Shown here one piece after another: positions 1 through 64,000 of a DNA stretch of 64,000 bases. The notes beneath the pieces are model-generated. The model was given only the letters and a program-made list of their open reading frames with translations, did not search any database and had not been told where the DNA came from. The stretch is from Bryobacteraceae bacterium (GTDB taxonomy: Bacteria > Acidobacteriota > Terriglobia > Bryobacterales > Bryobacteraceae). Made by a program: the position numbers and the translations under genes. How positions within the stretch are numbered: the stretch's first letter is position 1; every line of letters starts with the position of its first letter. The DNA lies in assembly GCA_963770345.1 (NCBI GenBank), contig CAVYPH010000013.1, positions 140,280 through 204,279 on the forward strand. The letters run 5' to 3'.

Positions 1-324
1 TTCTCGGACCATTGGAACCCGCGGGTTGTTGGCGAATTGAATGGCCAGCATGTGAAAGTGGTGAAGTTCCAAGGTGAATTCGTCTGGCACGGTCATGCCG
101 GGGAGGACGAGTTCTTCCTGGTCTTGCGAGGCAGCTTCCGGATGGACTTCCGCGATAAGAGCGTGACGCTCAGCGAGGGGGACTTTATTATCGTTCCCCG
201 CGGTGTTGAGCATCGCCCGGTGGCCGAGCATGAGGTCGAAGTGATGCTGTTTGAGCCGGCGCAGATTCGGCACACTGGCGATGTTGAAAGCGATTTAACC
301 GTGCATCAGTATGAACGGATTTGA
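1..324 (+). CDS. Cupin domain protein (5-prime partial, open from window start)
   Basis: Frame-1 ORF is open from nt 1. FSDHWNPRVVGELNGQHVKVVKFQGEFVWHGHAGEDEFFLVLRG...FIIVPRGVEHRP carries both cupin barrel motifs (G-x5-H-x-H..E and P-x-G-x2-H). Stop at 322-324. Confidence 0.7.
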   Translation, partial: FSDHWNPRVVGELNGQHVKVVKFQGEFVWHGHAGEDEFFLVLRGSFRMDFRDKSVTLSEGDFIIVPRGVEHRPVAEHEVEVMLFEPAQIRHTGDVESDLTVHQYERI

Positions 325-687
325 GTGATGACTGCATCCGACTTTCGCCGAATTGCGTTGAGCTTGAAAGGCGCCGAAGAGGGCTCGCACATGGGCGCGG
401 CCGACTTCCGCGTGGGAGGCAGAATATTCGCCACGCTCGCTTCGGAAAAACAAGGGTACGGCAACCTCATGCTCACGCCGGAACAGCAGGCGGACTTCGT
501 TGCGGAACAGCCAGACATTTTCTTGCCCATCGCGGGCGGTTGGGGAAGGATGGGAGCGACCCACATCCGGCTGGACAAGGCAAACGCGGATGTTCTCGCG
601 GGCGCCTTGCACACGGCATGGAAACTACGAGTGGAGAAGAACGCGAAGACCGCGGGAAAAAAGCGCGCGCGGCGTGTCATCGAGTGA
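325..687 (+). CDS. MmcQ/YjbR family (DUF419-like) protein
   Basis: Starts directly after the upstream stop. MTASDFRRIALSLKGAEEGSHMGAADFRVGGRIFATL... resembles the YjbR/MmcQ N-terminal signature. Confidence 0.6.
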   Translation: MMTASDFRRIALSLKGAEEGSHMGAADFRVGGRIFATLASEKQGYGNLMLTPEQQADFVAEQPDIFLPIAGGWGRMGATHIRLDKANADVLAGALHTAWKLRVEKNAKTAGKKRARRVIE

Positions 688-2210
688 GCCCCGCCAGTTG
701 TTGCACAGTCTGAAATGTATCCGCATCGGCGGCGGACTTATCCGTCCGGTACCGCTTCACCCGGGCGAATCGCAACGCCAATCCGCTGATGTATCGCGGG
801 CTTACCTGGATCTCGTTGAACGCAATTTCGGCGACCAACTTCGGTTCCACGTAAACGGTGTAGTTGTCGCGTCCGATTTCCAGCTTCAGCAGCTCCTGCG
901 TTTGCCAGGCCAGCATCTCGTCGGTGAGTCCCTTGAAGGTTTTGCCGAGCATGGCGAAGCCGCCTTTTTCCGTATCGCGGGCACCCAGATGCAGGTTGCT
1001 GAGCCAGCCGTGCCGCCGGCCGTTGCCCCATTCCGCTGCGAGAATGACCAGATCGAGGGTGCGCGGACTCTTTACCTTCAGCCAACTCTGACCGCGTGCG
1101 CCCGCCGCGTAGGGAGCCGCTGTCGATTTGGCCATTATGCCTTCGTGGCCTTGGCGCAGCGCGGTATCGAAGAATTCGGCCGCCTTTTCGGGATTCGCCG
1201 TGATCGATGTGCGGCACCACCAGATTCGGTGCAAGTTCGGCGAGTGTTCCGAAACGCTCGCGCCTGCGGCTCATCGAGAAGGGACGTCCCGTTCAGATAG
1301 AGCAAGTCGAACCAGAACGGCGAGAGCGGCAGTTCGGTTCGCATGCGTTCCACGTCCAGCTTGCGGCCGAAACGGCGCATCGTTATTTGGAAAGGATTTG
1401 GCCGGCCGTCCGGCTGCAGGCTGATGACTTCGCCATCAAGGATCAGGTCCTTTGCGGGCAGCTCGCGGGTTGCTTCCACGATCTCAGGCACCGCGGCCGT
1501 TACGTCGTTGAGGCTGCGTGAATAAACAATCACCTCATCGCCGGACCGGTGCACCTGGATGCGAGCGCCGTCCAGCTTCCATTCGAGTGCAGCCTCGCCG
1601 AGCTCGCCGATGGCTTCCGCCGCGTCCTCTGCGGTCTGCGCCAGCATCGGTTGTACCGGCCGGAAAAGTTGCACGTCATACGTGGAGAGACCGGCCTCGC
1701 CTTGCTCCAACACAGCGCGGGCGACCGGTGGAATGGCTCCGGCCATCATCGCCGCGCGGCGGATCCTTTCGAGTGGGATATGCGAGACGCGCGCCACGGC
1801 CTCCAGCATGATGCCTTCGAGCGCTCCCTGACGAAGCTCCCCGCCAAGCAGACCCGATCAAGAAACGCTGCTCGTCTTCAGTGGCGCGCGAGAAAATGAC
1901 TTTCAGCAATTCCAGCTTGCGGCCCGCCGAGCCTGAGCCTTGCGTAGACTTGAGCGATTCAAACGCGCGATCTACTTCCAGCAGTTCGAGGCTAGGCTCC
2001 GCCGCCGGAGCGCCTGCCTACATCGCGCAACGTCGCGTAACCGATCCCGATGCGGCCCTGGCGCGTGCTGCCGCTGAGGAACGACACCGCAATCTCGACC
2101 TCCTCAGGCTGGAGCTGTTCGAGCAGGGCGGCGATCAGGCCGATTTTCTCCAGGCGCTTCGTAGTGGAGGCCACGCGGCCGGACGTCGCCACGACGTGCG
2201 AAAGCTGCAT
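677..2210 (-). pseudogene. ATP-dependent DNA ligase (LigB/Cdc9 type) disrupted by about 4 frameshifts
   Basis: Five minus-strand frame segments read consecutively as one ligase of about 511 aa. Segment 1: MQLSHVVATSGRVASTTKRLEKI...YATLRDVG (2210 to ~2015). Segment 2: APAAEPSLELLEVDRAFESL...ATEDEQRFLIG (to ~1853). Segment 3: LLGGELRQGALEGIMLEAV...EWKLDGARIQVH (KxDG adenylation motif)...FWFDLLYLNGTSLLD (to ~1280). Segment 4: SRRRERFGTLAELAPNLVVPH (to ~1210). Segment 5: TSITANPEKAAEFF..GHEGIMAK..SWLKVK...RFARVKRYRTDK (to 677). Confidence 0.85.
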
Positions 2211-2216
2211 ATTTCC

Positions 2217-2708
2217 CTAGTCGAACTCTTGCACACCCGCATTCTGATCCGCGCCGACGCGGCCTGTCTCAATCTTCGCCACACTGTAGTTCTCGCCGCG
2301 CACTCGCGCCCCAGCAAGCCTCCGCAACATGGCGATCTGGCCGGTGTGCGTCAACGCATCCGCTACCGCGCCTTGAAATAGCTTGTCCGCCGACGCGCGC
2401 AATTCCGAGCCCGACGCCAAATATTCGTCGAACGCGGTGAGCGCCGCGAAGAACCTGGCGGTATCTTCGCTCCACGTTTTCGGCTTTGAGTTCCGCCACC
2501 GCTCCTGGCCTTGCGCCTGAGAAAGCACCCAGTCGAACAGGTCGCAAATGTGGGCCAGGATTTCGCCCGCCGAGCGCGATCCTTCGCCCGGCCGGAAACT
2601 GCTGAACTCCGGCGGCGCATCCCGTAGCGTTTTCGCCGCCCGGTAGGCGAGCGTCGCAATTGCGTGTCTCAGAGAGAGATTTGCTTGGTGTTCGGTTTTC
2701 GTTGGCAT
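2217..2708 (-). CDS. DinB family protein
   Basis: ATG at 2708 gives a 163-aa protein, MPTKTEHQANLSLRHAIATLAYRAAKTL..GEILAHICDL..THTGQIAMLRR, typical of the DinB helical bundle with conserved His. The longer ORF to 2927 looks like read-through into the divergent gene. Confidence 0.65.
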   Translation of the reverse strand: MPTKTEHQANLSLRHAIATLAYRAAKTLRDAPPEFSSFRPGEGSRSAGEILAHICDLFDWVLSQAQGQERWRNSKPKTWSEDTARFFAALTAFDEYLASGSELRASADKLFQGAVADALTHTGQIAMLRRLAGARVRGENYSVAKIETGRVGADQNAGVQEFD

Positions 2709-2709
2709 A

Positions 2710-3687
2710 ATGCTGTTATACGGCAATTCCGGAGACGATTTCTTGGCGAAAATTGCGGTTGAGTTAGAAAGGGCGTTGGCCACGCGCTCAGTCAACGGAA
2801 CTCCCGGCGGTGCCACGGCGCGCAGACTTGCCCAAGGCGACGGCTGGACGGTGTCCGACGTCGTCTGCACGTCGGGGCCTCGGGATCGCCCTTTCGAAGA
2901 GCAGCACTCACACGTCGGAATTGCCATTGTCGCGGCGGGCAGCTTTCAATACCAATCCCGGGCTGGCCGCGGGCTGATGACGCCAGGTTCGCTTCTGCTC
3001 GGCAATGCAGGTCATTGTTTCGAATGCGGACACGAACATGGAACGGGAGACCGCAGCCTCTCGTTCGGATACGCCCCGGATTATTTTGAGAGACTTGCAG
3101 CCGACGCCGGAATCCGTGGTGTAAGGGTGGACTTCCCAGTGGTCCGCATTCCGCCATTGCGCGAGTTATCACCACTGATTGCGCGAGCCTGCGCCGGCCT
3201 GATCGGATCCGTGAACGTCCCGTGGGAGGAACTCAGCGTCGAATTAGCGGCGCTGGCGCTACAACTCGCGGGCGGCCTCGCACCCGATGCGTGCAGCGTA
3301 CCGCCAAACGCCCTGGCGCGGGTATCCCGGACCGTGCGCGACATCGAGCGCGAGCCCGGTAACGGGTTAACACTTGGAAGGCTGGCAAGGGAAGCGGGTC
3401 TGAGCCCGTATCACTTTCTCCGTACTTTCGAGCGCACCACGGGTGTGACTCCACACCAATACGTTCTACGCATGCGTCTCCGTGAAGCAGCCGTGCAGTT
3501 GGCCGCCGGGCAGGCCAAGGTCCTCGACATCGCGCTCGATAGCGGCTTCGGCGACGTATCGAATTTCAACCGCACGTTCCGCGCCGAGTTCGGTGTCAGT
3601 CCACGGCTGTACCGCAGGGCGGCCCAGTCGAACCGCCCTCATCCTTCAACTATTTGTCTTTTCTCACGATATCGATGCTTCCCTTGA
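2710..3687 (+). CDS. AraC family transcriptional regulator
   Basis: C-terminal AraC HTH: LGRLAREAGLSPYHFLRTFERTTGVTPHQYVLRMRLREAAVQL...DIALDSGFGDVSNFNRTFRAEFGVSP. The N-terminus is a cupin-like ligand domain. Start is uncertain because ATG 2710 abuts the divergent DinB start. Confidence 0.8.
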   Translation: MLLYGNSGDDFLAKIAVELERALATRSVNGTPGGATARRLAQGDGWTVSDVVCTSGPRDRPFEEQHSHVGIAIVAAGSFQYQSRAGRGLMTPGSLLLGNAGHCFECGHEHGTGDRSLSFGYAPDYFERLAADAGIRGVRVDFPVVRIPPLRELSPLIARACAGLIGSVNVPWEELSVELAALALQLAGGLAPDACSVPPNALARVSRTVRDIEREPGNGLTLGRLAREAGLSPYHFLRTFERTTGVTPHQYVLRMRLREAAVQLAAGQAKVLDIALDSGFGDVSNFNRTFRAEFGVSPRLYRRAAQSNRPHPSTICLFSRYRCFP

Positions 3688-4093
3688 AGTATGCTTCGTC
3701 GTCAATGGTGATGCCCGCCGTTGTGATGTTGCCGACGAGCTGACCATCTTTTCGAATAATAACTTTCAGTTCGGCATCGATGTTGCCGTTAACAGTCCCA
3801 AGCACCGTCACTTCGCGCGCCTTGATGTCGGATTTCACTTTTGCATTTGGTCCGACCGTCAGGCTATGACCCGGAACCAGCAGTTTGCCTTCCACCTCCC
3901 CGTCGAGGAAGAGATCTTCTTTGCTCAAAATCTCGCCCTTGATCACCATCCCCCGACCGATATTCGCCACGGTTCGCGGCGCTGCTGGTGGAGGAGGTGC
4001 TGCCTGTTGCGGAAGAGGAGCAGTGTAAGGTTTTGTTTCGGCTGGTCGCTGCTGCGGTTCTGGCTGCTTTGTATCCTTGCGTTTTTCCCACAT
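3650..4093 (-). CDS. Bactofilin (polymer-forming cytoskeletal protein)
   Basis: Pro-rich N-terminus followed by the bactofilin beta-helix repeat pattern: VIKGEILSKEDLFLDGEVEGKLLVPGHSLTVGPNAKVKSDIKAREVTVLGTVNGNIDAELKVIIRKDGQLVGNITTAGITIDDEAYFKGSIDI. Confidence 0.8.
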   Translation of the reverse strand: MWEKRKDTKQPEPQQRPAETKPYTAPLPQQAAPPPPAAPRTVANIGRGMVIKGEILSKEDLFLDGEVEGKLLVPGHSLTVGPNAKVKSDIKAREVTVLGTVNGNIDAELKVIIRKDGQLVGNITTAGITIDDEAYFKGSIDIVRKDK

Positions 4094-4222
4094 GGGAAGA
4101 GTCTCCTTTTCTTACGTATGATTTCGACTCTGAAAGTTCTCCCCCCGCTTCATACATTCTAGTGCGGTCGAGCGAAGCGTGGTTGAATTTGTGGATACTG
4201 GTCAAGGAGGGCCTCCGAATTC

Positions 4223-4729
4223 ATGTTCTGTCCTGCTTGCGGTCAAGCGAATGTCGATCAAGCGAAGTTTTGCACTGGATGCGGCAACAATCTGACGCAG
4301 TATCAGGCCGTATTTGCGCCCCCCGCTGCTGCCCCTCCGCAGCCGGAGCCCGTACCGGAACGTAAGCCGGCCGTAGATCCGTTCGGTAATCCGATCAATA
4401 CTCCGGGCGCTGTACCGGTTCCGCCGCCTGCTTCAACCCCGGTGCCGCCATTACCAATATATTCAACGCCGGCGCCTTCAGCGCCGCCTCCAACACCATT
4501 GCCTCCAACCATGGAGCAGCTAATTTCCTCTGCCCCACCCCCTCCACCCGTCTCCTCAATTCCAGTTGCGCCGCCTGCGGTTTTTCAAGCGCCCGTCCCT
4601 GTTGCAGCCAAATCGGCAGGCATCGTTGGTCTTCTCGTCTGGCTCCTGCTCGGCATCGCCGCCGGCGGTGGCGGCGCATACCTGGTTATCCACGAAAAAG
4701 CCGCCTCGGCGTCGGCTCCTTCACATTAA
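4223..4729 (+). CDS. Zinc-ribbon protein with Pro-rich linker and C-terminal TM anchor
   Basis: MFCPACGQANVDQAKFCTGCGNNL (CxxC..CxxC zinc ribbon), then a long P/A-rich segment, then the hydrophobic helix GIVGLLVWLLLGIAAGGGGAYLVI. Confidence 0.6.
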   Translation: MFCPACGQANVDQAKFCTGCGNNLTQYQAVFAPPAAAPPQPEPVPERKPAVDPFGNPINTPGAVPVPPPASTPVPPLPIYSTPAPSAPPPTPLPPTMEQLISSAPPPPPVSSIPVAPPAVFQAPVPVAAKSAGIVGLLVWLLLGIAAGGGGAYLVIHEKAASASAPSH

Positions 4730-4837
4730 AATCATTTAACAAACGGAATAATAGCATCCGAAGCCTGGATGTGAGAGGTAGTATCACCAGAGGGCCGACA
4801 ATTCGGCTAATTCTGTTCTGTAAAGAGGACTCTAAAC

Positions 4838-5077
4838 ATGAATCGACGAAAGTTCGGTATGGCACTTGGAAGCGCTGTAGCGGGTTTGGCCGCGGCGGCA
4901 AAACTGATGGCTGACGACGCCCCACCCAAGAAAGTGAAGGCTGCGAAGCACGATTGCAAGGGTAACAATGCTTGCAAGGGTCAGGGCGGCTGCAAGACCG
5001 GTGACAACGGTTGCAAAGGCAAGAACTCCTGCAAAGGCAAGGGTGGTTGCGCGGTTCCTCCGAAAAAAGATAAGTAA
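4838..5077 (+). CDS. bufA: Secreted 6-Cys Lys/Gly-rich peptide; bufferin-like (6/12-Cys type) RiPP precursor
   Basis: AAGAGGA Shine-Dalgarno lies upstream of the ATG. Signal peptide MNRRKFGMALGSAVAGLAAAAKLMA has an RRxF motif. Core is DDAPPKKVKAAKHDCKGNNACKGQGGCKTGDNGCKGKNSCKGKGGCAVPPKKDK. The gene lies immediately upstream of DoxX, DUF692 and DUF2063 genes. Confidence 0.7.
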   Translation: MNRRKFGMALGSAVAGLAAAAKLMADDAPPKKVKAAKHDCKGNNACKGQGGCKTGDNGCKGKNSCKGKGGCAVPPKKDK

Positions 5078-5104
5078 GAGGGGCTGTTGTAGTTTCCAGA
5101 TTAT

Positions 5105-5142
5105 TCTTTGTTGCGGGTCTTTCCTGGCCCGCAACAAAGAAG
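5105..5142 (+). promoter_or_regulatory. Intercistronic stem-loop after the precursor gene (possible attenuator, partial terminator or mRNA stabiliser)
   Basis: Perfect inverted repeat ctttgttgcggg (5107-5118) / cccgcaacaaag (5129-5140). It extends by 2 A-T pairs and has a 10-nt loop. It lies 28 nt after the precursor stop and 19 nt before the DoxX start. There is no clear U-tract. Confidence 0.5.
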
Positions 5143-5160
5143 CATTAACGTCTATTTCCC

Positions 5161-5616
5161 ATGCTCGAATCTCTCTTGCGGCGGAGCTCCGCCATCGCGG
5201 CCGCGCTAGCCTTCCTCCCTCCTCTTCTCACGCGGTTGGTGATCGGCCAGGCGTTTCATCTCACCGGTCACGGTAAGCTGGTAAACTTTGATCGCACGGT
5301 CGATTTCTTCACTAGCCTGGGCATCCCGTTTCCCCACGCAAACGCCGCGTTCATAGCGAGTCTGGAGTTTGTGGGCGGTCTCTGTTTGATGCTGGGTCTC
5401 GGCACGCGCATTTTCGCCGGGCTTCTGTCGTGCAGCATGATCGTTGCGTTGATGACAGCCGACAAAGCCGATTTCGTGTCGAAATTCTGGTCGGCGATCA
5501 CCGACGTCACATCGTTCGTGTACCTGTTATTCTTAATTTGGCTGGTGGTGTATGGCCCCGGCCCGGTCAGTTTGGACGCGCTCATTGGAAGATGGTACCG
5601 GGCGCGGCGTAAATAG
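5161..5616 (+). CDS. DoxX family membrane protein (BufD-like)
   Basis: Four predicted TM helices with DoxX-like sequence: RLVIGQAFHLTGHGKLVNFDRTVDFFTSLGIPFPHANAAFIASLEFVGGLCLMLGLGTR. Confidence 0.75.
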   Translation: MLESLLRRSSAIAAALAFLPPLLTRLVIGQAFHLTGHGKLVNFDRTVDFFTSLGIPFPHANAAFIASLEFVGGLCLMLGLGTRIFAGLLSCSMIVALMTADKADFVSKFWSAITDVTSFVYLLFLIWLVVYGPGPVSLDALIGRWYRARRK

Positions 5617-5628
5617 GAGTTCCGGCTG

Positions 5629-6498
5629 ATGGCAAACCGTTGGGGATATCCGGATTTAGGATTTGGAATCGGATTACGAACCCCGCACTTCAATCACATC
5701 CTGGAAAATCATCCGCCTATCGATTGGTTCGAGATCCTGTCAGAGAATTACATGGACACGAGCGGGCGTCCGTTGTGGGTACTCGACCAGATCGCCGAGC
5801 GCTATCCCGTAGTGCTGCACGGCGTGTCCATGTCGATTGGCAGCACCGATCCACTCGACTTCGAATATTTGCGCAAGCTGAAAGAACTGGCCAAGCGCAT
5901 CAACGCGCGGTGGATTTCCGACCATCTTTGCTGGACCGGCGTAAACGGCCTCAATGTTCACGATCTGCTGCCGATGCCTTACACGGATGAATCTCTCCGG
6001 TACACCATCGAGCGGGTTCGGCAGGTGCAGGATTATCTCGAGCGCCCGATTGCGTTGGAGAATGCTTCCACTTATCTCGAGTTCAGCGCATCTTCCTGGG
6101 CGGAGTCGGATTTCATCGCAACATTGTCGCAGGAGGCCAACAGCGGCATCCTGCTCGACGTAAACAACGTGTACGTCAGCTCGTTCAATCACGGCTTCGA
6201 TGCGAAAGCGTACATCGATAAAATTCCCGGCGATCGAGTTATTCAGATCCATCTCGCCGGCCACACGCACAAAGGTACGCACATCCTGGATACGCACAGC
6301 GACTACGTGATCGACACGGTTTGGGACCTCTATCGCCACGCTTATCAGCGAATGGGCGGGGTATCGACGCTGCTCGAATGGGACGCGTCCATTCCGAGTT
6401 TCGAAATTGTTCATGCCGAAGCTCTAAAGGCGCGGGAGCATCGCCAGAAGGCCGAAGCCGAGGCGCGAGTAGAAGAGGTTGCGTCGTATGCGGACTGA
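5629..6498 (+). CDS. bufB: DUF692 family multinuclear non-heme iron oxidase (MNIO; BufB/MbnB-like)
   Basis: AGGAG lies upstream of the ATG. LGFGIGLRTPHF..IDWFEILSENYM..VVLHGVSMSIGS..ISDHLCWTG..IALENASTYL..GILLDVNNVYVS..IQIHLAGHT..ILDTHSDYV..STLLEWD is the characteristic DUF692 TIM-barrel motif set. Confidence 0.85.
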   Translation: MANRWGYPDLGFGIGLRTPHFNHILENHPPIDWFEILSENYMDTSGRPLWVLDQIAERYPVVLHGVSMSIGSTDPLDFEYLRKLKELAKRINARWISDHLCWTGVNGLNVHDLLPMPYTDESLRYTIERVRQVQDYLERPIALENASTYLEFSASSWAESDFIATLSQEANSGILLDVNNVYVSSFNHGFDAKAYIDKIPGDRVIQIHLAGHTHKGTHILDTHSDYVIDTVWDLYRHAYQRMGGVSTLLEWDASIPSFEIVHAEALKAREHRQKAEAEARVEEVASYAD

Positions 6499-7288
6499 TC
6501 TCGCCGGCATTCAGAGCTGGATGCAGGCCGTTATTGTGTCTGATCCGGAATCCGAAATTCCTGAACAGGAAGCGCGGGAACTGGTGCTTCCATCGAACAC
6601 GCTCTCACCGATGGAACGCGTTGACATCTATCGCAGCATGTATCTGTCGCGAATGGTGGAAGCGCTGGAAATCGATTATCCGGGTTTGGCGCAGTATCTT
6701 GGAACCGAAGGTTTCTATAATCTGGTTTCGCGGTACGTGGATGCATATCCGTCGCGAAGCTACACGTTGAATCGGCTAGGCGACCGCCTCCCTGATTTCA
6801 TCGCCACCCTGAACGACGTCAAGCGAAGGGATTTTCTGCACGACCTGGCCCGGCTGGAATCAGCTTTGAACGTGGCCTTCGACGCCGAGGAGGCACCACC
6901 GCTCACGGTGGAGGCCATCGCCGCGGTGCCGCAGGACGCCTGGGAAAATGCGCGCATGAAGCCGATTGCCGCGCTCCATTTGCTGGAATTCCAATATCCG
7001 GTGAGTGAGTATCTTGGCTCAGTGTTGGACGAAGCACCGGCGCCCAGCACGAGAAAAAAGCGCACGTGGGTGGCTGCTTACCGCAAAGATTACGGCTTGC
7101 GGCGGCTGGATCTGAGTCTTCCCGAATATGAACTGCTAAGCGACTTGGTGGCCCAGAAAACGGTAGGAGAGGCGATCATAGCCGCCTGCACTCGCAAGGG
7201 AAAGGCCAGAGCGAAGGAAAGCGATTTGTTCGCCTGGTTTCAAAATTGGATGGCGCGAGGGTTGTTCCAGAAAGTGGAAATTTCCTAG
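6479..7288 (+). CDS. bufC: DUF2063 domain protein (BufC-like MNIO partner)
   Basis: Overlaps the MNIO gene by 20 nt. LAGIQSWMQAVIV...ERVDIYRSMYLSRMVEALEIDYPGLAQYLG...FYNLVSRYVDAYPSRSYTLNRLGDRLPDFI is typical of DUF2063 N-terminal domains. Confidence 0.75.
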   Translation: MRRMRTDLAGIQSWMQAVIVSDPESEIPEQEARELVLPSNTLSPMERVDIYRSMYLSRMVEALEIDYPGLAQYLGTEGFYNLVSRYVDAYPSRSYTLNRLGDRLPDFIATLNDVKRRDFLHDLARLESALNVAFDAEEAPPLTVEAIAAVPQDAWENARMKPIAALHLLEFQYPVSEYLGSVLDEAPAPSTRKKRTWVAAYRKDYGLRRLDLSLPEYELLSDLVAQKTVGEAIIAACTRKGKARAKESDLFAWFQNWMARGLFQKVEIS

Positions 7289-8109
7289 TTGCCTGCCGCA
7301 CCGGGGCCGGCAATCTGCGCTAGCCAAGCTTCCTTCATTTCACCTAACGTAGACTTAGTAGCATTCCCCAAAGCTTGTTCGAAATCGTCCGCTTGAAGCG
7401 CCGCGGTCATTACCTCGATTCCATTCCGCTCCACCAGAAACTTCACGAACGACTGCGACATGACATAGAAAGGAGCGGCGACACCTCGACGATCCTCGCC
7501 CATACTGGGAGGCTCGCCCACCGCGCCAACGTATTGCACCACAGCCTTGCCGCCATCACGGGTAAGCCAACGCGCCGCCGCCTTGTCCACACCTTTATTG
7601 CCGTCCCTGGCGAAAATGGCGCCGTCATATCCGCCGATGTGTTCGCTTACGTAACTCTGCACGAATGACGCAAATCCCTCGGAAAGCCAAGTCTGACAAT
7701 GACGGCACGGTTCCAGGATATGCAGCGTCTCGTGAAGGTACGGAGCGGACCGGTTCTGAACGCGCTCCAACGGTAGGTAGATCACCCGTGAGCGCGAGTG
7801 CGAAATATCCACGTGGCCGCTGACGAAATATTGGATCTTATCCGTGCGGGCTGGAAGTTTGAGATAAGTCCGGATATCCTCAATGCCTTTGTTCACCAAC
7901 GCCGCAAAGGCCTGCCGCTGTTCTTCCGTTAGCGTGTCCTGCTCAAAGAACACAATGGCGGAGTCCATTTCGCAGCGAACGCCGGTGTCGCGCATATCCT
8001 GGGCGAGCTGGCGATCGGCCATCCACGCCTCGCGATAAGACTGCGGCCATGCGGGTACGGCCGCCACGAGCAGCATACAACCGGCGAGGTGCAATACTGT
8101 TCGCGCCAT
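7285..8109 (-). CDS. Secreted hypothetical protein with HExxH motif (putative zinc peptidase)
   Basis: Signal peptide MARTVLHLAGCMLLVAAVPAWPQ and an internal PYLHETLHILE (HExxH). It is convergent with bufC, with a 4-nt overlap. Confidence 0.5.
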   Translation of the reverse strand: MARTVLHLAGCMLLVAAVPAWPQSYREAWMADRQLAQDMRDTGVRCEMDSAIVFFEQDTLTEEQRQAFAALVNKGIEDIRTYLKLPARTDKIQYFVSGHVDISHSRSRVIYLPLERVQNRSAPYLHETLHILEPCRHCQTWLSEGFASFVQSYVSEHIGGYDGAIFARDGNKGVDKAAARWLTRDGGKAVVQYVGAVGEPPSMGEDRRGVAAPFYVMSQSFVKFLVERNGIEVMTAALQADDFEQALGNATKSTLGEMKEAWLAQIAGPGAAGN

Positions 8110-8148
8110 CCGATGATATTCCGACGACGTAATTCTAGCTGGAGTTAC

Positions 8149-9521
8149 ATGAAACCCATTCTTTTACTGCTGGCCGGCGCGCTGGCCGCCTCGGCAACCG
8201 AACCGAAGGAACTACAGTGGCAGGGTTGGTCCGACGGCGTATTCGCTCAGGCGAAACACGAGCATCGCTTTGTCCTGTTAGATTTGCAGGCGGTGTGGTG
8301 CCATTGGTGCCACGTGATGGATAAGACCACTTACCAGGACCCCACTGTTGTTGCACTCCTGCAGTCCAATTACATTGCAGTCCGTGTGGACCAGGACTCG
8401 CGTCCGGATCTCGCCAGCCGCTATGAGGATTATGGCTGGCCGGCGACAGTCGTCTACGACGGCAACGGCAAGGAGATTGTCAGGCGTTCGGGCTATCTTG
8501 CGCCAGGAGTTGATGAATAACTATCGGCTTCAGTACGACGCGAAGCAGGGAAGTTGGGGGCTCGACCAGAAATATCTCGAATGGAATTCCGTCGAATACT
8601 CAATGGAGCTGGCGCGGCAGGGCGACAAACAGGCGGAGCGCATGGCCCGAGTCACTCTTACGAAACAGCTCAACCTGCTCGATCCGGCGTGGGGCGGCGT
8701 TTACCAATATTCAACCGATGGCGACTGGAAGCATCCGCATTTCGAAAAGATCATGCTGATGCAGTCGCAGAATCTGCGCCTGTACGCGCTGGCCTATGCA
8801 CAGTGGCGCGATCCTGCATACGGCAGGCGAAATCGCCCGCTATCTGAAGACATTTCTTGCTAGTCCCGATGGGGTATTCTAGACAAGCCAGGATGCCGAT
8901 CTCGTCGAGGGCGTGCACAGCGCCGCCTATTTCCATTTGAACGATCGCGGCCGGCGCAAACTCGGAATTCCACGTGTCGACAAGCACATCTATTCGCGTG
9001 AAAACGGTTGGGCGATTGCAGCGTTGGCCACGCTTTATTCAGCCACTCAGGAAAAGGAATATCTCGACGAAGCCGTGGGCGCGGCTAATTGGATCGCGGC
9101 TAATCGCACGCTCGGCGAAGGCGGATTCCGGCATGATGAGAAGGACCCTGCGGGCCCATATCTTTCAGACACGCTGGCTATGGGCCGAGCCTTTCTTACG
9201 CTCTATTACTCAACGCAAGATAGTACTTGGCTAGAGCGTACGCGAACGGCCGCAGGCTTCATGCAGGCGAATTTTCGATCACCGGATGACCTGGGTTTTC
9301 TCACCGCCAAAACGCCGACCGATCAGGCCTATAGGCCGCATCCCGAACGCGATGAAAACATTGAGATGGTTCGGTTCTGCAATCAGCTTTTTCACGTGAC
9401 CAATGACGCGAAGTTCGAAGCCGCTGCGCGATCCGCAATGCGCTATGCCGCTACACCGGAAATCGCCAGGAGGTTCCCTTCGGCTGCTGTGCTGTTATCA
9501 GAGCTATCTGAAGCGAGGTAA
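8149..9521 (+). pseudogene. Thioredoxin-domain protein (DUF255/YyaL-like) disrupted by 2 frameshifts and 1 TAG
   Basis: Segment 1: signal peptide plus LDLQAVWCHWCHVMDKTTYQDP..VRVDQDSRPDL..YGWPATVVYD (frame 1, to ~8505). Segment 2: QELMNNYRLQYDAKQGSWG..DPAWGGVYQYSTDGDWKHPHFEKIMLMQSQNLRLYALAY (frame 2, to ~8818). Segment 3: TAGEIARYLKTFLASPDGVF-TAG(8880-8882)-TSQDADLVEG..ENGWAIAALATLY... to 9521 (frame 0). Confidence 0.8.
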
Positions 9522-9636
9522 GGTCTAAGCTGTATCTCGGTACTGGTAATTCATAGCCAATCTAAGATCGCTTGCCCATGGTACGGCCATCCATAAAGAG
9601 CTAGTGTAGAACCTGACGGGAATCGAGGGTCCCGGT

Positions 9637-11922
9637 ATGGATTGTTTGCGTTGCGGTACAAAGCTCGCGATCTTAAACCGCATCTCGGGCGGCGCGTTTT
9701 GCTCGCCGGAACACCGCACGCAGTTTCTCGCCCACCAAGACGAAGTGATGTTAGGCCGTCTCAAGGCGCAAGCGGGGCGGCTGAAAAAGATTCGCGCTCC
9801 GATTCCAGGTTCTCTCGGTGAGCTTATCGCCATTTGTCCTTATATGGGGCAAATGGAAGGCTACCCTTCGAGTGAAGCGCTGCCCAGCGTCTTTCAGGGA
9901 TTCAACGGATTTCCACCGGTAATCATCGCAGCCGGCACTCCGGCGCCGCCGGTCACGGTTCAAATTCCGGCAGCATCGTTCCAGTTCACGCGGCTCAACG
10001 CCAGCAACGTACCGGACGCACTTCCGCCAATCGCGGCACTCGATTCCGAACACTCGACGATCTTTCTTCCGATAACCCGACGCGCGGTTGTCGAGCCGAC
10101 TCCGCGGCTACTGCATGAGCTGTTTGCAGCGAGAGCGCTGACCGCAATCGGACCGCGGACTGTGAGTGTCAAGGCCGGCCCTAGTCCGGCGGCGCTGATG
10201 TCGGCTGTCCTCTTTCCGTCCTCACAACTGCCGCAGTGGGTCGAAAAGGATTTCCCGGTGTCGCCTTTCCTGCCGGCGCGCGTGGCCATCGCATACTCCG
10301 GCAGCGATATTCCCACCGGTCTCGAGCCAGTGGGCTTTACGTGCTTGATGATGGCGCCCGCATCGCGGAAGATCGCGCCATCGCTCGATTTATGTAGCCG
10401 GTTTGCGCAAATTCGAGTGCGGGCGGCTCAGCCGCAGCTCGACTCCCTGAAGCCAGCGGACTTATCCGATTGGAGCGTGGAAGAGCCAGCCAATCTGCCC
10501 GCGCCAAGAACCTCCGCGCTCGTCTTCACTCCGCGATTTGGAGCGATGATTCTGCTGCCCCCAACGAGCAGCCTGTCGGCTCCTGGAACCCTGCCGATCG
10601 CCTCACAGGCGTTGCCTCTGCCTTCCAGGGCGCCACTCTGGAGTCTTCACCCGAAGACGGCGCCAGGGACATCCGCGATTATCTTCACTCCGCGATTCGG
10701 TGCGATGATTCACGTGCCTCCAACGAGCAGCCTGTCGGATCCCGGAACCCTGCCGATCGCCTCACAAGCGTTGCCTCTGCCTTCCAGCGCGCCATTCTGG
10801 AGTCTTCACCCGAAGACGGCGTTTCTTAGTCTTGAATTTTCGAATCGCATCGCGGCCTATCGATTTTTCGCTCGCAGTTCCGGCGCGAAGAAGCTTTCCA
10901 TAAATGCCGTAACCACGTTGCATGCCGACCCGGTGGTATTCACGCCATCGATGAGCATCGCTGCTCCGGGCCCGGCGGTTTGCAGCGCGGTGGTAACTTC
11001 GTTTACCGCGGTTGAACACCCGGAGAAAATGTCCAGGCAGATTGCTTCACTGCCGCCGGACATTTCGATGGTAGGGCCGGGGTTGGCGTCTTGTGTGATG
11101 CCCAGCGCGATGCCGGCAATGGCAGAGACCACGCAGAGTATCCGGTTACCGGAAGCGGTAGGCCCGCACGATTTGAGGGCTGAGGAGCCTCTTCAGTTCG
11201 AGCGAAAAACTTTGAAGCCGGATTTCAAAGTCATTTCGGTTCGTTCACAGGCCAAAATCCCGGAACCCTCGCGGCGTTGGTGGGCGCTGGTGCCGATGCC
11301 CGCTCAGAGAGTGTTGATGGCTCTCCCGATCCTTGTGGGAATCAGCGTTTACTTCCTGGGCGGAAAGGCATCCACGGCGGCGGCCAAGCGGCTTCCGATG
11401 AGTCCTGTTTCTGAAAGCTTCGCGGCTGGCCTGAAATCGTGGGATGGAGCAGCCGGCTGGTCGAAAACGTGGAAGAACGATCCTGAAGCCGGCGCCGAAC
11501 CCGGTTCACTGGCTCTGCTCACCACGACGCAACCGTTCGCGGACTACGAACTGGGTTTCAACGGCGCGATTGAGAAGAAGAGCATGGGATTCGCGGTGCG
11601 CGCGGCCGACCTGAAGAATTATTATGCGGTGAAGATCTCGTATCGTAAGTCGGGCAAGAATCCAGGCTTGTATATCGTCAGATATCCGGTGATCGCGGGA
11701 AAGAGCGAGAAGCCAACGGAAGTGCCACTTCGCGTCGAAATGAACCCCGAAGCGGAGATGCAAGTGAAATTAGATGTAAGTGGTGACACGTACACGCTCT
11801 CGGTTGGTGGTCAGGTCGCTGATTCCTGGAATGAAGCCCGGCTCACCCATGGCGCAATCGGATTTTTTGCCGCCAAGGATGAACGTTTCCGCGTGCATAA
11901 TGTCAACGTAATTCCCGAATAG
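9637..11922 (+). CDS. Large membrane-anchored hypothetical protein (N-terminal zinc ribbon, repeat region, C-terminal beta-sandwich-like domain)
   Basis: MDCLRCGTKLAILNRISGGAFCSPEHR zinc ribbon. TM helix WWALVPMPAQRVLMALPILVGISVYFLG. The C-terminal GFAVRAADLKNYYAVKISY...GAIGFFAAKDERFRVHNVNV resembles LamG/DUF1080-type jelly rolls; that resemblance is inferred. Confidence 0.6.
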   Translation: MDCLRCGTKLAILNRISGGAFCSPEHRTQFLAHQDEVMLGRLKAQAGRLKKIRAPIPGSLGELIAICPYMGQMEGYPSSEALPSVFQGFNGFPPVIIAAGTPAPPVTVQIPAASFQFTRLNASNVPDALPPIAALDSEHSTIFLPITRRAVVEPTPRLLHELFAARALTAIGPRTVSVKAGPSPAALMSAVLFPSSQLPQWVEKDFPVSPFLPARVAIAYSGSDIPTGLEPVGFTCLMMAPASRKIAPSLDLCSRFAQIRVRAAQPQLDSLKPADLSDWSVEEPANLPAPRTSALVFTPRFGAMILLPPTSSLSAPGTLPIASQALPLPSRAPLWSLHPKTAPGTSAIIFTPRFGAMIHVPPTSSLSDPGTLPIASQALPLPSSAPFWSLHPKTAFLSLEFSNRIAAYRFFARSSGAKKLSINAVTTLHADPVVFTPSMSIAAPGPAVCSAVVTSFTAVEHPEKMSRQIASLPPDISMVGPGLASCVMPSAMPAMAETTQSIRLPEAVGPHDLRAEEPLQFERKTLKPDFKVISVRSQAKIPEPSRRWWALVPMPAQRVLMALPILVGISVYFLGGKASTAAAKRLPMSPVSESFAAGLKSWDGAAGWSKTWKNDPEAGAEPGSLALLTTTQPFADYELGFNGAIEKKSMGFAVRAADLKNYYAVKISYRKSGKNPGLYIVRYPVIAGKSEKPTEVPLRVEMNPEAEMQVKLDVSGDTYTLSVGGQVADSWNEARLTHGAIGFFAAKDERFRVHNVNVIPE
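10510..10827 (+). repeat. Tandem duplication of a 159-nt (53-codon) coding unit, 2 copies
   Basis: TSALVFTPRFGAMILLPPTSSLSAPGTLPIASQALPLPSRAPLWSLHPKTAPG is followed by TSAIIFTPRFGAMIHVPPTSSLSDPGTLPIASQALPLPSSAPFWSLHPKTA. Nucleotide identity looks high by eye. Confidence 0.85.
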
Positions 11923-11946
11923 AAATTGCTGCGCTAACATAACGGC

Positions 11947-13083
11947 ATGCAGACCCGCCGCGAATTTCTCTCGTCTGCCGCGGCGGCAGCCGCTTTCCCG
12001 GTGGCCTTGTCGCAGAAAGCGTCCGCCGCCCCGGACGACGCCACCGGCGAATGGCGGAATAAGCAACCGGGCATGGCTTATCGCAAGCTCGGCCGCACCG
12101 GATTTTATGTGTCCGAGATCGTGATGGGCGGCAACACTATCGCGCCGGATAATTACAAACACGTGCTGTCCGCGCTCGACCGTGGACTGAACTATCTGGA
12201 CACAGCCCCGGCGTACGGCGAAGGCAAGAGCGAACAGGGATATGCGCAGGTGCTCAAAGAGCGGCCGCGCGATCAGTTTTTCCTCAACACGAAGATCAGT
12301 ATCTGGGACACCAACCGGGCGCAGATTTATCGCAGCATCTTCGACGGACTACCAGGCGCGGAGCAGGACCGCTTACGCTCTAAAACACAAGACGAGATCG
12401 ACGAAAGCAAGGTGGCGCGGCCCGATTATTTCGTTGGCTACTTCGAGGGCCAGCGCCAGGAATTGGAAGACGCGACGCTGGCCAATGTGATGGAGAAAGA
12501 GTTCGGACGCCAGATCAACCGCGCCACGAACTACAAGGACATTATTATCAGGTCGCTCGACCAGAGCCTGAAGCGGCTTGGTACCGACCACGTGGATCTG
12601 ATGACCTGTCCGCATGGCGCCAACACGCCTTATGAGCTGAAGAACTACCCGGAGATTTTTGAGGCGTTCGAGATTCTTAAGAAGGCGGGCAAAGTCCGCC
12701 ACCTGAGTGTTTCGGCGCATACCGATCCGGCCGGCGTCATCAATGCGGCGATCGGCACCGGGATGTATTCCGCCTGCATGGTGGCCTACAACGTTGTGAA
12801 CGCGAATTACGTTCAGAACGCGATTGCTCGTGCGAACAAGAGCGATATGGGCGTGATCGCCATGAAAGCGGCGCGGCCAGTATTTCCTGGACCGGGTGGC
12901 GGAGAGCCGAATCCCGCGGGCTTGAAGAGGCTGGACGCGGAGGTTCCAGGGCCACTGAGCGTCCCGAAGAAGGCTTATCTCTGGGCGCTAAAAAATCCGA
13001 ACTTGACGGCCGTGATTTCAGAAATGGTGAATCAGAAATTAGTCGACGAGAACATGCCGCTAGCGGCGCCGAAACAGCAGTAG
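11947..13083 (+). CDS. Aldo/keto reductase with twin-arginine signal
   Basis: MQTRREFLSSAAAAAAFPVALS is a Tat-like signal. YRKLGRTGFYVSEIVMGG..LDRGLNYLDTAPAYGEGKSE is the AKR signature. Confidence 0.8.
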   Translation: MQTRREFLSSAAAAAAFPVALSQKASAAPDDATGEWRNKQPGMAYRKLGRTGFYVSEIVMGGNTIAPDNYKHVLSALDRGLNYLDTAPAYGEGKSEQGYAQVLKERPRDQFFLNTKISIWDTNRAQIYRSIFDGLPGAEQDRLRSKTQDEIDESKVARPDYFVGYFEGQRQELEDATLANVMEKEFGRQINRATNYKDIIIRSLDQSLKRLGTDHVDLMTCPHGANTPYELKNYPEIFEAFEILKKAGKVRHLSVSAHTDPAGVINAAIGTGMYSACMVAYNVVNANYVQNAIARANKSDMGVIAMKAARPVFPGPGGGEPNPAGLKRLDAEVPGPLSVPKKAYLWALKNPNLTAVISEMVNQKLVDENMPLAAPKQQ

Positions 13084-13830
13084 ATCCAGACTGAAGGTCA
13101 CTCGCATCGCTTCGGCCAGCTTCGATTGCATCGGGCGGTAAATGGAATGCAGGACGTCCTGAACGGCGGCTGCGTCGAGATCGGCAGTAGTGGTGACACG
13201 GCGTTGATCGGCCAGTATGAAACCCTGCGCAAATGTCTCTACGGTCCGGGCGACACGATCGGGGCCGGCGCCTCGGAGCTCGATGAGATCCTGGGGCGCC
13301 GGGAGAGCGACGAGGAGGCGGCCGCCGTCACGGACGACCCGCGCGAATTCGCCCGCATTCATACGCGCTGTGATCGACAGGACAATGGAGAACGAACGAT
13401 CGCTATACGGCACGAAGCGGTCGGCATTGGCCACGATCCATTCACAGCCGGGATAGCGGCGGGCTGCCGCATCGACGGCAGGAATCGAGATGTCGACTCC
13501 GTGCGCGACGAAGCCGGTCTGGCCAGCCAGCGAACCGAGGTAGAAGCCATCACCACAGCCCGCGTCCAGCACAGTATCGTATTCGGCCGCGGCAATCATG
13601 TCGGCGATTGCGCCGAGAATAGTCGCCGTCACGCCGCTGTCGTGCAAACGCCGCCGTCCAGCGACAGCAGCCGGAGTATCACCGGGCTTCTTGGATCGCC
13701 GTTCCTGCGGCTGGAGCAGGTTGATGTATCCACTTCGCGCGATATCAAAGGAATGTTCGCGGGCGCAAAGGAGCCGGCGCCCTTCGCGCACCAGCGCCAG
13801 GCGGCAGTCACGGACCGGGCATAAGAGCAT
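13060..13830 (-). CDS. rlmA: RlmA-like 23S rRNA (guanine-N1)-methyltransferase, class I SAM MTase with N-terminal zinc finger
   Basis: LLCPVRDCRLAL..LLCAREHSFDIARSGYINLLQP followed by the SAM motif VLDAGCGDGFY. Confidence 0.65.
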   Translation of the reverse strand: MLLCPVRDCRLALVREGRRLLCAREHSFDIARSGYINLLQPQERRSKKPGDTPAAVAGRRRLHDSGVTATILGAIADMIAAAEYDTVLDAGCGDGFYLGSLAGQTGFVAHGVDISIPAVDAAARRYPGCEWIVANADRFVPYSDRSFSIVLSITARMNAGEFARVVRDGGRLLVALPAPQDLIELRGAGPDRVARTVETFAQGFILADQRRVTTTADLDAAAVQDVLHSIYRPMQSKLAEAMRVTFSLDLLLFRRR

Positions 13831-15629
13831 CAGGTGGTTGCTTCGACCGTGTCGCCTTCGCCCGGCGCGAGAAACAGATTTGCTTCCAGTCCATGCTGGC
13901 GGTTGTATAGATCGAAGTAGCGCCCTTCGGCTGCGTAGAGCGAGCCGTGCGTGCCGCGCTCGAGGATGCGGCCTTCTTCCACCACGAGAATCTGATCCGC
14001 TCGTCGAATGGTGGAAAGACGGTGGGCGATAACGAATGTTGTCCGGCCTTTCATCAGGAACGACAGACCTTCCTGGATCAACTGCTCCGACTCGGAGTCG
14101 AGGCTGGAGGTCGCTTCGTCGAGGATCAGGATTCGCGGGTCCGCCAGAATGGCTCGTGCGATGGAGACTCGCTGTTTCTGGCCGCCCGACAGTTTCACGC
14201 CGCGTTCGCCGACGATGGTGTCGTATTTCTCCGCGAAGCGTTCGGCGAATTCGTCCACGCGCGCGATGCGGCAGACACGCATGACGTCTGCTTCGGTGGC
14301 GCCGGGCCTTGCGAATGCGATGTTTTCGCGAATGGTGCCGTCAAAGAGAAACGTATCCTGCAGGACGACTCCGATCTGCGTGCGGTAGGAGTTGAGCCGC
14401 GCCGTGGAAAGGTCGACTCCATCCACCAGCACTTTGCCCTCTAACGGCTTGTAGAATGCAGCGACGAGACCGATGATCGTCGACTTGCCTGAGCCCGACG
14501 ACCCGACGAGAGCGGTGACCGTGCCGGGGTCCGAACGGAAGCTTACGTTGTGCAGAACCGTTTTGCCTTTCTCGTACTCGAATGTCACGTCGTCGAAGAC
14601 AACAGTGCCGTCGATTACGCCCAGCGAGACGTTCCGGTGCGGGTCGGCGTCTTCCTTGCTTTCGTTCAGGATCTCGCGGGTTCGGTCCAGGCCTGCCATG
14701 GCTTCGGTGATCTGAGTGCCGATTTGCACGATCTGGAATACCGGCGCCACGAGAAACGCCAGGAATGCGGTAAAGGTGACGAATTCACCGAGCGTCAAAG
14801 TGTGCGCCAGGATCTTGTGTGCGCCTACGAACATGACCACCGAACCGACAATTCCCATTAAAACTGTGGCGGACAGACTCATCAGCGACATGGCGGTGAG
14901 CGATTGGAGAATGTTGTTCAGGAGCCGCCCTACGCCCCGGCCGAAAACCTGCTCTTCCCGTTCTTCAGCGTGATATCCCTTGACTACTCGGACGCCGCCT
15001 AGCGATTCGGTCAACCGGCCGGTGACTTCCGACTGAATCTTGCCTCGTTCGCGGAAGATGGGCCGTATTTTCGCGAAGGCCTTCCACAAGGCCAGGCCGA
15101 ACAGAATCACGGCGGCGGCGGAGAGCCCGGTCATCAGCGCACTGATGCGAATGAGGATGACCAACGCCATGACTGCCGTTAGAAGGCCGCCGAGAAATTC
15201 CACCAGGCCGGTACCGATCAGGTTGCGGACACCTTCTACGTCGGTCATGATTCGCGAGACTAAAGCTCCGGTCTTGTTCGAGTCGAAGTAAGTCAGGGGC
15301 AAGCGTCCGATGTGAGCCTGGACCTTCTGGCGGAGCTCGGCGATCAGGCGCTGTCCGGCTTTGGAGAGCAACTGGGTGAGCGAGAAAGAGGTTACACCTT
15401 GAATGACGGTGGCCAGCGCGACCATGAGCACCAGAGGATTAAGCTTCTGAATGTCGTTCTTGCCGATAACGTCGTCAACTAAAAACTTGGTGGAGTAAGG
15501 CAGCACCAGGCCACTGACGCGGTTGATCACCATCAGTATCAGGCCGACGCCGATGAGCGCCCGGCGTGGACGAACTAATTCCCAGATATCCGGAAGCAGT
15601 TTCCGGATTTCAACCTTCTTTGCGGGCAT
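13830..15629 (-). CDS. ABC transporter permease/ATP-binding fusion (MsbA-type exporter)
   Basis: Six-TM N-terminal domain. Walker A GSSGSGKST, signature LSGGQKQRVSIARAIL and Walker B ILILDEATSSLD are all present. Confidence 0.9.
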   Translation of the reverse strand: MPAKKVEIRKLLPDIWELVRPRRALIGVGLILMVINRVSGLVLPYSTKFLVDDVIGKNDIQKLNPLVLMVALATVIQGVTSFSLTQLLSKAGQRLIAELRQKVQAHIGRLPLTYFDSNKTGALVSRIMTDVEGVRNLIGTGLVEFLGGLLTAVMALVILIRISALMTGLSAAAVILFGLALWKAFAKIRPIFRERGKIQSEVTGRLTESLGGVRVVKGYHAEEREEQVFGRGVGRLLNNILQSLTAMSLMSLSATVLMGIVGSVVMFVGAHKILAHTLTLGEFVTFTAFLAFLVAPVFQIVQIGTQITEAMAGLDRTREILNESKEDADPHRNVSLGVIDGTVVFDDVTFEYEKGKTVLHNVSFRSDPGTVTALVGSSGSGKSTIIGLVAAFYKPLEGKVLVDGVDLSTARLNSYRTQIGVVLQDTFLFDGTIRENIAFARPGATEADVMRVCRIARVDEFAERFAEKYDTIVGERGVKLSGGQKQRVSIARAILADPRILILDEATSSLDSESEQLIQEGLSFLMKGRTTFVIAHRLSTIRRADQILVVEEGRILERGTHGSLYAAEGRYFDLYNRQHGLEANLFLAPGEGDTVEATT

Positions 15630-15650
15630 ATCCTATATGATGCCTTGAAT

Positions 15651-17429
15651 TCATTGCGGGATGCGACCTTGAATGCCGGCGCGGTACAGCGCCGGTAGTC
15701 CGATACCCCGGCTGCAATCGCTGGCGAAGATGATCGCCTGCGAATTCAGCTCCCAGGCGGGATCGAAGCTGTTGCAGTTCCCGCCGGTCAACTGCGTCTC
15801 TGTTCCTTGGATCAGATTTCGCAGCCGGATCTGACTGGCGCCGGTTTGTGTAGAAGTGAACGCTACCCATCTGCCGTCGGGTGATGTGACCGGGTCCGGC
15901 TGCGGGCGGCGGCTGGGCGCGGTTTGCAGCTTTCCGGTGGCTGGGTCGAGGAGCATTACGGTAGAAGTCCTGTGCGCTACGAGTTCGAATTCGATAGGGC
16001 CATCGGGCGAAAGCGCTATGGGATGCAGGGCTTCGCCTTCGAACGGGAATTGGTCGATTCGGCCGTCGTGCAACCAGCGCAGGACGTAGTGGCCTGGTCC
16101 TATGGATTCGTACACGATGCCTGACCGGAGCACGGCTGGGGATGACGAATAGATCGCTCCTTGTTGGACTGCGATACGTTCCCAGTGTTGGCCGGGTTCC
16201 CGGCGATAGGCGGCGAGACTGTGTCCAGCGGCGATCAGGGCGATCAGGATCGCGGCGGCCGTTGCGGTGACGACCGGTTTCCAGCTTAGCAAGCGCCAGT
16301 AATAGTGTCCGGCGAAAATGAAAAGCGCCAATACCAGCCACACTTTCGGGAAGAGGCTCATCGGGATGGTGAGCAGGATGTAGAGGGCGAGTAGCACCGG
16401 TTTTTCCCAGGGCTTCGCGTCGTCCAGTAGCAGGGTTATTGGGAGGAGCAGAAGGGTGAACGTGTAGGACGCTGTGTTGGGCGACGCCAGGAGGATTGCT
16501 ATGAAGAACCAGGCGAAGTCACGGGCCGGCGTGTTTGAGCGGCGGAGCGCGAGGAGCGGAATGATCAGAATCAGGAGCGTAACCAACGGCCGGAGAAAGA
16601 AGAACATCCACGGGGCGTTCCAGAGTGGATGCGGATTGAGCTCCGGCTCCGTGACGAAGGCGCGGCGGAGTAGTGTGGCGAACGTTCCGTTGCCCGTGTT
16701 GTAGGGGTCGAGCGTTTCTCCTTCGAGGGCGCGCGGGAGAATTTGTGTGGCGAAATATACGATGTCGTGCCAGCCGAACATTGCAATCGCAACACCAGTG
16801 AGGCATAGCGCTGCGACGACTATTCCGGCAGCGTCCTTCCATCGGCGCTTCGCCGCGAAATAGAGGAGGAACGGCGCGCCGTATAGTTTCAGCGCAAGGG
16901 CCACTCCGAACAGAAACGACTGAGAGTAGAAGGCTAGTGTGACGAGAAATAGGAGGAAGACGTAGTATTGTCCGAGCAGAAAGTTGGTGTGCAGCGATCC
17001 CCATCCGCAGAACGCCAGCAGGGCGACTTGGGCGAGGGTGAATCGCGTGAGACGCGATAACATCCAGACCGTCGCCCCTAGAAACACGAGATTCAGGAGC
17101 AGCCAGATGCGTTTGGCCGTCTGGACCGGGAAGCCGGCGATCGGGATCAGGGGCAGCATAGTCAGCGGCGTTTGTGGGATATATCCGCCGAGCTGATTCT
17201 CGATGCCGGCGTAGTTCATCTGCCGTTGGAACCAGGTCCAGTTGTAATAGTCGTGTAGCGGCGCTCCTTTTCTTGCGAGGACCGCCCCGGTGTAGTAGTT
17301 CGGAAAATCGGTTTCCGCGCGGGTCCATCCAGAACGAAACGACGTGGCGAGGAAGACGGCTAGAGCCGCGAACGCGATGACACGCACTGAAATATGGTAC
17401 TGTGTCGGCGAGGAGCGAATCGATGGCAC
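15651..17429 (-). CDS. Polytopic GT-C-like (DUF2029-like) membrane glycosyltransferase fused to a C-terminal PD40/TolB-like beta-propeller
   Basis: About 400 aa of multi-TM sequence (DFPNYYTGAVLARKG...). The C-terminus has SPDGPIEFEL, SPDGRWVAFTSTQTGASQIRL and DPAWELNSQAIIFASD, which are PD40-like repeats. Start is uncertain. Confidence 0.55.
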   Translation of the reverse strand: MPSIRSSPTQYHISVRVIAFAALAVFLATSFRSGWTRAETDFPNYYTGAVLARKGAPLHDYYNWTWFQRQMNYAGIENQLGGYIPQTPLTMLPLIPIAGFPVQTAKRIWLLLNLVFLGATVWMLSRLTRFTLAQVALLAFCGWGSLHTNFLLGQYYVFLLFLVTLAFYSQSFLFGVALALKLYGAPFLLYFAAKRRWKDAAGIVVAALCLTGVAIAMFGWHDIVYFATQILPRALEGETLDPYNTGNGTFATLLRRAFVTEPELNPHPLWNAPWMFFFLRPLVTLLILIIPLLALRRSNTPARDFAWFFIAILLASPNTASYTFTLLLLPITLLLDDAKPWEKPVLLALYILLTIPMSLFPKVWLVLALFIFAGHYYWRLLSWKPVVTATAAAILIALIAAGHSLAAYRREPGQHWERIAVQQGAIYSSSPAVLRSGIVYESIGPGHYVLRWLHDGRIDQFPFEGEALHPIALSPDGPIEFELVAHRTSTVMLLDPATGKLQTAPSRRPQPDPVTSPDGRWVAFTSTQTGASQIRLRNLIQGTETQLTGGNCNSFDPAWELNSQAIIFASDCSRGIGLPALYRAGIQGRIPQ

Positions 17430-18304
17430 TTTGCACCAGACGTAATTTCCTTAAGTCGAGCCTGGCTGTTACTGCCATGAGCTCAATGGCTTCCGCGGCG
17501 GTGAAGAGGACCGCGACCGACTGGGTGACTCTGGGTAACTCGGGCGTCAAGGTCACGCGGCTCGCGTTCGGCACCGGCACTTATGGCGGCCGAGTCCAAC
17601 GCGAACTGGGACAAGAAGACTTTACCCGGCTTGTGCGTCACGCATACGATCGCGGCATCCGGTTCTTCGAAACGGCCGAGAGTTATCACGGCCTGCCGGA
17701 GATGCTTGGAATCGCACTGAAGGGCATCCCGCGCGATAACTACAAACTGATGACGAAGTACACTGTTCACGAGGATGAAGATCCAAGCACCAAAATCGAT
17801 ATGTTCCGGAAGCAGTTGAATGCGGAGTATTTCGACATTCTTCTTCTGCATTGCATGCGCCAACCGACCTGGTCGGATGACATGAAGCGGCTGCAGGAAG
17901 GTTTCTCGGAATCGAAGAGTAAGAAGGTGATTCTGGCTCATGGCGCTTCCGTTCATGGGTTGCCGGCGCTTAGGACGTTCCCTGGCAACAAGTGGTTGGA
18001 CATTGCCATGATCCGCATGAACCACAACGGCACTCGCATGGACATCGACAATGTCAAAGAGGCCGACCTCCCTGGCAAGGTCGATGAGGTGGTCGCGACT
18101 ACTCGCAAGATGAAGGCCCAGGGCGCCGGCGTCATCAGCATGAAGCTGGTGGGCGAGGGCCGCTTCACTCGCGCGGAAGATCGGGACGCGGCCATGAAAT
18201 TCGCCATGAACCTTGGGTCGGTGGATTGCGTGACGCTGGGGTTCAAGAACACCGGCGAGATCGATGAAGCGATCGACCGCATGAGCCGCGTGATGAACAT
18301 CTAG
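17423..18304 (+). CDS. Aldo/keto reductase with twin-arginine signal
   Basis: MALCTRRNFLKSSLAVTAMSSMASA is a Tat-like signal. VTLGNSGVKVTRLAFGTG..AYDRGIRFFETAESY is the AKR signature. The longest ORF starts at 17402. Confidence 0.75.
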   Translation: MALCTRRNFLKSSLAVTAMSSMASAAVKRTATDWVTLGNSGVKVTRLAFGTGTYGGRVQRELGQEDFTRLVRHAYDRGIRFFETAESYHGLPEMLGIALKGIPRDNYKLMTKYTVHEDEDPSTKIDMFRKQLNAEYFDILLLHCMRQPTWSDDMKRLQEGFSESKSKKVILAHGASVHGLPALRTFPGNKWLDIAMIRMNHNGTRMDIDNVKEADLPGKVDEVVATTRKMKAQGAGVISMKLVGEGRFTRAEDRDAAMKFAMNLGSVDCVTLGFKNTGEIDEAIDRMSRVMNI

Positions 18305-18340
18305 GGCCGCGAATGAACGCTGATTAACGCGAATAAAAAT

Positions 18341-19771
18341 TTAAAGAATGTTGGCTTGGCTTAGGGCTTTTTGGCGGATTTCCATGCAGCCTCTTCCTGT
18401 GGGGAGTACTTTTCCGGGGTTTAGGCGGCAGTCGGGATCGAAGAGGGATTTGAAGCGCTTGATCATGTCCAGAGTGTCGCTTGAGAAGAGGTGTCCCATC
18501 AGCTCCATTTTTTCCATTCCTACTCCGTGCTCTCCGGTGATGGAACCTCCTACGGAGATGCAGTAGTCCAGGATGTCGTTTCCGGCGTTTTGGGCTTTCT
18601 CTAAGTCTCCTGGCTTTCTGGCGTCGAAGAGGATGATGGGGTGCATGTTGCCGTCGCCGGCGTGGAAGATGTTGCTGATGGTCAGGCCGTATTTTTTTGA
18701 GACTTGGCCTATGTGGCGGAGGGTGGGCGCGATTTGTGTTCTTGGCACTACTCCGTCTTGCACGTAGTAGAACGGGCTGACCCGGCCTACTGCTCCAAAG
18801 GCGTTTTTGCGGCCCTTCCATAGCAGGTCGCGCTCTTCGGCGGTGCGGGCTACGCGGAATTCGCGAGCCCGGCAGGCCATGCAGACGGCGCGGATTTGTT
18901 CCACCTGCTCTTCTACGGATTCGGTCAGGCCTTCCAGTTCGATTAGCAATACCGCGGCGGCGTCCATTGGGTATCCGGCGTGCGTTGCTTCTTCTACCAT
19001 TCGGAGCATGACTCCGTCCAGCATTTCTACGGCTACCGGCGTGATCGCTCGGCTGGTGATTTCGGCTACGGTCTGGCCGCAGTCGTCGGCGGTGTCGTAG
19101 ACGGCTAGCAGCGTCTTCACCAGTTCGGGTTGGCGCATCAAGCGGATCGTTATTTTGGTGACCAGCGCCATGGTTCCTTCCGAGCCGGTCAGGAGGCCGG
19201 TGAGATCGTAGCCTGGGAGGTCCTGCTCTTTGCCTCCGGTTTGAAATATGGTTCCGTCGGGCATGACGGCTTCGACGCCCAGAACGTGGTTGGTGGTGAC
19301 TCCGTAGGCGAGGGTGTGCGGGCCGCCGGCGTTTTCCGCTACGTTGCCTCCTATGGTGCAGGCTCGTTGGCTGGAGGGATCGGGGGCGTAGAAGTATTTG
19401 TTGGCTTGGACGGCCAGGGTGATGTCTAGATTCACTACTCCGGGCTCTACGACGGCTCTTTCGTTGTCGAGATCGAGCTCGACGATTCGCTTCATTCGCG
19501 CGAAGGAGATGATGATGCCTCCGGCTCTCGGGATGGCTCCGCCGCTGAGTCCGGTGCCGGCTCCCCGGCCGACGATGGGGATGCCGTTTTCGACAGCGAT
19601 TTTGAGAATGGCGGCGACTTCGGCGGTCGTGCGGGGGAAGCAGACCATTTCGGGACGGTGTTTGTCGACGCTGCCGTCATATTCGTAGAGCTTGAGGTCT
19701 TCCGGGGTGTGGAGGACGGATTTGTCTCCGAGGAGTTTCTGGAGAGCCTGTTTGGCGGGGGCTAGGACCAT
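18341..19771 (-). CDS. glcD: FAD-linked oxidase, glycolate oxidase subunit GlcD-like
   Basis: PEMVCFPRTTAEVAAILKIAVENGIPIVGRGAGTGLSGGAIP is the FAD_binding_4 signature. The C-terminus carries a FAD-oxidase C domain (GSITGEHGVGMEK). Confidence 0.8.
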   Translation of the reverse strand: MVLAPAKQALQKLLGDKSVLHTPEDLKLYEYDGSVDKHRPEMVCFPRTTAEVAAILKIAVENGIPIVGRGAGTGLSGGAIPRAGGIIISFARMKRIVELDLDNERAVVEPGVVNLDITLAVQANKYFYAPDPSSQRACTIGGNVAENAGGPHTLAYGVTTNHVLGVEAVMPDGTIFQTGGKEQDLPGYDLTGLLTGSEGTMALVTKITIRLMRQPELVKTLLAVYDTADDCGQTVAEITSRAITPVAVEMLDGVMLRMVEEATHAGYPMDAAAVLLIELEGLTESVEEQVEQIRAVCMACRAREFRVARTAEERDLLWKGRKNAFGAVGRVSPFYYVQDGVVPRTQIAPTLRHIGQVSKKYGLTISNIFHAGDGNMHPIILFDARKPGDLEKAQNAGNDILDYCISVGGSITGEHGVGMEKMELMGHLFSSDTLDMIKRFKSLFDPDCRLNPGKVLPTGRGCMEIRQKALSQANIL

Positions 19772-19827
19772 TAAATTTCGCTTCCTGACGGTGGCGGGGT
19801 TGTCGTACCCAACGTATCACGCCGGTC

Positions 19828-20756
19828 CTATGGGCCGTTTATTTGCAGAACCAGCTGCTTGTCCACCTTACAACTCTGAATTCCCATGGATAGCAAGATA
19901 TTCGGCCTGTCGGGATGGTTGATGTCCAGGTCCCGCTCTCGGAGCAAGAAATGCGCCACCTCGTGCGCCAGGTTGACGAGAAAGGGATCGGAGTCCGGGT
20001 CACGGGAAGACTTTTGGGATTGCCCTCTACGACGGCAACTTGCTTATCGGAGAAATATGTACCTCCAGCCTCGCCTCCTTTCCATCTGCCCACGAAAAAG
20101 ATGTTCAAGTCCGCACTATCGTTCTTCTCCTGGACGACATAGTTCAGGAAGGCCTTATCGTTGAGGGGTTCACCCAAAACCTGATTCACTTTGACCCAGT
20201 CGGCGCCGGTCATTTCGAAAGTGATATTGGCCTGGGGACCGTAAATCCAATTCAGTTTGTTGATCAGCCACCGCGCGTCTGACGGTTCCCATTGCGTGAC
20301 GCTTTTCATGGTGTTGGATTCATCCAGGTGTTGGAGGAACTTGAAGGCGACGGTGAAACTTGTTTGCGGTACTACCGCGACCTCCATCCGGAGGATGGTA
20401 CGGCCGTGAACTCCTTTAATTTCGGTCGACCCGCGCGCTTTTCCAGTTACGGCGAGCAGGCGCGAGTTCAAGGTGCCAAGTGCGGTATGCATCACACCCC
20501 AATAAGATTTGGCGGACTCCTCATCCTGCAGATTCCAGCTAATGAACTGTTCAGACAAAGCGCTTGAAACACGATGCACCTGGTCGCGGGTCACCTCGCG
20601 AATTTCGAGGGTCTTGGTGTCGTAGCGCAGATCGCGTACATCAAAGCCTTTCGCGTCATGGAGGGCCACGAGATTTAAGCCGCGCAGGCCGACAACCATG
20701 AACTGATTCGCCGGGTCCACACCAGTTTCTTTGAAGATTGAAGCAAATCTAGCCAC
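19828..20756 (-). pseudogene. Hypothetical zincin-like protein; a frameshift at ~19995-20047 separates the body from its HExxH C-terminus
   Basis: The listed ORF 19839-20756 ends in implausible sequence (VTRTPIPFSSTWRTRWRISCS...). An alternative frame reads DPDSDPFLVNLAHEVAHFLLRERDLDINHPDRPNILLSMGIQSCKVDKQLVLQINGP with a stop at 19828-19830. Confidence 0.6.
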
Positions 20757-20784
20757 GTTTTTTCTCCCAGACTGCCGTGCCGAG

Positions 20785-21975
20785 TTAGCTCTTTAGCCAG
20801 CGATCGAACCAGGCGAAGGCTTCTTTTTGCATGTCGCGGTCGAATTTATGCGGACCGTCGTAGAAGCTGGTCTTGTAGTGGGTTGGGTCTCCGGCTTTTT
20901 TGTAGACTTCGGTTAGGATCCGGTCGGCTCGCTCCATTTCCGGCATGGTGAAGAGTTGGTCTTGCCGGTTGCTTAAGACGAGCACTGGATTGGGCGCGGC
21001 AAGCCCGAGGATTTCGGGGTAGTCGAGATCGCGAGGGAGTCCGGGGATGTAACACATCCAGGTGTGCGTGTAGGATTTGTTCAGCAGGTATTCGCGCCAG
21101 GTGGTCATCATTCCTACGCAGCAGGAACACCGAATCCGATCGTCGGCTCCGGTTAGCATTACGGTTCGCAGGCCTCCTCCGGATAGGCCGCCGCAGCCGA
21201 TTCTGGTGGCGTCTACGTCGGGGCGGGATGTGAGGTAGTCGACGGCTCTTTGATCGTCGAAGACGAAGACTCCGGGCCAGGTCATTCCGGCGCTGAAGAG
21301 GCTTTTGGCGACTATGTGTTCGTGGGCGGCGGCGAATTGGTTGTAGCGCTGGATTTCATCTTCGGCTTCGGGGTTGGCTTCGACCTGGTTGTTGCGAATG
21401 TTGGCCGGGAGATCGGCGAGGCGCATGCGACGGCTTCCGAATGTGAACGCGTCGTGGACGAGGACGACGTAACCTCGGCGCGCCAGGTCGTTCGCCCAGG
21501 CCGCGCCACCGTAGTAGTGATCCTGGTGGGCAATCATGAGCGGGTGAGGGTCCTTCGAGATTCGGGTGATTTTTCGCAGGCCGAAGTACTTGTTTCCTCC
21601 GTGGTCGTGGAGTCCTACTACGGCGGGCAATTTTCCGGTGGCTCCGGCGGGTTTCAGGACGAGCGCTTCGGTGGGCGGTCCGTAGGGGAGTTGCCACTGG
21701 AGGTGCTCGATGGACAGGCCGTCGAATTCGAAGTGGTGCTGCACCGCCGGGATCGGAGTTGCCGCACCTCCGGGGCCCAGGAGCAATTCTTTGTAGCGCG
21801 CTCGGGCGACGGCTCGCCATGCGTCTACGTTGGTGAAGATTGGTTGACGGAAGGAGAGGCGCGGCGGGTCCTGCATGGTCTGGGCCGCCCATTCGCCGTA
21901 CGCGCCGAGCATGTTCGGGGTCATTGGTCTAGAATACCTGGATGATGCGGCGCGTTGTTGTGGGTGGTTTGGCAC
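20785..21975 (-). CDS. Alpha/beta hydrolase (acetyl-xylan-esterase/dienelactone-hydrolase-like)
   Basis: PAVVGLHDHGG..., nucleophile elbow GCGGLSGGG and C-terminal YDGPHKF. Alternative start is MTPNMLG at 21924. Confidence 0.7.
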   Translation of the reverse strand: MPNHPQQRAASSRYSRPMTPNMLGAYGEWAAQTMQDPPRLSFRQPIFTNVDAWRAVARARYKELLLGPGGAATPIPAVQHHFEFDGLSIEHLQWQLPYGPPTEALVLKPAGATGKLPAVVGLHDHGGNKYFGLRKITRISKDPHPLMIAHQDHYYGGAAWANDLARRGYVVLVHDAFTFGSRRMRLADLPANIRNNQVEANPEAEDEIQRYNQFAAAHEHIVAKSLFSAGMTWPGVFVFDDQRAVDYLTSRPDVDATRIGCGGLSGGGLRTVMLTGADDRIRCSCCVGMMTTWREYLLNKSYTHTWMCYIPGLPRDLDYPEILGLAAPNPVLVLSNRQDQLFTMPEMERADRILTEVYKKAGDPTHYKTSFYDGPHKFDRDMQKEAFAWFDRWLKS

Positions 21976-22898
21976 TTTTGTTCGGGGCGGTCCGGGCGTT
22001 CGGTCAAGTGCTGGTGGCAGGATCGGGGTATTCGATTGCGACTTCGGGCATTGCCGCGGCTCCCGGCCAGATCATCACAGTGTCGCTCTACGGAATTGCT
22101 CCGCGGGCGCTCGACCCAGAGCAGATTTATGCCGCCGGGAGTGGGTTACTGACCTCGCTGGCGGGACAGAACAGCGGTATTTCCGCGCAGTTGAATCAGA
22201 CCGCCGAACCGAAGCAGGCGGCCGTGGCGGTTTATGCTGTACAGCAGCCGAAATGTTCGGACCCGTGCACTCCGGTGACTGCGGTGACGCTTCGGATTCC
22301 ATTTGAGCTGCAGGTTCCGGCGAGCGGGTTGAATATCGCCAGCATCAGAATTCTGGATCAGGGGAAGGCGATTGGGGACGTGGCGCTGTCACCTGTTTTG
22401 GACAATGTTCATTTCGGCAACTCCTGCGACCAGACGGCTGTATTCGTTCCTGCTTTGGGCGCGGCGGCGAATCCCGGATGCGTTGCGCTGATACAACACG
22501 CGAATGGACAGATTGTGACTGCCGCGAATCCGGCGCATTGGGGAGAGGTGATGCTGGGGTGGGCGTATGGGCTGGGAGCTTTGGTTTCGTTGGGCGCTCC
22601 AGGGCTGGATGGGACGCCGGTTGCGGCGACTTCGACATTACAGACGTTCGATCTGGGTTTTAACGTGCAGCCTAATGCGGCTCCGAGCCGTCCGTTCCAT
22701 GGCGAGGAAGTGGCGCATCCGGCGTTTACGGGTGTGCAGGGTTTCAGTGGTTTGTATCACGTCAACTTTGTGCTTCCGGCTGTGGCACCGGCGGGTTTGC
22801 TCCTGCCTTGCGATGGTGTTGCTGTTCGATCGAATTTGACGGTTACGGTTGCGGGCGCGAGGTCGATGGATGGGGCGGCGATTTGTGTTGCGCCTTGA
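21942..22898 (+). CDS. Secreted hypothetical protein with Solibacter-type C-terminal domain
   Basis: Signal peptide MMRRVVVGGLALLFGAVRAFGQ. The C-terminal FTGVQGFSGLYHVNFVLPAVAP...LTVTVAG resembles the uncharacterised C-terminal domain expanded in Solibacter usitatus. Confidence 0.55.
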   Translation: MMRRVVVGGLALLFGAVRAFGQVLVAGSGYSIATSGIAAAPGQIITVSLYGIAPRALDPEQIYAAGSGLLTSLAGQNSGISAQLNQTAEPKQAAVAVYAVQQPKCSDPCTPVTAVTLRIPFELQVPASGLNIASIRILDQGKAIGDVALSPVLDNVHFGNSCDQTAVFVPALGAAANPGCVALIQHANGQIVTAANPAHWGEVMLGWAYGLGALVSLGAPGLDGTPVAATSTLQTFDLGFNVQPNAAPSRPFHGEEVAHPAFTGVQGFSGLYHVNFVLPAVAPAGLLLPCDGVAVRSNLTVTVAGARSMDGAAICVAP

Positions 22899-22903
22899 GC
22901 TTT

Positions 22904-23482
22904 CTATTCCGCTGTTGGGGCGTGTTCCATTCGGGGGTCGGGGATTAGCCACATGATGGCCACCAAAATGTAAACTACGATCGCCGCCAACGGCCACACG
23001 AAGGACACAACAATTCCGGTGGTATAGAGGGCCAGCGAGGCCAATCCTTTGCGGTCTTTTCCTAAGGCGATTGCCAGGGCGGAGTCCTTACCGTGGTGCT
23101 TGGCTAGTGCGCGGGCGAGGATTGTGAATGCGAGGCCGCTCATCCACATGATTACGCCGTAGAGCGCCACGGGTAGTGGGGCCGTGTGATTTTCGCCCAT
23201 CCAGCCGGTGATGAACGGTACTAGCGAGAGCCAGAATAGCAGGTGCAAGTTGGCCCAGAGGATGCGGCCGCTGACTTTGCGGGCGATTTGCATCAGGTGG
23301 TGGTGGTTGTTCCAATAGATGCCCACGAAAACGAAACTTAATACGTAGCTGAGAAATACCGGGAGCACTGGGGCCAGGGTGGCCAGACTCGACCCGTGCG
23401 GAACTTTCAGCTCGAGCACCATGATGGTGATGATGATGGCGAAGACGCCATCGCTGAACGCTTCGAGACGTCCTTTGCTCAT
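22904..23482 (-). CDS. TMEM175 family potassium channel (DUF1211)
   Basis: MSKGRLEAFSDGVFAIIITIMVLEL carries the RxxxFSD signature. Six TM helices. Confidence 0.8.
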   Translation of the reverse strand: MSKGRLEAFSDGVFAIIITIMVLELKVPHGSSLATLAPVLPVFLSYVLSFVFVGIYWNNHHHLMQIARKVSGRILWANLHLLFWLSLVPFITGWMGENHTAPLPVALYGVIMWMSGLAFTILARALAKHHGKDSALAIALGKDRKGLASLALYTTGIVVSFVWPLAAIVVYILVAIMWLIPDPRMEHAPTAE

Positions 23483-23652
23483 TCGCTGGGCCGTACCGGA
23501 GTCATCACGGGAGTTCCTTCATCTTAGACCAGCCGCCGCTTTCACCCCACGCGGGTTCTAGTACTGGCCAAGTGTCACGGCGACCTTGGTTGGTACTGCT
23601 ATTTCCTATTGTTTCCCTCGCGCGGGGTCGATACATAATTGAGACCCTCTAA

Positions 23653-24267
23653 ATGTCTTTGCTCGCCGGATTGAAGAAATACGCGGTGGTTGCGGCCTTT
23701 GTCGCAGTCTGGCTTCCTGCAATGGCCTTCGGATTTAGGGTTTTGTGGAAATACTCTACCACTCCAGGCCACGCCGGGACACCTCCGATGGATTGGCCGG
23801 CAACCGCGCCGGTGGAACGGGGAAAGAGACGGGCAACCCTGGTGATGTTCGCCCACCCGCAGTGCGATTGCTCCAGGGCCACTATTGGGGAACTGGCAAT
23901 CATTATGGCTCACGCGGGCGGACAGCTTGACGCCGATGTGTTTTTTTACTTGCCGGCCCGTGAGGCGGGCTCGTGGACAAAAACCGATCTTTGGCGGAGT
24001 GCGAGCGCGATCCCGGGAGTCCGGGTGTTCGAAGACCGCGATGCGGCCGTGGCGCAGACTTTCGGTGCGTTCACTTCAGGCCAGACACTTCTTTACAACT
24101 CTAGCGGACGGCTTCTGTTTAAAGGGGGTATCACGGCTTTCCGTGGTCATTCAGGGGACAACGCCGGCCGCACGGCGATCATCGCGTTACTCCGGGATGA
24201 GGTTCCGCAAAACAATACTTTGCCGATTGTGACGCCGGTGTTTGGCTGTAGCCTGAGAGGAGAATGA
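23653..24267 (+). CDS. Membrane-anchored thioredoxin-fold-like protein with CxC motif
   Basis: N-terminal TM helix YAVVAAFVAVWLPAMAFGF, then ATLVMFAHPQCDCSRATIGEL. The stop is 6 nt before the histidine kinase start. Confidence 0.5.
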   Translation: MSLLAGLKKYAVVAAFVAVWLPAMAFGFRVLWKYSTTPGHAGTPPMDWPATAPVERGKRRATLVMFAHPQCDCSRATIGELAIIMAHAGGQLDADVFFYLPAREAGSWTKTDLWRSASAIPGVRVFEDRDAAVAQTFGAFTSGQTLLYNSSGRLLFKGGITAFRGHSGDNAGRTAIIALLRDEVPQNNTLPIVTPVFGCSLRGE

Positions 24268-24273
24268 CGATCT

Positions 24274-26645
<2,372 letters not shown>

Positions 26646-26834
26646 TCATGGCTCGCGAGTGAAGCGTTGACCCAGGCATCGATGATGGCTTTTTGAGTGT
26701 TGCTGAAGTGAAAGAAAAGCCGAAAACGACCGAAAAACTGAGTTGCTCAACTTTTCGAATGCGTCACAGAACGCCGCGTGTGCCCACAAGCGCCGTCGAT
26801 TTCCCGCAGCTAAAGAACCGGACGGCATTACAAA

Positions 26835-27029
26835 TTAAAAAGTCACGTCTTCTGGGAATCTCTCGTTATCGTTGACCTTCACGGTGATCAACGCGTGGCC
26901 GGGCGAAATGACTTGGGCTCGCACTTTGGCTTTCTGCCGGAATTCGGGGTGCAACTGAAAAAAAGCCTTATCGAGGCGAATCGCCTCAGATTTGCCGGTG
27001 GTTGTGATAGAGCCTGTGAACGTGGGCAT
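26835..27029 (-). CDS. AbrB/MazE/SpoVT-fold antitoxin-like protein (no cognate toxin gene present)
   Basis: MPTFTGSITTTGKSEAIRLDKAFFQLHPEF..VISPGHALITV resembles VapB/MazE swapped-hairpin antitoxins (G.S.A.RLPK.F). Only about 190 nt of non-coding-looking DNA follow before the kinase pseudogene. Confidence 0.55.
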   Translation of the reverse strand: MPTFTGSITTTGKSEAIRLDKAFFQLHPEFRQKAKVRAQVISPGHALITVKVNDNERFPEDVTF

Positions 27030-27051
27030 CGGACGGTCTCTTGATACGTAT

Positions 27052-28773
27052 TCAGATAGAGGACAACGAGAGACGCTTCAGCGCCTCACCTGCGCAGTAC
27101 CGAACCAGGCCGCTGGAGTCGGATGTCAGGCGTTGGATTTTGGGCACCTCGCTTTCACTTCCGCGCAGCCCTAGTGCATAGACGGCATTTGCACGTACCT
27201 CTGGCTCCGGATCGTTGATCAGCACGGCAACGCGTTCCTTTGGAAACTCTCCTTCGTGACGGCAGAGCAGGCTGATTGCGCCAACCCGGCGCCTGGGATC
27301 GGAGTCTTCGAGCGCCGTGATCAAGGCCTTGATGGGATTGCCAATATCCATTGTCGAACTACGGCCTACGAACAGAATCGTTTCCGAGTGGAGCCGGTTG
27401 GAATGTGCCTCTTGATCGAGGCGCTCATATTGCTCCCGATACGACGGATTCACTCTGCACAGATGGCGAGCGGCTAGCCGGTGGGCGTGTGTATTAGCTC
27501 CGGATTGCACGAAATCCTCCAGTACCTTCCATGCGTCGGGGTGATCCAGAAACATGAGGGGTTTAACTGCGCGGTACGACTTTATATGGATCAACTTTGC
27601 TAGAAGAGGTACCGCGCGAATATACCCCAACTTCGCCAAGATAGTGAGCGCGACATCCTGGAGGTATTCGTTACTAACATCGTCCTTGAGCGTTTCGAGC
27701 CAGCTAAGAATTAGCGTACCCGCATCCTCACTCCGGGAGTCTCCGAGGGCTTCTAACACAGCAATCTGCATCTTGACCAGCTCTGATCTCAGCAGCGGCG
27801 CCAGCTTGGGCACCGCTGCTCTGCCGAACGCTCCGATTGCCAATCGCAGGTCCCGCCGGAACGGGTTGTCCCAGATTTTGTCATCCCAAGTTTCTGTTTC
27901 AAACACCTGAACCAAAGCTTCGAGTGCACGTGGGTCGTGGATTTGAGAAATCACCCGCAAGGCAAAGCGGCTGCGCCGCCTGAGAAACCATTCGAGGAGC
28001 GTCGCCGTTATGGAGGGATCGCCTATCCGGACGAGACTCGTGCCTGCTGCGTACTGGACCGCGGAATCGGCGTTATTCAATAGGTGTAGGAGATCGCTCG
28101 TTTTTCGTTGCCCGACGGATCGAAACTGGATTCGCCAACGGGTTTTTTCCTGTGGCTCCGTTCGACCGGTCTTCATCGGAATAAACACCTGCATCTCCGC
28201 GTGACGGCGGCCATTCCATTCGTCAACCCACAAATCGCGCGTTTCCTTATACTGGTCCGCGGATTTCTCTGGCGCGTTCCGATACTGCACGCGCACTCCC
28301 TTAGGAAAGGACTTCCAGTACGTTGCCTTCCATGGCCGGACGACCTTCCACATCTCCGATCCCGGCACAGCCGATCTCGTCCACGTGAGGTATGCTTCCA
28401 TCATTTCGCGGCTGGGACCCTCGAATCCGTCTTCGAACCAACCACCGAGATGGTAATTCCAATCGAAGCGCGCCATTTTCTCCCATCGCGCACCACCTTG
28501 GAGCGTCAGACCGAACGTGATGTCAAGGGCATCACAAAGTCCAGCGTCGATTTCTTCCGGTGTTGGTATGAAGGGCTTGCTGTTTTTGCGCCGCGCTGTC
28601 ACGTCCCCGCAGCAAAACATGTCTGACAGGGTCTCGATTAGTTCGTCGCGGGTGAAGTCGGGCGGATGCCTATTGACCGCCACACCGAGTTCTGGCGCTT
28701 CAAAGATCGAAAGGTGATGGTGGTGTTCGTAAACGATCGAAAGGATAAAGAATTCAAGCTCAGGATGTGCCAA
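27052..28773 (-). CDS. HEAT-repeat protein with unrecognised ~230-aa N-terminal domain
   Basis: The C-terminal two thirds show PBS-lyase/HEAT-like repeats: DSAVQYAAGTSLVRIGDP, DPRALEALVQV, MQIAVLEALGDS, DPRRRVGAISLL, EPEVRANAVYALGL, SGLVRYCAGEALKRL. I do not recognise the N-terminus (MAHPELEFFILSIVYEHHHHL...WNYHLGGWFEDGFEG...). The segment is lower in GC than its flanks. Confidence 0.6.
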   Translation of the reverse strand: MAHPELEFFILSIVYEHHHHLSIFEAPELGVAVNRHPPDFTRDELIETLSDMFCCGDVTARRKNSKPFIPTPEEIDAGLCDALDITFGLTLQGGARWEKMARFDWNYHLGGWFEDGFEGPSREMMEAYLTWTRSAVPGSEMWKVVRPWKATYWKSFPKGVRVQYRNAPEKSADQYKETRDLWVDEWNGRRHAEMQVFIPMKTGRTEPQEKTRWRIQFRSVGQRKTSDLLHLLNNADSAVQYAAGTSLVRIGDPSITATLLEWFLRRRSRFALRVISQIHDPRALEALVQVFETETWDDKIWDNPFRRDLRLAIGAFGRAAVPKLAPLLRSELVKMQIAVLEALGDSRSEDAGTLILSWLETLKDDVSNEYLQDVALTILAKLGYIRAVPLLAKLIHIKSYRAVKPLMFLDHPDAWKVLEDFVQSGANTHAHRLAARHLCRVNPSYREQYERLDQEAHSNRLHSETILFVGRSSTMDIGNPIKALITALEDSDPRRRVGAISLLCRHEGEFPKERVAVLINDPEPEVRANAVYALGLRGSESEVPKIQRLTSDSSGLVRYCAGEALKRLSLSSI

Positions 28774-28847
28774 ATCGAAGCGTCCACGATTGGATGGGGC
28801 GCGTGGACCGGCGCCCGCCGAACTATGCTCAGTGTCTCATAATTCCG

Positions 28848-29825
28848 TCACTGCAGAGGCGCGAACACTGTCACCGCCGCCAGTGCCACGAGCAGGCCCA
28901 CGAACTGTAGCAATCCTGTGTTGTCCGGCTCGGCTGCCGCGTCTTTTGTGAACATCCGGTATGCCCCTCCGAGAGCGATCAGAAAGAGCATTGCCTGATG
29001 CGTAATAAACCACAGAACCCCCGCGCAACCGATTACGACCATCCGATGAGGCCGCGTGAAGGAATGAAACCCGCGCGATCCGTCGAGCTGCCACACCGGG
29101 ATGAGATTGAACAGGTTGAGCACAGCTCCGAAGTGCGCGATCACTGCCCAGATCTTCGCGCCAGTTGCCGCATAAACTGCTAGAGAAAACATCGCTGCGC
29201 CGAGCCCATAAAACGGACCGGCCAGACCAACCCGCGAATCCTGGACTGGCGCAATGGAATGAGTTCGGAGGAAGATGAAAGCCCCAAGCCCGGGAATGAA
29301 CATCGGAGCGCTGGCCGGTACGCCGAAACCGCGCAACGCGATCACGTGCCCCATCTCGTGGATGTAAATGGACAATACAATCCCTAACGCGAGAGCCCAG
29401 CCGTATAGCGACCAATAGACTCCGAAGAACGCCACCATCGAAAGTAGCGTGCTTATTTTCGTCAAGCCTAAGAGCAGCGCCTTGAATTTCCAGGCGACCA
29501 CCGCGATGGGGGCGAGCGCCGAATTCAGCGTCCGCCACCGGCTGGGCGGCTTACTCTGGCCGGCCGCAATCGTGGCATCCAGCTCAGCGATGCGTGCGGC
29601 AACACTGCGGTGTTGAACGGTGTCTACCGGAAGCAGGAGGGCCGCCCGTCTCCACGCGTTTCGCGACGCAACCAGATCACCGGCCGCGGTGGCGTTCTGA
29701 GCTTCGGCGGAGAGAGCTTGCAGTTCCGCGGACCGCGTGAGCCGGCCGCACCCGGAGCAACTGAGCGATGCCGGGGCGAGTGTTGTGCCGCAACCGGGAC
29801 ACGGTGTAAGAAAGGCCGGCTCCAT
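28848..29825 (-). CDS. Site-2 protease family (M50) metalloprotease with N-terminal zinc ribbon
   Basis: CPGCGTTLAPASLSCSGCG zinc ribbon. HEMGH in a TM helix (IYIHEMGHVIALRGFG) and downstream NLFNLIPVWQLDG. Confidence 0.7.
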   Translation of the reverse strand: MEPAFLTPCPGCGTTLAPASLSCSGCGRLTRSAELQALSAEAQNATAAGDLVASRNAWRRAALLLPVDTVQHRSVAARIAELDATIAAGQSKPPSRWRTLNSALAPIAVVAWKFKALLLGLTKISTLLSMVAFFGVYWSLYGWALALGIVLSIYIHEMGHVIALRGFGVPASAPMFIPGLGAFIFLRTHSIAPVQDSRVGLAGPFYGLGAAMFSLAVYAATGAKIWAVIAHFGAVLNLFNLIPVWQLDGSRGFHSFTRPHRMVVIGCAGVLWFITHQAMLFLIALGGAYRMFTKDAAAEPDNTGLLQFVGLLVALAAVTVFAPLQ

Positions 29826-29832
29826 GATGCGA

Positions 29833-30687
29833 TTACCTGGCGGCTTCGGCCGAGTAAGGGCCTGTAATAAGGATCTCAGTCCGCCCGGTCAGGTGCCACG
29901 CCCGCTGCAGGCCAAAAAAGATGATCACAATCGTAAGGAGACCGGAAAAGCCAGACGTGAGCGAGAGAAACGGCGCGGCCAGAGCCAGCAGAAGAATAAA
30001 TCCAAGCGCAACGATGAAGGACATCTTCGGGTGCGGCGCCTGTGAAGGCTTCCGTCCGGCATCCGTGGGAGCAGGAAGCGCGCCGGCTTTGCTTTGCGCC
30101 GCGGGCGGAACGGCCTTCGCTCCATTTTGCGCGGTCCTGTGCGGGCGCTTCGCAAGGTCGTAAATAAATACCGGAATATAGCTCGTTGTAATGGCGAAAT
30201 AGGTGAGTGCGACGGCCAGAATCTGCTGCGGTCTGCCTCCCAGCCCACCCGACGCGTGGCGAATCGCCTTGCCAACCATGATGCCGACCAGAATTGCCAA
30301 CAGTCCGATTTGGAGACCGGTTATGATCGCCACAAGCGCGTAAAGAACGGCTCCGGCAAAGGCGGCGCCACCCCCGTAAAGCGCGGCTTTGAGCAGAGAC
30401 GCCGCTGGCGGCGCTTGCTGAAAGACCTCGATTCGTCCCGCGCACGCCGGACACACCACTTGTCCCTGCGCGTGAAAGTATTGATCGGTGATCGCTGCTT
30501 TACAGGGAACGCAGAGCTTGTGGGCGGAAATCTGCGATGCGGCGCCGGGAACCGGCACGGCGTGTTCAAACTGGAGCTCCTCGGGACGCGGAACGATCTC
30601 TTTCACCGGCGAGTTCAGGCCCAGGCTGATCAAAGGCTCCGGTTCAGGCATGGTGGTGAGTGTAGCTGCCTGAACGATGCTAGTCAA
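29833..30687 (-). CDS. Zinc-ribbon membrane protein, hypothetical
   Basis: CVPCKAAITDQYFHAQGQVVCPACAG followed by 4-5 TM helices. It ends 8 nt upstream of the M50 gene on the same strand. Start is uncertain (alternative MPEPEPL). Confidence 0.5.
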   Translation of the reverse strand: MTSIVQAATLTTMPEPEPLISLGLNSPVKEIVPRPEELQFEHAVPVPGAASQISAHKLCVPCKAAITDQYFHAQGQVVCPACAGRIEVFQQAPPAASLLKAALYGGGAAFAGAVLYALVAIITGLQIGLLAILVGIMVGKAIRHASGGLGGRPQQILAVALTYFAITTSYIPVFIYDLAKRPHRTAQNGAKAVPPAAQSKAGALPAPTDAGRKPSQAPHPKMSFIVALGFILLLALAAPFLSLTSGFSGLLTIVIIFFGLQRAWHLTGRTEILITGPYSAEAAR

Positions 30688-30802
30688 TACCTTTATTGAC
30701 TAAAAATGAACTACTTATGACTAAAGAGACTTTAATTGATGAATTCCCCACACAATACCAGGGTTGTCCCCGCATTGGGGCAAGGACGACTTTGTACGGT
30801 TA

Positions 30803-30837
30803 AGAGCCGCATGCCGACTTACGCGGCGTGCGGCTCT
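30803..30837 (-). terminator. Possible hairpin downstream of the 30913-31245 gene
   Basis: agagccgca (30803-30811) pairs with tgcggctct (30829-30837), leaving a 17-nt loop. There is no clear U-tract. Confidence 0.3.
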
Positions 30838-30912
30838 GGTTGTGACTGCGCGCTCTGGGCTTGGTGGGTATTAGCGGCCAAAAGCATGTTCAGGTCATTC
30901 GTGTTCGCGAGA

Positions 30913-31245
30913 TTAACGGAAGCGGTAGCCATTCCGATAGTAATGACGCGCACCGCCCCAATAGCCGGCATAGAAGTGTCCGCCGTAGTGGCGCGGGGCC
31001 ACCCAGTATGCACCGCTATAAGGCGGCAAGGCCCAGTAACCGGCCGTCCAGCGGCCGTATCCGTCGCGGTAGCCGTCAACCCAAACGTATCCTGGTCCGG
31101 GGCACGCTGGCCGGTAGGCGGCTAGTACCACGGGGGCGGGCCTGTAATAAGCGGGCGCGCCAAAGTTCACTCCGATTGAAAAACGGGGCTGGGCGAATAG
31201 GGACCCGCCCATCACCAATATCAGCGCCATCAGTTTCGTTTTCAT
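30913..31245 (-). CDS. Small secreted Tyr/Gly/Trp-rich repeat protein (YXWGXW-like)
   Basis: Signal peptide MKTKLMALILVMGGSLFAQ, then GYVWVDGYRDGYGRWTAGYWALPPYSGAYWVAPRHYGGHFYAGYWGG. Confidence 0.55.
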   Translation of the reverse strand: MKTKLMALILVMGGSLFAQPRFSIGVNFGAPAYYRPAPVVLAAYRPACPGPGYVWVDGYRDGYGRWTAGYWALPPYSGAYWVAPRHYGGHFYAGYWGGARHYYRNGYRFR

Positions 31246-31540
31246 TGTGTCTTGCCTCCTTGCACACCTACTAACGCAAATGGTGTGCCAAGGCGTAAAT
31301 TGCTGAAACTACAGCAGATGATGATTTCTTAATGGCCGCGCTGCACCGATCCGCTGGTGGAATTCGGCCGATTGACCACTATCACGATCTTCCGATGCAC
31401 CTTTTGCTGCCCGCCCAATTCCGTAACGATCTGCGCGGGTTGACGACGGGAATTGAGATTTCTCCGGCATGGCGGCCGACCACCTTCTGGCGTTTGCTCT
31501 GCCGAGCCAGTCGGTCAACATATATTATGATCTCTGAAGC

Positions 31541-33112
31541 ATGGGACATACTCCGCATCTCTCGCGTCGTGAAATCCTGCAAGCAATCCCGTTACTAGGC
31601 CGCGGAAGTCTCCTGCTTCCGGTAAGCGTCTTGCGCGGACAGCGCCCCGATACTTCTGCGCCTGCGATCATCCGGGGATCGCTCGCCGATGGAGCGACAG
31701 GACAACCGGTGGCAGCCAAGATTTGCGTCATCAACACAAACACCGATGAGGTCTGCCTGCCTGAGAGGGCCATCAAGAGCATGCCCAAGCCTTCCAAGCC
31801 CGGAGTCCGCCGCTACTTCTACGCCAAGGGCTCGTACGAGATCGCCGTACCTCCCGGCCGTTACCGCATCGAAGTGGTACGCGGAATCTCGCATGAAGCT
31901 GCGGTCGAATACACCGAAGTGGGCTCGGGCATCACGCACGTCCTCGATTTTCGAATTCCCGTATTGAAGGACCTGCACGCGTCTGGATGGTACTCGGGCA
32001 ACACCCATACGCACTACGCTCTCGAGATCGATGAAGATCCGGATGACCGGTTGCGGATGGTCCCGCCGGCCGAAGCGCTGGACGTCAGCGTGATCAGTTA
32101 CCTGATTCGAGGTGACTCGCCCTATATTACGAATCGCTATCCCGTAGGGCGGCTCCCACAGTTCTCGCGCGACGGAACCATCATGGACATGGGCGAAGAG
32201 GCGCGCAACAATCACACGTTCGGTGAGTTCGGTTATGGGCACGTGTTGTTCCTCAATATTCCTCGCGCCGTCGAGCCTGTTTCCACCGGGCTCTTGTCGA
32301 AGACGCCGAATGCTCCGGACTTCCCTACGCTTTCCATGCTCTGCACCGAAGCGCGGCGCCTGGGCGGGACCACAGTCTGGTGCCATAACGGATCGGGTAT
32401 GGAATCGCCGGTTGCCGCGGCGCTCGGCGAGATGGATGCGTACAATCTCGCGGACGGCCTGGAAGCCGATTACGATCGCTATTACCGTCTGCTGAACTGT
32501 GGTTTTCGCCTGCCGGCGTCGTCCGGCACCGACTGGTGGATTTACGATCACAACCGTGTCTTCGTCCAAGTCGAAGGTGGCTTCAATTACGACAACTGGA
32601 TAGCGGGATTGCGGGCCGGCCGAACCTTCATATCCAACGGACCGCTTCTGGAGCTCCGGGTGAACGATAAGGGTCCGGGAGCAACGATTGACGCGTCCGG
32701 TCCGCTGCGAATCTCGGCGAACGTGATCTCGCGTTTGCCGTTCGATCGCTTGCAAATTATCTACAACGGAGAAATCGTCGCCGAGCGATCGGCGCGGAAC
32801 CAGCGCGAGGTCAAGTTCGACGAGGAAATCTCCGTCGATCGAGGCGGCTGGATTGCCGCACGAGTTGGAAGCAGCGCCAAGACTCATGCCGGCACCACTG
32901 TCTTCGCGCACACCAGTCCTGTTTATGTGCAAGTCGCGGACACACCGCGTAGAATCGCCGAATCGGCTGGAGCCTTCGTCGATGAGATCGAGCGATCGAT
33001 GCGGTTCATCCGGAAAAACTTTCGCTTTGCGAAAGACGCGGATCGCGCGATCGCTCTGGGCCGCTTCGGATCGGCCAAGGATGTATTCGGGCGCATTGCC
33101 GGCCAAGCGTAG
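31541..33112 (+). CDS. CehA/McbA-like PHP-type metallohydrolase with N-terminal carboxypeptidase-regulatory-like domain
   Basis: Tat-like LSRREILQAIPLLG. IRGSLADGATGQPVAAKICV is a CarboxypepD_reg-like segment. WYSGNTHTHYALEIDED is the His cluster of PHP/CehA enzymes. Confidence 0.6.
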   Translation: MGHTPHLSRREILQAIPLLGRGSLLLPVSVLRGQRPDTSAPAIIRGSLADGATGQPVAAKICVINTNTDEVCLPERAIKSMPKPSKPGVRRYFYAKGSYEIAVPPGRYRIEVVRGISHEAAVEYTEVGSGITHVLDFRIPVLKDLHASGWYSGNTHTHYALEIDEDPDDRLRMVPPAEALDVSVISYLIRGDSPYITNRYPVGRLPQFSRDGTIMDMGEEARNNHTFGEFGYGHVLFLNIPRAVEPVSTGLLSKTPNAPDFPTLSMLCTEARRLGGTTVWCHNGSGMESPVAAALGEMDAYNLADGLEADYDRYYRLLNCGFRLPASSGTDWWIYDHNRVFVQVEGGFNYDNWIAGLRAGRTFISNGPLLELRVNDKGPGATIDASGPLRISANVISRLPFDRLQIIYNGEIVAERSARNQREVKFDEEISVDRGGWIAARVGSSAKTHAGTTVFAHTSPVYVQVADTPRRIAESAGAFVDEIERSMRFIRKNFRFAKDADRAIALGRFGSAKDVFGRIAGQA

Positions 33113-33116
33113 CTGC

Positions 33117-34388
33117 CTACAGTTCAGCCACGGTCTCGATCACGGCATCGCCGTTACGAAACGCCTCTTCCCGAATCTCAATACCAAGTCCCGGAGTCTC
33201 CGGAGCCGTGACATACCCGTCCACCGGCACGGGCACGTTCTTCAGGAAATGCGGGTATACATCGTTATAGAGATGGTAGACGCTCTCCATGATGTAGAAG
33301 TTGGTCAACGAGGTCGCGGTATGAATCGACGAGTACCAAAGGATCGGTCCACCACCCGTGTGCGGCGCCGTCGGAATTTTGTACGTGTCCGCCATATCGG
33401 AAATCTTCTTCGCTTCTGAAATCCCGCCGCACCAGGTCACGTCGTACATCACCACGCCCACAGCGTGTTGTTCGAACATTTCGCGGAACCGGAATCGGGT
33501 CGCCAGCCGCTCGCTGATACAGATGGGAATCGACGTGGCCCGCGCCAGCGACGCATACGCACTGAGGTTGTCGGCCAGCATGGGATCTTCCAGCCACATG
33601 ATTCCGTACGGTTCGAGCGAATGCGCGATCTGCATCGAACACGGCAGGTTCCAACGGCTGCTCAAATCGAGCGCAATCTCGATATCATCGCCGGCCGATT
33701 TCCGCATTCGCTGGATCGGGTCGAGCGACTGCCTCAGATCCGCCTGCGTGATAAATGTGCCGCCGTGCCGGGCCAGCGCGTTGATCGGACCGCGGTCGTA
33801 AGGATATATCTTGATCCCCCGGATTCCGCGCTTCAGCAGGAAATCGGCCAGCTTTTCCGGGTCGGTATGTTCGCGCATACCGTTGATCGGCCACCCGTTC
33901 ATGGTGTTGTACACCATCAGCTTCTCCTGCGCTTTGCCGCCCAGCAGCTTATACACAGGAAGGCCCGACGCTTTGCCAAGAATGTCCCACTGCGCGATGT
34001 TAATAGCCGTCAGCATCCGAAAGTCGGCGCCGCCCCAGGGCTGGTAGGAGATGTGGTAAAAAATATCCTGCCACAAACGATCGATCTTGGTTGGATCCTT
34101 TCCCAGCAGCAACGGCGCCAGCTCATTCAGCGCGCCGCGGTGAGCGTCGTATCCGGGATACGATTCGCCGGTGCCGATAATACCTTTATCTGTATGCAAC
34201 CGGACCCACATCCAATTGGGAGAAATTCCCTGGATCTTCAGATCCGCACGGAACCGCACGGCCTCGATTTTCGTGATCTTCAGCGGACCCACGCCATCGG
34301 CGGCGGCGCGCGCTTCTTTGGTCCACAGCCCGGCCACGGTCCCTGCGCCTGCTGCTGCTAAAAAATTCCTGCGACTGATCGCTTGCAT
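33117..34388 (-). CDS. Enolase-superfamily (mandelate racemase/muconate lactonizing, sugar-acid dehydratase-like) enzyme with twin-arginine signal
   Basis: MQAISRRNFLAAAGAGTVAGLW is a Tat-like signal. KITKIEAVRF...GIIGTGESYPG, DIEIALDLSSRW, MWLEDP and ICISERL match MR/MLE motifs. Confidence 0.8.
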   Translation of the reverse strand: MQAISRRNFLAAAGAGTVAGLWTKEARAAADGVGPLKITKIEAVRFRADLKIQGISPNWMWVRLHTDKGIIGTGESYPGYDAHRGALNELAPLLLGKDPTKIDRLWQDIFYHISYQPWGGADFRMLTAINIAQWDILGKASGLPVYKLLGGKAQEKLMVYNTMNGWPINGMREHTDPEKLADFLLKRGIRGIKIYPYDRGPINALARHGGTFITQADLRQSLDPIQRMRKSAGDDIEIALDLSSRWNLPCSMQIAHSLEPYGIMWLEDPMLADNLSAYASLARATSIPICISERLATRFRFREMFEQHAVGVVMYDVTWCGGISEAKKISDMADTYKIPTAPHTGGGPILWYSSIHTATSLTNFYIMESVYHLYNDVYPHFLKNVPVPVDGYVTAPETPGLGIEIREEAFRNGDAVIETVAEL

Positions 34389-34438
34389 TCGCTGCTCACT
34401 TTATCACGCGTACAGTATTATTGTTGTCGGTAGAAACC

Positions 34439-35482
34439 ATGAACAGACGCAGATTTTTCCACCGCTCCGTTGCGGGCGGGGTGGCGCTCGGCGGCGCGCA
34501 GGTAGCCGGCGCCCCACCTTCCGACCTGCCCTCGAGGTTCACTCCGAGCGCATACTCTGTACCCAGCACCAAGTACAGTCCATTCACCACGCCCGATTAC
34601 TACACCTACGCCGACAACCTGGTCATCGAAAGAAACCGGCCGGGAAAACCGCACGCCGGAAAAGTGCTCGCTGCCGTTCAGGCTCATTCCGACGATATTC
34701 CACTGTTCGCAGCAGGCACGGTCGCCAAACTCATCGACGAAGGATATACCGCGTATTTGATTCGCCTGTCGAACGACGATGCCGCCGGGAAGACCCTCGG
34801 ATACGGCGTCGTACAGAATGAAATCGACAACGAAAAAGCGGCCGAGGCGCTCGGATGCAAGAAGGCATTCTCCTTCTACTACCGCAACCACCGCATGGAC
34901 GACTGTTCCATCGTGGAAATCCGCGCCCGTCTCATCTTCCTGTTCCGTCTGTTGCAAGTGAACACCGTGGTCTGCATGGACCCGTACAACCATTACGACG
35001 AGAATCCCGACCACCTTGTAGCCGGCAAAGCGGTAGAAGGAGCTTGCTGGATGTCAGGAAGCAGCAAGGATTATGCCGAGCATTACAGGCTTGGGCTGAA
35101 ACCCACCAGCGTCAAGGAAAAATATTATTACGCTCGTTCACCCCAGGGTCACAACCTCGTAAACAAAGTCGTGGACGTCAGTTCTTACATTGACACCAAA
35201 GTGCGAGTGAACATGGCGAACAAGGGGAAGGGTCCAGCCGGGAACGCGGGTGCGCGTCTGCGGCAGGAACTACTGCAGCAGGGCAAGAAGCTACCGCTGC
35301 TCGGCGACGACGACGAGACGGCGAATTTCCAATACATCAAGACTTTTCTGCTGGATGACAACCGCCTGTTCGGCCACCAGTTCGGATGCGAATACGTCGA
35401 GGCCTTCCGCTATATCGGCGCCGAGCCGAACTACCTCGACAACATTCGCAAGTACGCCGCCGCGCACGTGGTGCCGGCGTAG
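34439..35482 (+). CDS. PIG-L/LmbE family deacetylase with twin-arginine signal
   Basis: MNRRRFFHRSVAGGVALGGAQ is a Tat-like signal. VLAAVQAHSDDIPLFAAGTVAKLIDEGYTAYLIRLSNDD carries the AHxDD motif, and DENPDHLVAG is also present. Confidence 0.75.
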   Translation: MNRRRFFHRSVAGGVALGGAQVAGAPPSDLPSRFTPSAYSVPSTKYSPFTTPDYYTYADNLVIERNRPGKPHAGKVLAAVQAHSDDIPLFAAGTVAKLIDEGYTAYLIRLSNDDAAGKTLGYGVVQNEIDNEKAAEALGCKKAFSFYYRNHRMDDCSIVEIRARLIFLFRLLQVNTVVCMDPYNHYDENPDHLVAGKAVEGACWMSGSSKDYAEHYRLGLKPTSVKEKYYYARSPQGHNLVNKVVDVSSYIDTKVRVNMANKGKGPAGNAGARLRQELLQQGKKLPLLGDDDETANFQYIKTFLLDDNRLFGHQFGCEYVEAFRYIGAEPNYLDNIRKYAAAHVVPA

Positions 35483-35492
35483 CAGGTAGCTT

Positions 35493-36365
35493 ATGGCCCA
35501 AAACGATTCGATCGTTGTAAGAGATCAGCCCGGCCGTCCCCATGCCGGCAAGGTCTTTGCAGCCGTTCACGCGCACTTGAGCAATGTCCCCCGTTACGCC
35601 GGAGGATTGTGCGCCAAACTCATCGCCGAAGGCTACACCGGCTATCTGATCCGCACCACCAACGACGAAAAGAGCGGCGGACACTCCATCGCCCAGAACA
35701 TCTTAAACAACGAGCAAGAACACCTGAAGATGGCCGCCGCCCTGGGGATCAAGGATGTTTACGATCTCTATTACCGGAGCCACTTCATGGACGGAATCGC
35801 TGCCGTCGAAATACAATCGCGGCTGGTTCTGCTCTTCCGCATGCTGAAGGCCGATACAGTCATCTCATTCAATCCATCGACCGTGGGAGACGACGACACG
35901 GATCACCAGGTAACCGCCCACGCCGTCCACGAAGCGGCTTGGATGGCCGGCCAGGATCACGATTTCGACGAGCACTTCGAAGCCGGAGTCCAACCCCACG
36001 CGGTACTCGAGCGGTATTATTTCCACGCGCAGCCAGGCCAGCCGTTCAACCGCGTGGTGGACATCGGCTCTCACATAGACAAGAAGCTCGACGCGATTGT
36101 CGAATGCAAATCCCAGGGCGGCGGCAACCGTGGCTCGGTGCTGCGCGCGAAGCTTTCGAGCCAGGGAAAGCGTCTTCCACTACTCGGAAACGATGACAAA
36201 AGCGCCGACCGCGAATACGTGCGTCATTTTCTCCTGGACGACTACCGCGACTACGGCAAGCCCCACAAACTCGAATATGCCGAGCGCTTTTACTACGTCG
36301 ATCAACGCCAGCGCGGCAAATCGAAAGAAGATGAATACGTCGAGAAGAACGCAGTCGGTATTTAG
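35493..36365 (+). CDS. PIG-L/LmbE family paralog lacking a signal peptide and the AHxDD motif
   Basis: Collinear similarity to the upstream gene (RPHAGKVFAAVHAHLSNVPRYAGGLCAKLIAEGYTGYLIRTTNDE). AHSDD is replaced by AHLSN, and there is no N-terminal signal. Confidence 0.7.
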   Translation: MAQNDSIVVRDQPGRPHAGKVFAAVHAHLSNVPRYAGGLCAKLIAEGYTGYLIRTTNDEKSGGHSIAQNILNNEQEHLKMAAALGIKDVYDLYYRSHFMDGIAAVEIQSRLVLLFRMLKADTVISFNPSTVGDDDTDHQVTAHAVHEAAWMAGQDHDFDEHFEAGVQPHAVLERYYFHAQPGQPFNRVVDIGSHIDKKLDAIVECKSQGGGNRGSVLRAKLSSQGKRLPLLGNDDKSADREYVRHFLLDDYRDYGKPHKLEYAERFYYVDQRQRGKSKEDEYVEKNAVGI

Positions 36366-37603
36366 TTCTTGCCGCTCGTGGGCCAGACCACGCCTTGGTC
36401 TTTCTTCGTCACCGGAGCCAGTCCTCTGAAGTGAAATTTCTGCACGCGCTGCCCGCGGTAGGTCTCTGTCGTGAAGACATTGCCCTTTGAATCCGTGGCG
36501 ATGCTGTGCACGGCATAGAACTCGCCCGGCTGTCTTCCGCCGTCGCCGAAACTGGTCAGGATCTCGAGCGTATCGCGAAGGAGCACGTGAATCTTCATGT
36601 TCGATCCGTCTGCGACATAGATATATTTCTGCTGCGGATCCTTCGACAGAGCGACGTCAAATGTAGACCCGTCACCGCGAGTGTTCTTCGCGATGAACGC
36701 TTCCTTCACGTATGTGCCGTCCGTCTTAAACACCTGAATGCGATCGTTCGTGCGGTCGCAGACATACAACAACCCATCGTTGGCAAGCGCGACCGCATGC
36801 ACCGGATTGCGAAACTGTTGCGCCGGCGGATCGGCCGGATTGTACGGCGGGAGTTGCGTGTCATCCGGCTTGTGGCCATAGGCGCCCCAATGCCGCTTAT
36901 ACTTGCCGCTGTCCGCATCGAAGACGATCACACGCCGGTTGCCATAGCCGTCGGCGACGTACAGTTCGTTCGTCTTCGGGTCAACCAAAGTCTTGGCCGG
37001 CAGCCGGAGATTCTCGAGATCGTTGCTGCCCTTACTCTTGTTCGGCTTGCCGATCTGCATAAGAAACTTGCCGGATTGCGTGAACTTCAGCACCATGCTG
37101 TCGTGAATGGTTCCGCCGCCCATTTTGCTCTCATCGGCCGCAAGCGCCGCAGGTTGCGCACCGCGCCCGTTTCCGCCAATCCAAACGTTGCCTTTGTAAT
37201 CGACATCGATTCCGTGATTGGACGACGGCCAGTCGTAGCCTTCGCCGGGGCCGCCCCAATGTCCTATCAGGTCGCCCGCTTCATTGAACTCAAGAATCGG
37301 CGGAGCCGGAGCGCAGCACTCGGAGGCAGGGGGTTTCCACGTCGCGTACTTTTCCTTTTCTTCAAGCGCGCCCTCTCGGTGAATGATCCAGATGTGGTCG
37401 TTGGCATCCGCCGCCACGCCGATCACGGACCCGATCACCCAGTGATTGGGCAACGGCTTAGGCCACATGGGATCCACTTCAAATCTTGGAGCCTGGACGG
37501 CCGCTGCTTCCACCACCGCCCTCTTTTGGAGCCCCGTTTCCACGACCGCAAGCACACCGAGGACTGCAAGAAAGGCCGCACCGATCGTATATGTCCGCTT
37601 CAC
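36362..37603 (-). CDS. NHL-repeat / six-bladed beta-propeller protein (peptidyl-hydroxyglycine-lyase-like), signal-anchored
   Basis: GTG at 37603 is preceded by GAAGGGAGA. VKRTYTIGAAFLAVLGVLAVV is the anchor. Repeats include DHIWIIHRE, GNVWIGGNG, ELYVADGYGNRRVIVF, LLYVCDRTNDRIQVF, YIYVADGSNMKIHV and GNVFTTETYRGQRVQKF. Confidence 0.55.
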   Translation of the reverse strand: MKRTYTIGAAFLAVLGVLAVVETGLQKRAVVEAAAVQAPRFEVDPMWPKPLPNHWVIGSVIGVAADANDHIWIIHREGALEEKEKYATWKPPASECCAPAPPILEFNEAGDLIGHWGGPGEGYDWPSSNHGIDVDYKGNVWIGGNGRGAQPAALAADESKMGGGTIHDSMVLKFTQSGKFLMQIGKPNKSKGSNDLENLRLPAKTLVDPKTNELYVADGYGNRRVIVFDADSGKYKRHWGAYGHKPDDTQLPPYNPADPPAQQFRNPVHAVALANDGLLYVCDRTNDRIQVFKTDGTYVKEAFIAKNTRGDGSTFDVALSKDPQQKYIYVADGSNMKIHVLLRDTLEILTSFGDGGRQPGEFYAVHSIATDSKGNVFTTETYRGQRVQKFHFRGLAPVTKKDQGVVWPTSGKN

Positions 37604-37661
37604 GCTTGTTCTCCCTTCGATTCGCCGTTCGATATCATACACGATTCGGCTCTGCGGAAAC

Positions 37662-38990
37662 ATGCGTTGCGTTTATCTATCGATGTGTTTGGTGTTTGCT
37701 CTCACGCATCCCAGCGTCCTGGCGGCTCACGACATCCCTCGCGACGTCACGGTGCAGGTGTTTGTCAAACCGGCCGGCGACCGGCTGCACCTGCTGGTCC
37801 GCGTGCCCCTCGGCGCTATGCGCGACGTGATATTTCCGGAGCGCGAAGGGGGCTATCTGGACGTGGAGAAACTCGCTCCTCTGCTCCCGGACGCCGCCAC
37901 TCTGTGGATCTCGGACTTCGTTGCGATTGAAGAAGGAGAGACTCGCCTCCCGAAGCCGAAGGTCGTAGCAACGCAAGTGTCGCTCGCCTCTGACAGGTCC
38001 TTCGAGTCTTTTGAGACTGCACAGGCGCACGTCTTGGGCTCCCCACTGGCCAACAGCGCGAACGTCGTTTGGAACCAGGTGCTCTTCGATGTCCTGTTCG
38101 AGTACCCGATCCGCTCGGATCGTTCGAAGTTTTCCATACGCCCAGGGTTCGATAAACTCGCCGCGCGGGTGCTGACGGTGCTTCGGTTCCTGCCGCCCGG
38201 CGGCGCTGTGCGCGCTTTTGAGTTCGTTGGCGATCCTGGTGTGGTGCCGCTCGATCCCAGTTGGTATCAGGCCGCCCTGCGGTTCGTCGAGCTGGGTTTC
38301 TTCCATATCCTGGACGGGACAGACCACTTGCTGTTTCTCTTGTGCCTGGTGATTCCGTTCCGGCGATTCCGCCCGTTGATTGTGGTGGTGACTGCGTTCA
38401 CCGTGGCGCATTCCATCACTCTGATCGCCTCGGCATACAATCTGACGCCGGATGCCTTGTGGTTTCCGCCGCTCATCGAAACCCTGATCGCGATCTCCAT
38501 CGTCTATATGGCCCTCGAGAACATTGTGGGCGGGAGCACGCAACATCGGCGGTGGATGATCGCGTTCGGATTCGGCCTGGTTCACGGGTTCGGATTCTCG
38601 TTCGCGCTTCGCGAGACGCTTCAGTTTGCCGGATCCCATTTGCTGGCCTCGTTGCTCAGTTTCAACCTCGGTGTCGAGCTGGGGCAAGCCCTTGTGCTCC
38701 TGCTGCTGATTCCCGTACTCGACGCCTTGTTCCGGTTCGTTGTGAATGAAAGGATGGGGACAATCATTCTCTCGGCGCTGGTGGCCCATACAGCCTGGCA
38801 TTGGATGACCGAGCGATGGGAACGCTTGCGCCAGTTTCAATTTCAATTGCCTGAAATCAGTTCCGCCGCCATGGCAACTGGACTCCGCTGGATTATAGTG
38901 GCTTTGATCGTGAGTGGTGCGGTGGGCCTAGGGGTGTGGCTGATGCGGCAACGCGGCGGGCGGAGCGCGCATGGCGATGCCGGACGGTGA
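37662..38990 (+). CDS. HupE/UreJ family membrane protein with ~200-aa N-terminal periplasmic extension
   Basis: Signal MRCVYLSMCLVFALTHPSVLA. GFFHILDGTDHLLFLLCLVIP carries the HupE His/Asp-His motif. Several TM helices follow. Confidence 0.7.
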   Translation: MRCVYLSMCLVFALTHPSVLAAHDIPRDVTVQVFVKPAGDRLHLLVRVPLGAMRDVIFPEREGGYLDVEKLAPLLPDAATLWISDFVAIEEGETRLPKPKVVATQVSLASDRSFESFETAQAHVLGSPLANSANVVWNQVLFDVLFEYPIRSDRSKFSIRPGFDKLAARVLTVLRFLPPGGAVRAFEFVGDPGVVPLDPSWYQAALRFVELGFFHILDGTDHLLFLLCLVIPFRRFRPLIVVVTAFTVAHSITLIASAYNLTPDALWFPPLIETLIAISIVYMALENIVGGSTQHRRWMIAFGFGLVHGFGFSFALRETLQFAGSHLLASLLSFNLGVELGQALVLLLLIPVLDALFRFVVNERMGTIILSALVAHTAWHWMTERWERLRQFQFQLPEISSAAMATGLRWIIVALIVSGAVGLGVWLMRQRGGRSAHGDAGR

Positions 38991-38997
38991 GAAGAGG

Positions 38998-40017
38998 TTA
39001 CGCCGTTACTTCCACCTGAACCTTGGTAAAATCCTGCGGCCGGTCGCTCCAGGCTTTCAGCGTTACCCCGGCCTCTTCGATCGGCACTACCTTCGAAATC
39101 AGGCGATGCACCGGGAATCGCTTCTGCCGGATGACTTCGATCACGGTCGGAAATTCATCGAGAGCGTTGCGGGAACCAAGAATATCCAGTTCCTTCATCA
39201 CGAAAAGCCGGGTTTCGTAGCTGACGGGCTCCTTGGCGTAACCGACGTAGACGACGCGGCCGGTGAATGCGGCTTCTTCCACCGCCAGCCGGAATGTTTC
39301 CGGCGTACCGATTGCTTCGATGATCACGTCGGGTCCTAGACCGTCCGTGAGATCCTGCAGTTCGTCGTGCACCGATTGCGTTCTCGAATTAATGGTATGC
39401 GTAGCGCCGGCTTCGCGGGCCAGCGCGAGTTTGGCGTCTTCAATGTCGATCGCCACTACCTTCGCATCGCGAAAAGCCGCGGCGGAAATCGCGCCCAGCC
39501 CCACCGCTCCGCAGCCCATCACCACGGCCACATCCGAAGCGATCACTCTAGCGCGATTCGTCGCGTGGAAGCCAACCGAAAGCGGCTCCACCATAGCCAG
39601 CTCACGCAAACTGAGCCCCTCCGCGATGTATAACTTCCGCCATGGCACGATGAAATATTCGGTCATGGCGCCTTCGCGCTGTACGCCGAGGGTCTGATTC
39701 GATTTGCACGCGTTCGTCCGTCCGCGCCGGCAGGAGGCGCATATTCCGCACGCCGTGTAGGGCGACACCGTGACGTTCTGTCCAACACGGAATTCGCGTG
39801 GCACGGCGGAACCAACCTCTGCGATGGTCGCCGCGACTTCATGGCCGGGAATTCTGGGATAACTCACCAGCGGATTCTTGCCTCGAAACGTACTCAGATC
39901 GGTTCCGCACATTCCCACGATGCGGGTCTGCAGCAGAACGTCTTCCGGGCCGGGCGACGGCACCGCAATTTCGCCCATGGCGGTCTCGCCCGGCTGCGTA
40001 ATAATGAAGGCCTTCAT
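38998..40017 (-). CDS. Zinc-dependent alcohol/polyol dehydrogenase (MDR family)
   Basis: [33 protein letters not shown], the structural Zn motif [15 protein letters not shown] and the Rossmann motif [10 protein letters not shown]. The start is 3 nt after the SDR stop. Confidence 0.8.
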
Positions 40018-40019
40018 GA

Positions 40020-40796
40020 CTAGGTGTTCACACCGGAAGCGAGAAAGCCGCCATCCACGGCGATGCATTGCCCGGTAATGTAGCTGGCCGCGTCGGAAGC
40101 CAGTAGAACCGCCGCGCCAACCAACTCTTCCGTTTGACCGAAACGGCCCATCGGCGTGCGCGTCTTGAATTCCTGTCCGCGCACGGTGCCATCGAGAAGG
40201 GACGCATTCAACTCCGTCCGGAACACGCCGGGCGCGATGGCATTAACGTTGACACCGGCTTTCGCCCATTCCACCCCGAGGCTTCGTGTCAGCGACAGGA
40301 CTCCCGCCTTCGACGCACAATACGCAGCCACTTCGAACAGGCCGACGTAAGAACTCAGAGAGGCGATGTTCACAATCCGGCCACGCTTGTTCGCGGCCAG
40401 AGGCTCATAGAACGATTGGCAGCAGCGCAGCATCCCAGTGAGATTCGTGTCCAGAATATCGTTCCATTCCGATTCCGGCAGATCTTTTGTCGGCGTACGT
40501 TTGGTGCGGCCGGCGGCGTTGAGCAGAATGTCCACCTGACCGAATTCCTTCAACACCGCGTCGCGCAGCGCGTCGATCGATTTACGGTCGGCGACATCCA
40601 CGGTGTGGCTGAGAGTGCGGCGGCCGGTTTCCTTCACCGCCGCGGAGACTTCATTGACGAGATTCTGGCGGCGTCCGGAAGAAACCACGTCGGCGCCTGC
40701 ATTGGCGAGTCCCAGGGAGAGCGCGCGGCCGATACCGGACGTACCCCCAATCACGACGGCAACCCGCCCGGAGAGGTCAGTATAGTTTTTAGTCAT
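40020..40796 (-). CDS. SDR family oxidoreductase (gluconate-5-dehydrogenase/KduD-like)
   Basis: [15 protein letters not shown] (TGxxxGxG), NAAG, YCASKAG (YxxxK) and PGVFRTE. Confidence 0.85.
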
Positions 40797-40837
40797 CTGA
40801 ACCAGTTTATTTTATACGAGCTGGTTCGGGGCTGTTC

Positions 40838-41341
40838 TCAGGGCACGATTCGGATCAACGTCACTCGCCGGTCGAGATTTTTTCCGGCGTAATACCCGGC
40901 TACTGCGATCCCTGACGTCACTCCGACGACGACGGCGACAGCCGGGCCCCCTCCGGAGTCCATGCGACCTGCCGTGTAACCGCCGATTCCCAGTCCCGCC
41001 ACGACGCCGATCACTGTTCCCAACGTTCTGCCCCAGGTACCGCTGCTTCGCTGCAGCTTGATCAAGGTGATGGAATTCCGGGGAATTGCCGCGTTTCCTC
41101 TTGCAAATTGCTTCGTCCCGGACGATCCACTGACGTCGACTAAAAGCGTCTCTTCCCTGACCGCGACTGCCTCACCGCGGACTGTGGTCCCTTCGTTGAG
41201 TCCAATTTCCACGTGGTGTCCGCCGATCATCGGAGCAAGTTCCGACCACTTGAGCTCCAGCGGTTTGGATTCGGCCAGCGCGCACGTTTGCACGGCACAC
41301 AAGCTCACAAGCAGAAACAACGCCCCGTACTTAAGTGTCAT
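40838..41341 (-). CDS. Secreted hypothetical protein with C-terminal glycine-zipper segment
   Basis: Signal MTLKYGALFLLVSLCAVQTCALA. The C-terminus is GTVIGVVAGLGIGGYTAG..AVAVVVGVTSGIAVAGYYAG. Confidence 0.5.
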   Translation of the reverse strand: MTLKYGALFLLVSLCAVQTCALAESKPLELKWSELAPMIGGHHVEIGLNEGTTVRGEAVAVREETLLVDVSGSSGTKQFARGNAAIPRNSITLIKLQRSSGTWGRTLGTVIGVVAGLGIGGYTAGRMDSGGGPAVAVVVGVTSGIAVAGYYAGKNLDRRVTLIRIVP

Positions 41342-41425
41342 AGAAATGACTCCTACCGGCTTGGCGGTTCAAGCGCCGCGACAAGCATATACGCTTTGTG
41401 CGCTTCAAACACGCATTCGTGGCAT

Positions 41426-41460
41426 AACTATGCGAAAGACTGGCAGAACTATGCGAAAGA
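41426..41460. repeat. Two 14-nt direct repeats (aactatgcgaaaga) spaced 21 nt start to start, in an intergenic region
   Basis: Copies at 41426-41439 and 41447-41460. They lie between the DegT stop (41466) and the start of the 40838-41341 gene (41341). Confidence 0.4.
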
Positions 41461-41465
41461 TATCG

Positions 41466-42785
41466 CTAGACGAGCAGGTTCGCGTGTTTCTGGATTTTGC
41501 GGATGGCCGTGGCTATGTGATCCATTCCTTCCGAATCGCTCAACAGAATAGTTTGTGTGATCCAGATCGCTTCCTCGCAAAGCTGGTCGTTCATCGGGCA
41601 GTGGTTCCGTTCGTGCCAGGCCTGGAGTTCAGACTCAGAGTAGATATACCGGAAGGCTTTCCCGCCGAGCGTGTTCAGAATCGCCGCGTCTTTGTTCAAC
41701 GGCGTGTAACCGGTGTTGCAGGGAACACCTTCAGCGCTCAGCGCCTGGACGAACTTCGACCTTGGCACATTCGCGAAGTGCTCGCGTTGATAGCGGAACA
41801 TGTACAAGTGATTTGCGTTGCGAGTGCAGCCTTCGTATTGTTTGGCAGGCATGATGCCGGGAATTTCTTTCAGCAGTCCGGTGAGATACTTCGCGTTGCG
41901 TTCCCGGACCTGCATTTGCGCCTCCACGCGCGTGAATTGTTCGGCCAGCAGAGCGGCTTGAAACTCGGTTATTCGCAAATTTGCCCCGAGGCCCGAATAT
42001 TGAAATGCACCGCGTGGGTAGACGCCTCCGTTGTTATGGAAACCGCGGCATCGGTTGATCAAATCCTCGTTGTTGGTGATTACCGCGCCGCCCTCGCCGG
42101 AGTTCAGGTTCTTCGACGCCTGGAAGCTGAAGCAACCGAGGTCGCCGAGCCCACTGACCCGCCGGCCGCGCCACTCCGCGAAGTGCGCCTGGCACGCGTC
42201 CTCGATCACGGGCAATTTGTGCCGGCGCGCGACATCGAGAATCACGTCCATATCCGCAGGCGCCCCGCCGAGATGAACCGGCATGATGCACGCCGTACGC
42301 CGGGTGATGCGCGATTCGATCTTGCGGGCGTCGATCTGGAAAGTATCCGGATCGCTGTCGACGAAAACCGGCAGCGCATGGGTGAGCAGCACGGCATTCA
42401 CAGTTGCCACGAACGTGTATGGCGGAATGAGTACCTCATCTCCGGGTCCGATACCAAGAGCATTCAGCGCTGTGAAGAGGGACGCCGTACCATTCGCGGT
42501 TGCCAGGCAATACTTGGTGCCGATAGCCTGCGCCATGCGCTCCTCGAAGATCCGTGCACGATCGCCGGCTGTTCGATTCCACTTGCCGCCGCGAAGCACC
42601 GACATCCACGCCTGTTCGTCATTCTCTTTTGTGACCGGCCAGGACGGAAACGGCTGCGTCCGGACTTTCGGACCTCCGAGCAGTGCGAGCGTGCCTTCGC
42701 CGGCTTCTTTGGCCGGTGTGGCGGCTGCGGCCGTGACAGCGGATGCGGCCGCGATGAATCCCCTGCGAGTGACGTGGTTCCCCAT
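41466..42785 (-). CDS. DegT/DnrJ/EryC1/StrS family PLP aminotransferase with twin-arginine signal
   Basis: MGNHVTRRGFIAAASAVTAAAATPA is a Tat-like signal. ATANGTASLFTALNALGIGPGDEVLIPPYTFVATVNAV and CFSFQASKNL (PLP Lys region) are present. Confidence 0.8.
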   Translation of the reverse strand: MGNHVTRRGFIAAASAVTAAAATPAKEAGEGTLALLGGPKVRTQPFPSWPVTKENDEQAWMSVLRGGKWNRTAGDRARIFEERMAQAIGTKYCLATANGTASLFTALNALGIGPGDEVLIPPYTFVATVNAVLLTHALPVFVDSDPDTFQIDARKIESRITRRTACIMPVHLGGAPADMDVILDVARRHKLPVIEDACQAHFAEWRGRRVSGLGDLGCFSFQASKNLNSGEGGAVITNNEDLINRCRGFHNNGGVYPRGAFQYSGLGANLRITEFQAALLAEQFTRVEAQMQVRERNAKYLTGLLKEIPGIMPAKQYEGCTRNANHLYMFRYQREHFANVPRSKFVQALSAEGVPCNTGYTPLNKDAAILNTLGGKAFRYIYSESELQAWHERNHCPMNDQLCEEAIWITQTILLSDSEGMDHIATAIRKIQKHANLLV

Positions 42786-42857
42786 GGCTGGAATGTTACA
42801 CCAATCAGAATATGTTTGGAATGGCCCTGGTGGGTAAGATGATATCGGGAAGCCTGG

Positions 42858-43061
42858 ATGTCTACTGCGGTCGAGAAGATTCTAGAGCAAGTCCAACAAC
42901 TCACGCCAACCGAGCGCGAAGAGTTGTTGAACGCTCTAGGAAAGACAGCCTTTCGCCACAGTGTTTACGGCAAGTACGCTGGCGTTCACACCTCCAGTGA
43001 AGAATTCTGCGCGCGGAAAGCGGAAGAGGTTGCCCTGGAAGAACGTAGACGGCCAGCGTGA
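42858..43061 (+). CDS. Addiction-module antitoxin-like small protein
   Basis: MSTAVEKILEQVQQLTPTEREELLNALGK resembles the N-terminal helix of putative addiction-module components. There is a 4-nt GTGA overlap with the PIN gene. Confidence 0.55.
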   Translation: MSTAVEKILEQVQQLTPTEREELLNALGKTAFRHSVYGKYAGVHTSSEEFCARKAEEVALEERRRPA

Positions 43062-43459
43062 TTTACATTCTGGACGCCAGCGCGATGATCGCATACTTGC
43101 GAGCCGAAAATGGCAGCGATCGTGTTCGCGATGTCCTACTCAATTCCAGCAATCAGAATTATGCACATGCCCTAAACCTCTGCGAGGTCTATTACGATTT
43201 CTATCGCTCAGATGGTCCTGAAACTGCGCTGGAGGCAATCCGTGACCTCAGAGTCTGAGGGGTCATTCCGCAAGATGAAATGTCCGCTTCTTTCTGGCAA
43301 TCAGCGGGAACCCTCAAGGCGGTTCGGAAACGAATCTCTCTAGCCGACTGCTTCGGACTTGCGCTCGCGGACAGGCTAGGCGGTACGTTATTGACCGCCG
43401 ATCATCACGAATTCGATTCGTTGGCAGGGAGCGGGCATTCGATTAGGTTCATTAGGTAA
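43058..43459 (+). pseudogene. vapC: PIN-domain toxin VapC with in-frame TGA at 43256-43258
   Basis: MIYILDASAMIAYLRAENG..ALNLCEVYYDF..IRDLRV-TGA-GVIPQDEMSASFWQSAGTLKAVRKRISLADCFGLALADRLGGTLLTADHHEF... The conserved PIN acidic residues lie on both sides of the stop. Confidence 0.75.
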
Positions 43460-43478
43460 GCTGCTGGGGATTCTCCAG

Positions 43479-44087
43479 CTAGGAACCGCCGGAATAGGTA
43501 CGTATCGCGGTCTCGAGTAGGTCCAGCACGTTGAGCTTAGTCGCCCAGTCCTTCATGTAGGCATGATCCAGGCGAGCAAACTGCACGCTGAGGACGCCAA
43601 GGATATCGCTCCATTGCCGGTCGGAGACTTCGCCGCCTTTGCGAAACCAAACCAGCTTTGCAAGGATGGTGTCCTCCGGACTGGAAATTGGAAACTCGAT
43701 GTTCTCCAGACCCGGCATCGCAGAGATGATATAGCGCTTGCGGCTTAGTTCGGATTGGGGGAAACCCTCGGAACTTGCCGGGAAGAAATCGAATTTGAAC
43801 GCCCCTTTCAGGTGAATAGCATTAAAGGGCCGGCCTTGTTTTATCGCTTCGACGGCAGACTGCTCATCCAAATAAAATTCACCCTGCAGAAGCTGGCAGA
43901 ACGACGGCATATCGGCGTTCCGGAAGTCGGCGAGGACATCAATGTCGTTCGTCTGGCGAGGAAGGCCATAACTCCCGCTGGCAACCGAGCCGCCGATTAG
44001 AAATGGGATCTCCAGCCGGTCCAGAACCTCCAGCAGTCGTTCCAGGATGGGCCCAAGAGCGATCAAGGATGTAGTTCCGGGTCCCAA
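43479..44087 (-). CDS. Nucleotidyltransferase-fold protein
   Basis: IPFLIGGSVASGSYGLPRQTNDIDVLADF is a GS..D.D NTase motif. A TTG start at 44087, or a TTG at 44066 giving a TTGA overlap with the upstream gene. Confidence 0.55.
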   Translation of the reverse strand: MGPGTTSLIALGPILERLLEVLDRLEIPFLIGGSVASGSYGLPRQTNDIDVLADFRNADMPSFCQLLQGEFYLDEQSAVEAIKQGRPFNAIHLKGAFKFDFFPASSEGFPQSELSRKRYIISAMPGLENIEFPISSPEDTILAKLVWFRKGGEVSDRQWSDILGVLSVQFARLDHAYMKDWATKLNVLDLLETAIRTYSGGS

Positions 44088-44323
44088 TTATACGCTTTCA
44101 TCATGAGATCCCGCCCCAGGCGGCGAGCCGCAACGCGAAGGAATATCTCCCGTTCGTCAGCCTGCGGGTACATCTCGCGCACGTTCGCTATCTGGAGGGA
44201 TTGTTGAAAGTCGCAGAGTTCGAAGACACGTGCCAAGCGCTGGCCCGGCGTCATCTCGCGATGAAGTTGGATGTAGACTTCGAGAGCTTTGGGATCCGTG
44301 TCGGCGAACCACTCAGTAAACAT
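44063..44323 (-). CDS. Small hypothetical protein, partner of the NTase-fold gene
   Basis: 86-aa ORF MFTEWFADTDPKALEVYIQLHREMTPGQRLARVFELCDF..., overlapping or coupled to the downstream NTase gene. Confidence 0.45.
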   Translation of the reverse strand: MFTEWFADTDPKALEVYIQLHREMTPGQRLARVFELCDFQQSLQIANVREMYPQADEREIFLRVAARRLGRDLMMKAYNWDPELHP

Positions 44324-44325
44324 CG

Positions 44326-44673
44326 CTACGCCAAACCTTTGCCCAGTAAGAAGCCGCCCACGATGATCAAAAGAACAACCCCGGAAATCACCGCGAAGCG
44401 ATAGTCCTTACTGGACGCAAAAACCACGACCATAATCGCGACCCGCAGCACCGGTAACAAAAGCAGCAGTAGCACTCCGACGACAATAAACGCCAGCGGG
44501 TCAAGAGTCATAAGATGGCTGCCGATTTCATTGGCGTGCATCGGCGGGCGCAATACAGCGATACGCCCACTTTGCAGCAGGCTCAACACCAGACCCGCAG
44601 CCATCCACGCGGCTGCCACGAGCGCGCCGTAACGGAGTAGACCGGCTAGAATACGTTCCGCCTGGCCCATCAT
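44326..44673 (-). CDS. DUF1634 domain membrane protein
   Basis: MMGQAERILAGLLRYGALVAAAWMAAGLVL... with three TM helices. ATGA overlap with the TauE gene stop, the usual TauE/DUF1634 pairing. Confidence 0.65.
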   Translation of the reverse strand: MMGQAERILAGLLRYGALVAAAWMAAGLVLSLLQSGRIAVLRPPMHANEIGSHLMTLDPLAFIVVGVLLLLLLPVLRVAIMVVVFASSKDYRFAVISGVVLLIIVGGFLLGKGLA

Positions 44674-45533
44674 GAAAGCATCTCTTTCGCAACTTTCGAC
44701 CCGAAAGCCGTCAGTAACATTTCGGCCGCGAGAATGAGCAACACGCCTATAAACAAATACCGAATTCGGCGGCCCGATATCCGCATCATCAGTTTCGACC
44801 CAAGGAACGCACCGCACATCGAGCCAATGGCGACAGGCCCCGCGATCATCGGCACAATGTCGCCATGAACATAATAGATGCCCGCGCTGGCCGCCGCCGT
44901 AACACCGATCATGAAGTTCGATGTTGCCGACGACACCTTGATCGGAAGCCTGAGCGCGGAATCCATCGCCGGTACCTTCAAAACACCACTTCCGATCCCC
45001 AGTAACGCCGACACGGCACCTGCTCCATACATCAGAATCATTCCAAGCCACACGCGTCCCACCTTGTACGGGACGTCAGGTTTTCCGTCCGGACCCGGAT
45101 AGCTGGAATTGAGGCCGAGCGTCACCGCCACTCGGTCGGGCGAGGCGGGCGCTACGTTCCCGCTGCTAATGATCGACCCTTGACGAAACATCGCGTACGC
45201 TGAGACCAGAAGAATTGCGGCGAATAGAAAATACAGGACCGCCGAAGGGAAGACGCCACTGAGGAACACGCCGGTCAGCGCCCCGAGGGTTGTTCCGATC
45301 TCCAGGAGTATTGCGAGCCGCACATTCGTGAGCCGATTCTCAAGAAAATTCGCTGCACTTCCGCTGGAGCAGGCGATCACCGAGACAAGGCTGGCGCCGA
45401 TGGCGTAATGGATGTTGATCCCGAATAGCAGAGTCAAAGCGGGAACGACAAATATTCCACCGGCCATTCCAAGAATTCCGCCGAACATCCCCGCACCGAG
45501 CGAAATCAGGCAAAGAGAAAGTTCAAAGAGCAT
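44670..45533 (-). CDS. TauE/SafE family sulfite/anion exporter
   Basis: GAGMFGGILGMAGGIFVVPALTLLFG and a second GAGAVSALLGIGSGVLKVPAM repeat. Eight TM helices. Confidence 0.8.
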   Translation of the reverse strand: MLFELSLCLISLGAGMFGGILGMAGGIFVVPALTLLFGINIHYAIGASLVSVIACSSGSAANFLENRLTNVRLAILLEIGTTLGALTGVFLSGVFPSAVLYFLFAAILLVSAYAMFRQGSIISSGNVAPASPDRVAVTLGLNSSYPGPDGKPDVPYKVGRVWLGMILMYGAGAVSALLGIGSGVLKVPAMDSALRLPIKVSSATSNFMIGVTAAASAGIYYVHGDIVPMIAGPVAIGSMCGAFLGSKLMMRISGRRIRYLFIGVLLILAAEMLLTAFGSKVAKEMLS

Positions 45534-45548
45534 CGTGTCCGTGCTCTG

Positions 45549-46049
45549 TCATTCTCCCAGGACAGGTTCAAAGCTCTCTTCAGGACGCGGCCGCAGATTC
45601 TGGTCGCGATTCAAAATTCGTGCACATGTGTTCCATCGCAGAATCGCATCGTCGTTGCCCGGATGCCGCAGCGATTCCGCACGCTCGTACCAATCCATCG
45701 CCTCGCGGAAATTCTGGTATGCATCGAAAGTCGCGCCGGGAATTCCCCGATGTAGCATGGCGCGCGCGGTTCGCTCGGCGATAATACCCGCGTAATATGC
45801 GCGATCGTATTCCTGTTCGAATCGCGGCAGGATGGCGCGAGCGTGCGCCGCGGATCTTCCGGTGCCAATCTGATCGGTGAGAGTCAACAGCAGCATCGCC
45901 AGCGCATGCTGATTATGCGGTTCGATGCGTAAGATATCTTCGCAAATACTCTCGGCCAGCGCGGGCTCGTTCAACAAACGGTACCTCTCCACTTTCTGGA
46001 GCGCCTCGGGGATCGCCTCCCGGGCGATCGGCTTCAACTCGAACATCAT
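45549..46049 (-). CDS. Conserved-looking hypothetical protein, translationally coupled to sdhB
   Basis: 166-aa helical protein (MMFELKPIAREAIPEALQKVERYRLLNEP...). Its start overlaps the sdhB stop by 4 nt. Confidence 0.5.
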   Translation of the reverse strand: MMFELKPIAREAIPEALQKVERYRLLNEPALAESICEDILRIEPHNQHALAMLLLTLTDQIGTGRSAAHARAILPRFEQEYDRAYYAGIIAERTARAMLHRGIPGATFDAYQNFREAMDWYERAESLRHPGNDDAILRWNTCARILNRDQNLRPRPEESFEPVLGE

Positions 46050-46795
46050 GATCCTCCACGGAATGCCCGGAAGAGTCTCTTCAATGGATCGAAAAACTCG
46101 TCCACCACCCGCTCCTTCAACGGGATGATTGCATTATCCGTGATTGTGATGCTCTCCGGACAAACCTTGGTACAGCACTTCGTGATGTTGCAATAACCGA
46201 TTCCGCCGGCGTCCTTCAGATCGCCCAACCGGTTCGCCGTGTCGAGCGGATGCATTTCCAGCGCCGCGGTGTAAACCAGGAATCGCGGGCCGATAAACTC
46301 CTCGTGCAAATGATGCTCGCGTAGCACGTGGCAGACGTCCTGGCAAAGAAAACACTCGATGCACTTGCGGAATTCCTGAACCCGGTCGACGTCTTGCTGG
46401 TCGATGCGCCACGTCCCATCCGGAACGTCCGCGGGGCGCGGTTGGAACGGCTTTATTTTCGCCTTGACGCGATAATTCCAACTCACGTCCGTCACCAGAT
46501 CTTTGAGCACCGGAAATGCCTTCATCGGCTCGATAGTTACCGGTTGATCGAGCGGGAGCGAGTTCAGGCGCGTCATGCACATCAGCTTCGGCATGCCGTT
46601 GATTTCCGCCGAGCACGAGCCGCACTTGCCCGCCTTGCAATTCCACCGCACAGAAAGATCGTTGGCCGCTTCAGCTTGAATCTGATGAACCGCGTCGAGC
46701 ACCACCATGCCTTCGGCGACTTCAGTCGTGAAGTCCTGATATTTCCCCGTCGCGCGGTCGGTGCCGCGCCAGATGCGGAACGTCGCGGTGCTCAT
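46046..46795 (-). CDS. sdhB: Succinate dehydrogenase/fumarate reductase iron-sulfur subunit
   Basis: 2Fe-2S motif CKAGKCGSCSAEINGMPKLMC. CIECFLCQDVC and CNITKCCTKVCP are the 4Fe-4S/3Fe-4S motifs. Confidence 0.9.
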   Translation of the reverse strand: MSTATFRIWRGTDRATGKYQDFTTEVAEGMVVLDAVHQIQAEAANDLSVRWNCKAGKCGSCSAEINGMPKLMCMTRLNSLPLDQPVTIEPMKAFPVLKDLVTDVSWNYRVKAKIKPFQPRPADVPDGTWRIDQQDVDRVQEFRKCIECFLCQDVCHVLREHHLHEEFIGPRFLVYTAALEMHPLDTANRLGDLKDAGGIGYCNITKCCTKVCPESITITDNAIIPLKERVVDEFFDPLKRLFRAFRGGS

Positions 46796-48609
46796 TTCAT
46801 CTCCTCGATTACCTGCTTTAAGTCGTCGCGCACAGGTCTTATGGGTTCGTGCACCACTTGCATCCCGCCACTCGAATCCTTCCGGATGATGATGTTGATC
46901 TTTCCGAATTCAGCTTCTTTAGCCTGGTAGTCGTCGCGGAAATGCGCGCCCCGGCTTTCCTTGCGTTCGATCGCGGCGCGCGTGATGGCCTCCGAAACAG
47001 TGAGCAGATTGCCCAGATCGAGCGCCGTATGCCATCCGCCGTTGTACTCGCGATTACCATACACCGCCACCCGGCTCGCTTGTTCTCCAAGCTTCTCAAT
47101 CTCCACCAATGCGCGTTGCAATTCCTCTTCGCGCCGGACAATGCCCACCAGATCCTGCATCATGTCCTGCAACTCATGTTGCACCTGATAGGGACCCGGA
47201 TCCTTGCCGGCCGCACGCTCGAACGGCGCGAGCGAATGCTTCGCCGCCGCGTCTACTTCGCCTGTATCGACCCGGACCGGGCCATTCTCCTTGGCGAATT
47301 TTGCCGCGTACTCGCCCGCCCGCATGCCAAAAACGAGCAGATCCGACAGCGAATTGCCGCCCAATCGATTTGCCCCATGCAACCCGGCCGCACACTCGCC
47401 GGCGGCAAAGAGTCCGGGAACATTAGTCATCTGAGTGTCGCCATCCACGCGCGCGCCGCCCATCATGTAGTGCGTAGTCGGCCCGATTTCCATCGGTTCC
47501 TGCGTGATGTCGATATCGGCAAGCTGCTTGAACTGGTGATACATGCTCGGCAGCTTCTTCTTGATGTGCTCGACGCTATTTGGAACTTTCGCCTTGATCC
47601 AGGCAATGTCCAGGAACACGCCGCCGTGCGGACTGCCGCGTCCCTCACGCACCTCCCGGACGATGCAGCGGGCCACGTGATCGCGCGTCAGCAACTCCGG
47701 CGGACGCCGCGCGTTCTTGTCGCCGATCACGTACCGCCAAGCCTCGTCCTCGCTGTCCGATGTCTGCGACTTGTAGTTGTCCGGAATATCGTCGAACATG
47801 AACCGTTTGCCGTTCTTGTTCAACAGGATTCCGCCCTCGCCGCGCACCCCCTCGGTCACCAGAATGCCGCGCACGCTGGGCGGCCACACCATACCGGTGG
47901 GATGGAATTGAACAAACTCCATGTCCAGCAGATCCGCGCCTGCATGATAGGCGAGCGAATGTCCGTCGCCCGTATATTCCCAACTGTTGCTGGTGATCTT
48001 ATACGCGCGCCCAATGCCGCCGGTGGCCAACACAACAGCCTTCGCCTCAAACAGAAGAAAGCGGCCCTTTTCGCGCTCATAGCCAAAGGCGCCGGAGATC
48101 CGGCCACTATCCTTCAGCAGCGTGAGCATGGTCGTCTCGGCGTGAAACGTAATACCCCGGTGAACGCCGTGATCCTGTAAGGTGCGGATCATCTCCAAGC
48201 CCGTCCGGTCGCCGACGTGCGCCAGCCGGGGATAGCGGTGGCCGCCAAAATTCCGTTGCAGGATGCGCCCGTCTTTCGTCCGGTCGAACAACGCGCCCCA
48301 GGCTTCCAGCTCGCGAACACGATCCGGCGCTTCCTTCGCATGCAGCTCGGCCATGCGCGGATTGTTGATGTACTGGCCGCCGCGCATCGTGTCGGAAAAA
48401 TGGACCTTCCAGTTATCCCGATCGTCCACGTTGCCCATGGCCGCGGCAACTCCGCCTTCGGCCATCACGGTATGCGCTTTCCCTAGCAGCGATTTACTCA
48501 CCACTCCAACGGAAACGCCGGCGGCGGAAGCTTCAATTGCCGCGCGAAGTCCAGCGCCGCCCATGCCAATCACCAGCACGTCGTAGCGGTGCGTCTGATA
48601 TTCCGCCAT
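46792..48609 (-). CDS. sdhA: Succinate dehydrogenase/fumarate reductase flavoprotein subunit
   Basis: DVLVIGMGGAGLRAAIEA, HTVMAEGG, FVQFHPTG, GLFAAGECA..GLHGANRLGGNSL and ESRGAHFR. Confidence 0.9.
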   Translation of the reverse strand: MAEYQTHRYDVLVIGMGGAGLRAAIEASAAGVSVGVVSKSLLGKAHTVMAEGGVAAAMGNVDDRDNWKVHFSDTMRGGQYINNPRMAELHAKEAPDRVRELEAWGALFDRTKDGRILQRNFGGHRYPRLAHVGDRTGLEMIRTLQDHGVHRGITFHAETTMLTLLKDSGRISGAFGYEREKGRFLLFEAKAVVLATGGIGRAYKITSNSWEYTGDGHSLAYHAGADLLDMEFVQFHPTGMVWPPSVRGILVTEGVRGEGGILLNKNGKRFMFDDIPDNYKSQTSDSEDEAWRYVIGDKNARRPPELLTRDHVARCIVREVREGRGSPHGGVFLDIAWIKAKVPNSVEHIKKKLPSMYHQFKQLADIDITQEPMEIGPTTHYMMGGARVDGDTQMTNVPGLFAAGECAAGLHGANRLGGNSLSDLLVFGMRAGEYAAKFAKENGPVRVDTGEVDAAAKHSLAPFERAAGKDPGPYQVQHELQDMMQDLVGIVRREEELQRALVEIEKLGEQASRVAVYGNREYNGGWHTALDLGNLLTVSEAITRAAIERKESRGAHFRDDYQAKEAEFGKINIIIRKDSSGGMQVVHEPIRPVRDDLKQVIEEMK

Positions 48610-49389
48610 TTACAGGATTCTCCAGTCGTGCCAAATGCCCATCGCGCAAAGGCGAACGTAAACGTCCGAAAAGCCGACCGAGAAGAGGCTCAGCCAGGCG
48701 AACATCATGTGCCGCGTGTTCAGGCAAGTAACACAATCGTAAGTTTTCTTACGAACCGGCGCCTTAGACATTTGGTTGAGCAACCCGCCCACCAGATGGC
48801 GAAGCGAATGGCACCCGAGCGTGTAACAACTCAGCAACACAACGTTAACCGCCAGGACAATTGTTCCGGCGCCGATACCGAACTGCCCGTCAAACCACAA
48901 CGCCTTCCAGACGTCGTGCGCCAGCAAAACGATGAAAATCAACGCCAGGTAGAGGAAGTAGCGGTGCACGTTCTGGAAAATGAGGGGGAACGACCGTTCG
49001 CCCCAATACGATTTCCGCGGTTCACCCACCGCGCACGACGGCGGATCACCCCAGAAAGCCTTGTAATAAGCGCCCCGGTAGTAATAACAGGTGAAACGAA
49101 AACCGCCCGGCGCCCACAGAATGAGCATAGCCGCGGAAACAAAAGCGGGGAGCCACGCCGGTCTGGAGCCGAACCAGGAATGCGGTGAATCTCCGAACAA
49201 CAATGGTGAATAGAAAGGAGATAAGTAAGGCCCGAACTCATAGTAGGCATTCTGGAAAGCGGCCCAGGTCGAGTAAACGATGAAAGTGCCCAAGCCCAGG
49301 AAAACAACCAGCGGTTGAACCCACCAGTTGTCCCGGCGCGAGGTCTGGCCAAACTTCCCCCGGACGAGCGGAACGTCCACTGACGACAT
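48610..49389 (-). CDS. sdhC: Succinate dehydrogenase cytochrome b subunit (single-subunit b558 type)
   Basis: GAAGGAG lies 8 nt upstream of ATG 49389. Five TM helices with conserved His (e.g. HRYFLYLAL, CHSLRHLVGG). Directly upstream of sdhA. Confidence 0.75.
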   Translation of the reverse strand: MSSVDVPLVRGKFGQTSRRDNWWVQPLVVFLGLGTFIVYSTWAAFQNAYYEFGPYLSPFYSPLLFGDSPHSWFGSRPAWLPAFVSAAMLILWAPGGFRFTCYYYRGAYYKAFWGDPPSCAVGEPRKSYWGERSFPLIFQNVHRYFLYLALIFIVLLAHDVWKALWFDGQFGIGAGTIVLAVNVVLLSCYTLGCHSLRHLVGGLLNQMSKAPVRKKTYDCVTCLNTRHMMFAWLSLFSVGFSDVYVRLCAMGIWHDWRIL

Positions 49390-49640
49390 TGATCTTGCTC
49401 CTTCTATCCCATTGTCAGCCTTCGGCGAGGCCAACCGGAACTAGCCAAGGTATCGAATCGTGCGATGCGTCGTCAAGAGATTGACGGAGATTGGACATGA
49501 GTCGAAAAAAATACACAGCTTCGTGTCCAAAACTACCAGACGCAACATAGTACTGATGCGCGTTTTAAATAAGTTATGAAGGGCACCAAAATTGCATCTA
49601 ACATGATAGGCGTAGCTGTATTCACCGCCCGGAGAAACTC

Positions 49641-51290
49641 GTGACCACGACCGCCAGTCCTTACTTTATCTGGGATGCGAAAGATAAGGGGGTGTCCATT
49701 CTGTTGGATCTCGACCTTGTCACCCATTTGGACCGCGCCGTGGTGGAAGCTTTCTTCCGCTCCCGGCAGGAGGTGGAAGGGCTTCTGCTGGGCCATGTGG
49801 AGCAAACCCCAGGCCGTGGGACGACGGTTTTCATCGATGCTTTCGAACTGCAGGAACGCGGAGCTCTGCGTTTGCGCGCGGCGACTCATCCCGACGTGGT
49901 AGGCGGCTTCCGGAGCACGGGTGGGAAGGAAGTTCTGACCGAAGCCGATCGCGAGATTATTCGTGGATGTTCGCCCGAATCGACTTTTGTTTTTCTACAG
50001 ATACGGCCGTCCTACACCGCTTTGACCATGGCGAACTTCTTCGTGCTGGAAAAAGGGTCTGTGGTCGCGCACGACCGGGCGCTGGGATTTCCGCTGTCCC
50101 GCGAACATCTCGAATTCGGCAATTATCAGCACGCGGCCCCTGTTACAACGCGCCGTCAGGCCCCCCAGTGGCTGTGGATTCCCGGCGTGCTGCTGGGTGC
50201 GATCATCTTTTCGGTAGTTTCCCAACGCATGTCGCTTGACTCGCCCGTCTCCCCTTCGGCTGAAACGAGCCAGCCGGCGGCAGCATTGCAACTAAAGGCT
50301 GAGAGAACAAATGGGCGGCAGTTCCGGATCACCTGGGATGGTAACAATCCGGCAATTGCCGGCGCCGAGCGCGGCGTTCTCTGCATTACAGACGGTGGTG
50401 CGGAACAACGAATCGATCTGAACCGCCGTCAGCTTGCCAACGCGAATGCGATGTACACTTCCACGGGCGGCGGCAATCTGATGGTGCGCCTGGACGTCTT
50501 TGACGTGGCAAACGTGGTAAGCGAATCGTTCCGGTTTGCGCCGCCGTCGGCCAATCCGCCCCCAATTACCGAGCCGATTCCGGTCATCAACAACGCTCCA
50601 CAGACGGTTCCCGCCAAAGTGAATGCCGGCCTACCGGCTCAATCGAAACCTTCGCCAATGAAAGCGTCCGCGCCCCCGAAGACGGAGGCGCCACAGACCG
50701 TGGTAGTTGCGTCCGCGCCGGAACCGCCCCCGCAGCCGTCGGCAAACCCGCCAGTAGCGGTCAATCCTGCCCCTGCGCTGTCCTCGCCAAAGCCGCACGA
50801 AGTGGCCGCGCTCCCAACGCTGCCTCCGCCGGTTGCCACGCCGGCGGCGACGGTGACTTTAGAGGAGGCGGGTGAGAATCGCCTCAAGAAAGCGATCCAC
50901 GTGATCCCGGGCTTCCGCAAGCTGGACAAGCGCCATGACGGCGATTACGTTGCGCCCGTGGCGGTGCAGCAGACCATGCCGAGTGTTCCCGCCGCCGTCC
51001 GCCGCGGGCTCGCGAATGATGCCGTTGTTCCGGTGAGAGTTTCGGTTGGTAGCGACGGCTATGTTTCGCGCGTAGAGCTCATGAACAACGACGTGGATGA
51101 TAGCAGGCTTACTGAGGCGGCCCTCAACGCAGCGAGGCAGTGGCGATTTCACCCCGCGACGGTAGATGACAAACCGGCCGCCAGCAAGATAATTTTGCGA
51201 TTTCGCTTTCACGTCCTTCCCGCCGTAAGTAAGGAGGGACCAAAAATTGCCGACCGTTTCCCCGTAAGCGATTCACAAATAGGGCGATAA
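49641..51290 (+). CDS. Hypothetical membrane protein with Pro-rich linker and TonB-C-like C-terminal domain
   Basis: GTG start. TM helix WLWIPGVLLGAIIFSVV, then a P/A-rich region. The C-terminal VAPVAVQQTMPSVPAAVRR..VPVRVSVGSDGYVSRVELM..AALNAARQWRFHPA is TonB-C-like. Confidence 0.55.
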   Translation: MTTTASPYFIWDAKDKGVSILLDLDLVTHLDRAVVEAFFRSRQEVEGLLLGHVEQTPGRGTTVFIDAFELQERGALRLRAATHPDVVGGFRSTGGKEVLTEADREIIRGCSPESTFVFLQIRPSYTALTMANFFVLEKGSVVAHDRALGFPLSREHLEFGNYQHAAPVTTRRQAPQWLWIPGVLLGAIIFSVVSQRMSLDSPVSPSAETSQPAAALQLKAERTNGRQFRITWDGNNPAIAGAERGVLCITDGGAEQRIDLNRRQLANANAMYTSTGGGNLMVRLDVFDVANVVSESFRFAPPSANPPPITEPIPVINNAPQTVPAKVNAGLPAQSKPSPMKASAPPKTEAPQTVVVASAPEPPPQPSANPPVAVNPAPALSSPKPHEVAALPTLPPPVATPAATVTLEEAGENRLKKAIHVIPGFRKLDKRHDGDYVAPVAVQQTMPSVPAAVRRGLANDAVVPVRVSVGSDGYVSRVELMNNDVDDSRLTEAALNAARQWRFHPATVDDKPAASKIILRFRFHVLPAVSKEGPKIADRFPVSDSQIGR

Positions 51291-51310
51291 TCTCACAGGA
51301 GCTATCCATC

Positions 51311-51820
51311 ATGACTGATCCATCCAAGTTGATCACGGTCTTTCGGTCGGCCGAGCCAGACGCCGCCGAAGAAGTCGAAGAGATTGAGGCGTTACTTGAG
51401 GGCGAAGGCTTACATCCCGTGGTTGTGAACGGTGACAGTCCCGGCGTGGTGGCGGGAAGCTTTGAAGTCCAGGTTCCGGCGGAAGAATCCGCCCGTGCAG
51501 ACCAGGCAATAGCCGCCGCGCCCACGCTGGAAGACCCAGAGCCGGGTGATCCGACTCATGATCTCGACTTGGTCACAGTCGCGCGAACCGACGGCACCAC
51601 CGGCGAGATGGAAGCGACGGCCATCAAGAGCATCCTCCAATCGAACGGAATCAGTTCGTTCGTGGTTGGGGCGGCCAGCATCCCGACCCTCGGTTTTGAA
51701 GTGCGGGTTGCTCATGAAGATGTTCCGTTGGCGGAAGCGGCCATCGCCGCAGCCAAGGCGGCAGGCCCTGAAGGTGCGCTCGAAGCGGAACAGGACGGCG
51801 AGGCCGCTTCGACGAACTGA
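51311..51820 (+). CDS. DUF2007-like (putative signal-transducing) protein, two repeats
   Basis: LITVFRSAEPDAAEEVEEIEALLEGEGLHPVV and a second unit, LVTVARTDGTTGEMEATAIKSILQSNGISSFV. Confidence 0.55.
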   Translation: MTDPSKLITVFRSAEPDAAEEVEEIEALLEGEGLHPVVVNGDSPGVVAGSFEVQVPAEESARADQAIAAAPTLEDPEPGDPTHDLDLVTVARTDGTTGEMEATAIKSILQSNGISSFVVGAASIPTLGFEVRVAHEDVPLAEAAIAAAKAAGPEGALEAEQDGEAASTN

Positions 51821-51862
51821 GCGCCGGCCGCGTTTGAGCTGCTGGTAATATCAAAACATCTC

Positions 51863-53047
51863 TTGCCGCTCACACGCCGCTCGCCACTCATCCCAATTTT
51901 TTTAATCGTCGCGGTAGATATCCTAGGGCTCACCATCATCTTGCCCCTGCTGCCGTTCTATGCGGAAAAAATGGGAGCCAGCGCAACCGAGGTGGGTCTG
52001 CTGGTTTCGGTTTACGCATTGTGCCAGCTCTTTTCAGGTCCCCTACTGGGAAGGCTTTCCGACCGCACTGGCCGCAAGCCGCTCCTGCTGCTTAGTCAGC
52101 TAGGCACGTTCATTGGATTTCTGGTTTTGGCCTACGCGCCGTCGCTGTGGGTGGTTTTCCTTTCTCGAATCATCGATGGCTCGACGGCTGGGAATATTTC
52201 ACTCGCGCAGGCGTATATTTCCGATGTCACCGAGCCGGAGAAGCGCACCGGCGCCTTCGCTCTCATCGGCATCGCCTTCGGACTCGGGTTCCTGATCGGG
52301 CCGGCGATTTCCGGATTCCTGGCGCAGTACAGCTATCAATACCCCATCTTCGCCGCCGCCGCACTGTCGGCCACAAGCATCCTGGCGACGGCCACCCTAT
52401 TGCCGTCGACGACACCCGCGGCCGCCTCCGATGGCCGCAAGCTCTCGGTGCTCGACTGGGGAGCCTACGTGAAGTTCTTCCAGCGGCCCCAACTGGGACC
52501 ACTGCTCTGGCAATTCGCCGCTTTCATGATGGCTTTCTCGTTCTTCATCTCCGGATTCGCACTTTTTGCCGAAAGGCGATATTCATTTGGGCCGAAGCAA
52601 GTGGGATACGTGTACGGTTACGTCGGATTCCTCGGCGTTATTCTCCAGGGAGGATTGATCGGTCGCTTGTCCCGGCGATTCGGCGATTTGGCGCTGGTCA
52701 AGTGGGGATTCCTGCTCGCGGCAATTGGCTACGCGGCCCTGGCGTTCACGTTCAGAATTCCCGCATTGCTTGTCGTGAGTGCAGTCTCGTCCATGGGATC
52801 GGGAGCGCTGCGGCCCGCCCTCACCAGCCTGATCACGCAACGGACAAAGCGAACGGAGCAAGGAACAGTGCTCGGCCTCACGCAGTCGCTGAATTCAGTG
52901 GCATCGATCATCGCGCCCGCCATAGCGGGAATGCTGATCAACGTTCAACTGCTCTCAACGTGGGCATTCGTAATGGCGGGATTCTGCGCCGCCGGCCTGT
53001 TCCTGCAAACGCAGGCAGCAGCCGGCGGCACAGAGAATCCGAATTAG
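51863..53047 (+). CDS. MFS transporter (Tet/TCR-like, 12 TM)
   Basis: TTG start. LIPIFLIVAVDILGLTIILPLLPFYA and GPLLGRLSDRTGRKPLL (MFS motif A). Confidence 0.8.
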   Translation: MPLTRRSPLIPIFLIVAVDILGLTIILPLLPFYAEKMGASATEVGLLVSVYALCQLFSGPLLGRLSDRTGRKPLLLLSQLGTFIGFLVLAYAPSLWVVFLSRIIDGSTAGNISLAQAYISDVTEPEKRTGAFALIGIAFGLGFLIGPAISGFLAQYSYQYPIFAAAALSATSILATATLLPSTTPAAASDGRKLSVLDWGAYVKFFQRPQLGPLLWQFAAFMMAFSFFISGFALFAERRYSFGPKQVGYVYGYVGFLGVILQGGLIGRLSRRFGDLALVKWGFLLAAIGYAALAFTFRIPALLVVSAVSSMGSGALRPALTSLITQRTKRTEQGTVLGLTQSLNSVASIIAPAIAGMLINVQLLSTWAFVMAGFCAAGLFLQTQAAAGGTENPN

Positions 53048-53049
53048 TA

Positions 53050-53415
53050 TCAACGCCAGCCTGTCCGTCCGTAGGTGCGAAAGTCACGAAGCATATCGAT
53101 ATCGCGTCTGAAAATCTCACGATCCTCCGGGCGCAATTCGCGGGAATGCGAAAGGCGGCTCAACATGTCGATGGCTCGATCGATGTGAGCCGTATCGAAT
53201 TCGTGTTCGTAGTGAACGTCCCGCTCAAAGCGCACCAGTTCATCCTGTGCACGCGCAAACTCCCTACGCTTCTCTACATCCACAAAGGAGCGGTCGGAGA
53301 TGTGGCGAAGATCTTCCAGTGTCCTATGCACGGGAGACTCGCGGCGTGGCTGAGCAGACACCGCCATAACGGCCAGGAGTCCCAAAAATATGGTTGTAAG
53401 TAAATATCGCATCAA
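53050..53415 (-). CDS. Small secreted hypothetical protein
   Basis: Signal MMRYLLTTIFLGLLAVMAVSAQ followed by a charged helical body. Confidence 0.45.
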   Translation of the reverse strand: MMRYLLTTIFLGLLAVMAVSAQPRRESPVHRTLEDLRHISDRSFVDVEKRREFARAQDELVRFERDVHYEHEFDTAHIDRAIDMLSRLSHSRELRPEDREIFRRDIDMLRDFRTYGRTGWR

Positions 53416-53504
53416 AATTTCTTCCTCCGTTCTATCGACGCGCCTCCTTTAGAAATTGCTTCTTTGCGAAAGATTTTTAATCGACGGTAATAGAATGGAC
53501 TCTC

Positions 53505-54867
53505 ATGGAGAGCATCAAGTATTTATTGACCTGAGGACCGGATTCCACGGGCTTGGTACAACATCGTTCCAGACCTGCCGAAGCCCCCGGCGCCTGTGTT
53601 GCATCCGGGCACGCACCAGCCCGTAGGGCCTGACGATCTCTCGCCGCTGTTTCCCATGAGCCTCATCATGCAAGAGGTGAGCACCGAACCGGAAATCGAA
53701 ATTCCGGATGAAGTGCGGCAGGTGTACGCGCAGTGGCGGCCGTCGCCTCTTTATCGCGCGCGGCGGCTGGAGAAGATGCTCGATACACCGGCGCGGATCT
53801 ACTACAAGTACGAAGGTGTGAGCCCGGCCGGCTCGCATAAACCGAACACCGCAGTCCCACAGGCGTACTACAACAAGAAGGAAGGGATCAAGCGGCTGGC
53901 GACTGAGACAGGCGCCGGACAATGGGGATCGTCCCTGGCCATGGCCTGCGCGTTCTTTGGTATCGAGTGCAAAGTGTATATGGTGCGCGTCAGCTACGAC
54001 CAGAAGCCGTATCGCCGCGCCTTGATGGAAGCGTTTGGCGCTTCTGTGACGGCCAGTCCGAGCCGCGAGACGGAATCGGGCAAAGCGATTCTCGCGCAGC
54101 ATCCGGATTCAACGGGCTCGCTCGGCATCGCCATTTCGGAAGCGGTGGAGGTTGCGGCCAAGGATTCCGGCACGCACTACGCGCTCGGCAGCGTTCTGAA
54201 TCACGTGTTGCTGCATCAGACGGTGGTGGGACTGGAATGCCTGGAACAGATGCAGATGGCAGGCGACTATCCCGACGTCATCGTCGGTTGCACCGGCGGA
54301 GGTTCCAACTTCGCTGGCCTCGCGTTTCCGTTCGTGGGAAGAAATCTCAAGGGAAAAGCAAAATCGCGCGTGGTTGCTGTGGAGCCGGCGGCGTGTCCCA
54401 GCCTCACCAGGGGCAGATTCGCGTACGATTTCGGCGATACCGGCCATCTCACGCCGTTGGTGAAGATGCACACGCTCGGCAGCGCTTTCGTACCGCCGGG
54501 AATTCACGCCGGCGGACTGCGTTATCACGGCATGGCGCCGCTTGTTTCGCACCTGCTCGATCTCGGAGCAATTGAGGCCACCGCCGTTCAGCAGCTCGAT
54601 GCGTTCGCCGCAGGAGTGCAGTTCGCCCGAGCGGAAGGCATCATCCCCGCGCCCGAAGCAAATCACGCTGTCGCCGGAGCCATCGGCGAAGCCCTGCGCT
54701 GCAAGCAGGAAGGCGTTTCCCGAACCATACTCTTTAATCTATGTGGACACGGCCACTTCGACATGCAGTCCTACATCGATTACCACGCCGGGAAACTTCA
54801 AAACTACGACTATCCGGCCGAAGAGATCGGGATGGCTCTAGCGGGCCTGCCTGTCGTCGCCGCGTAA
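53505..54867 (+). CDS. TrpB-like PLP-dependent enzyme (tryptophan synthase beta, TrpB2 type); apparent 1-nt insertion near 53532
   Basis: ATG 53505 gives MESIKYLLT, then TGA. Removing t53532 gives [36 protein letters not shown]..., the usual TrpB2 N-terminus. The uninterrupted ORF 53596-54867 contains [18 protein letters not shown] (PLP Lys) and [11 protein letters not shown]. Confidence 0.8.
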
Positions 54868-54961
54868 TCGACTAGCACCTCGTGCACATTCTGTGGAAGT
54901 GTTCTAAATTTAGGTTGTGGGTGTTGATGCCCATTGAGTCGATTGGGACGGAGTGAGAAGA

Positions 54962-55243
54962 ATGGATGAGGAACTGAAGAAGTACCTTACGGCGATGGAA
55001 GAACGTCTCACGACTGGCATGGACCAGCGGATCGAGGCTTCCGAGCAAAGGCTTGTCGAAAAAATGCGGGACATGCAGTCGGAGCTGCTTCGCGGTTTCC
55101 GCGCGTTCTCGGGAGCCCCGGTGATCCGGTTGCGAAAATTGGAAGCGGATCAATCGAACTTGGATGCCTCTTTGTCTGACCGTCTCGAGGTCGTCGAAAC
55201 CGGGCTATTGGAAATCACAGAACGGCTCGTCCGAGCGAGGTGA
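54962..55243 (+). CDS. Small coiled-coil hypothetical protein
   Basis: GGAG lies 10 nt upstream of ATG 54962. MDEELKKYLTAMEERLTTGMDQRIEASEQRLVEKMRDMQSELL... is heptad-like. Confidence 0.45.
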   Translation: MDEELKKYLTAMEERLTTGMDQRIEASEQRLVEKMRDMQSELLRGFRAFSGAPVIRLRKLEADQSNLDASLSDRLEVVETGLLEITERLVRAR

Positions 55244-55408
55244 ATTCTTTACGCCTTTGCACCGCCTCCCACGCCGCACATCGACTCCAGTACCCGCGTC
55301 GTTGCCGTGTAATGCACTAAATCTATTGGCATTCTCCCCCCATTCACCAGCAAAGATAAACTAGAGCCTGCAGTAGATCGGCTTTAGGCCCGATTTCCTT
55401 CTGGTGAG

Positions 55409-58249
55409 ATGACTAATCGGATCGGCAGATACGAGGTTCAAGCGGAGCTGGGCCGCGGCGGTTTCGGCCGGGTCTTTCGCGCCTTTGATCCTACTGTCGG
55501 CCGTCTCGTCGCAATCAAAACCCTGACGGCCTCCGGTGAGCAGGATATGCTCACGCGTTTTCGGAATGAGGCTGCCGCGGCGGGAAGATTACGTCATCAG
55601 AACATCGTCATCATCTACGACTTCGGTGAACACGAAGGAGCGCCATTCCTGGTGATGGAGCTGCTCGATGGAGAGGACATCGAGCGCATCATCACCAACA
55701 ATCGCCCTCTGACTCTCCTGAAAAAGCTCGACATCATGATGCAGTCCGCGGCAGGACTGCACCACGCCCACTCCAAGGGCATCGTCCACCGGGATGTAAA
55801 ACCGGCCAACATCATGCTGCTGTCCGACGGCTCTGTGAAGATCATGGACTTCGGCATCGCGCTGCTGACACAGGCCACCGCCGACCGCATCACGCCGCAG
55901 GGATCAATGCTCGGAACCCTGCCGTACATGGCTCCCGAACAGTTTTTCGGTTCGCCTTCGAGCGCGATGACCGACATCTTCGCGTATGGCGTGACCTCCT
56001 ACAAGCTGCTCACGGGTGCGCATCCTTTTCATGCGGCCGAATTAGGTTCGATGATGCACAAGATCGCGAACCAACAGCCGCCGCTGCTCCGCACGGTTAT
56101 CCCGGAGTGCCCTGAAGCGCTCGAGCAGGTACTCAGCAAGCTATTGGCCAAAAGTCCCGAATCACGTTACCAAAGCCTCGAAGACGCCCAGTTCGATCTG
56201 GAGCCCGTCATCATCGATCTACGCCGCGAAAACGTGAGCGAGCTGCTCACCGAGTCGCGGAATCTGATTGCCGCGGATCAGTGGGAAACCGCCCAGATGG
56301 TGGTGCGGCAGGTAATTGAGATCGATCCGGGCAACCGCACCGCCAGGGAATTGCGGGAGGGGATACAACGGCAACTCAAGGACAGAGCCGTGCGGCCGCA
56401 GATCACCGCGCTGGTGAGCGCCGGCCGCGAGCAATTGGTCGTAAGACAATTCGACGACGCGATCCAAAAATTCGAGTCGGCGCTGCGCCTGGACAAATCG
56501 AATCCTGAATTGCATCGGCTGATCGAGGAGGCGAAGGCAGCCTCGGAACGGGCTCGGCGCGCCGACAAGCTGTTGGAAGAGGCCAGGCAGGCGCTTCACC
56601 GGGAGGATTTGACGGCGGCGCACGACAGCATCGCGGAGGCGCTATCCGCCGATCCGGACCACGCTCAAGCGGAAGCACTGCTAGGCAATGTCCGCGAACG
56701 GATGGAGTCGCGCCGGCGGGAACAGCGGCTGCGCGATAGTCTAAGTCAGCTCAAGGGCCTGATGTTGTTGCAGAGTTTTGACGAGGCCATCGAGGCTGCG
56801 ACCCGGATTCAACTGGAGTATCCGGAATCGGCCGAAGCCGGGAAGATTCTCGACAAGGCGCGGCGTGAACAGCAAGTGCAAGCGCGGCGGCAGCGGTTGC
56901 AGGCTGCTGTCGACGAAGCAAAAGAGCTGCTCAGAAACCGTCATTTTTCGCAGGCGGTCGCTAAGCTCTCCGAGTGGCAGGCGGAGTTTCCAGAGGCCGC
57001 CGAGTTGCGCGACCTGGCTTCCTACGCCGCTGAGGAATTGCAGGCGGAGAAGCAGGCGAAGGTAATCGCGCGAGCCACGGCGGAGACGCGAGCGCTGGTG
57101 GTCGCCGGCAACTTCGATACTGCGCTCGATCGTCTCAGAAGCGCCCTGCACGAATACCCCACTCTCAGCGCGCTGCGTGATTTGGTACAGAGTGTCGCTT
57201 CGGATAAGGCCGAGCACCAACGCAACACGGCCTTGAGCGAGGTACTCGAAAAAGGCGCTGCGCTGGTCAAGGGGGAACGGTTTTCGGAGGCGATCGAGGC
57301 AATTGGCGCGTTCGTGCGCGCCTATGGGGATAATACCGCTCTCGGTCCCTTGCGCAAACAGGCGGAAGAGGGACTCGAACACCAGAGACGAGCCGCCGCA
57401 GTCCGAAAACTCGTTCTCGACGCGCAAGCATTGCTCGACGAAGGCAGGCCCGGAACGGCCACGCAGGTATTGCAGCAGGGAACTGTCCAGTTCCCGGGGA
57501 ACACCGAACTGGCCAGGCTGCTGGGGGTGGCCGAGAACAACCTGCGCGAACAGCAGCAGGCTGAGGCGATTTCAAAGATCATCGCCGAAGCCGAAAGTTC
57601 GGCCAGGGCGAAGAGGTTCGATAACGCGCTCGAGCTCATTGACGAAGGTCAGCGGAAGTATCCCACGGCGGATCGTCTACGCCGTTGCCGTGAGGCAATC
57701 GTGGCAAGCCATGCCACCTTTGAGCGGGATCGCCTGCGCCGCGAAATGGTGGAGCGCGTCCGCCTTCTGCATTCGCAAGGCAAGGCGGCCGAAGCTCTGG
57801 AAGCGATCGAAACCGCCCTGGCAAACGGCGTCGAAGATCCCTCCCTGCTCGCCCTGAAGCAAAAAATCGACAAGGACCTCGTCGAGCGCAGGCGCTCGGA
57901 TGAGATGCGGCAGGCCATCAATCAGGCGCAAGCATTGCTCGATGGCGGCCAGATTCAGTCCGCCACCCAGCTCTTGCAGAATGCGACGCGTCTTTTTCCG
58001 TCTGAGGAGCAGTTCAAGATCCTGATGCAGCAGGCCGAGGAGCGCCTGCAGCAACAACAGCGCACCGAAGCTATCGCGAAGGCACTACAGGATGCCGAAG
58101 CGCGTACCAATGCGAATGATTTCGACCGCGCAATCCAGGTGCTCGATGAGGCCGTGCGACGGTACGGATCAGATGATGCCCTGGCGCGCGCCCGCGATGA
58201 CGCCCGCGCCGGGAAAACTGCCCAGGAACGTTCTCAAGGCAATTCTTGA
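55409..58249 (+). CDS. Ser/Thr protein kinase with long helical (TPR-like) repeat region; probably the N-terminal part of a frameshift-split gene
   Basis: GRGGFGRVFRA, VAIKTL, HRDVKPANIML, DFGIA and PYMAPE are present. About 650 aa of ~70-aa helical repeats follow. Confidence 0.85.
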   Translation: MTNRIGRYEVQAELGRGGFGRVFRAFDPTVGRLVAIKTLTASGEQDMLTRFRNEAAAAGRLRHQNIVIIYDFGEHEGAPFLVMELLDGEDIERIITNNRPLTLLKKLDIMMQSAAGLHHAHSKGIVHRDVKPANIMLLSDGSVKIMDFGIALLTQATADRITPQGSMLGTLPYMAPEQFFGSPSSAMTDIFAYGVTSYKLLTGAHPFHAAELGSMMHKIANQQPPLLRTVIPECPEALEQVLSKLLAKSPESRYQSLEDAQFDLEPVIIDLRRENVSELLTESRNLIAADQWETAQMVVRQVIEIDPGNRTARELREGIQRQLKDRAVRPQITALVSAGREQLVVRQFDDAIQKFESALRLDKSNPELHRLIEEAKAASERARRADKLLEEARQALHREDLTAAHDSIAEALSADPDHAQAEALLGNVRERMESRRREQRLRDSLSQLKGLMLLQSFDEAIEAATRIQLEYPESAEAGKILDKARREQQVQARRQRLQAAVDEAKELLRNRHFSQAVAKLSEWQAEFPEAAELRDLASYAAEELQAEKQAKVIARATAETRALVVAGNFDTALDRLRSALHEYPTLSALRDLVQSVASDKAEHQRNTALSEVLEKGAALVKGERFSEAIEAIGAFVRAYGDNTALGPLRKQAEEGLEHQRRAAAVRKLVLDAQALLDEGRPGTATQVLQQGTVQFPGNTELARLLGVAENNLREQQQAEAISKIIAEAESSARAKRFDNALELIDEGQRKYPTADRLRRCREAIVASHATFERDRLRREMVERVRLLHSQGKAAEALEAIETALANGVEDPSLLALKQKIDKDLVERRRSDEMRQAINQAQALLDGGQIQSATQLLQNATRLFPSEEQFKILMQQAEERLQQQQRTEAIAKALQDAEARTNANDFDRAIQVLDEAVRRYGSDDALARARDDARAGKTAQERSQGNS

Positions 58250-60848
58250 CGCCCAGGCGCGCGCCCGGGAAGCGCAGAAGTCAGGGCGTTTGGCCGAAGG
58301 CATTCAAACAATCGATGCGGCCATCAAACGGCTCGGTGAAGATGCCGCGCTCGCTGCCCTGAAAAAGGATCTCGCTGCCCAGCTTGAGGCCCGTAGACGC
58401 GATGAGGAGACGCAGGCAGCCCTCCGGCAGGCAAGAGATTTCCTGGCCAAAAACGACCCCACCTCGGCGACCCAAATTCTCCAAATTCTGCAGCGGGTCC
58501 AACCACAAGCTCGGGACAACAAGCAGATCGCCGAACTGCTCGCGGCAGCCGAGACGAAACTTACGGAGCAGAAACGGGAACAGGCGATTGCGGTCCTCAC
58601 CCAGGAAGTAAACAAGCTTGGAGCCGAGGGCCGGTTTGAACAGGCCCTGCGAACGCTTGACGGCGCGCTCGCACAATTCCCCGGCGTAGAACATCTGGAA
58701 CGCTTGCGCAGACCTCTTCTGGCAGGCCAGGCGCGCGTGGAATTGCTGGCGCTGGCGAAACGGCTGCATGGGGAAGGCCAGTTCGACGCCGCATTGCAGA
58801 AAACTCAAGAGGCTTTACGAACGGAGCCTCTTGACACCGAGTTCTTGCGGTTAAAGTCGGCGATCGAGGCGGACCTGGCGAAGCAAAGGCAACTCGCCGA
58901 GATCCGCAAAACGATGGAGCAGGCCCAGGCGATGCTGCGCGCGGACCATCTGAACGAAGCCGTCGCATTGCTACAGCGGACAGCCGTGCAGTATCCCGCG
59001 GAGAAGCAGGTTTCCGACCTCCTGCGGACCGTCGAAGAGGAACTGCGAAAGCGCCAGCGTGCAAAAGAATGTGAAGACGGCCGGGCGCAAGCACAGTCCT
59101 TGCTATCGCAGAACAAACAGGAAGAAGCGATCGCGTTGATCGAAGGCCGCTTTGCAAACGAACCGTCGTTTCAGGATCTGCTGCTCCGCGCGAAAAAGGA
59201 ATTGGACGCAAAGCAGCGCGACGCGTTGCTGCAACAAGCCGTAGCACTCGGCAGGGAGCAGCGTTTCGAGGAAGCGGTACAACTGGTCGATCAGGCGGTC
59301 AGCCGGCACGGGTCAACAGACGCGGCGGTCGAGTTACGCCGCCGCCTCCAAGCGGAACTCGATCAGCAGTTGCGTCGCAAAGCCCGCGATCGCGACCGCG
59401 CCCAGCTACTCGCCCTTGAGCAACAGATCGGGACAAATCCGCCCAAGCGGAAGTTGAACAAGCTCGCCGCGGAAGCCCAAAGCATCGCCGCCAGGTACGC
59501 CGCCGATCAGGAGATTGCGGCGATCGCCGGCAGAATCCAGCAGGCAGTGCTAGCGGTGCCCGAGGAAAAGGGCTTGTCGCCCCGCCTCTTGGTGGGCGGC
59601 GGCGTCGGCGTTGCGGTTCTAATCGGAGCGGCCGTGTTTTTCCTGCGGTCACCGTCTCCGGCTCCCCCGCCGGTAATAGCGCCAGTTGCCGTTGAGATCC
59701 ACACTGATCCGCCGGGAGCGTCCGTGCGGATCGAAGATCGTTCGTGCGTCACGCCCACCTGCCGTTTCGACCTGAAGCCAGGACAATACCAACTGGAAGC
59801 GCGGTTGAACGGATACCAGACGATCCAACAGGCCGTCAACGTGGAGCCAGACAAAGGCTCCCGCATCGTGGAGTTGACCCTGCAGCCCGTACCCGCACCC
59901 CCGCCGCCTCCCGGCGATACGACTCCGGCGACCGGGACACTGGTAGTCCGCGCGGGCGTACCGGGCGCACTCGTCTACATCGACGGTGCTGCCCGCAGCC
60001 GTACGGACCAGTCCGGTTCGGTCACCCTGCCGCTGGAAGCGAAAACATACGAAGTGCGTGTGGAGAGAAACGGCTATGACAAACCGGCCGCGCAGAAGGT
60101 GACGATCGCCAAGGGAGGCAGGCAGGCAGTGAGCTTCCAACTCGTTCAGCAGGTGGCCAAGGTCGAGTCCCACGGCCCACTGCCGGGAGCGGAGAAAGGC
60201 GGTGGCAAACCTTCCGGTGGCACGGACATCGGTTCGCTGCACCCCACTTCAAATCCGGACGGTTCACGGGCGAAGGAGGAGGCGGCCCGCCTCGCGGAAA
60301 CGGCCTGGAACGCCCTGGACAAGAACAATATCGAGGCGGTACGCAAGTTTGCCAGAGAGAATCCGGACAATCCCCACAAGACGGAGGCCCAGAAGATTCT
60401 CGACCAATATGATGCCGCCCAACAGCGGCTAGCGCAGGAGCGCGAAAAGCAGGAGCAGATCAAGAAGGATTTGGCCCGCCAGGAGCAGGCCAAACAGGAA
60501 CTCGCCAAACAAGAGCTGGCTAAACAGGAACTCCAGCGAAAACAACAGGTAGTCGACACGTTGAAACAACTTGACTCGGCGCTTCAGCGTAAACGAGCGG
60601 CTGACGTAAAGACGCTTTGGCCAACCGCCAGCAAATTGTTCTTCGACTCCCTACGGAGCGGGCAGGTCGCGATGTCGCTAAGCGCAAATGAAGAGGATGT
60701 CCAATTCCCGCAAGGGCCCGACCAGGCGGTTGCCCGCGGCATTCTGAGTACCAGGGCCACCGGAACGGCGCCAAGGCAACAAAGCGTCACCTTCACGCTC
60801 CGCAACACCGGAGGCACCTGGAAAATCGAACAAATGAGAGTCCAGTAG
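58092..60848 (+). CDS. Continuation of the kinase: helical repeats, TM helix, two PEGA domains, coiled coil, C-terminal NTF2-like domain
   Basis: From about 58230 the frame-0 reading VLKAILDAQARAREAQKSGRLAEG... continues the same repeat register. TM helix LLVGGGVGVAVLIGAAVFFL. PEGA-like VEIHTDPPGASVRIED...YQLEARLNGY and GALVYIDGAARS...YEVRVERNGY. The overlap with the upstream ORF argues against an independent gene. Confidence 0.6.
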   Translation: MPKRVPMRMISTAQSRCSMRPCDGTDQMMPWRAPAMTPAPGKLPRNVLKAILDAQARAREAQKSGRLAEGIQTIDAAIKRLGEDAALAALKKDLAAQLEARRRDEETQAALRQARDFLAKNDPTSATQILQILQRVQPQARDNKQIAELLAAAETKLTEQKREQAIAVLTQEVNKLGAEGRFEQALRTLDGALAQFPGVEHLERLRRPLLAGQARVELLALAKRLHGEGQFDAALQKTQEALRTEPLDTEFLRLKSAIEADLAKQRQLAEIRKTMEQAQAMLRADHLNEAVALLQRTAVQYPAEKQVSDLLRTVEEELRKRQRAKECEDGRAQAQSLLSQNKQEEAIALIEGRFANEPSFQDLLLRAKKELDAKQRDALLQQAVALGREQRFEEAVQLVDQAVSRHGSTDAAVELRRRLQAELDQQLRRKARDRDRAQLLALEQQIGTNPPKRKLNKLAAEAQSIAARYAADQEIAAIAGRIQQAVLAVPEEKGLSPRLLVGGGVGVAVLIGAAVFFLRSPSPAPPPVIAPVAVEIHTDPPGASVRIEDRSCVTPTCRFDLKPGQYQLEARLNGYQTIQQAVNVEPDKGSRIVELTLQPVPAPPPPPGDTTPATGTLVVRAGVPGALVYIDGAARSRTDQSGSVTLPLEAKTYEVRVERNGYDKPAAQKVTIAKGGRQAVSFQLVQQVAKVESHGPLPGAEKGGGKPSGGTDIGSLHPTSNPDGSRAKEEAARLAETAWNALDKNNIEAVRKFARENPDNPHKTEAQKILDQYDAAQQRLAQEREKQEQIKKDLARQEQAKQELAKQELAKQELQRKQQVVDTLKQLDSALQRKRAADVKTLWPTASKLFFDSLRSGQVAMSLSANEEDVQFPQGPDQAVARGILSTRATGTAPRQQSVTFTLRNTGGTWKIEQMRVQ

Positions 60849-60850
60849 GA

Positions 60851-62401
60851 CTAGAAGCTGTAACCCAGGCCGAACATCGGCGTTAGCCGCGCCGTCAGCC
60901 CGTTGTCATCCAGTCGCACCAGAAGATTGAAATTGGCCACCAGGTTGCCAATCACCCGAGCCTTGTAGCCAAACGAAGCGTTGTATTGACCAAACGAGAC
61001 GCGGCCGGCGCTCACCAGGCCAGCCGCTGTGGCCTTACCCGGAACCGCGGCTCCACTACTGTCCCCATTTACACCCGTTGGCAGCAATAGATTCGAGATC
61101 GTCTGAGTCGTAGCGTTCGGGATCCCATGAATCCACCCCACCTGATTTCCCAGGATGTCGGCGATGAGTGTGTTGTGCCGCCCCAAAGCCAGTTCCGCAC
61201 CGGCCGCCCAGGTAAACACATCCGGAAGGAAATCCTTGGTCGAAACGAAAGGCGCGCCGATGTAGTTGACCGTGCCAGTCGACGTGCTAGTGCTGAGCTG
61301 AGTACCTTGTAACTGCCCGCCCAGAACACTCTTCCCGCTGAATTGCCAACCAAAGTCGAAATGCGGCGAAAGAACAATATCGTTCTTCAAGGGCTTCGAA
61401 TAAAATGACACTGCGGCAAAGGGCTTCACGGTGGTGGTTCCGACGCCCAGATAGTTTTCCGCATCACCGGTCGGGAAGCGCAGGTCGGCGCCGACGGCGA
61501 CCACGACGCTGGACTTCCGCAACACTGTCCCTTTCGCACGTACCAGAAGATCCCCAAAGCCGGTCTTCGACAACGCGGTTTGACCAATCTGCGGCTGGAG
61601 CAAAGTAGGATAGCCAGGCGTAAACGTATTCACGCACCAGCAAGTAGAGCCATTGGTCCCAAATCCATTTCCGGCATAGATCGTCCCGTTATAGGTGCGG
61701 GCCCCAACCGAGGAGTGAATCGTCGGCAGGCCCACGGACACGTCGAATCTGTCGGTCACACCGTAAGTGAGAAACGCGATGTCCTGCGAAAGCCTGACGT
61801 CCATGCCGATAGCGAACGTCGCGGGAACGGTGGAGAGCTGGCTTCCCAGAGTGACTTTCGATGGGTCGCCGCCCTGATACAAGATGCTCAGCGCGTTCAG
61901 AGAAGTACCGTTGTACTTGGTGAAGTGAAAGGTCTGATTCGAAAACCCGATATAGAACTTCCCTTTCCCGATTGTCTCGGCGCGCTCCGTAAAGATCGGA
62001 CCAAGAGTGCTGCTCACCGGCAGCTCCGCGCCGGTCGCGGGATCCTTTCGGACGATCACACCGGACGCCGGAGACGACAATGGAATGATCGAAAGTGCCG
62101 TGGCAATACTGGCATTCAGTGCGTTGTTCAATTGCACGATGTTCTGCGAAACACTGTAGTTGGCCCCATTCAGGACATTGGCCGCAGTCGCATCGGCCAG
62201 ATTTGCCGCAGCGGCCGTCTCCGTAAAAATGCTGGGAACCGATCGGCTCAGAGTGAAACTGCTGGCGCCCGTCAACGTGGGTACAGTTATCGAGGGGTTG
62301 GTAGCCGAGTACATCAGCACCTGAGAGACGCTGGGGGACTGCCCGTAGGCAATGGCCGTGAAGAGAATCGCTGCAACAAGAAGTCTCGGACGGTGAAACA
62401 C
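60851..62401 (-). CDS. Putative outer-membrane beta-barrel protein
   Basis: Signal MFHRPRLLVAAILFTAIAYGQ. Alternating amphipathic beta-strand pattern with a C-terminal ...PMFGLGYSF (terminal Phe). Confidence 0.55.
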   Translation of the reverse strand: MFHRPRLLVAAILFTAIAYGQSPSVSQVLMYSATNPSITVPTLTGASSFTLSRSVPSIFTETAAAANLADATAANVLNGANYSVSQNIVQLNNALNASIATALSIIPLSSPASGVIVRKDPATGAELPVSSTLGPIFTERAETIGKGKFYIGFSNQTFHFTKYNGTSLNALSILYQGGDPSKVTLGSQLSTVPATFAIGMDVRLSQDIAFLTYGVTDRFDVSVGLPTIHSSVGARTYNGTIYAGNGFGTNGSTCWCVNTFTPGYPTLLQPQIGQTALSKTGFGDLLVRAKGTVLRKSSVVVAVGADLRFPTGDAENYLGVGTTTVKPFAAVSFYSKPLKNDIVLSPHFDFGWQFSGKSVLGGQLQGTQLSTSTSTGTVNYIGAPFVSTKDFLPDVFTWAAGAELALGRHNTLIADILGNQVGWIHGIPNATTQTISNLLLPTGVNGDSSGAAVPGKATAAGLVSAGRVSFGQYNASFGYKARVIGNLVANFNLLVRLDDNGLTARLTPMFGLGYSF

Positions 62402-62579
62402 AGTTTTGCTCCTTAAAGTGTCATAACATCATTGCGTTGAACAAATCTAGTCTAGCGTAAGACAGCGAAGCCGTCATGAATCTTTCGCAGCCTTGGTACC
62501 GTTTACCGGGCGCAACATCCCCACTATAGTAATGCGTAAAAGGTTCGTACTTCCGGCGAAAAAAACTTGTCATACGGTC

Positions 62580-62627
62580 GAAGAGATTGGTATGGCCTTA
62601 GCGGGCCTGCCGGTCGTTGCCGCATGA
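62580..62627 (+). pseudogene. Relic 3-prime end (16 codons including the stop) of a TrpB2-like gene
   Basis: gaagagattggtatggccttagcgggcctgccggtcgttgccgcatga encodes [15 protein letters not shown]-stop. This is identical in protein to the end of the 53505-54867 gene (54820-54867) with 7 synonymous differences and TAA changed to TGA. No upstream coding sequence remains. Confidence 0.7.
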
Positions 62628-62742
62628 TCCCCAGATTTTGCTAATCTGGAGAGATTAACTGGTTTCCTTTGGGGAAAGGGGACGCAGTATCTCTGCGTGT
62701 TCGGAGCGGCTTGCTTTAGATTTGCTTCTAAAGGGGAGTCGC

Positions 62743-64000
62743 ATGAAATTTTTCATCAGGTTATCGCTCGGCGTGCTGTTATTGCTGGCGGCAAGTTCTT
62801 TTGTTCTCCAGGCACAAATCACCGGCGATATCGTCGGTATCATCACCGACGCAAGCGGCGCGGCAGTTCCGAACGCAAAAGTAACGCTCACCAGCAAAGA
62901 AACCGGCGAGGGCCGTACGGTCACGTCCGACCATGAAGGCCGCTACGCCTTCAAGCTGCTCAAGATCAGCTCTTATGAAATCGCCGTCGAGGCGCCAGGC
63001 TTCCGGCGCACGGTGGCTGAGGCGGACGTCCGCAGCGCCGAGATCACGTCGGCCAATCTGAAACTCGAGGTGGGGCAGGTTACGGAACAAGTGGTGGTGA
63101 CAGACGCGGCGAGTCCTCTTGATACCCAAAACTCTCAGGTACAGCAGTCTGTGAATTCCAAGGAAGTTCATGAGATCCCGGTGGCGCGCAATCCCAACAC
63201 GTTTGCCACAATTCTTCCTGGCATTGTGCCTCCGATGGGCAGCGTCAACTCGGGCAGTTTCGTCGCGAATGGAAATCGCACGCGCGCCAACAACATCACC
63301 ATCGATAACATTACCGCTACCGACGTTTCGGTTGCCGGAACCGGCAGCACCAATAATGGACCGCTGAACTTCTCGCAGATCAAGGAAGTAAAGATCATTA
63401 CGAACAATTTCAGCGCCGAATTCGGACGCAACTCCGGCTCGCAAGTGCAGTACATCACCAAGAGCGGCACCAACGATTTCCACGGCGAGGTCTACGAGGA
63501 ACTGCGCAACAACGTTTTCAATGCGCGGGATTGGTTCGACCAGAGCGGTAAATCGACCGTCACCCGCTACAACGAGTTCGGCGGAGTGTTCGGCGGCCCT
63601 ATCATTCATAACAAGACGTTCTTCTTTGTCGCGGGCGAGGGATTGCCAACGGCGGGCCTCGGGGCGGCGCGCATCGCCCAGGTGCCGACAGCCTCGATGC
63701 TGGCCCAGGTAACCGATCCTACGTCGAAGAAGCTGCTGAGCGCCTACAATCTCCCTGCCGCAACCAGCGATCAGGGCACCTTTGGAACGGTGCAGCAAAA
63801 TGCGTCGAATGCAACCAGCTTTCATAGTTATTCGATTCGCTTCGATCACCAGATTTCCGAGAAGGACAATATCTACGGCCGCTTCGGAACGGCTTACAAC
63901 GCAGGCTCGAGTTCGGGAAATACCTTCATCAACACGAACATTGGCGGTTTCGGACTGAATTCGACCAATACAATTTACAGCGTGAACGTGAATGAAACGC
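62743..64000 (+). CDS. TonB-dependent receptor-like outer-membrane protein with carboxypeptidase-regulatory-like N-domain (3-prime partial, runs off window)
   Basis: GGGGAG lies upstream of ATG 62743. Signal MKFFIRLSLGVLLLLAASSFVLQAQ. ITGDIVGIITDASGAAVPNAKVTLTSKETGEGRTVTSDHEGRYAFKLL is a CarboxypepD_reg-like segment. The plug-like segment is ..IKEVKIITNNFSAEFGRNSGSQVQYITKSGTNDFHG. The ORF is open to nt 64000. Confidence 0.75.
   Translation, partial: MKFFIRLSLGVLLLLAASSFVLQAQITGDIVGIITDASGAAVPNAKVTLTSKETGEGRTVTSDHEGRYAFKLLKISSYEIAVEAPGFRRTVAEADVRSAEITSANLKLEVGQVTEQVVVTDAASPLDTQNSQVQQSVNSKEVHEIPVARNPNTFATILPGIVPPMGSVNSGSFVANGNRTRANNITIDNITATDVSVAGTGSTNNGPLNFSQIKEVKIITNNFSAEFGRNSGSQVQYITKSGTNDFHGEVYEELRNNVFNARDWFDQSGKSTVTRYNEFGGVFGGPIIHNKTFFFVAGEGLPTAGLGAARIAQVPTASMLAQVTDPTSKKLLSAYNLPAATSDQGTFGTVQQNASNATSFHSYSIRFDHQISEKDNIYGRFGTAYNAGSSSGNTFINTNIGGFGLNSTNTIYSVNVNET

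Follow-up and report, generated by a model that had tools for sequence, protein, structure and literature searches.

Bufferins are a recently recognized and very widespread bacterial defense against copper stress. Bufferin 2 of Caulobacter vibrioides (buf2ABC, CCNA_02999-03001) derives from a six-Cys precursor with a signal peptide (Buf_6/12Cys, or BufA2) and is a 'Cys-Lys captophorin', a group defined in PMC13097082. Four of its Cys are modified (-4.03 Da each), and CysI and CysVI form a disulfide; copper induces the system, which protects against copper (PMC11626156). Bufferin 1, encoded by the gig operon (bufA1B1C1D1) of Caulobacter and Cupriavidus, is a copper-binding peptide of the periplasm that contains 5-thiooxazoles; bufferin modification does not require DoxX (PMC11626156). 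The order bufA-bufB-bufC has been reported as strictly conserved, and Buf2 clusters as lacking an adjacent sigma/anti-sigma pair (PMC12452194).

The locus described here lies in a 64-kb stretch of acidobacterial DNA (hereafter the window). With Caulobacter bufferin 2 it shares a six-Cys, signal-peptide-bearing precursor with C-K-G motifs, a BufB-type multinuclear non-heme iron oxidase (MNIO), a DUF2063 partner, and the absence of an adjacent sigma/anti-sigma pair; unlike bufferin 2, it has DoxX, between precursor and MNIO, and an acidobacterial host. Bufferin 1 consists of the same four gene families, DoxX included, but has a four-Cys DUF2282 precursor, the order A-B-C-D and SigF/NrsF control. 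Acidobacterial Buf2 clusters from Candidatus Koribacter versatilis and Acidobacterium appear in Table S2 of PMC12452194; they share the phylum and the same four families, but their consecutive accessions indicate the canonical order precursor-MNIO-DUF2063-DoxX. The description of the host clade as uncharacterized, made in an earlier note on this DNA, is thus correct for experiments only.

Other MNIO systems show a looser likeness. The HvfABC(X)/oxazolin system of Haemophilus influenzae and the fontiphorin system FonABC (EGKCG 'Lys-Cys' captophorins) combine an MNIO with a DUF2063 partner, often with DoxX, and an exported copper-binding product, but their precursors carry an EGKCG repeat rather than C-K-G. 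TglHI (3-thiaglutamate) and MbnBC (methanobactin) share the MNIO fold and ligand set, but act on precursors without a signal peptide and perform other chemistry.

Genome organization and gene order

The cluster consists of four co-directional genes at window positions 4838-7288 (Table 1). According to the ORF coordinates, 83 nt separate the precursor gene from doxX and 12 nt separate doxX from bufB, and bufB and bufC overlap. The ORF list contains all four reading frames that the earlier note had reported, with its longer version of the last (6479-7288), and the order precursor-DoxX-MNIO-DUF2063 is confirmed by the coordinates and by relatives. The overlap is real, but the 20 nt first given for it require a TTG start at 6479 (269 aa); the ATG at 6488, which leaves 11 nt, is likelier. 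Gene callers chose this ATG in the related loci L082 and L087-L090, and in the window it is preceded, at a distance of 11 nt, by GAAGAGG. No additional precursor, MNIO, DUF2063 or DoxX gene occurs elsewhere in the 64-kb window. Pfam annotation of the window found no sigma/anti-sigma pair or metal regulator adjacent to the cluster, as the earlier note had remarked of metal-responsive regulators and as published for Buf2, and no copper gene nearby.

Table 1. Coordinates of the cluster genes and flanking elements in the window.
Feature	Position	Strand	Evidence
Upstream region and 5' UTR of precursor gene	4730..4837	+	Sequence comparison
bufA-like precursor, 79 aa, 6 Cys	4838..5077	+	NCBIfam BufA2, homologues
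Stem-loop directly 3' of precursor gene	5104..5141	+	Folding, shuffles
doxX (bufD-like), membrane protein, 151 aa, between precursor and MNIO	5161..5616	+	Pfam
bufB, multinuclear non-heme iron oxidase (MNIO, DUF692), 289 aa	5629..6498	+	NCBIfam, Pfam
bufC, MNIO partner (DUF2063 / PME type 1), C-terminal RRE-like domain, 266 aa	6488..7288	+	Pfam, AF2/Foldseek

The closest relatives are from Acidobacteriota (Bryobacteraceae or Terriglobia). DoxX stands directly 5' of bufB in all loci with a BufB at least 75% identical, except one on a cut contig; the remaining loci are mostly A-B-C or A-B-C-D, and DoxX before bufB is rare among them. The A(-A)-D-B-C unit was found in three different genomic contexts, and its flanks are not conserved. 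The window DoxX is 56-95% identical to same-clade DoxX encoded 5' of bufB and 31-47% identical to DoxX encoded 3' of bufC or bufB elsewhere. We conclude that the order (A)n-DoxX-B-C is typical of the Bryobacteraceae-like clade. The non-canonical order first noticed at this locus is therefore genuine, but is the habit of a whole clade rather than a one-off. With DoxX sitting between A and B, these soil Acidobacteriota form a clade-wide exception to the published fixed bufA-bufB-bufC order, and precursor searches limited to the gene just before the MNIO miss such clusters. A metagenome scan with DoxX returned two loci only.

The MNIO enzyme, its partner and DoxX

The bufB product scores 357 bits against NCBIfam MNIO_BufB (cutoff 310) and 362 bits against Pfam MbnB_TglH_ChrH (PF05114; cutoff 25), providing the DUF692 match that had been named as a test of the assignment. 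All seven motifs listed for the enzyme are present once each and in order: HGVS at residue 64, SDH at 97, LEN at 143, DVNN at 177, HLAGH at 208, DTH at 221 and EWD at 250. Among solved relatives the best is 3BWW (1.2e-54), followed by TglH (8HCI) and then MbnB. The residue following the catalytic Asp is Ala in the window (EWDAS); across the clade Ala predominates at this site, with Asp or Glu in some members. Cys-Lys MNIOs are reported to have Asp at that site (BufB2 Asp251; PMC13097082), with the positions equated here through the 3BWW alignment only.

A second match that had been named as a test, that of bufC to Pfam DUF2063, was also obtained (62.3 bits, cutoff 27.2). PDB sequence searches with bufC, either as a single sequence or as a 41-sequence profile, returned no match, and fold comparison alone succeeded. 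The AF2 model of BufC (pLDDT 87.5) superposes on TglI (8HI7_A, Foldseek E = 1.3e-6, probability 1.0) and matches NGO1945 (3DEE, E = 1.1e-5, TM 0.73 on target, probability 1.0), with TbiB1, a lasso-peptide RRE, as a further but weak match (E = 0.7). DoxX scores 65.2 bits against Pfam DoxX (cutoff 23.6) and 64.9 bits against the NCBIfam HvfX-family model, under its cutoff of 80; it would be an accessory membrane protein, dispensable for modification.

The matches to these models and the conservation of the small ORF (see below) support the earlier reading of a bufferin-type MNIO RiPP cluster with a displaced DoxX in an acidobacterium, and we conclude that the locus very probably encodes the biosynthesis of a Buf2-type bufferin ('Cys-Lys captophorin'). 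Its gene content is nothing new in kind: the Buf2 family is already described, is catalogued in Acidobacteriota and is covered by an NCBIfam model, and its chemistry has been published. The invariant twin-arginine motif of the precursor is a more useful lead than the gene content.

Candidates from other MNIO pathways were rejected. For methanobactin, the MbnB score is 52.5 bits (cutoff 325), MbnC is missing and the precursor has a signal peptide. For HvfABC/oxazolin, HvfB and HvfC score 262 (cutoff 360) and 42 (cutoff 142), and the precursor is without the EGKCG repeat. For chryseobasin and aminopyruvatide, ChrH and ApyH fall far under their NCBIfam cutoffs.

Transcription and the hairpin behind the precursor gene

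The stem-loop 3' of the precursor gene has a 16-bp stem and a 6-nt loop and no U-tract. The segment 5070-5165 folds at -34 kcal/mol (z = -4.3), with 1 of 200 shuffles as stable. A strong hairpin of unrelated sequence occupies the same site in loci L002, L082 and L087-L090, and all loci of this kind have one behind the precursor gene, a feature that the earlier note did not mention. The hairpin at 5104-5141 is likely a transcript-end, attenuator or stabilizer element setting the precursor:enzyme mRNA ratio. Promoter and terminator scans yielded sites no more often than in shuffles, and this hairpin, being without a U-tract, was passed over. On the + strand the region upstream of the precursor shows no sigma-70 consensus, and Rfam returned no known RNA family on 4400-7600. 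The precursor gene is preceded by a ribosome-binding site (AAGAGGA, 4823-4829) and a small GCCGA-loop-TCGGC hairpin (4794-4807). The upstream region is nearly identical at the nucleotide level in the close relatives L082 and L091, an alignment informative among near-identical relatives only. Analogous small GGCC hairpins, none of them individually significant, occur 5' of other cluster-linked precursor genes.

We propose that the precursor would be made in excess from a short transcript ending or pausing at the hairpin, and that DoxX-B-C would be translated as a tightly coupled unit, via read-through or its own start. Alternatively, the precursor and doxX-bufB-bufC could be separate transcription units, with the hairpin as a full terminator and the enzymes serving several precursors in trans, including orphan ones encoded elsewhere in the genome; to speak of an A-D-B-C operon would then exaggerate the linkage. 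D-B-C occurs without a precursor within 5 kb in L003-L005, close precursor paralogues are found as orphans beside unrelated genes, the hairpin of L087-L090 carries an A-tract and a U-tract as intrinsic terminators do, and the 83-nt spacer after the precursor gene is long compared with the 12 nt and overlap within D-B-C. Against these observations, the window hairpin is without a U-tract, the A-D interval yielded no promoter-like site, A is kept directly 5' of D in three independent genomic contexts, and partial read-through is the usual RiPP arrangement. We hold separate units to be a less likely, if serious, alternative. Separate units would alter regulation, not biochemistry.

Precursor peptide

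Unlike bufferin 2, the window precursor falls under the NCBIfam BufA2 cutoff (50.6 bits, E = 1.6e-13, cutoff 60). Its core (residues 26-79) has six Cys at positions 40, 46, 52, 59, 65 and 71, five of them within C-K-G/T motifs; C1 also lies in C-K-G, another difference from bufferin 2. The Cys spacing is 0-6-12-19-25-31, compared with 0-6-12-19-25-38 in proteobacterial BufA2. The C1-C5 part is the same as in Caulobacter bufferin 2 and in BufA2 of Legionella, Thiothrix and P. putida, whereas the step from C5 to C6 is 6 residues instead of about 13. Canonical BufA2 also has a hydrophobic strand and a distal C-x3-GGK tail, both missing here, which means that its fold and CysI-CysVI disulfide may not apply to the window peptide. 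In the AF2 model (pLDDT 56), the signal peptide alone is helical, and the core (pLDDT about 50) has no confident fold. Judged by sequence, the core is a compact variant, a point missed by the earlier note. Such a compact, Lys-rich six-Cys module offers a minimal substrate for working out which of the Cys are targets of a Cys-Lys MNIO.

Homologues of the precursor form at least 5,183 homologous clusters, and their neighborhoods bear out the expectation that the small ORF is conserved beside the cluster genes in relatives. The 63 short homologues show no variation at M1, N2, R3, R4, F6 or any of the six Cys, and a K-H pair ahead of C1 is likewise invariant in precursors of the window type. The core contains 26% K and 19% G; the consensus of its family has 24% and 19%, and a Legionella BufA2 20% and 19%. 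The core had been called unusually Lys/Gly-rich; this composition is instead the norm of a family with more than 5,000 clusters.

Signal peptide and export route

The signal peptide comprises residues 1-25 (MNRRKFGMALGSAVAGLAAAAKLMA, nt 4838-4912), with N-R-R-K-F at residues 2-6 and a basic K22 in the c-region ahead of LMA25. It has the sequence features of a Tat signal, namely RR-x-F, a weakly hydrophobic h-region and a basic c-region residue before an A-x-A-like site, where bufferin 2 has a Sec or lipoprotein signal. RRxF is present in 116 of the 120 closest homologues; when the wider MNIO clade (Acidobacteriota and Planctomycetota) is taken, about 46 of 80 precursors have it. Hydropathy of the h-region is 1.76 in the precursor and 1.36-1.75 in the Tat-motif ORFs of the window, compared with 2.33-2.82 in its Sec signals and 2.22-2.37 in proteobacterial BufA2 signals. 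The median is 1.87 in the RRxF group and 2.16 in the rest (p = 0.005, only indicative because the sequences are related). Canonical Tat motifs in four other ORFs of the window indicate that the host probably uses the Tat pathway; no tat genes were found in the 64-kb window. We conclude that the precursor carries what appears to be a conserved twin-arginine-type signal, a feature not described for the bufferin family and passed over by the earlier note. A literature search that paired twin-arginine signals with MNIO or RiPP precursors brought up no relevant work, its sole RiPP match being an engineered phage-display system.

The premature Sec export of a signal-bearing precursor is an unsolved problem in the bufferin literature, and Tat exports proteins after cytoplasmic maturation. 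The window precursor may represent, on balance, a large undescribed Buf2-type sub-family of Acidobacteriota and Planctomycetota that is exported by Tat and has a compact, probably unfolded core. If so, modification could finish before export, and the Tat signal would be a natural answer to the question of how a RiPP with a signal peptide avoids escaping before its cytoplasmic modification. This would be a first natural Tat-routed RiPP precursor, in a family whose lineages would have exchanged Tat (RRxF) for Sec (KK, lipoprotein) signals or the reverse.

A less probable reading is that MNRRKF provides the n-region charge of a Sec signal and doubles as a leader for the BufC RRE-like domain, with export by Sec. 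For bufferins, export of BufA1 via Sec and a role of the signal peptide in BufB-BufC recognition have been published (PMC12452194). Position +4 after RR is Gly, Thr or Ala, not Leu, and the curated Tat models (TIGR01409, PF10518; E up to 10) gave no match for the window N-terminus, although such short models are insensitive; the best TIGR01409 score, from a planctomycete homologue, is sub-threshold (13.1 bits, cutoff 16.7). Homologous precursors of Thermoanaerobaculia have KK at the RR position and must take another route. However, Sec n-regions tolerate any mix of K and R, yet R3, R4 and F6 are invariant, and RR goes together with F at +2 across two phyla. The h-region hydropathy fits the Tat signals of the window and not its Sec signals, and the KK-type homologues have more hydrophobic h-regions, as expected of Sec. 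For these reasons we consider Sec export of the window precursor rather unlikely and retain Tat export as the favored route.

Proposed maturation and function

The chemistry and metal specificity suggested for the window product are by analogy, with the mechanism for modification and copper binding inferred from the Caulobacter Buf2 and Fontimonas systems. A cytoplasmic BufB-BufC complex would bind the 79-aa precursor, and the BufC RRE-like domain may do so partly via the signal/leader. With O2 and its iron cluster, BufB-BufC would convert Cys of the C-K-G motifs by oxidation into 5-thiooxazoles, each with a mass change of -4.03 Da. Their spacing points to C2-C5 as the likely targets, and with C1 also in C-K-G, four to five heterocycles are expected. 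The modified peptide would be exported, in this clade via Tat rather than Sec as suggested by its signal, and cleaved after KLMA25. Once in the periplasm, the resulting roughly 5.4-kDa basic, probably flexible peptide would bind copper or a different thiophilic metal.

The product might instead guard against a non-copper stress (another thiophilic metal, or oxidative/sulfur stress linked to DoxX), or carry another number or kind of Cys modifications than Buf2. The absence of a copper gene or regulator nearby, the departures of the core from canonical BufA2 (C6 position, invariant K-H before C1, C-K-G at C1) and the Ala in place of the reported Asp after EWD would fit such a role, and MerC fusions and the discussion of DoxX leave other roles open (PMC12452194). 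We nevertheless think it unlikely, as all characterized MNIO-PME1 products bind copper and carry 5-thiooxazoles (PMC13097082) and BufB scores as a bufferin-maturase equivalog. That the small ORF encodes a Cys-rich peptide of the periplasm that stays unmodified, resembling a metallothionein or rich in disulfides, and is only incidentally adjacent to the enzyme genes, is highly improbable: orphan copies are common and AF2 shows no fold, but the C-K-G motifs fit the substrate class of Cys-Lys MNIOs, and among 80 GTDB loci chosen by MNIO similarity alone, 71 have a family precursor no more than 5 kb from the MNIO.

Gene content and family assignment

An earlier note had described a bufferin-like cluster of four genes in the window, and all four ORFs were found at the same coordinates and in one direction. 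The precursor and DoxX genes are separated by 83 nt and the DoxX and MNIO genes by 12 nt, while the MNIO and DUF2063 genes overlap.

Features of the window and their profile matches
Feature	Position	Strand	Remarks
ATP-dependent DNA ligase, split	677-1809	-	two overlapping frames; Pfam DNA_ligase_A_M in 1138-1809 and 680-1234, DNA_ligase_A_C in 680-1234
Small hairpin upstream of precursor	4794-4807		GGCC/GCCGA loop
Precursor (A)	4838-5077	+	79 aa
Region folded	5070-5165		-34 kcal/mol, z = -4.3
Stem-loop after precursor gene	5104-5141		16 bp
DoxX (D)	5161-5616	+	Pfam DoxX, 65 bits
MNIO (B, bufB)	5629-6498	+	Pfam MbnB_TglH_ChrH, 362 bits; NCBIfam BufB, 357 bits
DUF2063 (C, bufC)	6479-7288; start at ATG 6488 likelier	+	Pfam DUF2063, 62 bits
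DUF255/thioredoxin-like gene	8089-9521	+	Thioredox_DsbH, 86 bits; onward in frames 8348-8863 and 8913-9521
761-aa ORF	9637-11922	+	zinc-ribbon-like N-terminus; no Pfam match
ORF starting TRREFL	11947
ORF starting TRRNFLK	17402
ORF starting SRRNFL	33117-34388	-
ORF starting NRRRFF	34421

Profile searches placed the enzyme, DoxX and DUF2063 proteins far above the Pfam gathering scores. The MNIO also exceeds the NCBIfam equivalog cutoff (310 bits) for the "MNIO family bufferin maturase" BufB; its NCBIfam scores for HvfB, ApyH, ChrH and MbnB fall far under their cutoffs, and these identities were rejected. All seven catalytic motifs listed previously are intact, each occurring once and in the expected order. 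Among solved structures the DUF692 protein 3BWW comes closest (1.2e-54), with TglH and then MbnB next. The sole NCBIfam match of the precursor is "BufA2 family periplasmic bufferin-type metallophore" (E = 1.6e-13; 50.6 bits, below the cutoff of 60). The overlap between bufB and bufC stands, but its extent is probably 11 nt and not the 20 nt noted earlier, as bufC more probably starts at ATG 6488; a Shine-Dalgarno-like GAAGAGG lies 11 nt upstream of this codon, and gene callers picked the equivalent start in relatives.

The analysis establishes gene content, family membership, the intact catalytic motifs, the partner's fold, and the conservation of the precursor and its linkage to the enzyme genes; the bufferin-type identification was right. 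This kind of cluster is already known: it has an NCBIfam model of its own, and both its chemistry and examples from acidobacteria have been published. By its sequence, the window cluster is a variant in three respects, namely where DoxX lies, how compact the core is and that the signal is of twin-arginine type, and only the last, itself a prediction, could matter to the field.

Gene order across genomes

An MNIO scan of GTDB with one genome per species provided the best 80 loci (58-82% identical), from Acidobacteriota, Planctomycetota, Polyangiaceae, Bacteroidota/Ignavibacteria and Verrucomicrobiota. Together with metagenome contigs these made 99 loci (given L numbers below), and the four families were placed by HMMs on all ORFs. 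Among the 98 loci with a match, A-B-C was found in 54, A-B-C-D in seven, D-B-C in four, A-D-B-C in four plus two damaged or cut copies, A-A-D-B-C in three and D-A-B-C in one; four planctomycete loci were A-B-D-A(-C), and 19 were other or partial, with only precursor or DoxX and no MNIO, or cut by a contig end.

At BufB identities of at least 75%, DoxX lies directly upstream of bufB in all loci except L006, where the contig is cut. On contigs with close precursor homologues, the A(-A)-D-B-C unit occupies three unrelated contexts (L082; L087-L090; L093/L094), with the upstream flank of L082 syntenic with the window. We therefore conclude that the non-canonical order precursor-DoxX-MNIO-DUF2063 noted in the window, which recurs among close relatives, is real, conserved and clade-specific. 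The window DoxX is 31-47% identical to DoxX genes located after bufC or bufB in other loci and is the same accessory gene in a new place. In the published survey, the gene just before the MNIO was the only place searched for precursors (PMC12452194). Its Table S2 contains Buf2, MNIO, DUF2063 and DoxX with consecutive accession numbers in Koribacter and Acidobacterium; acidobacterial bufferin clusters were therefore already catalogued, in canonical order.

L087 (5247-5759) and L088 (5247-5946) carry the identical precursor and bufB and bufC genes of identical size, yet no DoxX gene was called in L087 and that of L088 is cut to 89 aa, while it is intact in L089 and L090; this fits a dispensable DoxX but could be assembly error. 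Within the window clade, twelve-Cys precursors stand between DoxX and bufB (L009, 3738-6622, and L006), unlike six-Cys precursors, which stand before DoxX. The planctomycete loci L053, L057, L068 and L077 (about 4200-9600) run precursor-MNIO-DoxX-second precursor, with DUF2063 further downstream, and the Thermoanaerobaculia locus L017 (211-2256) has a second MNIO-DUF2063 pair followed by a distinct 7-Cys signal-peptide ORF, in the order B-C-A.

Transcript architecture

A strong hairpin occupies the place of the window stem-loop in every A-D-B-C locus, although the sequences are unrelated; that of L087-L090 shows the A- and U-tracts typical of an intrinsic terminator. A D-B-C unit with no precursor within 5 kb is found in L003-L005. 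Orphan six-Cys RRxF precursor paralogues occur in L083-L086 and L095-L097 (precursors at 5001-5243, 3501-3737 and others), repeatedly adjoining a small ORF and a divergent gene that encodes an AhpC-TSA/DsbD_N thiol-disulfide protein; in L098 and L099 the orphan directly follows a histidine kinase and response regulator pair. These copies suggest modification in trans or separate regulation. Because D-B-C occurs without a precursor, orphan precursors exist and a hairpin intervenes, doxX-bufB-bufC appears to be the tightly coupled module and the precursor a semi-independent upstream cistron. Most likely, a short transcript would supply the precursor in excess and a part of transcription would read through into doxX-bufB-bufC, the usual RiPP arrangement. 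Small hairpins with a GGCC/GCCGA loop also lie 20-30 nt upstream of the start codon of cluster-linked precursor genes, in the window, L002, L089 and L093; their sequence varies from locus to locus, and individually the folds are not significant (z +0.5 to -2.6).

Precursor family and core

Precursor homologues in public data comprise more than 5,183 clusters, and those with named sources come from Bryobacteraceae, Blastocatellia and Thermoanaerobaculia. In relatives the small ORF is conserved and linked to the enzyme genes, as the earlier note's conservation check called for. Homologues are either six-Cys proteins of ~80 aa or twelve-Cys tandem duplications of ~125 aa. The consensus core of 63 short homologues is KHDCKGQNxCKGQGGCKTGDNGCxGKNSCKGKGGCAVP, with all six Cys invariant. 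The Lys/Gly content of the window core, previously called unusual, is normal for the family and close to that of proteobacterial BufA2 (K and G make up 26% and 19% of the window core, compared with 20% and 19% in a Legionella BufA2).

Three annotated proteobacterial plasmid clusters (Legionella, Thiothrix and Pseudomonas putida) served as canonical comparators. All three have the order precursor-MNIO-DUF2063, and their precursors carry Sec or lipoprotein signals, Cys at 0-6-12-19-25-38 and, past the fifth, a hydrophobic stretch and a C-x3-GGK tail. The window precursor has the first five Cys at identical positions, whereas the sixth is at 31, within an extra CKGKGGC unit, and the tail is absent; its BufA2 score is below cutoff because of this displacement and the missing tail. 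In the AlphaFold2 model only the signal-peptide helix is predicted, and the core, at a pLDDT of about 50, has no confidently modelled fold; such a model counts for little but is compatible with a flexible Gly/Lys-rich peptide, while published Buf2 models were reported as folded (PMC11626156). The precursors of the four planctomycete loci have a C-terminal helical extension, e.g., ...WKKARARFEELM...

Export signal

Each of the 63 short homologues begins with M-N-R-R-x-F, and RRxF is present in 116 of the 120 closest precursor clusters; of the four exceptions, three arise from wrongly called start codons, as verified for L082, which has MNRRRF upstream of the called start. Of 80 precursors from the MNIO clade at large, about 46 have RRxF, often as RRDFxK, and these belong to Acidobacteriota and Planctomycetota; Thermoanaerobaculia homologues have KK in place of RR and Polyangiaceae homologues have lipoprotein signals. 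Tat signals are defined by an S/T-R-R-x-F-L-K motif, a weakly hydrophobic h-region and a basic c-region. The window precursor has a Lys in the c-region, and its most hydrophobic 12-mer scores 1.76 (Kyte-Doolittle), compared with 1.36-1.75 for four window ORFs with canonical Tat motifs, 2.33-2.82 for five Sec-type window signals and 2.22-2.37 for proteobacterial BufA2 signals. Signals with RRxF are less hydrophobic than the others (medians 1.87 vs 2.16, p = 0.005, only indicative as the sequences are related). None of the curated Tat HMMs reached threshold with the precursor signals. One of the four Tat-motif ORFs is a confirmed aldo/keto reductase, and the host evidently uses Tat export widely.

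On these features we lean towards export of the precursor by Tat. The main rival reading is that MNRRxF is a leader element recognized by BufC, and the two are mutually compatible. No mention of a Tat signal on an MNIO substrate was found in the bufferin papers and literature searched. Some mechanism must exist against premature Sec export (PMC12452194); Tat export after cytoplasmic maturation would, if true, be one.

DUF2063 partner and proposed chemistry

Searching PDB sequences with the DUF2063 protein, as a single sequence and as a 41-sequence profile, gave no match. Its AlphaFold2 model (49 homologues) was confident (pLDDT 87.5, pTM 0.84), and Foldseek matched it to TglI, partner of the MNIO TglH (8HI7_A, E = 1.3e-6), to NGO1945 (3DEE, E = 1.1e-5, TM 0.73 on target), the founding DUF2063 structure, and weakly to the leader-binding RRE protein TbiB1. 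The predicted fold is that of a two-domain MNIO partner of the class "PME type 1" (PMC12452194; PMC13097082).

By analogy with characterized systems (PMC11626156; PMC13097082), BufB-BufC would oxidize Cys of C-K motifs to 5-thiooxazoles, the product would be exported and its signal peptide then removed, and the mature peptide would bind copper in the periplasm; DoxX would be dispensable for modification. Modification of Caulobacter Buf2 affects its four central Cys, and a disulfide links CysI to CysVI (PMC11626156). Because the first Cys of the window precursor also lies within a C-K-G motif and the sixth is displaced, its Cys may be modified in another pattern, with 4-5 of them as heterocycles. 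In the window's BufB clade Ala follows the catalytic Asp, and Asp was reported at that site in Cys-Lys MNIOs (PMC13097082), a possible discrepancy presuming that the positions correspond.

Genomic context

No further bufferin genes were found within the 64-kb window. Neighbours within 4 kb encode an AraC-family regulator, a bactofilin, a zinc-ribbon membrane protein, an unknown secreted protein and a thioredoxin-like protein whose gene is broken; in the other genomic contexts examined, none of them is linked to the cluster. Like published Buf2 clusters (PMC12452194), this one lacks a sigma/anti-sigma pair. The split DNA ligase is either a pseudogene or an assembly indel error. The DUF255/thioredoxin-like gene, whose last frame has weak glycosyl-hydrolase-like matches, also seems frameshifted, which makes it the second such gene close to the cluster; all four bufferin genes are intact. 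Within the 761-aa ORF, a segment of roughly 55 aa is duplicated in tandem (...FTPRFGAMI..PPTSSLS.PGTLPIASQALPLPS.AP.WSLHPKTA...).

What the first reader, a model, noticed from the sequence alone, without database searches (positions are those of the whole stretch)
4838..5077. Precursor peptide: Tat-like signal and a quasi-periodic Cys-Lys-Gly core built from ~18-nt tandem units
The leader MNRRKFGMALGSAVAGLAAAAKLMA has an RRxF twin-arginine motif and an A-x-A-like cleavage site. By my count the 54-aa remainder has 6 Cys, 14 Lys, 10 Gly and no aromatic residues. Cys spacing is C-x5-C-x5-C-x6-C-x5-C-x5-C, and every Cys is followed by Lys. At the DNA level, 4955-5050 reads as five consecutive units that each start tgcaa(g/a). 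This suggests the core grew by internal tandem duplication. A Tat-type signal on a peptide that must be modified by cytoplasmic iron enzymes before export would be mechanistically sensible. I do not know it to be characterised for this precursor type.
Basis: seen in the sequence. Interest (0 to 1): 0.6.

Follow-up and report, generated by a model that had tools for sequence, protein, structure and literature searches.

The report
Bufferin copper-peptide precursor, Tat-like signal
This small gene encodes the precursor of a known kind of exported, enzyme-modified copper-binding peptide (a Buf2 bufferin), and its export signal carries a strictly conserved twin-arginine motif, which suggests export by the Tat route, whereas the papers I could search mention only Sec.

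Summary
One detail is wrong: only 5 of the 6 Cys are followed by Lys.

It is a member of the published Buf2 / BUF_6/12Cys ("Cys-Lys captophorin", NCBIfam BufA2) family of RiPP metallophore precursors. It sits next to doxX, bufB (MNIO) and bufC (DUF2063). The Cys-Lys-Gly lattice is the invariant signature of this family, which has more than 5000 relatives.

The lattice is not a product of recent 18-nt duplications:
- Tandem Repeats Finder finds nothing.
- Synonymous sites show no excess similarity between units.
- Copy number varies only by whole 6-Cys domains (6 versus 12 Cys).

The twin-arginine reading is well supported by sequence. RRxF is present in 118 of the 120 nearest relatives and in about 35% of diverse representatives. 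It marks one deep clade of the partner enzyme. The genome has tatA and tatC and puts the same kind of leader on classic Tat cargo.

None of the seven bufferin/MNIO/captophorin papers I searched mentions Tat.

This scan has already reported Tat-like bufferin precursors in at least seven other genomes.

Specific to this locus are the rare A-doxX-B-C gene order, a conserved palindrome upstream and a hairpin after the gene.

The parts
4725..4740 (.). 16-bp palindrome ATTAA-N6-TTAAC, a candidate operator or promoter element, 98 nt upstream of the bufA2 ATG. It overlaps the stop codon of the upstream ORF.
   Evidence: It is the only match to RTTAA-N6-TTAAY in the 64-kb window (0.05 expected). There are 6 matches in 589 kb of related loci, and all lie 115-130 nt upstream of bufA2 in Bryobacteraceae/Terriglobia MAGs. 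The whole 8-Mb genome has 7 matches. Its function is inferred only.
4823..4829 (+). Shine-Dalgarno-like AAGAGGA
   Evidence: Read from the sequence. Related loci have GGAGG at the same distance from the start.
4838..5077 (+). bufA2: 79-aa Buf2-type bufferin precursor (stop codon included)
   Evidence: ORF. NCBIfam NF050166 BufA2, E = 1.6e-13, 50.6 bits, against a cut-off of 60. 5183 homologues at E <= 1e-3. Family alignment A1.
4838..4912 (+). Predicted signal peptide, residues 1-25: n-region MNRRKF, h-region GMALGSAVAGLAAAA, c-region KLMA
   Evidence: Sequence features. The cleavage position is inferred from the [LAV]-x-[AG]|[DEQ] pattern in relatives. No predictor was available.
4844..4855 (+). 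Twin-arginine motif R3-R4-K5-F6
   Evidence: RRxF is present in 118 of the 120 nearest homologues and in 53 of 150 representatives clustered at 50% identity. In 42 RRxF genes the two Arg use 5 and 6 synonymous codons.
4913..5074 (+). Predicted 54-aa core peptide
   Evidence: The remainder after the predicted cleavage. Its composition was checked by hand against the translation.
4955..5050 (+). Six-Cys lattice (C40, C46, C52, C59, C65, C71), made of two C-x-G-x-N-x-C-K-G-x-G-G-C modules joined by KTGDNG
   Evidence: By homology with Caulobacter Buf2, C40 and C71 would form a disulfide and the four central Cys would become 5-thiooxazoles (PMC11626156). This is inferred.
5104..5141 (+). Perfect 16-bp stem-loop with no U-tract between bufA2 and doxX. 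It is probably a leaky terminator or 3' stabiliser of the bufA2 transcript.
   Evidence: The 91-nt stretch 5075-5165 that contains it folds at -33.4 kcal/mol, z = -4.5. The stretch after bufA2 folds better than shuffles in 64 loci (median z = -2.8). Stand-alone bufA2 genes end in terminator-like hairpins.
5161..5616 (+). doxX (BufD/HvfX-like membrane protein)
   Evidence: Pfam DoxX, 65 bits. NCBIfam HvfX, 64.9 bits, below its cut-off of 80.
5629..6498 (+). bufB, the MNIO (DUF692) bufferin maturase
   Evidence: NF050167 MNIO_BufB, 357 bits, above its cut-off of 310. Pfam PF05114, 362 bits. The closest solved structure is 3BWW.
6479..7288 (+). bufC, the DUF2063 partner protein. It overlaps bufB by 20 nt.
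   Evidence: Pfam DUF2063, 62 bits. NCBIfam HvfC, 42 bits, below its cut-off.

Best explanation
The ORF encodes BufA2, the precursor of a Buf2-type bufferin (BUF_6/12Cys, the 'Cys-Lys captophorin' group).

**Inferred by homology with Caulobacter vibrioides Buf2**
- In the cytoplasm, the neighbouring MNIO enzyme BufB and its DUF2063 partner BufC oxidise the four central cysteines (C46, C52, C59, C65) to 5-thiooxazoles.
- The outer pair (C40, C71) forms a disulfide.
- The signal peptide is cut off near A25|D26.
- The roughly 54-residue Lys/Gly-rich product stays in the periplasm and sequesters excess copper.

**Inferred from sequence conservation**
- This precursor, and the whole clade it belongs to, is targeted to the Tat translocase by its N-R-R-K-F leader. 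The family literature describes the Sec route.
- Because Tat export is post-translational, it would give the cytoplasmic enzymes time to act.

**Other points**
- The regular Cys-Lys-Gly pattern is the substrate and metal-site lattice of the family. The Lys after Cys is a published recognition feature for this enzyme group. It is not a trace of recent DNA duplication.
- In this lineage bufA2 looks like a self-contained unit: palindrome, leader, ORF and hairpin. Here it lies directly upstream of doxX-bufB-bufC.
For: **Family identity**
- NF050166 BufA2 hit, E = 1.6e-13.
- BufB scores above its curated cut-off, and DUF2063 and DoxX are adjacent.
- All family-invariant residues are present.
- There are 5183 homologues, many of them followed by MNIO and DUF2063 genes.

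**Chemistry and function, from the literature**
- PMC11626156 and PMC12452194.
- The Lys after Cys is modelled to contact BufB2 Asp251 in preprint 10.1101/2025.11.18.689057.

**Tat reading**
- RRxF is present in 118 of the 120 nearest relatives. Of the two exceptions, one is an N-terminally truncated gene call and the other has a lipoprotein-type leader.
- In the RRxF set, the residue between RR and F and the residue before RR vary freely. Lys sits two residues after F in 63 of 170 sequences, as in the S-R-R-x-F-L-K consensus.
- In 42 RRxF genes the two Arg use 5 and 6 synonymous codons.
- The RRxF class forms one deep clade of the BufB tree (26 of 31 rows). The other clade has none in 33 rows.
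- tatC and two tatA genes are present.
- The same M-x-RR-x-F leaders in this genome head molybdoenzymes, a Gfo/Idh/MocA oxidoreductase, a sulfatase and an aldo/keto reductase.

**Against recent duplication**
-.
Against: **Against Tat export**
- No signal-peptide or Tat predictor could be run.
- Profile models of Tat signals gave no hit.
- The residue after Phe is Gly here, and T/A/G/N in relatives, not the hydrophobic residue of the consensus.
- The h-region is conserved and equally hydrophobic in RRxF and non-RR relatives (1.97 versus 1.96).
- A basic residue in the c-region is not clearly enriched in the RRxF class (46% versus 36%).
- Within the RRxF clade, a few members have switched to Lys-type or lipoprotein leaders, so the routes may be interchangeable.
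- For the only bufferin tested, BufA1, the signal peptide exports a reporter and was interpreted as Sec.

**Other weaknesses**
- The NF050166 score is below the curated cut-off. Ten environmental relatives of both leader types also fall below it, at 41-48 bits.
- The AlphaFold model was uninformative (pLDDT 54).
Confidence: 0.6

Rival explanations
1. The family identity and chemistry are the same, but the peptide is exported by Sec, as published for bufferins. On this view the twin arginines are just the n-region's positive charge in a high-GC lineage, or the leader can use both routes.
For: - The literature describes Sec signal peptides for the family, using SignalP 6.
- The h-region is shared and equally hydrophobic in both leader classes.
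- No Tat-profile hit.
- The position after Phe is not hydrophobic.
- Leader type switched a few times inside the clade.
- A small, Lys-rich, probably unstructured peptide (pLDDT 54) has no obvious need for Tat.
Against: - A merely positive n-region would tolerate Lys. Yet neither Arg is replaced in any of the 118 nearest relatives that keep this kind of leader, and Phe sits at a fixed offset. In 42 RRxF genes the Arg codons are saturated at synonymous sites.
- The sister class of the same family uses Lys-rich n-regions.
- The genome's RRxF leaders sit on typical cofactor-bearing Tat cargo.
Confidence: 0.3
2. RRxF, and the conserved A-A-V-A-G-L-x-A-G stretch after it, serve mainly as a leader element recognised by the BufC RRE-like domain or another maturation factor, not as a translocase signal.
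For: - The h-region is unusually conserved for a signal peptide (G16 in at least 90% of sequences).
- The bufferin authors leave open a leader function that overlaps the signal peptide.
Against: - The signal peptide was dispensable for modification of BufA1.
- Stand-alone precursors far from any enzyme gene keep RRxF.
- Non-RR relatives inside the same enzyme clade exist.
Confidence: 0.05
3. The core arose recently by slippage or tandem duplication of ~18-nt units, so that unit number varies between strains.
For: Five consecutive units start TGCAA(G/A).
Against: - No TRF array.
- No excess identity at synonymous sites (p = 0.13 and 0.79).
- The lattice is invariant across phyla.
- Relatives have 2 or 4 three-Cys modules (158 and 69 of 267). 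The odd counts I inspected were mostly degenerate modules missed by the pattern.
Confidence: 0.03

Closest known systems
Bufferin 2 (BufA2-BufB2-BufC2, CCNA_03001-02999) of Caulobacter vibrioides; the BUF_6/12Cys = Buf2 family; NCBIfam NF050166 (PMC11626156, PMC12452194)
   Same: - A small exported precursor with six conserved Cys in the same lattice.
- Adjacent MNIO and DUF2063 genes.
- By homology, four thiooxazoles plus one disulfide, and periplasmic copper binding.
   Different: - The leader has an invariant RRxF motif, whereas the Caulobacter signal is predicted Sec.
- doxX is present and sits between the precursor and bufB. The Caulobacter buf2 operon has no doxX, and the usual order is A-B-C(-D).
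- The score is below the curated NCBIfam cut-off.
- Nothing has been tested experimentally here.
Bufferin 1 (BufA1, DUF2282) bufABCD operon of C. vibrioides
   Same: - The same enzyme pair, an optional DoxX, a signal-peptide-bearing precursor and a copper-stress role.
   Different: - Four Cys in a folded DUF2282 domain, with no Cys-Lys lattice.
- Sec export was supported by a reporter fusion.
- Regulated by SigF/NrsF.
Lys-Cys captophorins: oxazolin (HvfA), fontiphorin (FonA), EGKCG repeats (PMC11252979; 10.1101/2025.11.18.689057)
   Same: - MNIO plus a DUF2063-type partner acting on Cys in short repeated motifs.
- The products bind copper.
   Different: - The motif is E-G-K-C-G, with Lys before Cys.
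- Repeat number is truly variable.
- They fall in a different precursor cluster and a different MNIO subgroup.
Classical Tat substrates with S/T-R-R-x-F-L-K leaders (established knowledge: cofactor enzymes, and the copper oxidase CueO in E. coli)
   Same: - RRxF early in the n-region, a moderately hydrophobic h-region and a basic residue before the cleavage site.
- The Tat genes are present.
   Different: - The cargo is a 54-residue peptide with no predicted fold.
- The Leu of the consensus is Gly.
- Tat dependence is untested.

Membership tests
Buf2 / BUF_6/12Cys bufferin precursors (NCBIfam NF050166 BufA2) | Match to the family profile at the curated score | tested here: inconclusive
   E = 1.6e-13, but 50.6 bits against a cut-off of 60. 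Ten environmental relatives of both leader types score 41-48 bits, so the cut-off excludes these lineages as a whole.
Buf2 / BUF_6/12Cys bufferin precursors (NCBIfam NF050166 BufA2) | Six conserved Cys with the family's spacing and flanking Gly/Asn/Lys | tested here: met
   C40, G42, N44, C46, G48, G51, C52, C59, K62, C65, G69, G70 and C71 are invariant in 38 diverse members, including this one.
Buf2 / BUF_6/12Cys bufferin precursors (NCBIfam NF050166 BufA2) | N-terminal signal peptide | tested here: met
   Charged n-region, 15-residue hydrophobic stretch and L-M-A|DD site, found by inspection and hydropathy. No predictor was available.
Buf2 / BUF_6/12Cys bufferin precursors (NCBIfam NF050166 BufA2) | Genetic association with a BufB-type MNIO and a DUF2063 partner | tested here: met
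   NF050167 scores 357 bits against a cut-off of 310. DUF2063 scores 62 bits. Both lie within 1.7 kb on the same strand.
Buf2 / BUF_6/12Cys bufferin precursors (NCBIfam NF050166 BufA2) | Cys converted to 5-thiooxazole; copper binding | not testable with these tools
   Needs mass spectrometry, UV absorbance and metal titration.
Tat (twin-arginine) export substrates | Consensus S/T-R-R-x-F-L-K in the n-region | tested here: inconclusive
   N-R-R-K-F-G-M: the RRxF part is met and is conserved across the clade. The Leu position is Gly. A Lys two residues after Phe occurs in 63 of 170 relatives but not here.
Tat (twin-arginine) export substrates | Tat translocase encoded in the genome | tested here: met
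   tatC scores 182.7 bits. Two tatA genes score 65.6 and 54.6 bits, one of them next to tatC.
Tat (twin-arginine) export substrates | Recognition by Tat-signal profile models | tested here: not met
   Neither the Pfam nor the NCBIfam scan at E <= 10 listed a generic Tat-signal model. The only weak hits were TIGR02811 (E = 0.12) and, for a relative, PF10399 (E = 0.53). Such short profiles are insensitive.
Tat (twin-arginine) export substrates | Export that depends on tatC and on the RR pair | not testable with these tools
   This is an experiment.
Sec-type bufferin leaders as published | Lys-rich n-region without a twin-arginine motif | tested here: not met
   This protein and 118 of its 120 nearest relatives have RRxF. 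The Lys-type leader is found in the sister clade.

The most novel reading that the evidence does not exclude
A whole clade of Buf2 bufferins is exported by Tat rather than Sec. The clade is found in Acidobacteriota, some Gammaproteobacteria and Planctomycetota. The peptide would then leave the cytoplasm only after its cysteines have been turned into thiooxazoles, and possibly already folded or carrying Cu(I). As far as I could find, this would be the first RiPP class reported to use the Tat route. It would also explain how a signal-bearing precursor waits for its cytoplasmic enzymes.
Probability: 0.45. Interest if true: 0.6.

Novelty: new variant of a known kind. Interest (0 to 1): 0.4.

Why it matters
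Bufferins are the largest known group of MNIO-modified peptides and a widespread defence against copper stress. One open point in that field is how a precursor with a general export signal stays in the cytoplasm long enough to be modified.

A clade-wide twin-arginine leader offers a concrete answer that is easy to test: RR->KK substitution, tat mutants, and reporter fusions in E. coli. If it holds, it would add Tat to the export routes used by RiPPs.

There is also a practical point. These environmental precursors fall below the curated NCBIfam cut-off and are annotated as hypothetical proteins, so they are under-counted.

The peptide family itself, its Cys lattice and the 6/12-Cys variation are already published.

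Tried and rejected
- **Tandem Repeats Finder** on 4700-5200 found no array.
- **Synonymous-codon resampling** showed no DNA-level signal of duplication.
- **Tat-signal profile models** in NCBIfam and Pfam at E <= 10 gave no useful hit.
- **AlphaFold2** with a 38-sequence alignment gave pLDDT 54 and pTM 0.21. That is too poor to compare folds, so I ran no fold search.
- **A basic 'Sec-avoidance' residue in the c-region** is not clearly enriched in the RRxF class (46% versus 36%), so I dropped it as an argument.
- **h-region hydrophobicity** does not separate the two leader classes.
- **The link between the RRxF leader and absence of doxX** looked strong in raw counts. On the BufB tree it rests on one deep split and only one independent contrast on well-supported branches, so I make no co-evolution claim.
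- **Mapping the published BufB2 Asp251 / FonB Phe250 position** onto this BufB through the 3BWW alignment failed, because the numbering could not be matched.
- **A regulon for the upstream palindrome**: the six other genome copies have no coherent neighbouring genes.
- **Rfam** found nothing in 4500-5300.

Full report
**Observation**

The ORF 4838-5077 (+) exists and translates to 79 residues. A Shine-Dalgarno-like AAGAGGA lies 8-9 nt upstream. It has 6 Cys, 14 Lys, 10 Gly and no F/W/Y, and the Cys spacing is 5-5-6-5-5. Five units begin TGCAA(G/A). One detail is wrong: the last Cys is followed by Ala, so five of six Cys are followed by Lys.

**What it is**

The protein matches NCBIfam NF050166, 'BufA2 family periplasmic bufferin-type metallophore'. 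The match is E = 1.6e-13 and 50.6 bits, below the curated cut-off of 60. Three genes follow on the same strand:
- a DoxX protein (5161-5616);
- an MNIO enzyme that passes the BufB equivalog cut-off (NF050167, 357 bits against 310; 5629-6498);
- a DUF2063 protein that overlaps it by 20 nt (6479-7288).

This is the gene set of a bufferin cluster as described by Leprevost et al. 2024 (PMC11626156) and in the 2025 survey (PMC12452194). In Caulobacter vibrioides Buf2, the outer two of six Cys stay unmodified and probably form a disulfide. The four central Cys each lose 4 Da, and the product absorbs near 305 nm. For Buf1 this modification was shown to be a Cys-derived 5-thiooxazole that binds copper, and both operons improve growth under copper stress. 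A 2025 preprint (10.1101/2025.11.18.689057) calls the same precursors the 'Cys-Lys' group of captophorins. It models the Lys after Cys as contacting an Asp of the enzyme.

**Conservation**

A search of 5.8 billion proteins gave 5183 homologues at E <= 1e-3. A search of 1.84 billion representatives gave 1588. In an alignment of 38 diverse six-Cys members, the positions C40, G42, N44, C46, G48, G51, C52, C59, K62, C65, G69, G70 and C71 are invariant. The nearest named relatives are MAGs of Bryobacteraceae and other Terriglobia. The window's genome is 8.0 Mb with 57.8% GC. Ten environmental relatives with either kind of leader also score 41-48 bits against NF050166. The sub-threshold score is therefore a property of these lineages, not a sign of non-membership.

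**The duplication idea**

- Tandem Repeats Finder finds no array at score 30.
- I kept the protein fixed and redrew synonymous codons from the codon usage of neighbouring genes. The five units are then no more alike than expected (0.572 versus 0.542 +/- 0.024, p = 0.13).
- The two 13-codon half-domains are, if anything, less alike than expected (0.718 versus 0.742, p = 0.79).
- The real internal symmetry is C-x-G-x-N-x-C-K-G-x-G-G-C twice, shared by the whole family.
- Among 267 relatives, 158 have two such modules and 69 have four (6 and 12 Cys). The odd counts I inspected were mostly degenerate modules that the pattern missed (sequences).

This agrees with the published statement that 12-Cys forms are duplicated 6-Cys domains. 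Nothing indicates turnover of 18-nt units.

**The signal peptide**

This is the part that goes beyond the literature.

- Of the 120 nearest homologues, 118 carry RRxF near the N-terminus. Of the two exceptions, one is an N-terminally truncated gene call and the other has a lipoprotein-type leader.
- In the RRxF set, the residue before RR is N, D, K, T or S. The residue between RR and F is K, E, D, N, Q or S. A Lys follows two positions after Phe in 63 of 170 sequences, as in the S-R-R-x-F-L-K consensus.
- Among 42 RRxF genes in named genomes, the first Arg uses five codons and the second uses all six. The pair is therefore held at the protein level.
- Among 150 representatives clustered at 50% identity, 53 have strict RRxF and 88 have no RR. 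The non-RR leaders are Lys-type or carry a lipobox; about 23 of the 150 have a lipobox.
- On a tree of the partner enzyme BufB from 64 loci, the RRxF class falls in one deep, well-supported clade (26 of 31 rows). The other clade has none among 33 rows. Three changes of leader type suffice to explain the pattern.
- The genome encodes tatC and two tatA genes.
- It uses the same M-x-RR-x-F leaders on molybdopterin enzymes, a Gfo/Idh/MocA oxidoreductase, a sulfatase and an aldo/keto reductase. These are typical Tat cargo by established knowledge.
- Seven papers on bufferins, MNIOs or captophorins do not contain 'Tat' or 'twin-arginine': PMC11626156, PMC12452194 and its held supplements, PMC8692599, PMC13056109, PMC12538549, PMC11252979 and the captophorin preprint. 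This follows from the text look-ups and, for PMC11252979, from the zero-hit searches.

**Limits of the Tat inference**

- I had no SignalP, TatP or TATFIND.
- The scans of the profile libraries listed no generic Tat-signal model.
- The residue after Phe is Gly here and is mostly T/A/G/N in relatives. From memory, the strict TatP pattern asks for a hydrophobic residue there.
- Neither h-region hydrophobicity nor a basic c-region residue distinguishes the two leader classes.
- The h-region itself (A-A-V-A-G-L-x-A-G) is conserved across both classes. That is unusual for a signal peptide and could mean it doubles as a recognition element.

I put Tat dependence at about 0.6, Sec or dual use at about 0.3, and other readings below 0.1.

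**Locus architecture**

- In 80 named loci the usual order is A-B-C or A-B-C-D. Only L011, the sister of this locus on the BufB tree, shares A-doxX-B-C.
- The closest orthologues of the precursor (L008-L010, L012, L013) are stand-alone genes. In three of their genomes (those of L009, L012 and L013), a BufB-grade MNIO lies elsewhere, directly preceded by a doxX very like the window's and with no precursor gene in front. In this lineage doxX-bufB therefore looks like the enzyme unit, and bufA2 is a separate unit that may or may not lie beside it.
- The 16-bp stem at 5104-5141 has counterparts after bufA2 in most loci (64 loci, median z = -2.8 against mononucleotide shuffles). After stand-alone genes, these are terminator-like hairpins with T-tails. 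The window's hairpin lacks a T-tract, so it may be leaky.
- Upstream, the palindrome ATTAA-N6-TTAAC at 4725-4740 is the only such site in the window (0.05 expected). It recurs 115-130 nt upstream of bufA2 in six related loci and nowhere else in 589 kb. It is a candidate operator. I found no coherent regulon.

**Comparison and novelty**

The precursor is a member of a known family, and its composition, lattice and 6/12-Cys variation are published. The variant elements are:
- the clade-wide twin-arginine leader, which I found in no paper;
- the rare gene order;
- the lineage-specific flanking elements.

Earlier follow-ups in this scan reached the same Tat reading for bufferin precursors in at least seven other genomes. 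My figure of about 35% RRxF among diverse representatives matches the 'about a third' noted there. I rate it a new variant of a known kind, of moderate interest.

Noticed in passing
window 4725-4740; L008:1656, L009:3871, L010:3872, L012:3872, L013:3870, L037:3878: The palindrome RTTAA-N6-TTAAY lies 98-130 nt upstream of bufA2 in Bryobacteraceae/Terriglobia loci. It occurs once in the window (0.05 expected), 6 times in 589 kb of related loci (all at this position), and 7 times in the 8-Mb genome. It is a candidate operator of an unknown regulator.
   Followed up: partly
window 5104-5141; 64 related loci: A stable stem-loop follows the precursor gene across the family (median z = -2.8). Stand-alone bufA2 genes end in canonical-looking terminators. 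The window's 16-bp stem has no U-tract.
   Followed up: partly
L090, L091, L092 (genomes of L013, L012, L009): In the nearest relatives, the MNIO gene is directly preceded by a doxX gene very like the window's, with no precursor gene in front. The bufA2 gene lies elsewhere in those genomes. The window's A-doxX-B-C order therefore looks like a precursor unit placed in front of a doxX-bufB unit.
   Followed up: partly
own genome C12:1257010-1257795 (L007): A second, more distant MNIO gene (226 bits to PF05114). It is preceded by a membrane-protein ORF that ends in a Gly/Cys/Ser-rich tail (…GGGCSSSSSCGSSCGGGGGGCGGCGS). That ORF is possibly split by a frameshift, and it resembles the signal-less TIGR04222-type substrates described in PMC12452194.
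   Followed up: no
L008-L013, about 110 nt upstream of stand-alone bufA2 (alignment A2): A conserved 5' leader with a predicted 9-bp hairpin and one compensatory U-G to G-U change. Five close sequences are too few to judge. The window's own leader is different.
   Followed up: partly
family alignment A1, residues 9-20 of the window protein: The hydrophobic core of the signal peptide (A-A-V-A-G-L-x-A-G; G16 in at least 90% of sequences) is conserved in RRxF, Lys-type and lipoprotein-type leaders alike. That is unusual for signal peptides and hints at a second role, such as recognition by the maturation proteins.
   Followed up: no
P0208, P0169, P0254 and others: Some relatives combine RRxF with a lipobox Cys, which would make them predicted Tat-type lipoprotein leaders.
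   Followed up: no
own genome, at least 13 places (e.g. C7:145827, C12:577950): An identical 60-aa ORF, MPVSNLPIRLRMNPRRRFLREALGLAQQIGLVLFQGEGPGQTETF…, is repeated across contigs. It is probably part of a multi-copy mobile or repeated element.
   Followed up: no
window 11947-13083 (+): An aldo/keto reductase (Pfam, 90.6 bits) with a Tat-like leader, MQTRREFLSSAAAAAAFPVALSQKASA. It is one of more than 100 such leaders in this genome.
   Followed up: partly
window 4793-4808 (+): A small terminator-like hairpin with a T-rich tail lies between the palindrome and the bufA2 start. It could end the upstream zinc-ribbon/Pro-rich membrane protein gene (4223-4729), or it could act as an attenuator in the bufA2 leader.
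   Followed up: no

Follow-up and report, generated by a model that had tools for sequence, protein, structure and literature searches.

Near the right end of the window (the whole 64,000-nt stretch of Bryobacteraceae DNA that was analysed), the 3' end of trpB2, a gene for a TrpB-like PLP enzyme, occurs a second time 7.7 kb downstream, without a gene body and in front of a TonB-dependent-receptor-like gene (Table 1). How one gene came to have two ends, and by what route the genes lying between them arrived, is the question raised by this locus. A sequence-only reading of the region had considered either an element that integrates into a gene end and supplies a replacement for it, or a recombination or deletion between paralogs.

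Table 1. Features of the trpB2 locus, by position in the window.
Feature	Position (nt)	Strand	Basis and remarks
trpB2 (TrpB-like PLP enzyme)	53505–54867	+	PALP domain, E = 4e-43; homologs of 453 aa, named TrpB-like in sources
Left repeat copy, working 3' end of trpB2	54812–54869	+	Repeat search, translation, alignment
Small coiled-coil gene, first cargo gene, 93–96 aa	54962–55243	+	Homologs at the same position in L140, L141 and L037
Possible third trpB2-end trace, GTCGTTGCCGTGTAA	55298–55312	+	Pattern match; pattern picked after seeing the site
Giant Ser/Thr kinase with TPR, PEGA and CarboxypepD_reg domains	55409–60848	+	Pfam
Outer-membrane-barrel-like protein, 516 aa	60851–62401	-	Convergent with kinase; no Pfam hit
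Right end of inserted DNA (upstream region of barrel gene)	62402–62571		One promoter-like site, + strand, 62502–62530
Right repeat copy, stranded trpB2 3'-end relic without gene body	62572–62629	+	Repeat search, translation, position in L036
Structured leader of receptor gene	62630–62742	+	Conserved in L037, L141 and L036
TonB-dependent-receptor-like gene (CarboxypepD_reg, Plug and barrel), 1074 aa	62743–64000, continuing past the window	+	

Two copies of the trpB2 3' end

The direct-repeat search aligned the two copies over 58 nt, 48 of them identical (83%), at a spacing of 7760 nt, and detected no second comparable repeat between nt 52000 and 64000. Relative to the limits given in the sequence-only reading, the repeat extends 8 nt further 5' and 2 nt beyond the stop; both stretches quoted there are present as described, and both translate to the same 15 residues followed by a stop. 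Alignment bore out the finer details as well. Within the 48-nt core (the last 15 codons and the stop) there are 8 nt differences, of which 7 are synonymous changes in sense codons and the other is the switch between TAA (left copy) and TGA (right copy). The three preceding codons differ by one base each (YPA versus HTV) and further upstream the similarity fades, the 25 nt upstream of the core having diverged to near randomness.

That both copies evolved as coding sequence, as had been argued, is supported by a pS of 0.55 and a pN of 0 between the two ends. In simulations, eight random substitutions preserved the peptide and the stop in no more than 1 of 100,000 trials, and four did so in about 0.6%. 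Orthologs (window versus the relatives L037 or L141) show a pS of 0.40–0.47, and the pair of ends within L037 itself has a pS of 0.75 and a pN of 0.12. Since the silent divergence is like that between the orthologs of different species, and no amino acid is changed, the two ends appear to be two alleles brought together, rather than a local duplication that then decayed.

The right copy is a non-functional scar (relic) with no obvious role. When the 8-Mb genome was searched with the relic region, the trpB2 end was the sole match apart from the region itself (E = 1.1e-9). The repeat is therefore unique in the genome and is neither dispersed nor part of a longer dispersed family, against which the earlier reading had cautioned. 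The working gene carries a 1-nt insertion near nt 53532, visible against the N-terminus of P0002, which leaves the frame as sequenced open only from a GTG at nt 53596. It is the only trpB2 in the genome (one match), and each of the 20 relatives that gave a match likewise has a single copy. Among the few alleles compared, no step in divergence along trpB2 was found that would mark a left crossover.

Empty and intermediate sites in relatives

It had been predicted that, where the 7.7 kb is absent, trpB2 would be followed directly by the receptor gene, and this is the order observed in L036 (TrpB2 93% identical). L036 has a single trpB2 end, i.e. an empty site, and, apart from lacking the 7.7 kb, is collinear with the present genome along 17 kb. 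The sequence after its trpB2 stop is homologous to that after the relic of the window, and the relic occupies the position of the real trpB2 end in L036. The TonB-dependent receptor gene appears to be the original downstream neighbour of trpB2.

Intermediate states were also observed. In L141 the order is trpB2, small gene, receptor gene, with about 8 nt of relic left, and in L037 (96%) it is trpB2, a degenerate small gene, a 65–70-nt relic of its own and the receptor gene; kinase and barrel are absent from both. L140 (93.4% nucleotide identity) has the left junction of the window, and informs the left side of the full state only. Four states of the site can be distinguished: empty (L036), small gene only (L141), small gene plus relic (L037), and the full set plus relic (the window). 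The 5' limit of the relic differs, lying at -9 in the window and at -25 in L037. In a distant trpB2 clade (L112, L114 and L117) the gene end is followed by a 60-nt hairpin insert and then by the end again, and in L114 the two copies are identical at 50 of 51 positions.

Synteny of trpB2 with the receptor gene was found in none of the GTDB relatives searched (40 relatives, then 120 and 400 family genomes). A metagenome scan with TrpB2 gave nothing closer than 87% and nothing syntenic, a homolog search with a 419-aa receptor fragment (full-length relatives excluded) gave nothing closer than 70%, and no donor lineage with a native trpB2–small gene–kinase order was found. Grouping of the five ends into two types (working end of the window with L037 relic; relic of the window with L037 working end) was suggestive at 4 sites, was blurred by the L141 end, and is not relied on; this comparison over five lineages covers about 13 silent sites, which is too short to tell the native copy, and its grouping hints conflict.

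These observations bear on the idea that the relic is the remnant of a full-length second trpB2 paralog, once located before the receptor gene and lost by deletion, which we regard as very improbable. A relic that lacks a gene body and ends in a stop, and two ends as diverged as old paralogs, would suit it, but neither the genome nor any of the 20 matching relatives has a second copy, the single trpB2 of L036 has both the upstream and the downstream synteny, and the short-relic layout seen at four unrelated genes (see below) would need four lost paralogs. Of the earlier description of the downstream copy as the displaced end of another trpB2 allele or paralog, the allele is upheld and the paralog is not, and the proposed deletion between paralogs fails because there is no paralog.

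The 7-bp hairpin previously reported just after the relic (62631–62649) does exist, but is part of a larger fold of the receptor leader (62620–62745; -52 kcal/mol, z = -3.85), the last hairpin of which is predicted to cover the ribosome-binding site. Rfam and promoter/terminator scans gave nothing decisive. The relic lies 115–170 nt upstream of the receptor start and adjoins this conserved and strongly folded leader, the window and L037 share about 84% identity in the flanking intergenic sequence, and the L114 copies are nearly identical. All three would fit an in-place duplication of the end at insertion (by a staggered break or template switching), in which the relic is held by overlap with the receptor promoter or leader and the silent changes all fall in the working copy. 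This is nonetheless improbable. L141 keeps the leader with the relic almost gone, which argues that the relic is dispensable. Constraint at the DNA level would ignore codon positions, yet the silent-only pattern recurs at a PQQ dehydrogenase gene and other scars (see below), and the 25 nt upstream of the core are near random. In addition, a silent divergence of 0.55 in the working copy alone needs a time such as separates species.

The assembly itself was also considered. Frameshifts in trpB2 and the kinase gene mean that small errors are possible, marker completeness is only 78.8% despite 15 contigs, and the right junction (barrel gene to relic) was seen on no other contig. It is hardly credible, however, that this junction is an artefact of a mixed-strain, error-prone assembly, as the left junction (L140) and a relic before the receptor gene (L037) are found on independent metagenome contigs, a mixture of strains would yield a bubble rather than a duplicated end, and four similar structures occur elsewhere in the genome.

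Genes carried between the two ends

The first cargo gene most likely starts at ATG 54962 (93 aa) and belongs to no Pfam family. It has two paralogs elsewhere in the genome, which show no duplicated gene ends and were rejected as signs of an element family. Just after this gene, where L037 carries its relic, is a weak trace that might be taken for a third trpB2 end (Table 1); it was rejected, its local alignment scores being no better than background.

The kinase is a single gene of about 1,800 codons, split by a frameshift near nt 58215–58235 into frames of 946 and 918 aa; in G135 and G045 the ortholog is encoded by one uninterrupted ORF, of 1919 and 1929 aa, respectively. An exact-protein look-up of the barrel protein gave no other record. 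The kinase–barrel pair is conserved in three other genera, where it is located away from trpB2. A Pfam scan of all large ORFs found no mobility domain in the bracketed region, so that the earlier account of its content holds as regards the missing integrase, while the kinase has to be counted as one frameshifted gene and not as two. The nearest tyrosine recombinases (PF00589) are 84 kb upstream and 54 kb downstream. A composition check, which had been proposed for the insert, showed GC and GC3 to be native and the profile flat.

The 7.7-kb insert is composite, since the small gene also occurs in L037 and L141, where kinase and barrel are missing, and the kinase–barrel pair is chromosomal elsewhere. 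The view that the whole block is one integrating element is not sustained, given this structure and the missing recombinase.

Similar scars elsewhere in the genome

The same layout was found at no fewer than four other genes, encoding a PQQ dehydrogenase, a rubrerythrin-VIT protein, a sigma-70 factor (RpoD-like) and a 664-aa protein, the last without a family above Pfam cut-offs. Each of these has its gene end, 58–150 nt long, repeated at a distance of 1.3–2.8 kb downstream. Most differences between the copies are silent, one stop codon has often been exchanged for another, and none of the four scars is accompanied by a recombinase. The trpB2 event is one of a recurrent, integrase-less class and not a one-off. 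Relic lengths cluster at about 56–150 nt, which would also suit the attachment sites of a site-specific recombinase.

The last point recalls prophage e14 (and phage 21), which inserts in the 3' end of E. coli icd and leaves the icdC pseudogene (Hill et al. 1989, as described in PMC13626634). The likeness is considerable: at icd too the working gene reads into the inserted DNA and takes its new end from there, the old end is left behind at the far border as a C-terminal pseudogene, and the differences are mostly synonymous. An integrase may likewise have acted at the trpB2 3' end, its gene having since been lost, or the insert being a remnant mobilisable in cis and served from elsewhere. Direct repeats bracket the insert, a relative has an empty site, the replacement end keeps the gene open with silent differences as described for icd/icdC in the same text, repeat lengths across cases (42–150 nt) are typical of attachment sites, and the genome has 34 tyrosine-recombinase matches elsewhere. 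We nevertheless judge this origin unlikely. While e14 has its own integrase and SOS-induced excision, here there is no recombinase, phage gene or compositional signal, and neither the 7.7 kb and its immediate surroundings nor the other four scars contain a recombinase or mobility domain. Five target genes would demand five specificities, the cargo consists of a conserved chromosomal pair and a small gene with chromosomal paralogs, composition is native, the L112 and L114 inserts are only about 60 nt, and the 5' limits of the relic are unequal in the window and L037.

Comparison with integrase-less insertions

Insertion with long target duplication (Nobusato et al. 2000, as cited by Furuta, Abe and Kobayashi 2010, PMC2853133) is recognised by a block of less than 20 kb that a related genome lacks and that is flanked by direct repeats of more than 30 bp corresponding to a single copy at the empty site. 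According to the same text, the repeats are unique, transposase and integrase are absent, and some repeats overlap gene 3' ends. The trpB2 insert has these properties, with 7.7 kb absent from L036, a 58-nt unique repeat against a single end, and no recombinase. Both cases share an integrase-less block between unique direct repeats and an empty site in a relative. They differ in that the cargo reported in PMC2853133 consists of restriction-modification systems, the species are mostly naturally competent and the repeats are nearly identical, whereas here the cargo is a small gene and a kinase–barrel pair, the host is a member of the Bryobacteraceae and the repeats are 17% diverged, at silent sites only.

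Displacement of C-terminal ends is known from rhs loci (Jackson et al. 2009, PMC2935791), and sequential displacement from T6SS effector ends in Vibrio cholerae (PMC5361080); homologous recombination by way of circular intermediates, or else homology-facilitated illegitimate recombination, has been proposed as the route (PMC2935791, PMC5361080). As at trpB2, an incoming end and its downstream genes become joined to a conserved gene body, the old end is pushed downstream and is silent, and no integrase takes part. Incoming ends in those systems, however, are non-homologous toxin domains that diversify the protein, while at trpB2 the enzyme is of a housekeeping type, its terminal peptide is left unaltered by the incoming end, and the change is confined to the cargo downstream.

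A third parallel is the minimal mobile element (a 2007 study, as cited in PMC3787668), in which alternative cassettes, or none, lie between the same two flanking genes without mobility genes; the four states of the trpB2 site resemble this. According to PMC3787668, minimal mobile elements move by double homologous recombination in both flanks; they differ in that no gene end is left duplicated. The class of insertion scar is already described in the literature (PMC2853133, PMC2935791, PMC5361080).

Probable mode of insertion and its significance

The locus is probably best explained as an integrase-less insertion with long target duplication (gene-end displacement) at trpB2. Under this explanation a trpB2 allele originally stood directly before the TonB-dependent receptor gene, and its 3' end would have become the present relic. 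DNA from a diverged lineage may have recombined into the trpB2 end, carrying a trpB2 end of its own and cargo, namely the small gene and, in this lineage, the kinase–barrel pair. trpB2 would have remained intact with one of the ends while the other was stranded downstream, and a site-specific recombinase would not have been involved. Two simple routes can be envisaged. Either the incoming DNA paired with its homologous counterpart in trpB2 at one side and was joined illegitimately, at the other side, within the end of the resident gene, or a circle that bore a short stretch of the gene end was inserted by a single crossover. We infer in this account the foreign origin of one end, the identity of the resident copy and the recombination pathway. 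If the relic of the window is the same old relic as that of L037, its perfect coding state needs a further cause, for which an independent event or overwriting through recombination with empty-site alleles are candidates.

In outline, 7.7 kb of DNA, encoding among others the giant kinase and the outer-membrane protein conserved with it, would have entered the end of a housekeeping-type gene without the machinery of a mobile element. The donor lineage would have been roughly as distant as another species, and the relic can serve as a dated, directional marker of gene gain. A more far-reaching idea, and a doubtful one, is that in the Bryobacteraceae, and perhaps widely, short gene-end copies act as reusable docking points for integrase-less mobility, a cassette that lies between two versions of a gene end looping out by host recombination as a circle with one end, passing to another lineage and re-entering the same end by a single crossover. 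Were this true, ordinary chromosomal genes such as those of the giant kinase and the barrel could move between species and leave silent-only relics behind, and the five scars of this genome would document a process still at work and not rare accidents. The four or more additional scars, together with trpB2 scars in an unrelated clade, suggest that soil Acidobacteria regularly turn over accessory genes through recombination anchored at gene ends. Relics of gene ends with silent changes only are easily scanned for, and might allow the number and age of such events to be estimated across whole genomes.

The repeated end of trpB2

Reading and translation of both stretches confirmed that the last 15 codons of the trpB2 gene occur again downstream, each copy encoding the same 15-residue peptide and a stop. 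Base-by-base comparison of these 48 nt gave 8 differing positions and bore out the claim of the sequence-only reading that the 7 sense-codon differences are all synonymous, the stop codon being TAA in one and TGA in the other. A repeat search extended the match to a direct repeat of 58 nt (83% identical) and detected no comparable repeat in the surrounding 12 kb. When compared with the whole 8-Mb assembly, the region of the second copy, which lacks a gene body (the relic), had no match other than itself and the end of trpB2 (E = 1.1e-9), and a genome search for another trpB2, which had been proposed as a check, found a single gene. Behind codon 9 this gene has one extra base (ACC T GAG), which places the conserved N-terminus out of frame and reflects either true inactivation or an error of the assembly. 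The names given to its closest homologs in their sources point to Bryobacteraceae (Acidobacteriota).

Location of gene-end repeats and associated genes (bare coordinates are window positions)
Feature	Location	Description
trpB2, TrpB-like PLP enzyme	53505/53596-54867	PALP domain; homologs 453 aa, named TrpB-like
One-base insertion in trpB2	53505-53600	
Working trpB2 end	54812-54869	
Small coiled-coil gene	54962-55243	93-96 aa; no family
Giant Ser/Thr kinase	starts 55409	TPR, PEGA, CarboxypepD_reg domains; 3' of small gene
Overlapping kinase frames	58092-58249	frameshift near 58215-58235
Barrel-like gene	60851-62401 (minus strand)	516 aa; convergent with kinase
Kinase-barrel pair	55409-62401	
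Relic	62572-62629	
Receptor leader	62620-62745	
TonB-dependent-receptor-like gene	3' of relic	1074 aa
Exo_endo_phos gene	L036 4695-5546	
PQQ-dependent dehydrogenase	C10:185046-185107 and 187867-187928 (L155 3547-3608 / 6368-6429)	repeat 58 nt, 2.8 kb downstream
Rubrerythrin-VIT gene	C10:210659-212269 (L156)	repeat about 150 nt, 1.5 kb downstream
Sigma-70 factor gene	C12:361565-363034 (L157)	repeat 66 nt plus terminator, 1.3 kb downstream
664-aa gene	C7:273409-275521 (L158)	no family above Pfam's cut-offs; repeat 106 nt, 2.0 kb downstream
Distant trpB2 clade	L114 11237-11399	second end 50/51 identical
Distant trpB2 clade	L112 11237-11384	second end differs by 4 silent + 1 replacement codon
Distant trpB2 clade	L117 about 7740-7860	second end decayed
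Tandem duplications	C6:11215-14242; C7:1109388-1113597	exact; 2545-nt and 2503-nt units

Silent divergence of the two ends

Between the two ends pS is 0.55 and pN 0, with zero replacements in about 32 replacement sites, a silent distance comparable to that between orthologs of different species. Had the relic arisen by duplication in place and then drifted, its substitutions should outpace those of the working copy and fall mainly at replacement sites, and this is contradicted by the silent-only pattern. In a simulation that put random substitutions into the gene end (100,000 trials, scored for retention of both peptide and stop), both survived 8 substitutions in no more than one trial, and 4 substitutions in about 0.6% of them. 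With drift rejected, a species-level silent distance without replacement points to two alleles that diverged as functional gene ends and came together recently. The distances of the two ends to other lineages overlap (about 13 silent sites), so that either may be the resident one, and no divergence step marking a crossover is seen along trpB2.

States of the site in relatives

No GTDB species representative was near enough to share synteny; metagenome and draft contigs that were showed four states of the site.

Gene order at the site, and divergence of orthologs from those of the window
Contig	Identity	Gene order	dS	pS
L036	TrpB2 93%	trpB2, 134 nt, receptor gene (empty site)	1.07-1.28	0.57-0.61
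L037	TrpB2 96%	trpB2, frameshifted small-gene homolog, own relic, receptor gene	0.58-0.74	0.40-0.47
L141		trpB2, small gene, receptor gene; about 8 nt of relic left	0.61	0.42
L140	93.4% over 54721-56238	gene end, small gene, kinase (same left arrangement)	0.22	0.19

The suggested synteny comparison was answered by L036, where trpB2 is followed directly by the receptor gene and the 7.7 kb are absent. The DNA past its trpB2 stop is homologous to that past the relic of the window, and over 17 kb the 7.7 kb alone interrupts the collinearity of contig and genome. The four states thus amount to an insertion polymorphism, and the insert is composite. The left junction is also seen in L140, and the right one (barrel gene to relic) is known from this assembly alone. 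The relic of L037 encodes 15 residues and a stop, and is homologous to trpB2 over 65-70 nt; its end pair shows the same behaviour, with a pS of 0.75 and a pN of 0.12, and since three replacements are private to the relic, an older displacement is suggested. The spacer between gene end and small gene in the window and L140 is not homologous to that in L037 and L141, and the 5' limit of the relic, at -9 in the window, lies at about -25 in L037; both differences hint that the events were separate. Gene order around the site is fluid in general: L036 carries an additional Exo_endo_phos gene immediately upstream of trpB2, absent in the window and L037, and past the receptor gene its synteny shifts by about 100 kb within contig C13.

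The inserted genes

GC and codon usage of the bracketed genes, profiled as had been advised, proved native (GC3 0.66-0.71, genome 0.675 +/- 0.045). A domain search found no recombinase or transposase domain in any ORF of the 7.7 kb, and the nearest tyrosine recombinases lie 84 kb upstream and 54 kb downstream. The kinase reads in two overlapping frames, broken near a GGGAAAAC run, and its orthologs from two other genera each form one ORF (1919 and 1929 aa). Kinase and barrel-like protein are neighbours in four genera (convergent in three, tandem in one), which suggests a functional pair, a signalling kinase with an outer-membrane partner. In the three genera of the family other than that of the window (L135, L136, L137), the orthologous pair lies far from trpB2 and has unrelated flanks. 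The pair is single-copy here; it is ordinary chromosomal cargo and not part of a mobile element. The small coiled-coil gene has two paralogs elsewhere in the genome, and one relative adjoins rpsL; members of its family (P0124, P0125, P0130) differ by inserted 11-residue-like repeat units (HVDQRVEASEHRL...). The L037 and L141 versions are frameshifted, the latter across the C-terminal third relative to that of the window.

The receptor leader

The relic adjoins the leader of the receptor gene, which folds strongly (-52 kcal/mol, z = -3.85), has a final hairpin covering the ribosome-binding site, and is conserved in L037, L141 and L036. It has no Rfam match and is a candidate cis-regulatory RNA. 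The relic itself is dispensable, as L141 retains only about 8 nt of it. Distant receptor orthologs (L144-L152) share another upstream motif, ACGCCAAAGCTCGCCA ... GGCG..GCTTTTCGCTTG, about 60-140 nt upstream, which looks like a conserved hairpin.

Other gene-end scars and their proposed origin

A whole-genome scan for second copies of gene ends that lie close by and lack the rest of the gene recovered four further scars besides trpB2. That of the PQQ-dependent dehydrogenase is a twin of the trpB2 case: the last 19 codons recur with 6 changes, all of them silent, and TGA versus TAG as stop codons, around a 488-aa unknown gene, a SnoaL-like gene and a DUF1801 gene. The rubrerythrin-VIT relic has a 38-nt deletion, 3 silent changes and TAG versus TGA; the sigma-70 scar shows 3 silent changes and 1 replacement, and that of the 664-aa gene 2 of each. 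In these last three the repeats span 100-150 nt. None of the four inserts contains a recombinase, their contents being ordinary or unknown genes. In a distant trpB2 clade (L112, L114, L117), which comes from other metagenomes, the gene end is followed by a ~60-nt insert, bearing a strong GC hairpin (GGGGGATCTNCAAGGGGGCG..GCCCCCTTG), and a second gene end. Separately, two exact tandem duplications on C6 and C7 each carry a tyrosine-recombinase gene, with more copies of these genes on C4, C5 and C7; they probably represent an active insertion-element-like family, or else an expansion introduced by the assembly.

The trpB2 layout fits the class called "insertion with long target duplication" (PMC2853133). 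It is likewise consistent with two recombination routes put forward for C-terminal displacement: at rhs loci, one crossover with a circular molecule that bears a piece of the gene (PMC2935791), and at T6SS effector gene ends, homology-facilitated illegitimate recombination (PMC5361080). By either route, the repeat would start where the foreign end joined, and the difference between donor and recipient past the stop codon would set its other limit. Small gene, kinase and barrel may have come in a single import, or the pair may have joined a small gene that was already in place. The e14/icd/icdC arrangement looks alike (PMC13626634), although e14 uses a phage integrase. A decayed integrative element, or one served in trans, is improbable here, as five distinct targets and the lack of any recombinase speak against site-specific integration; insertion without an integrase is favoured with fair confidence for the trpB2 scar. 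The latter is a clean example of an already known kind of insertion scar, and some interest lies in the frequent recurrence of such scars inside one genome and in the kind of cargo.
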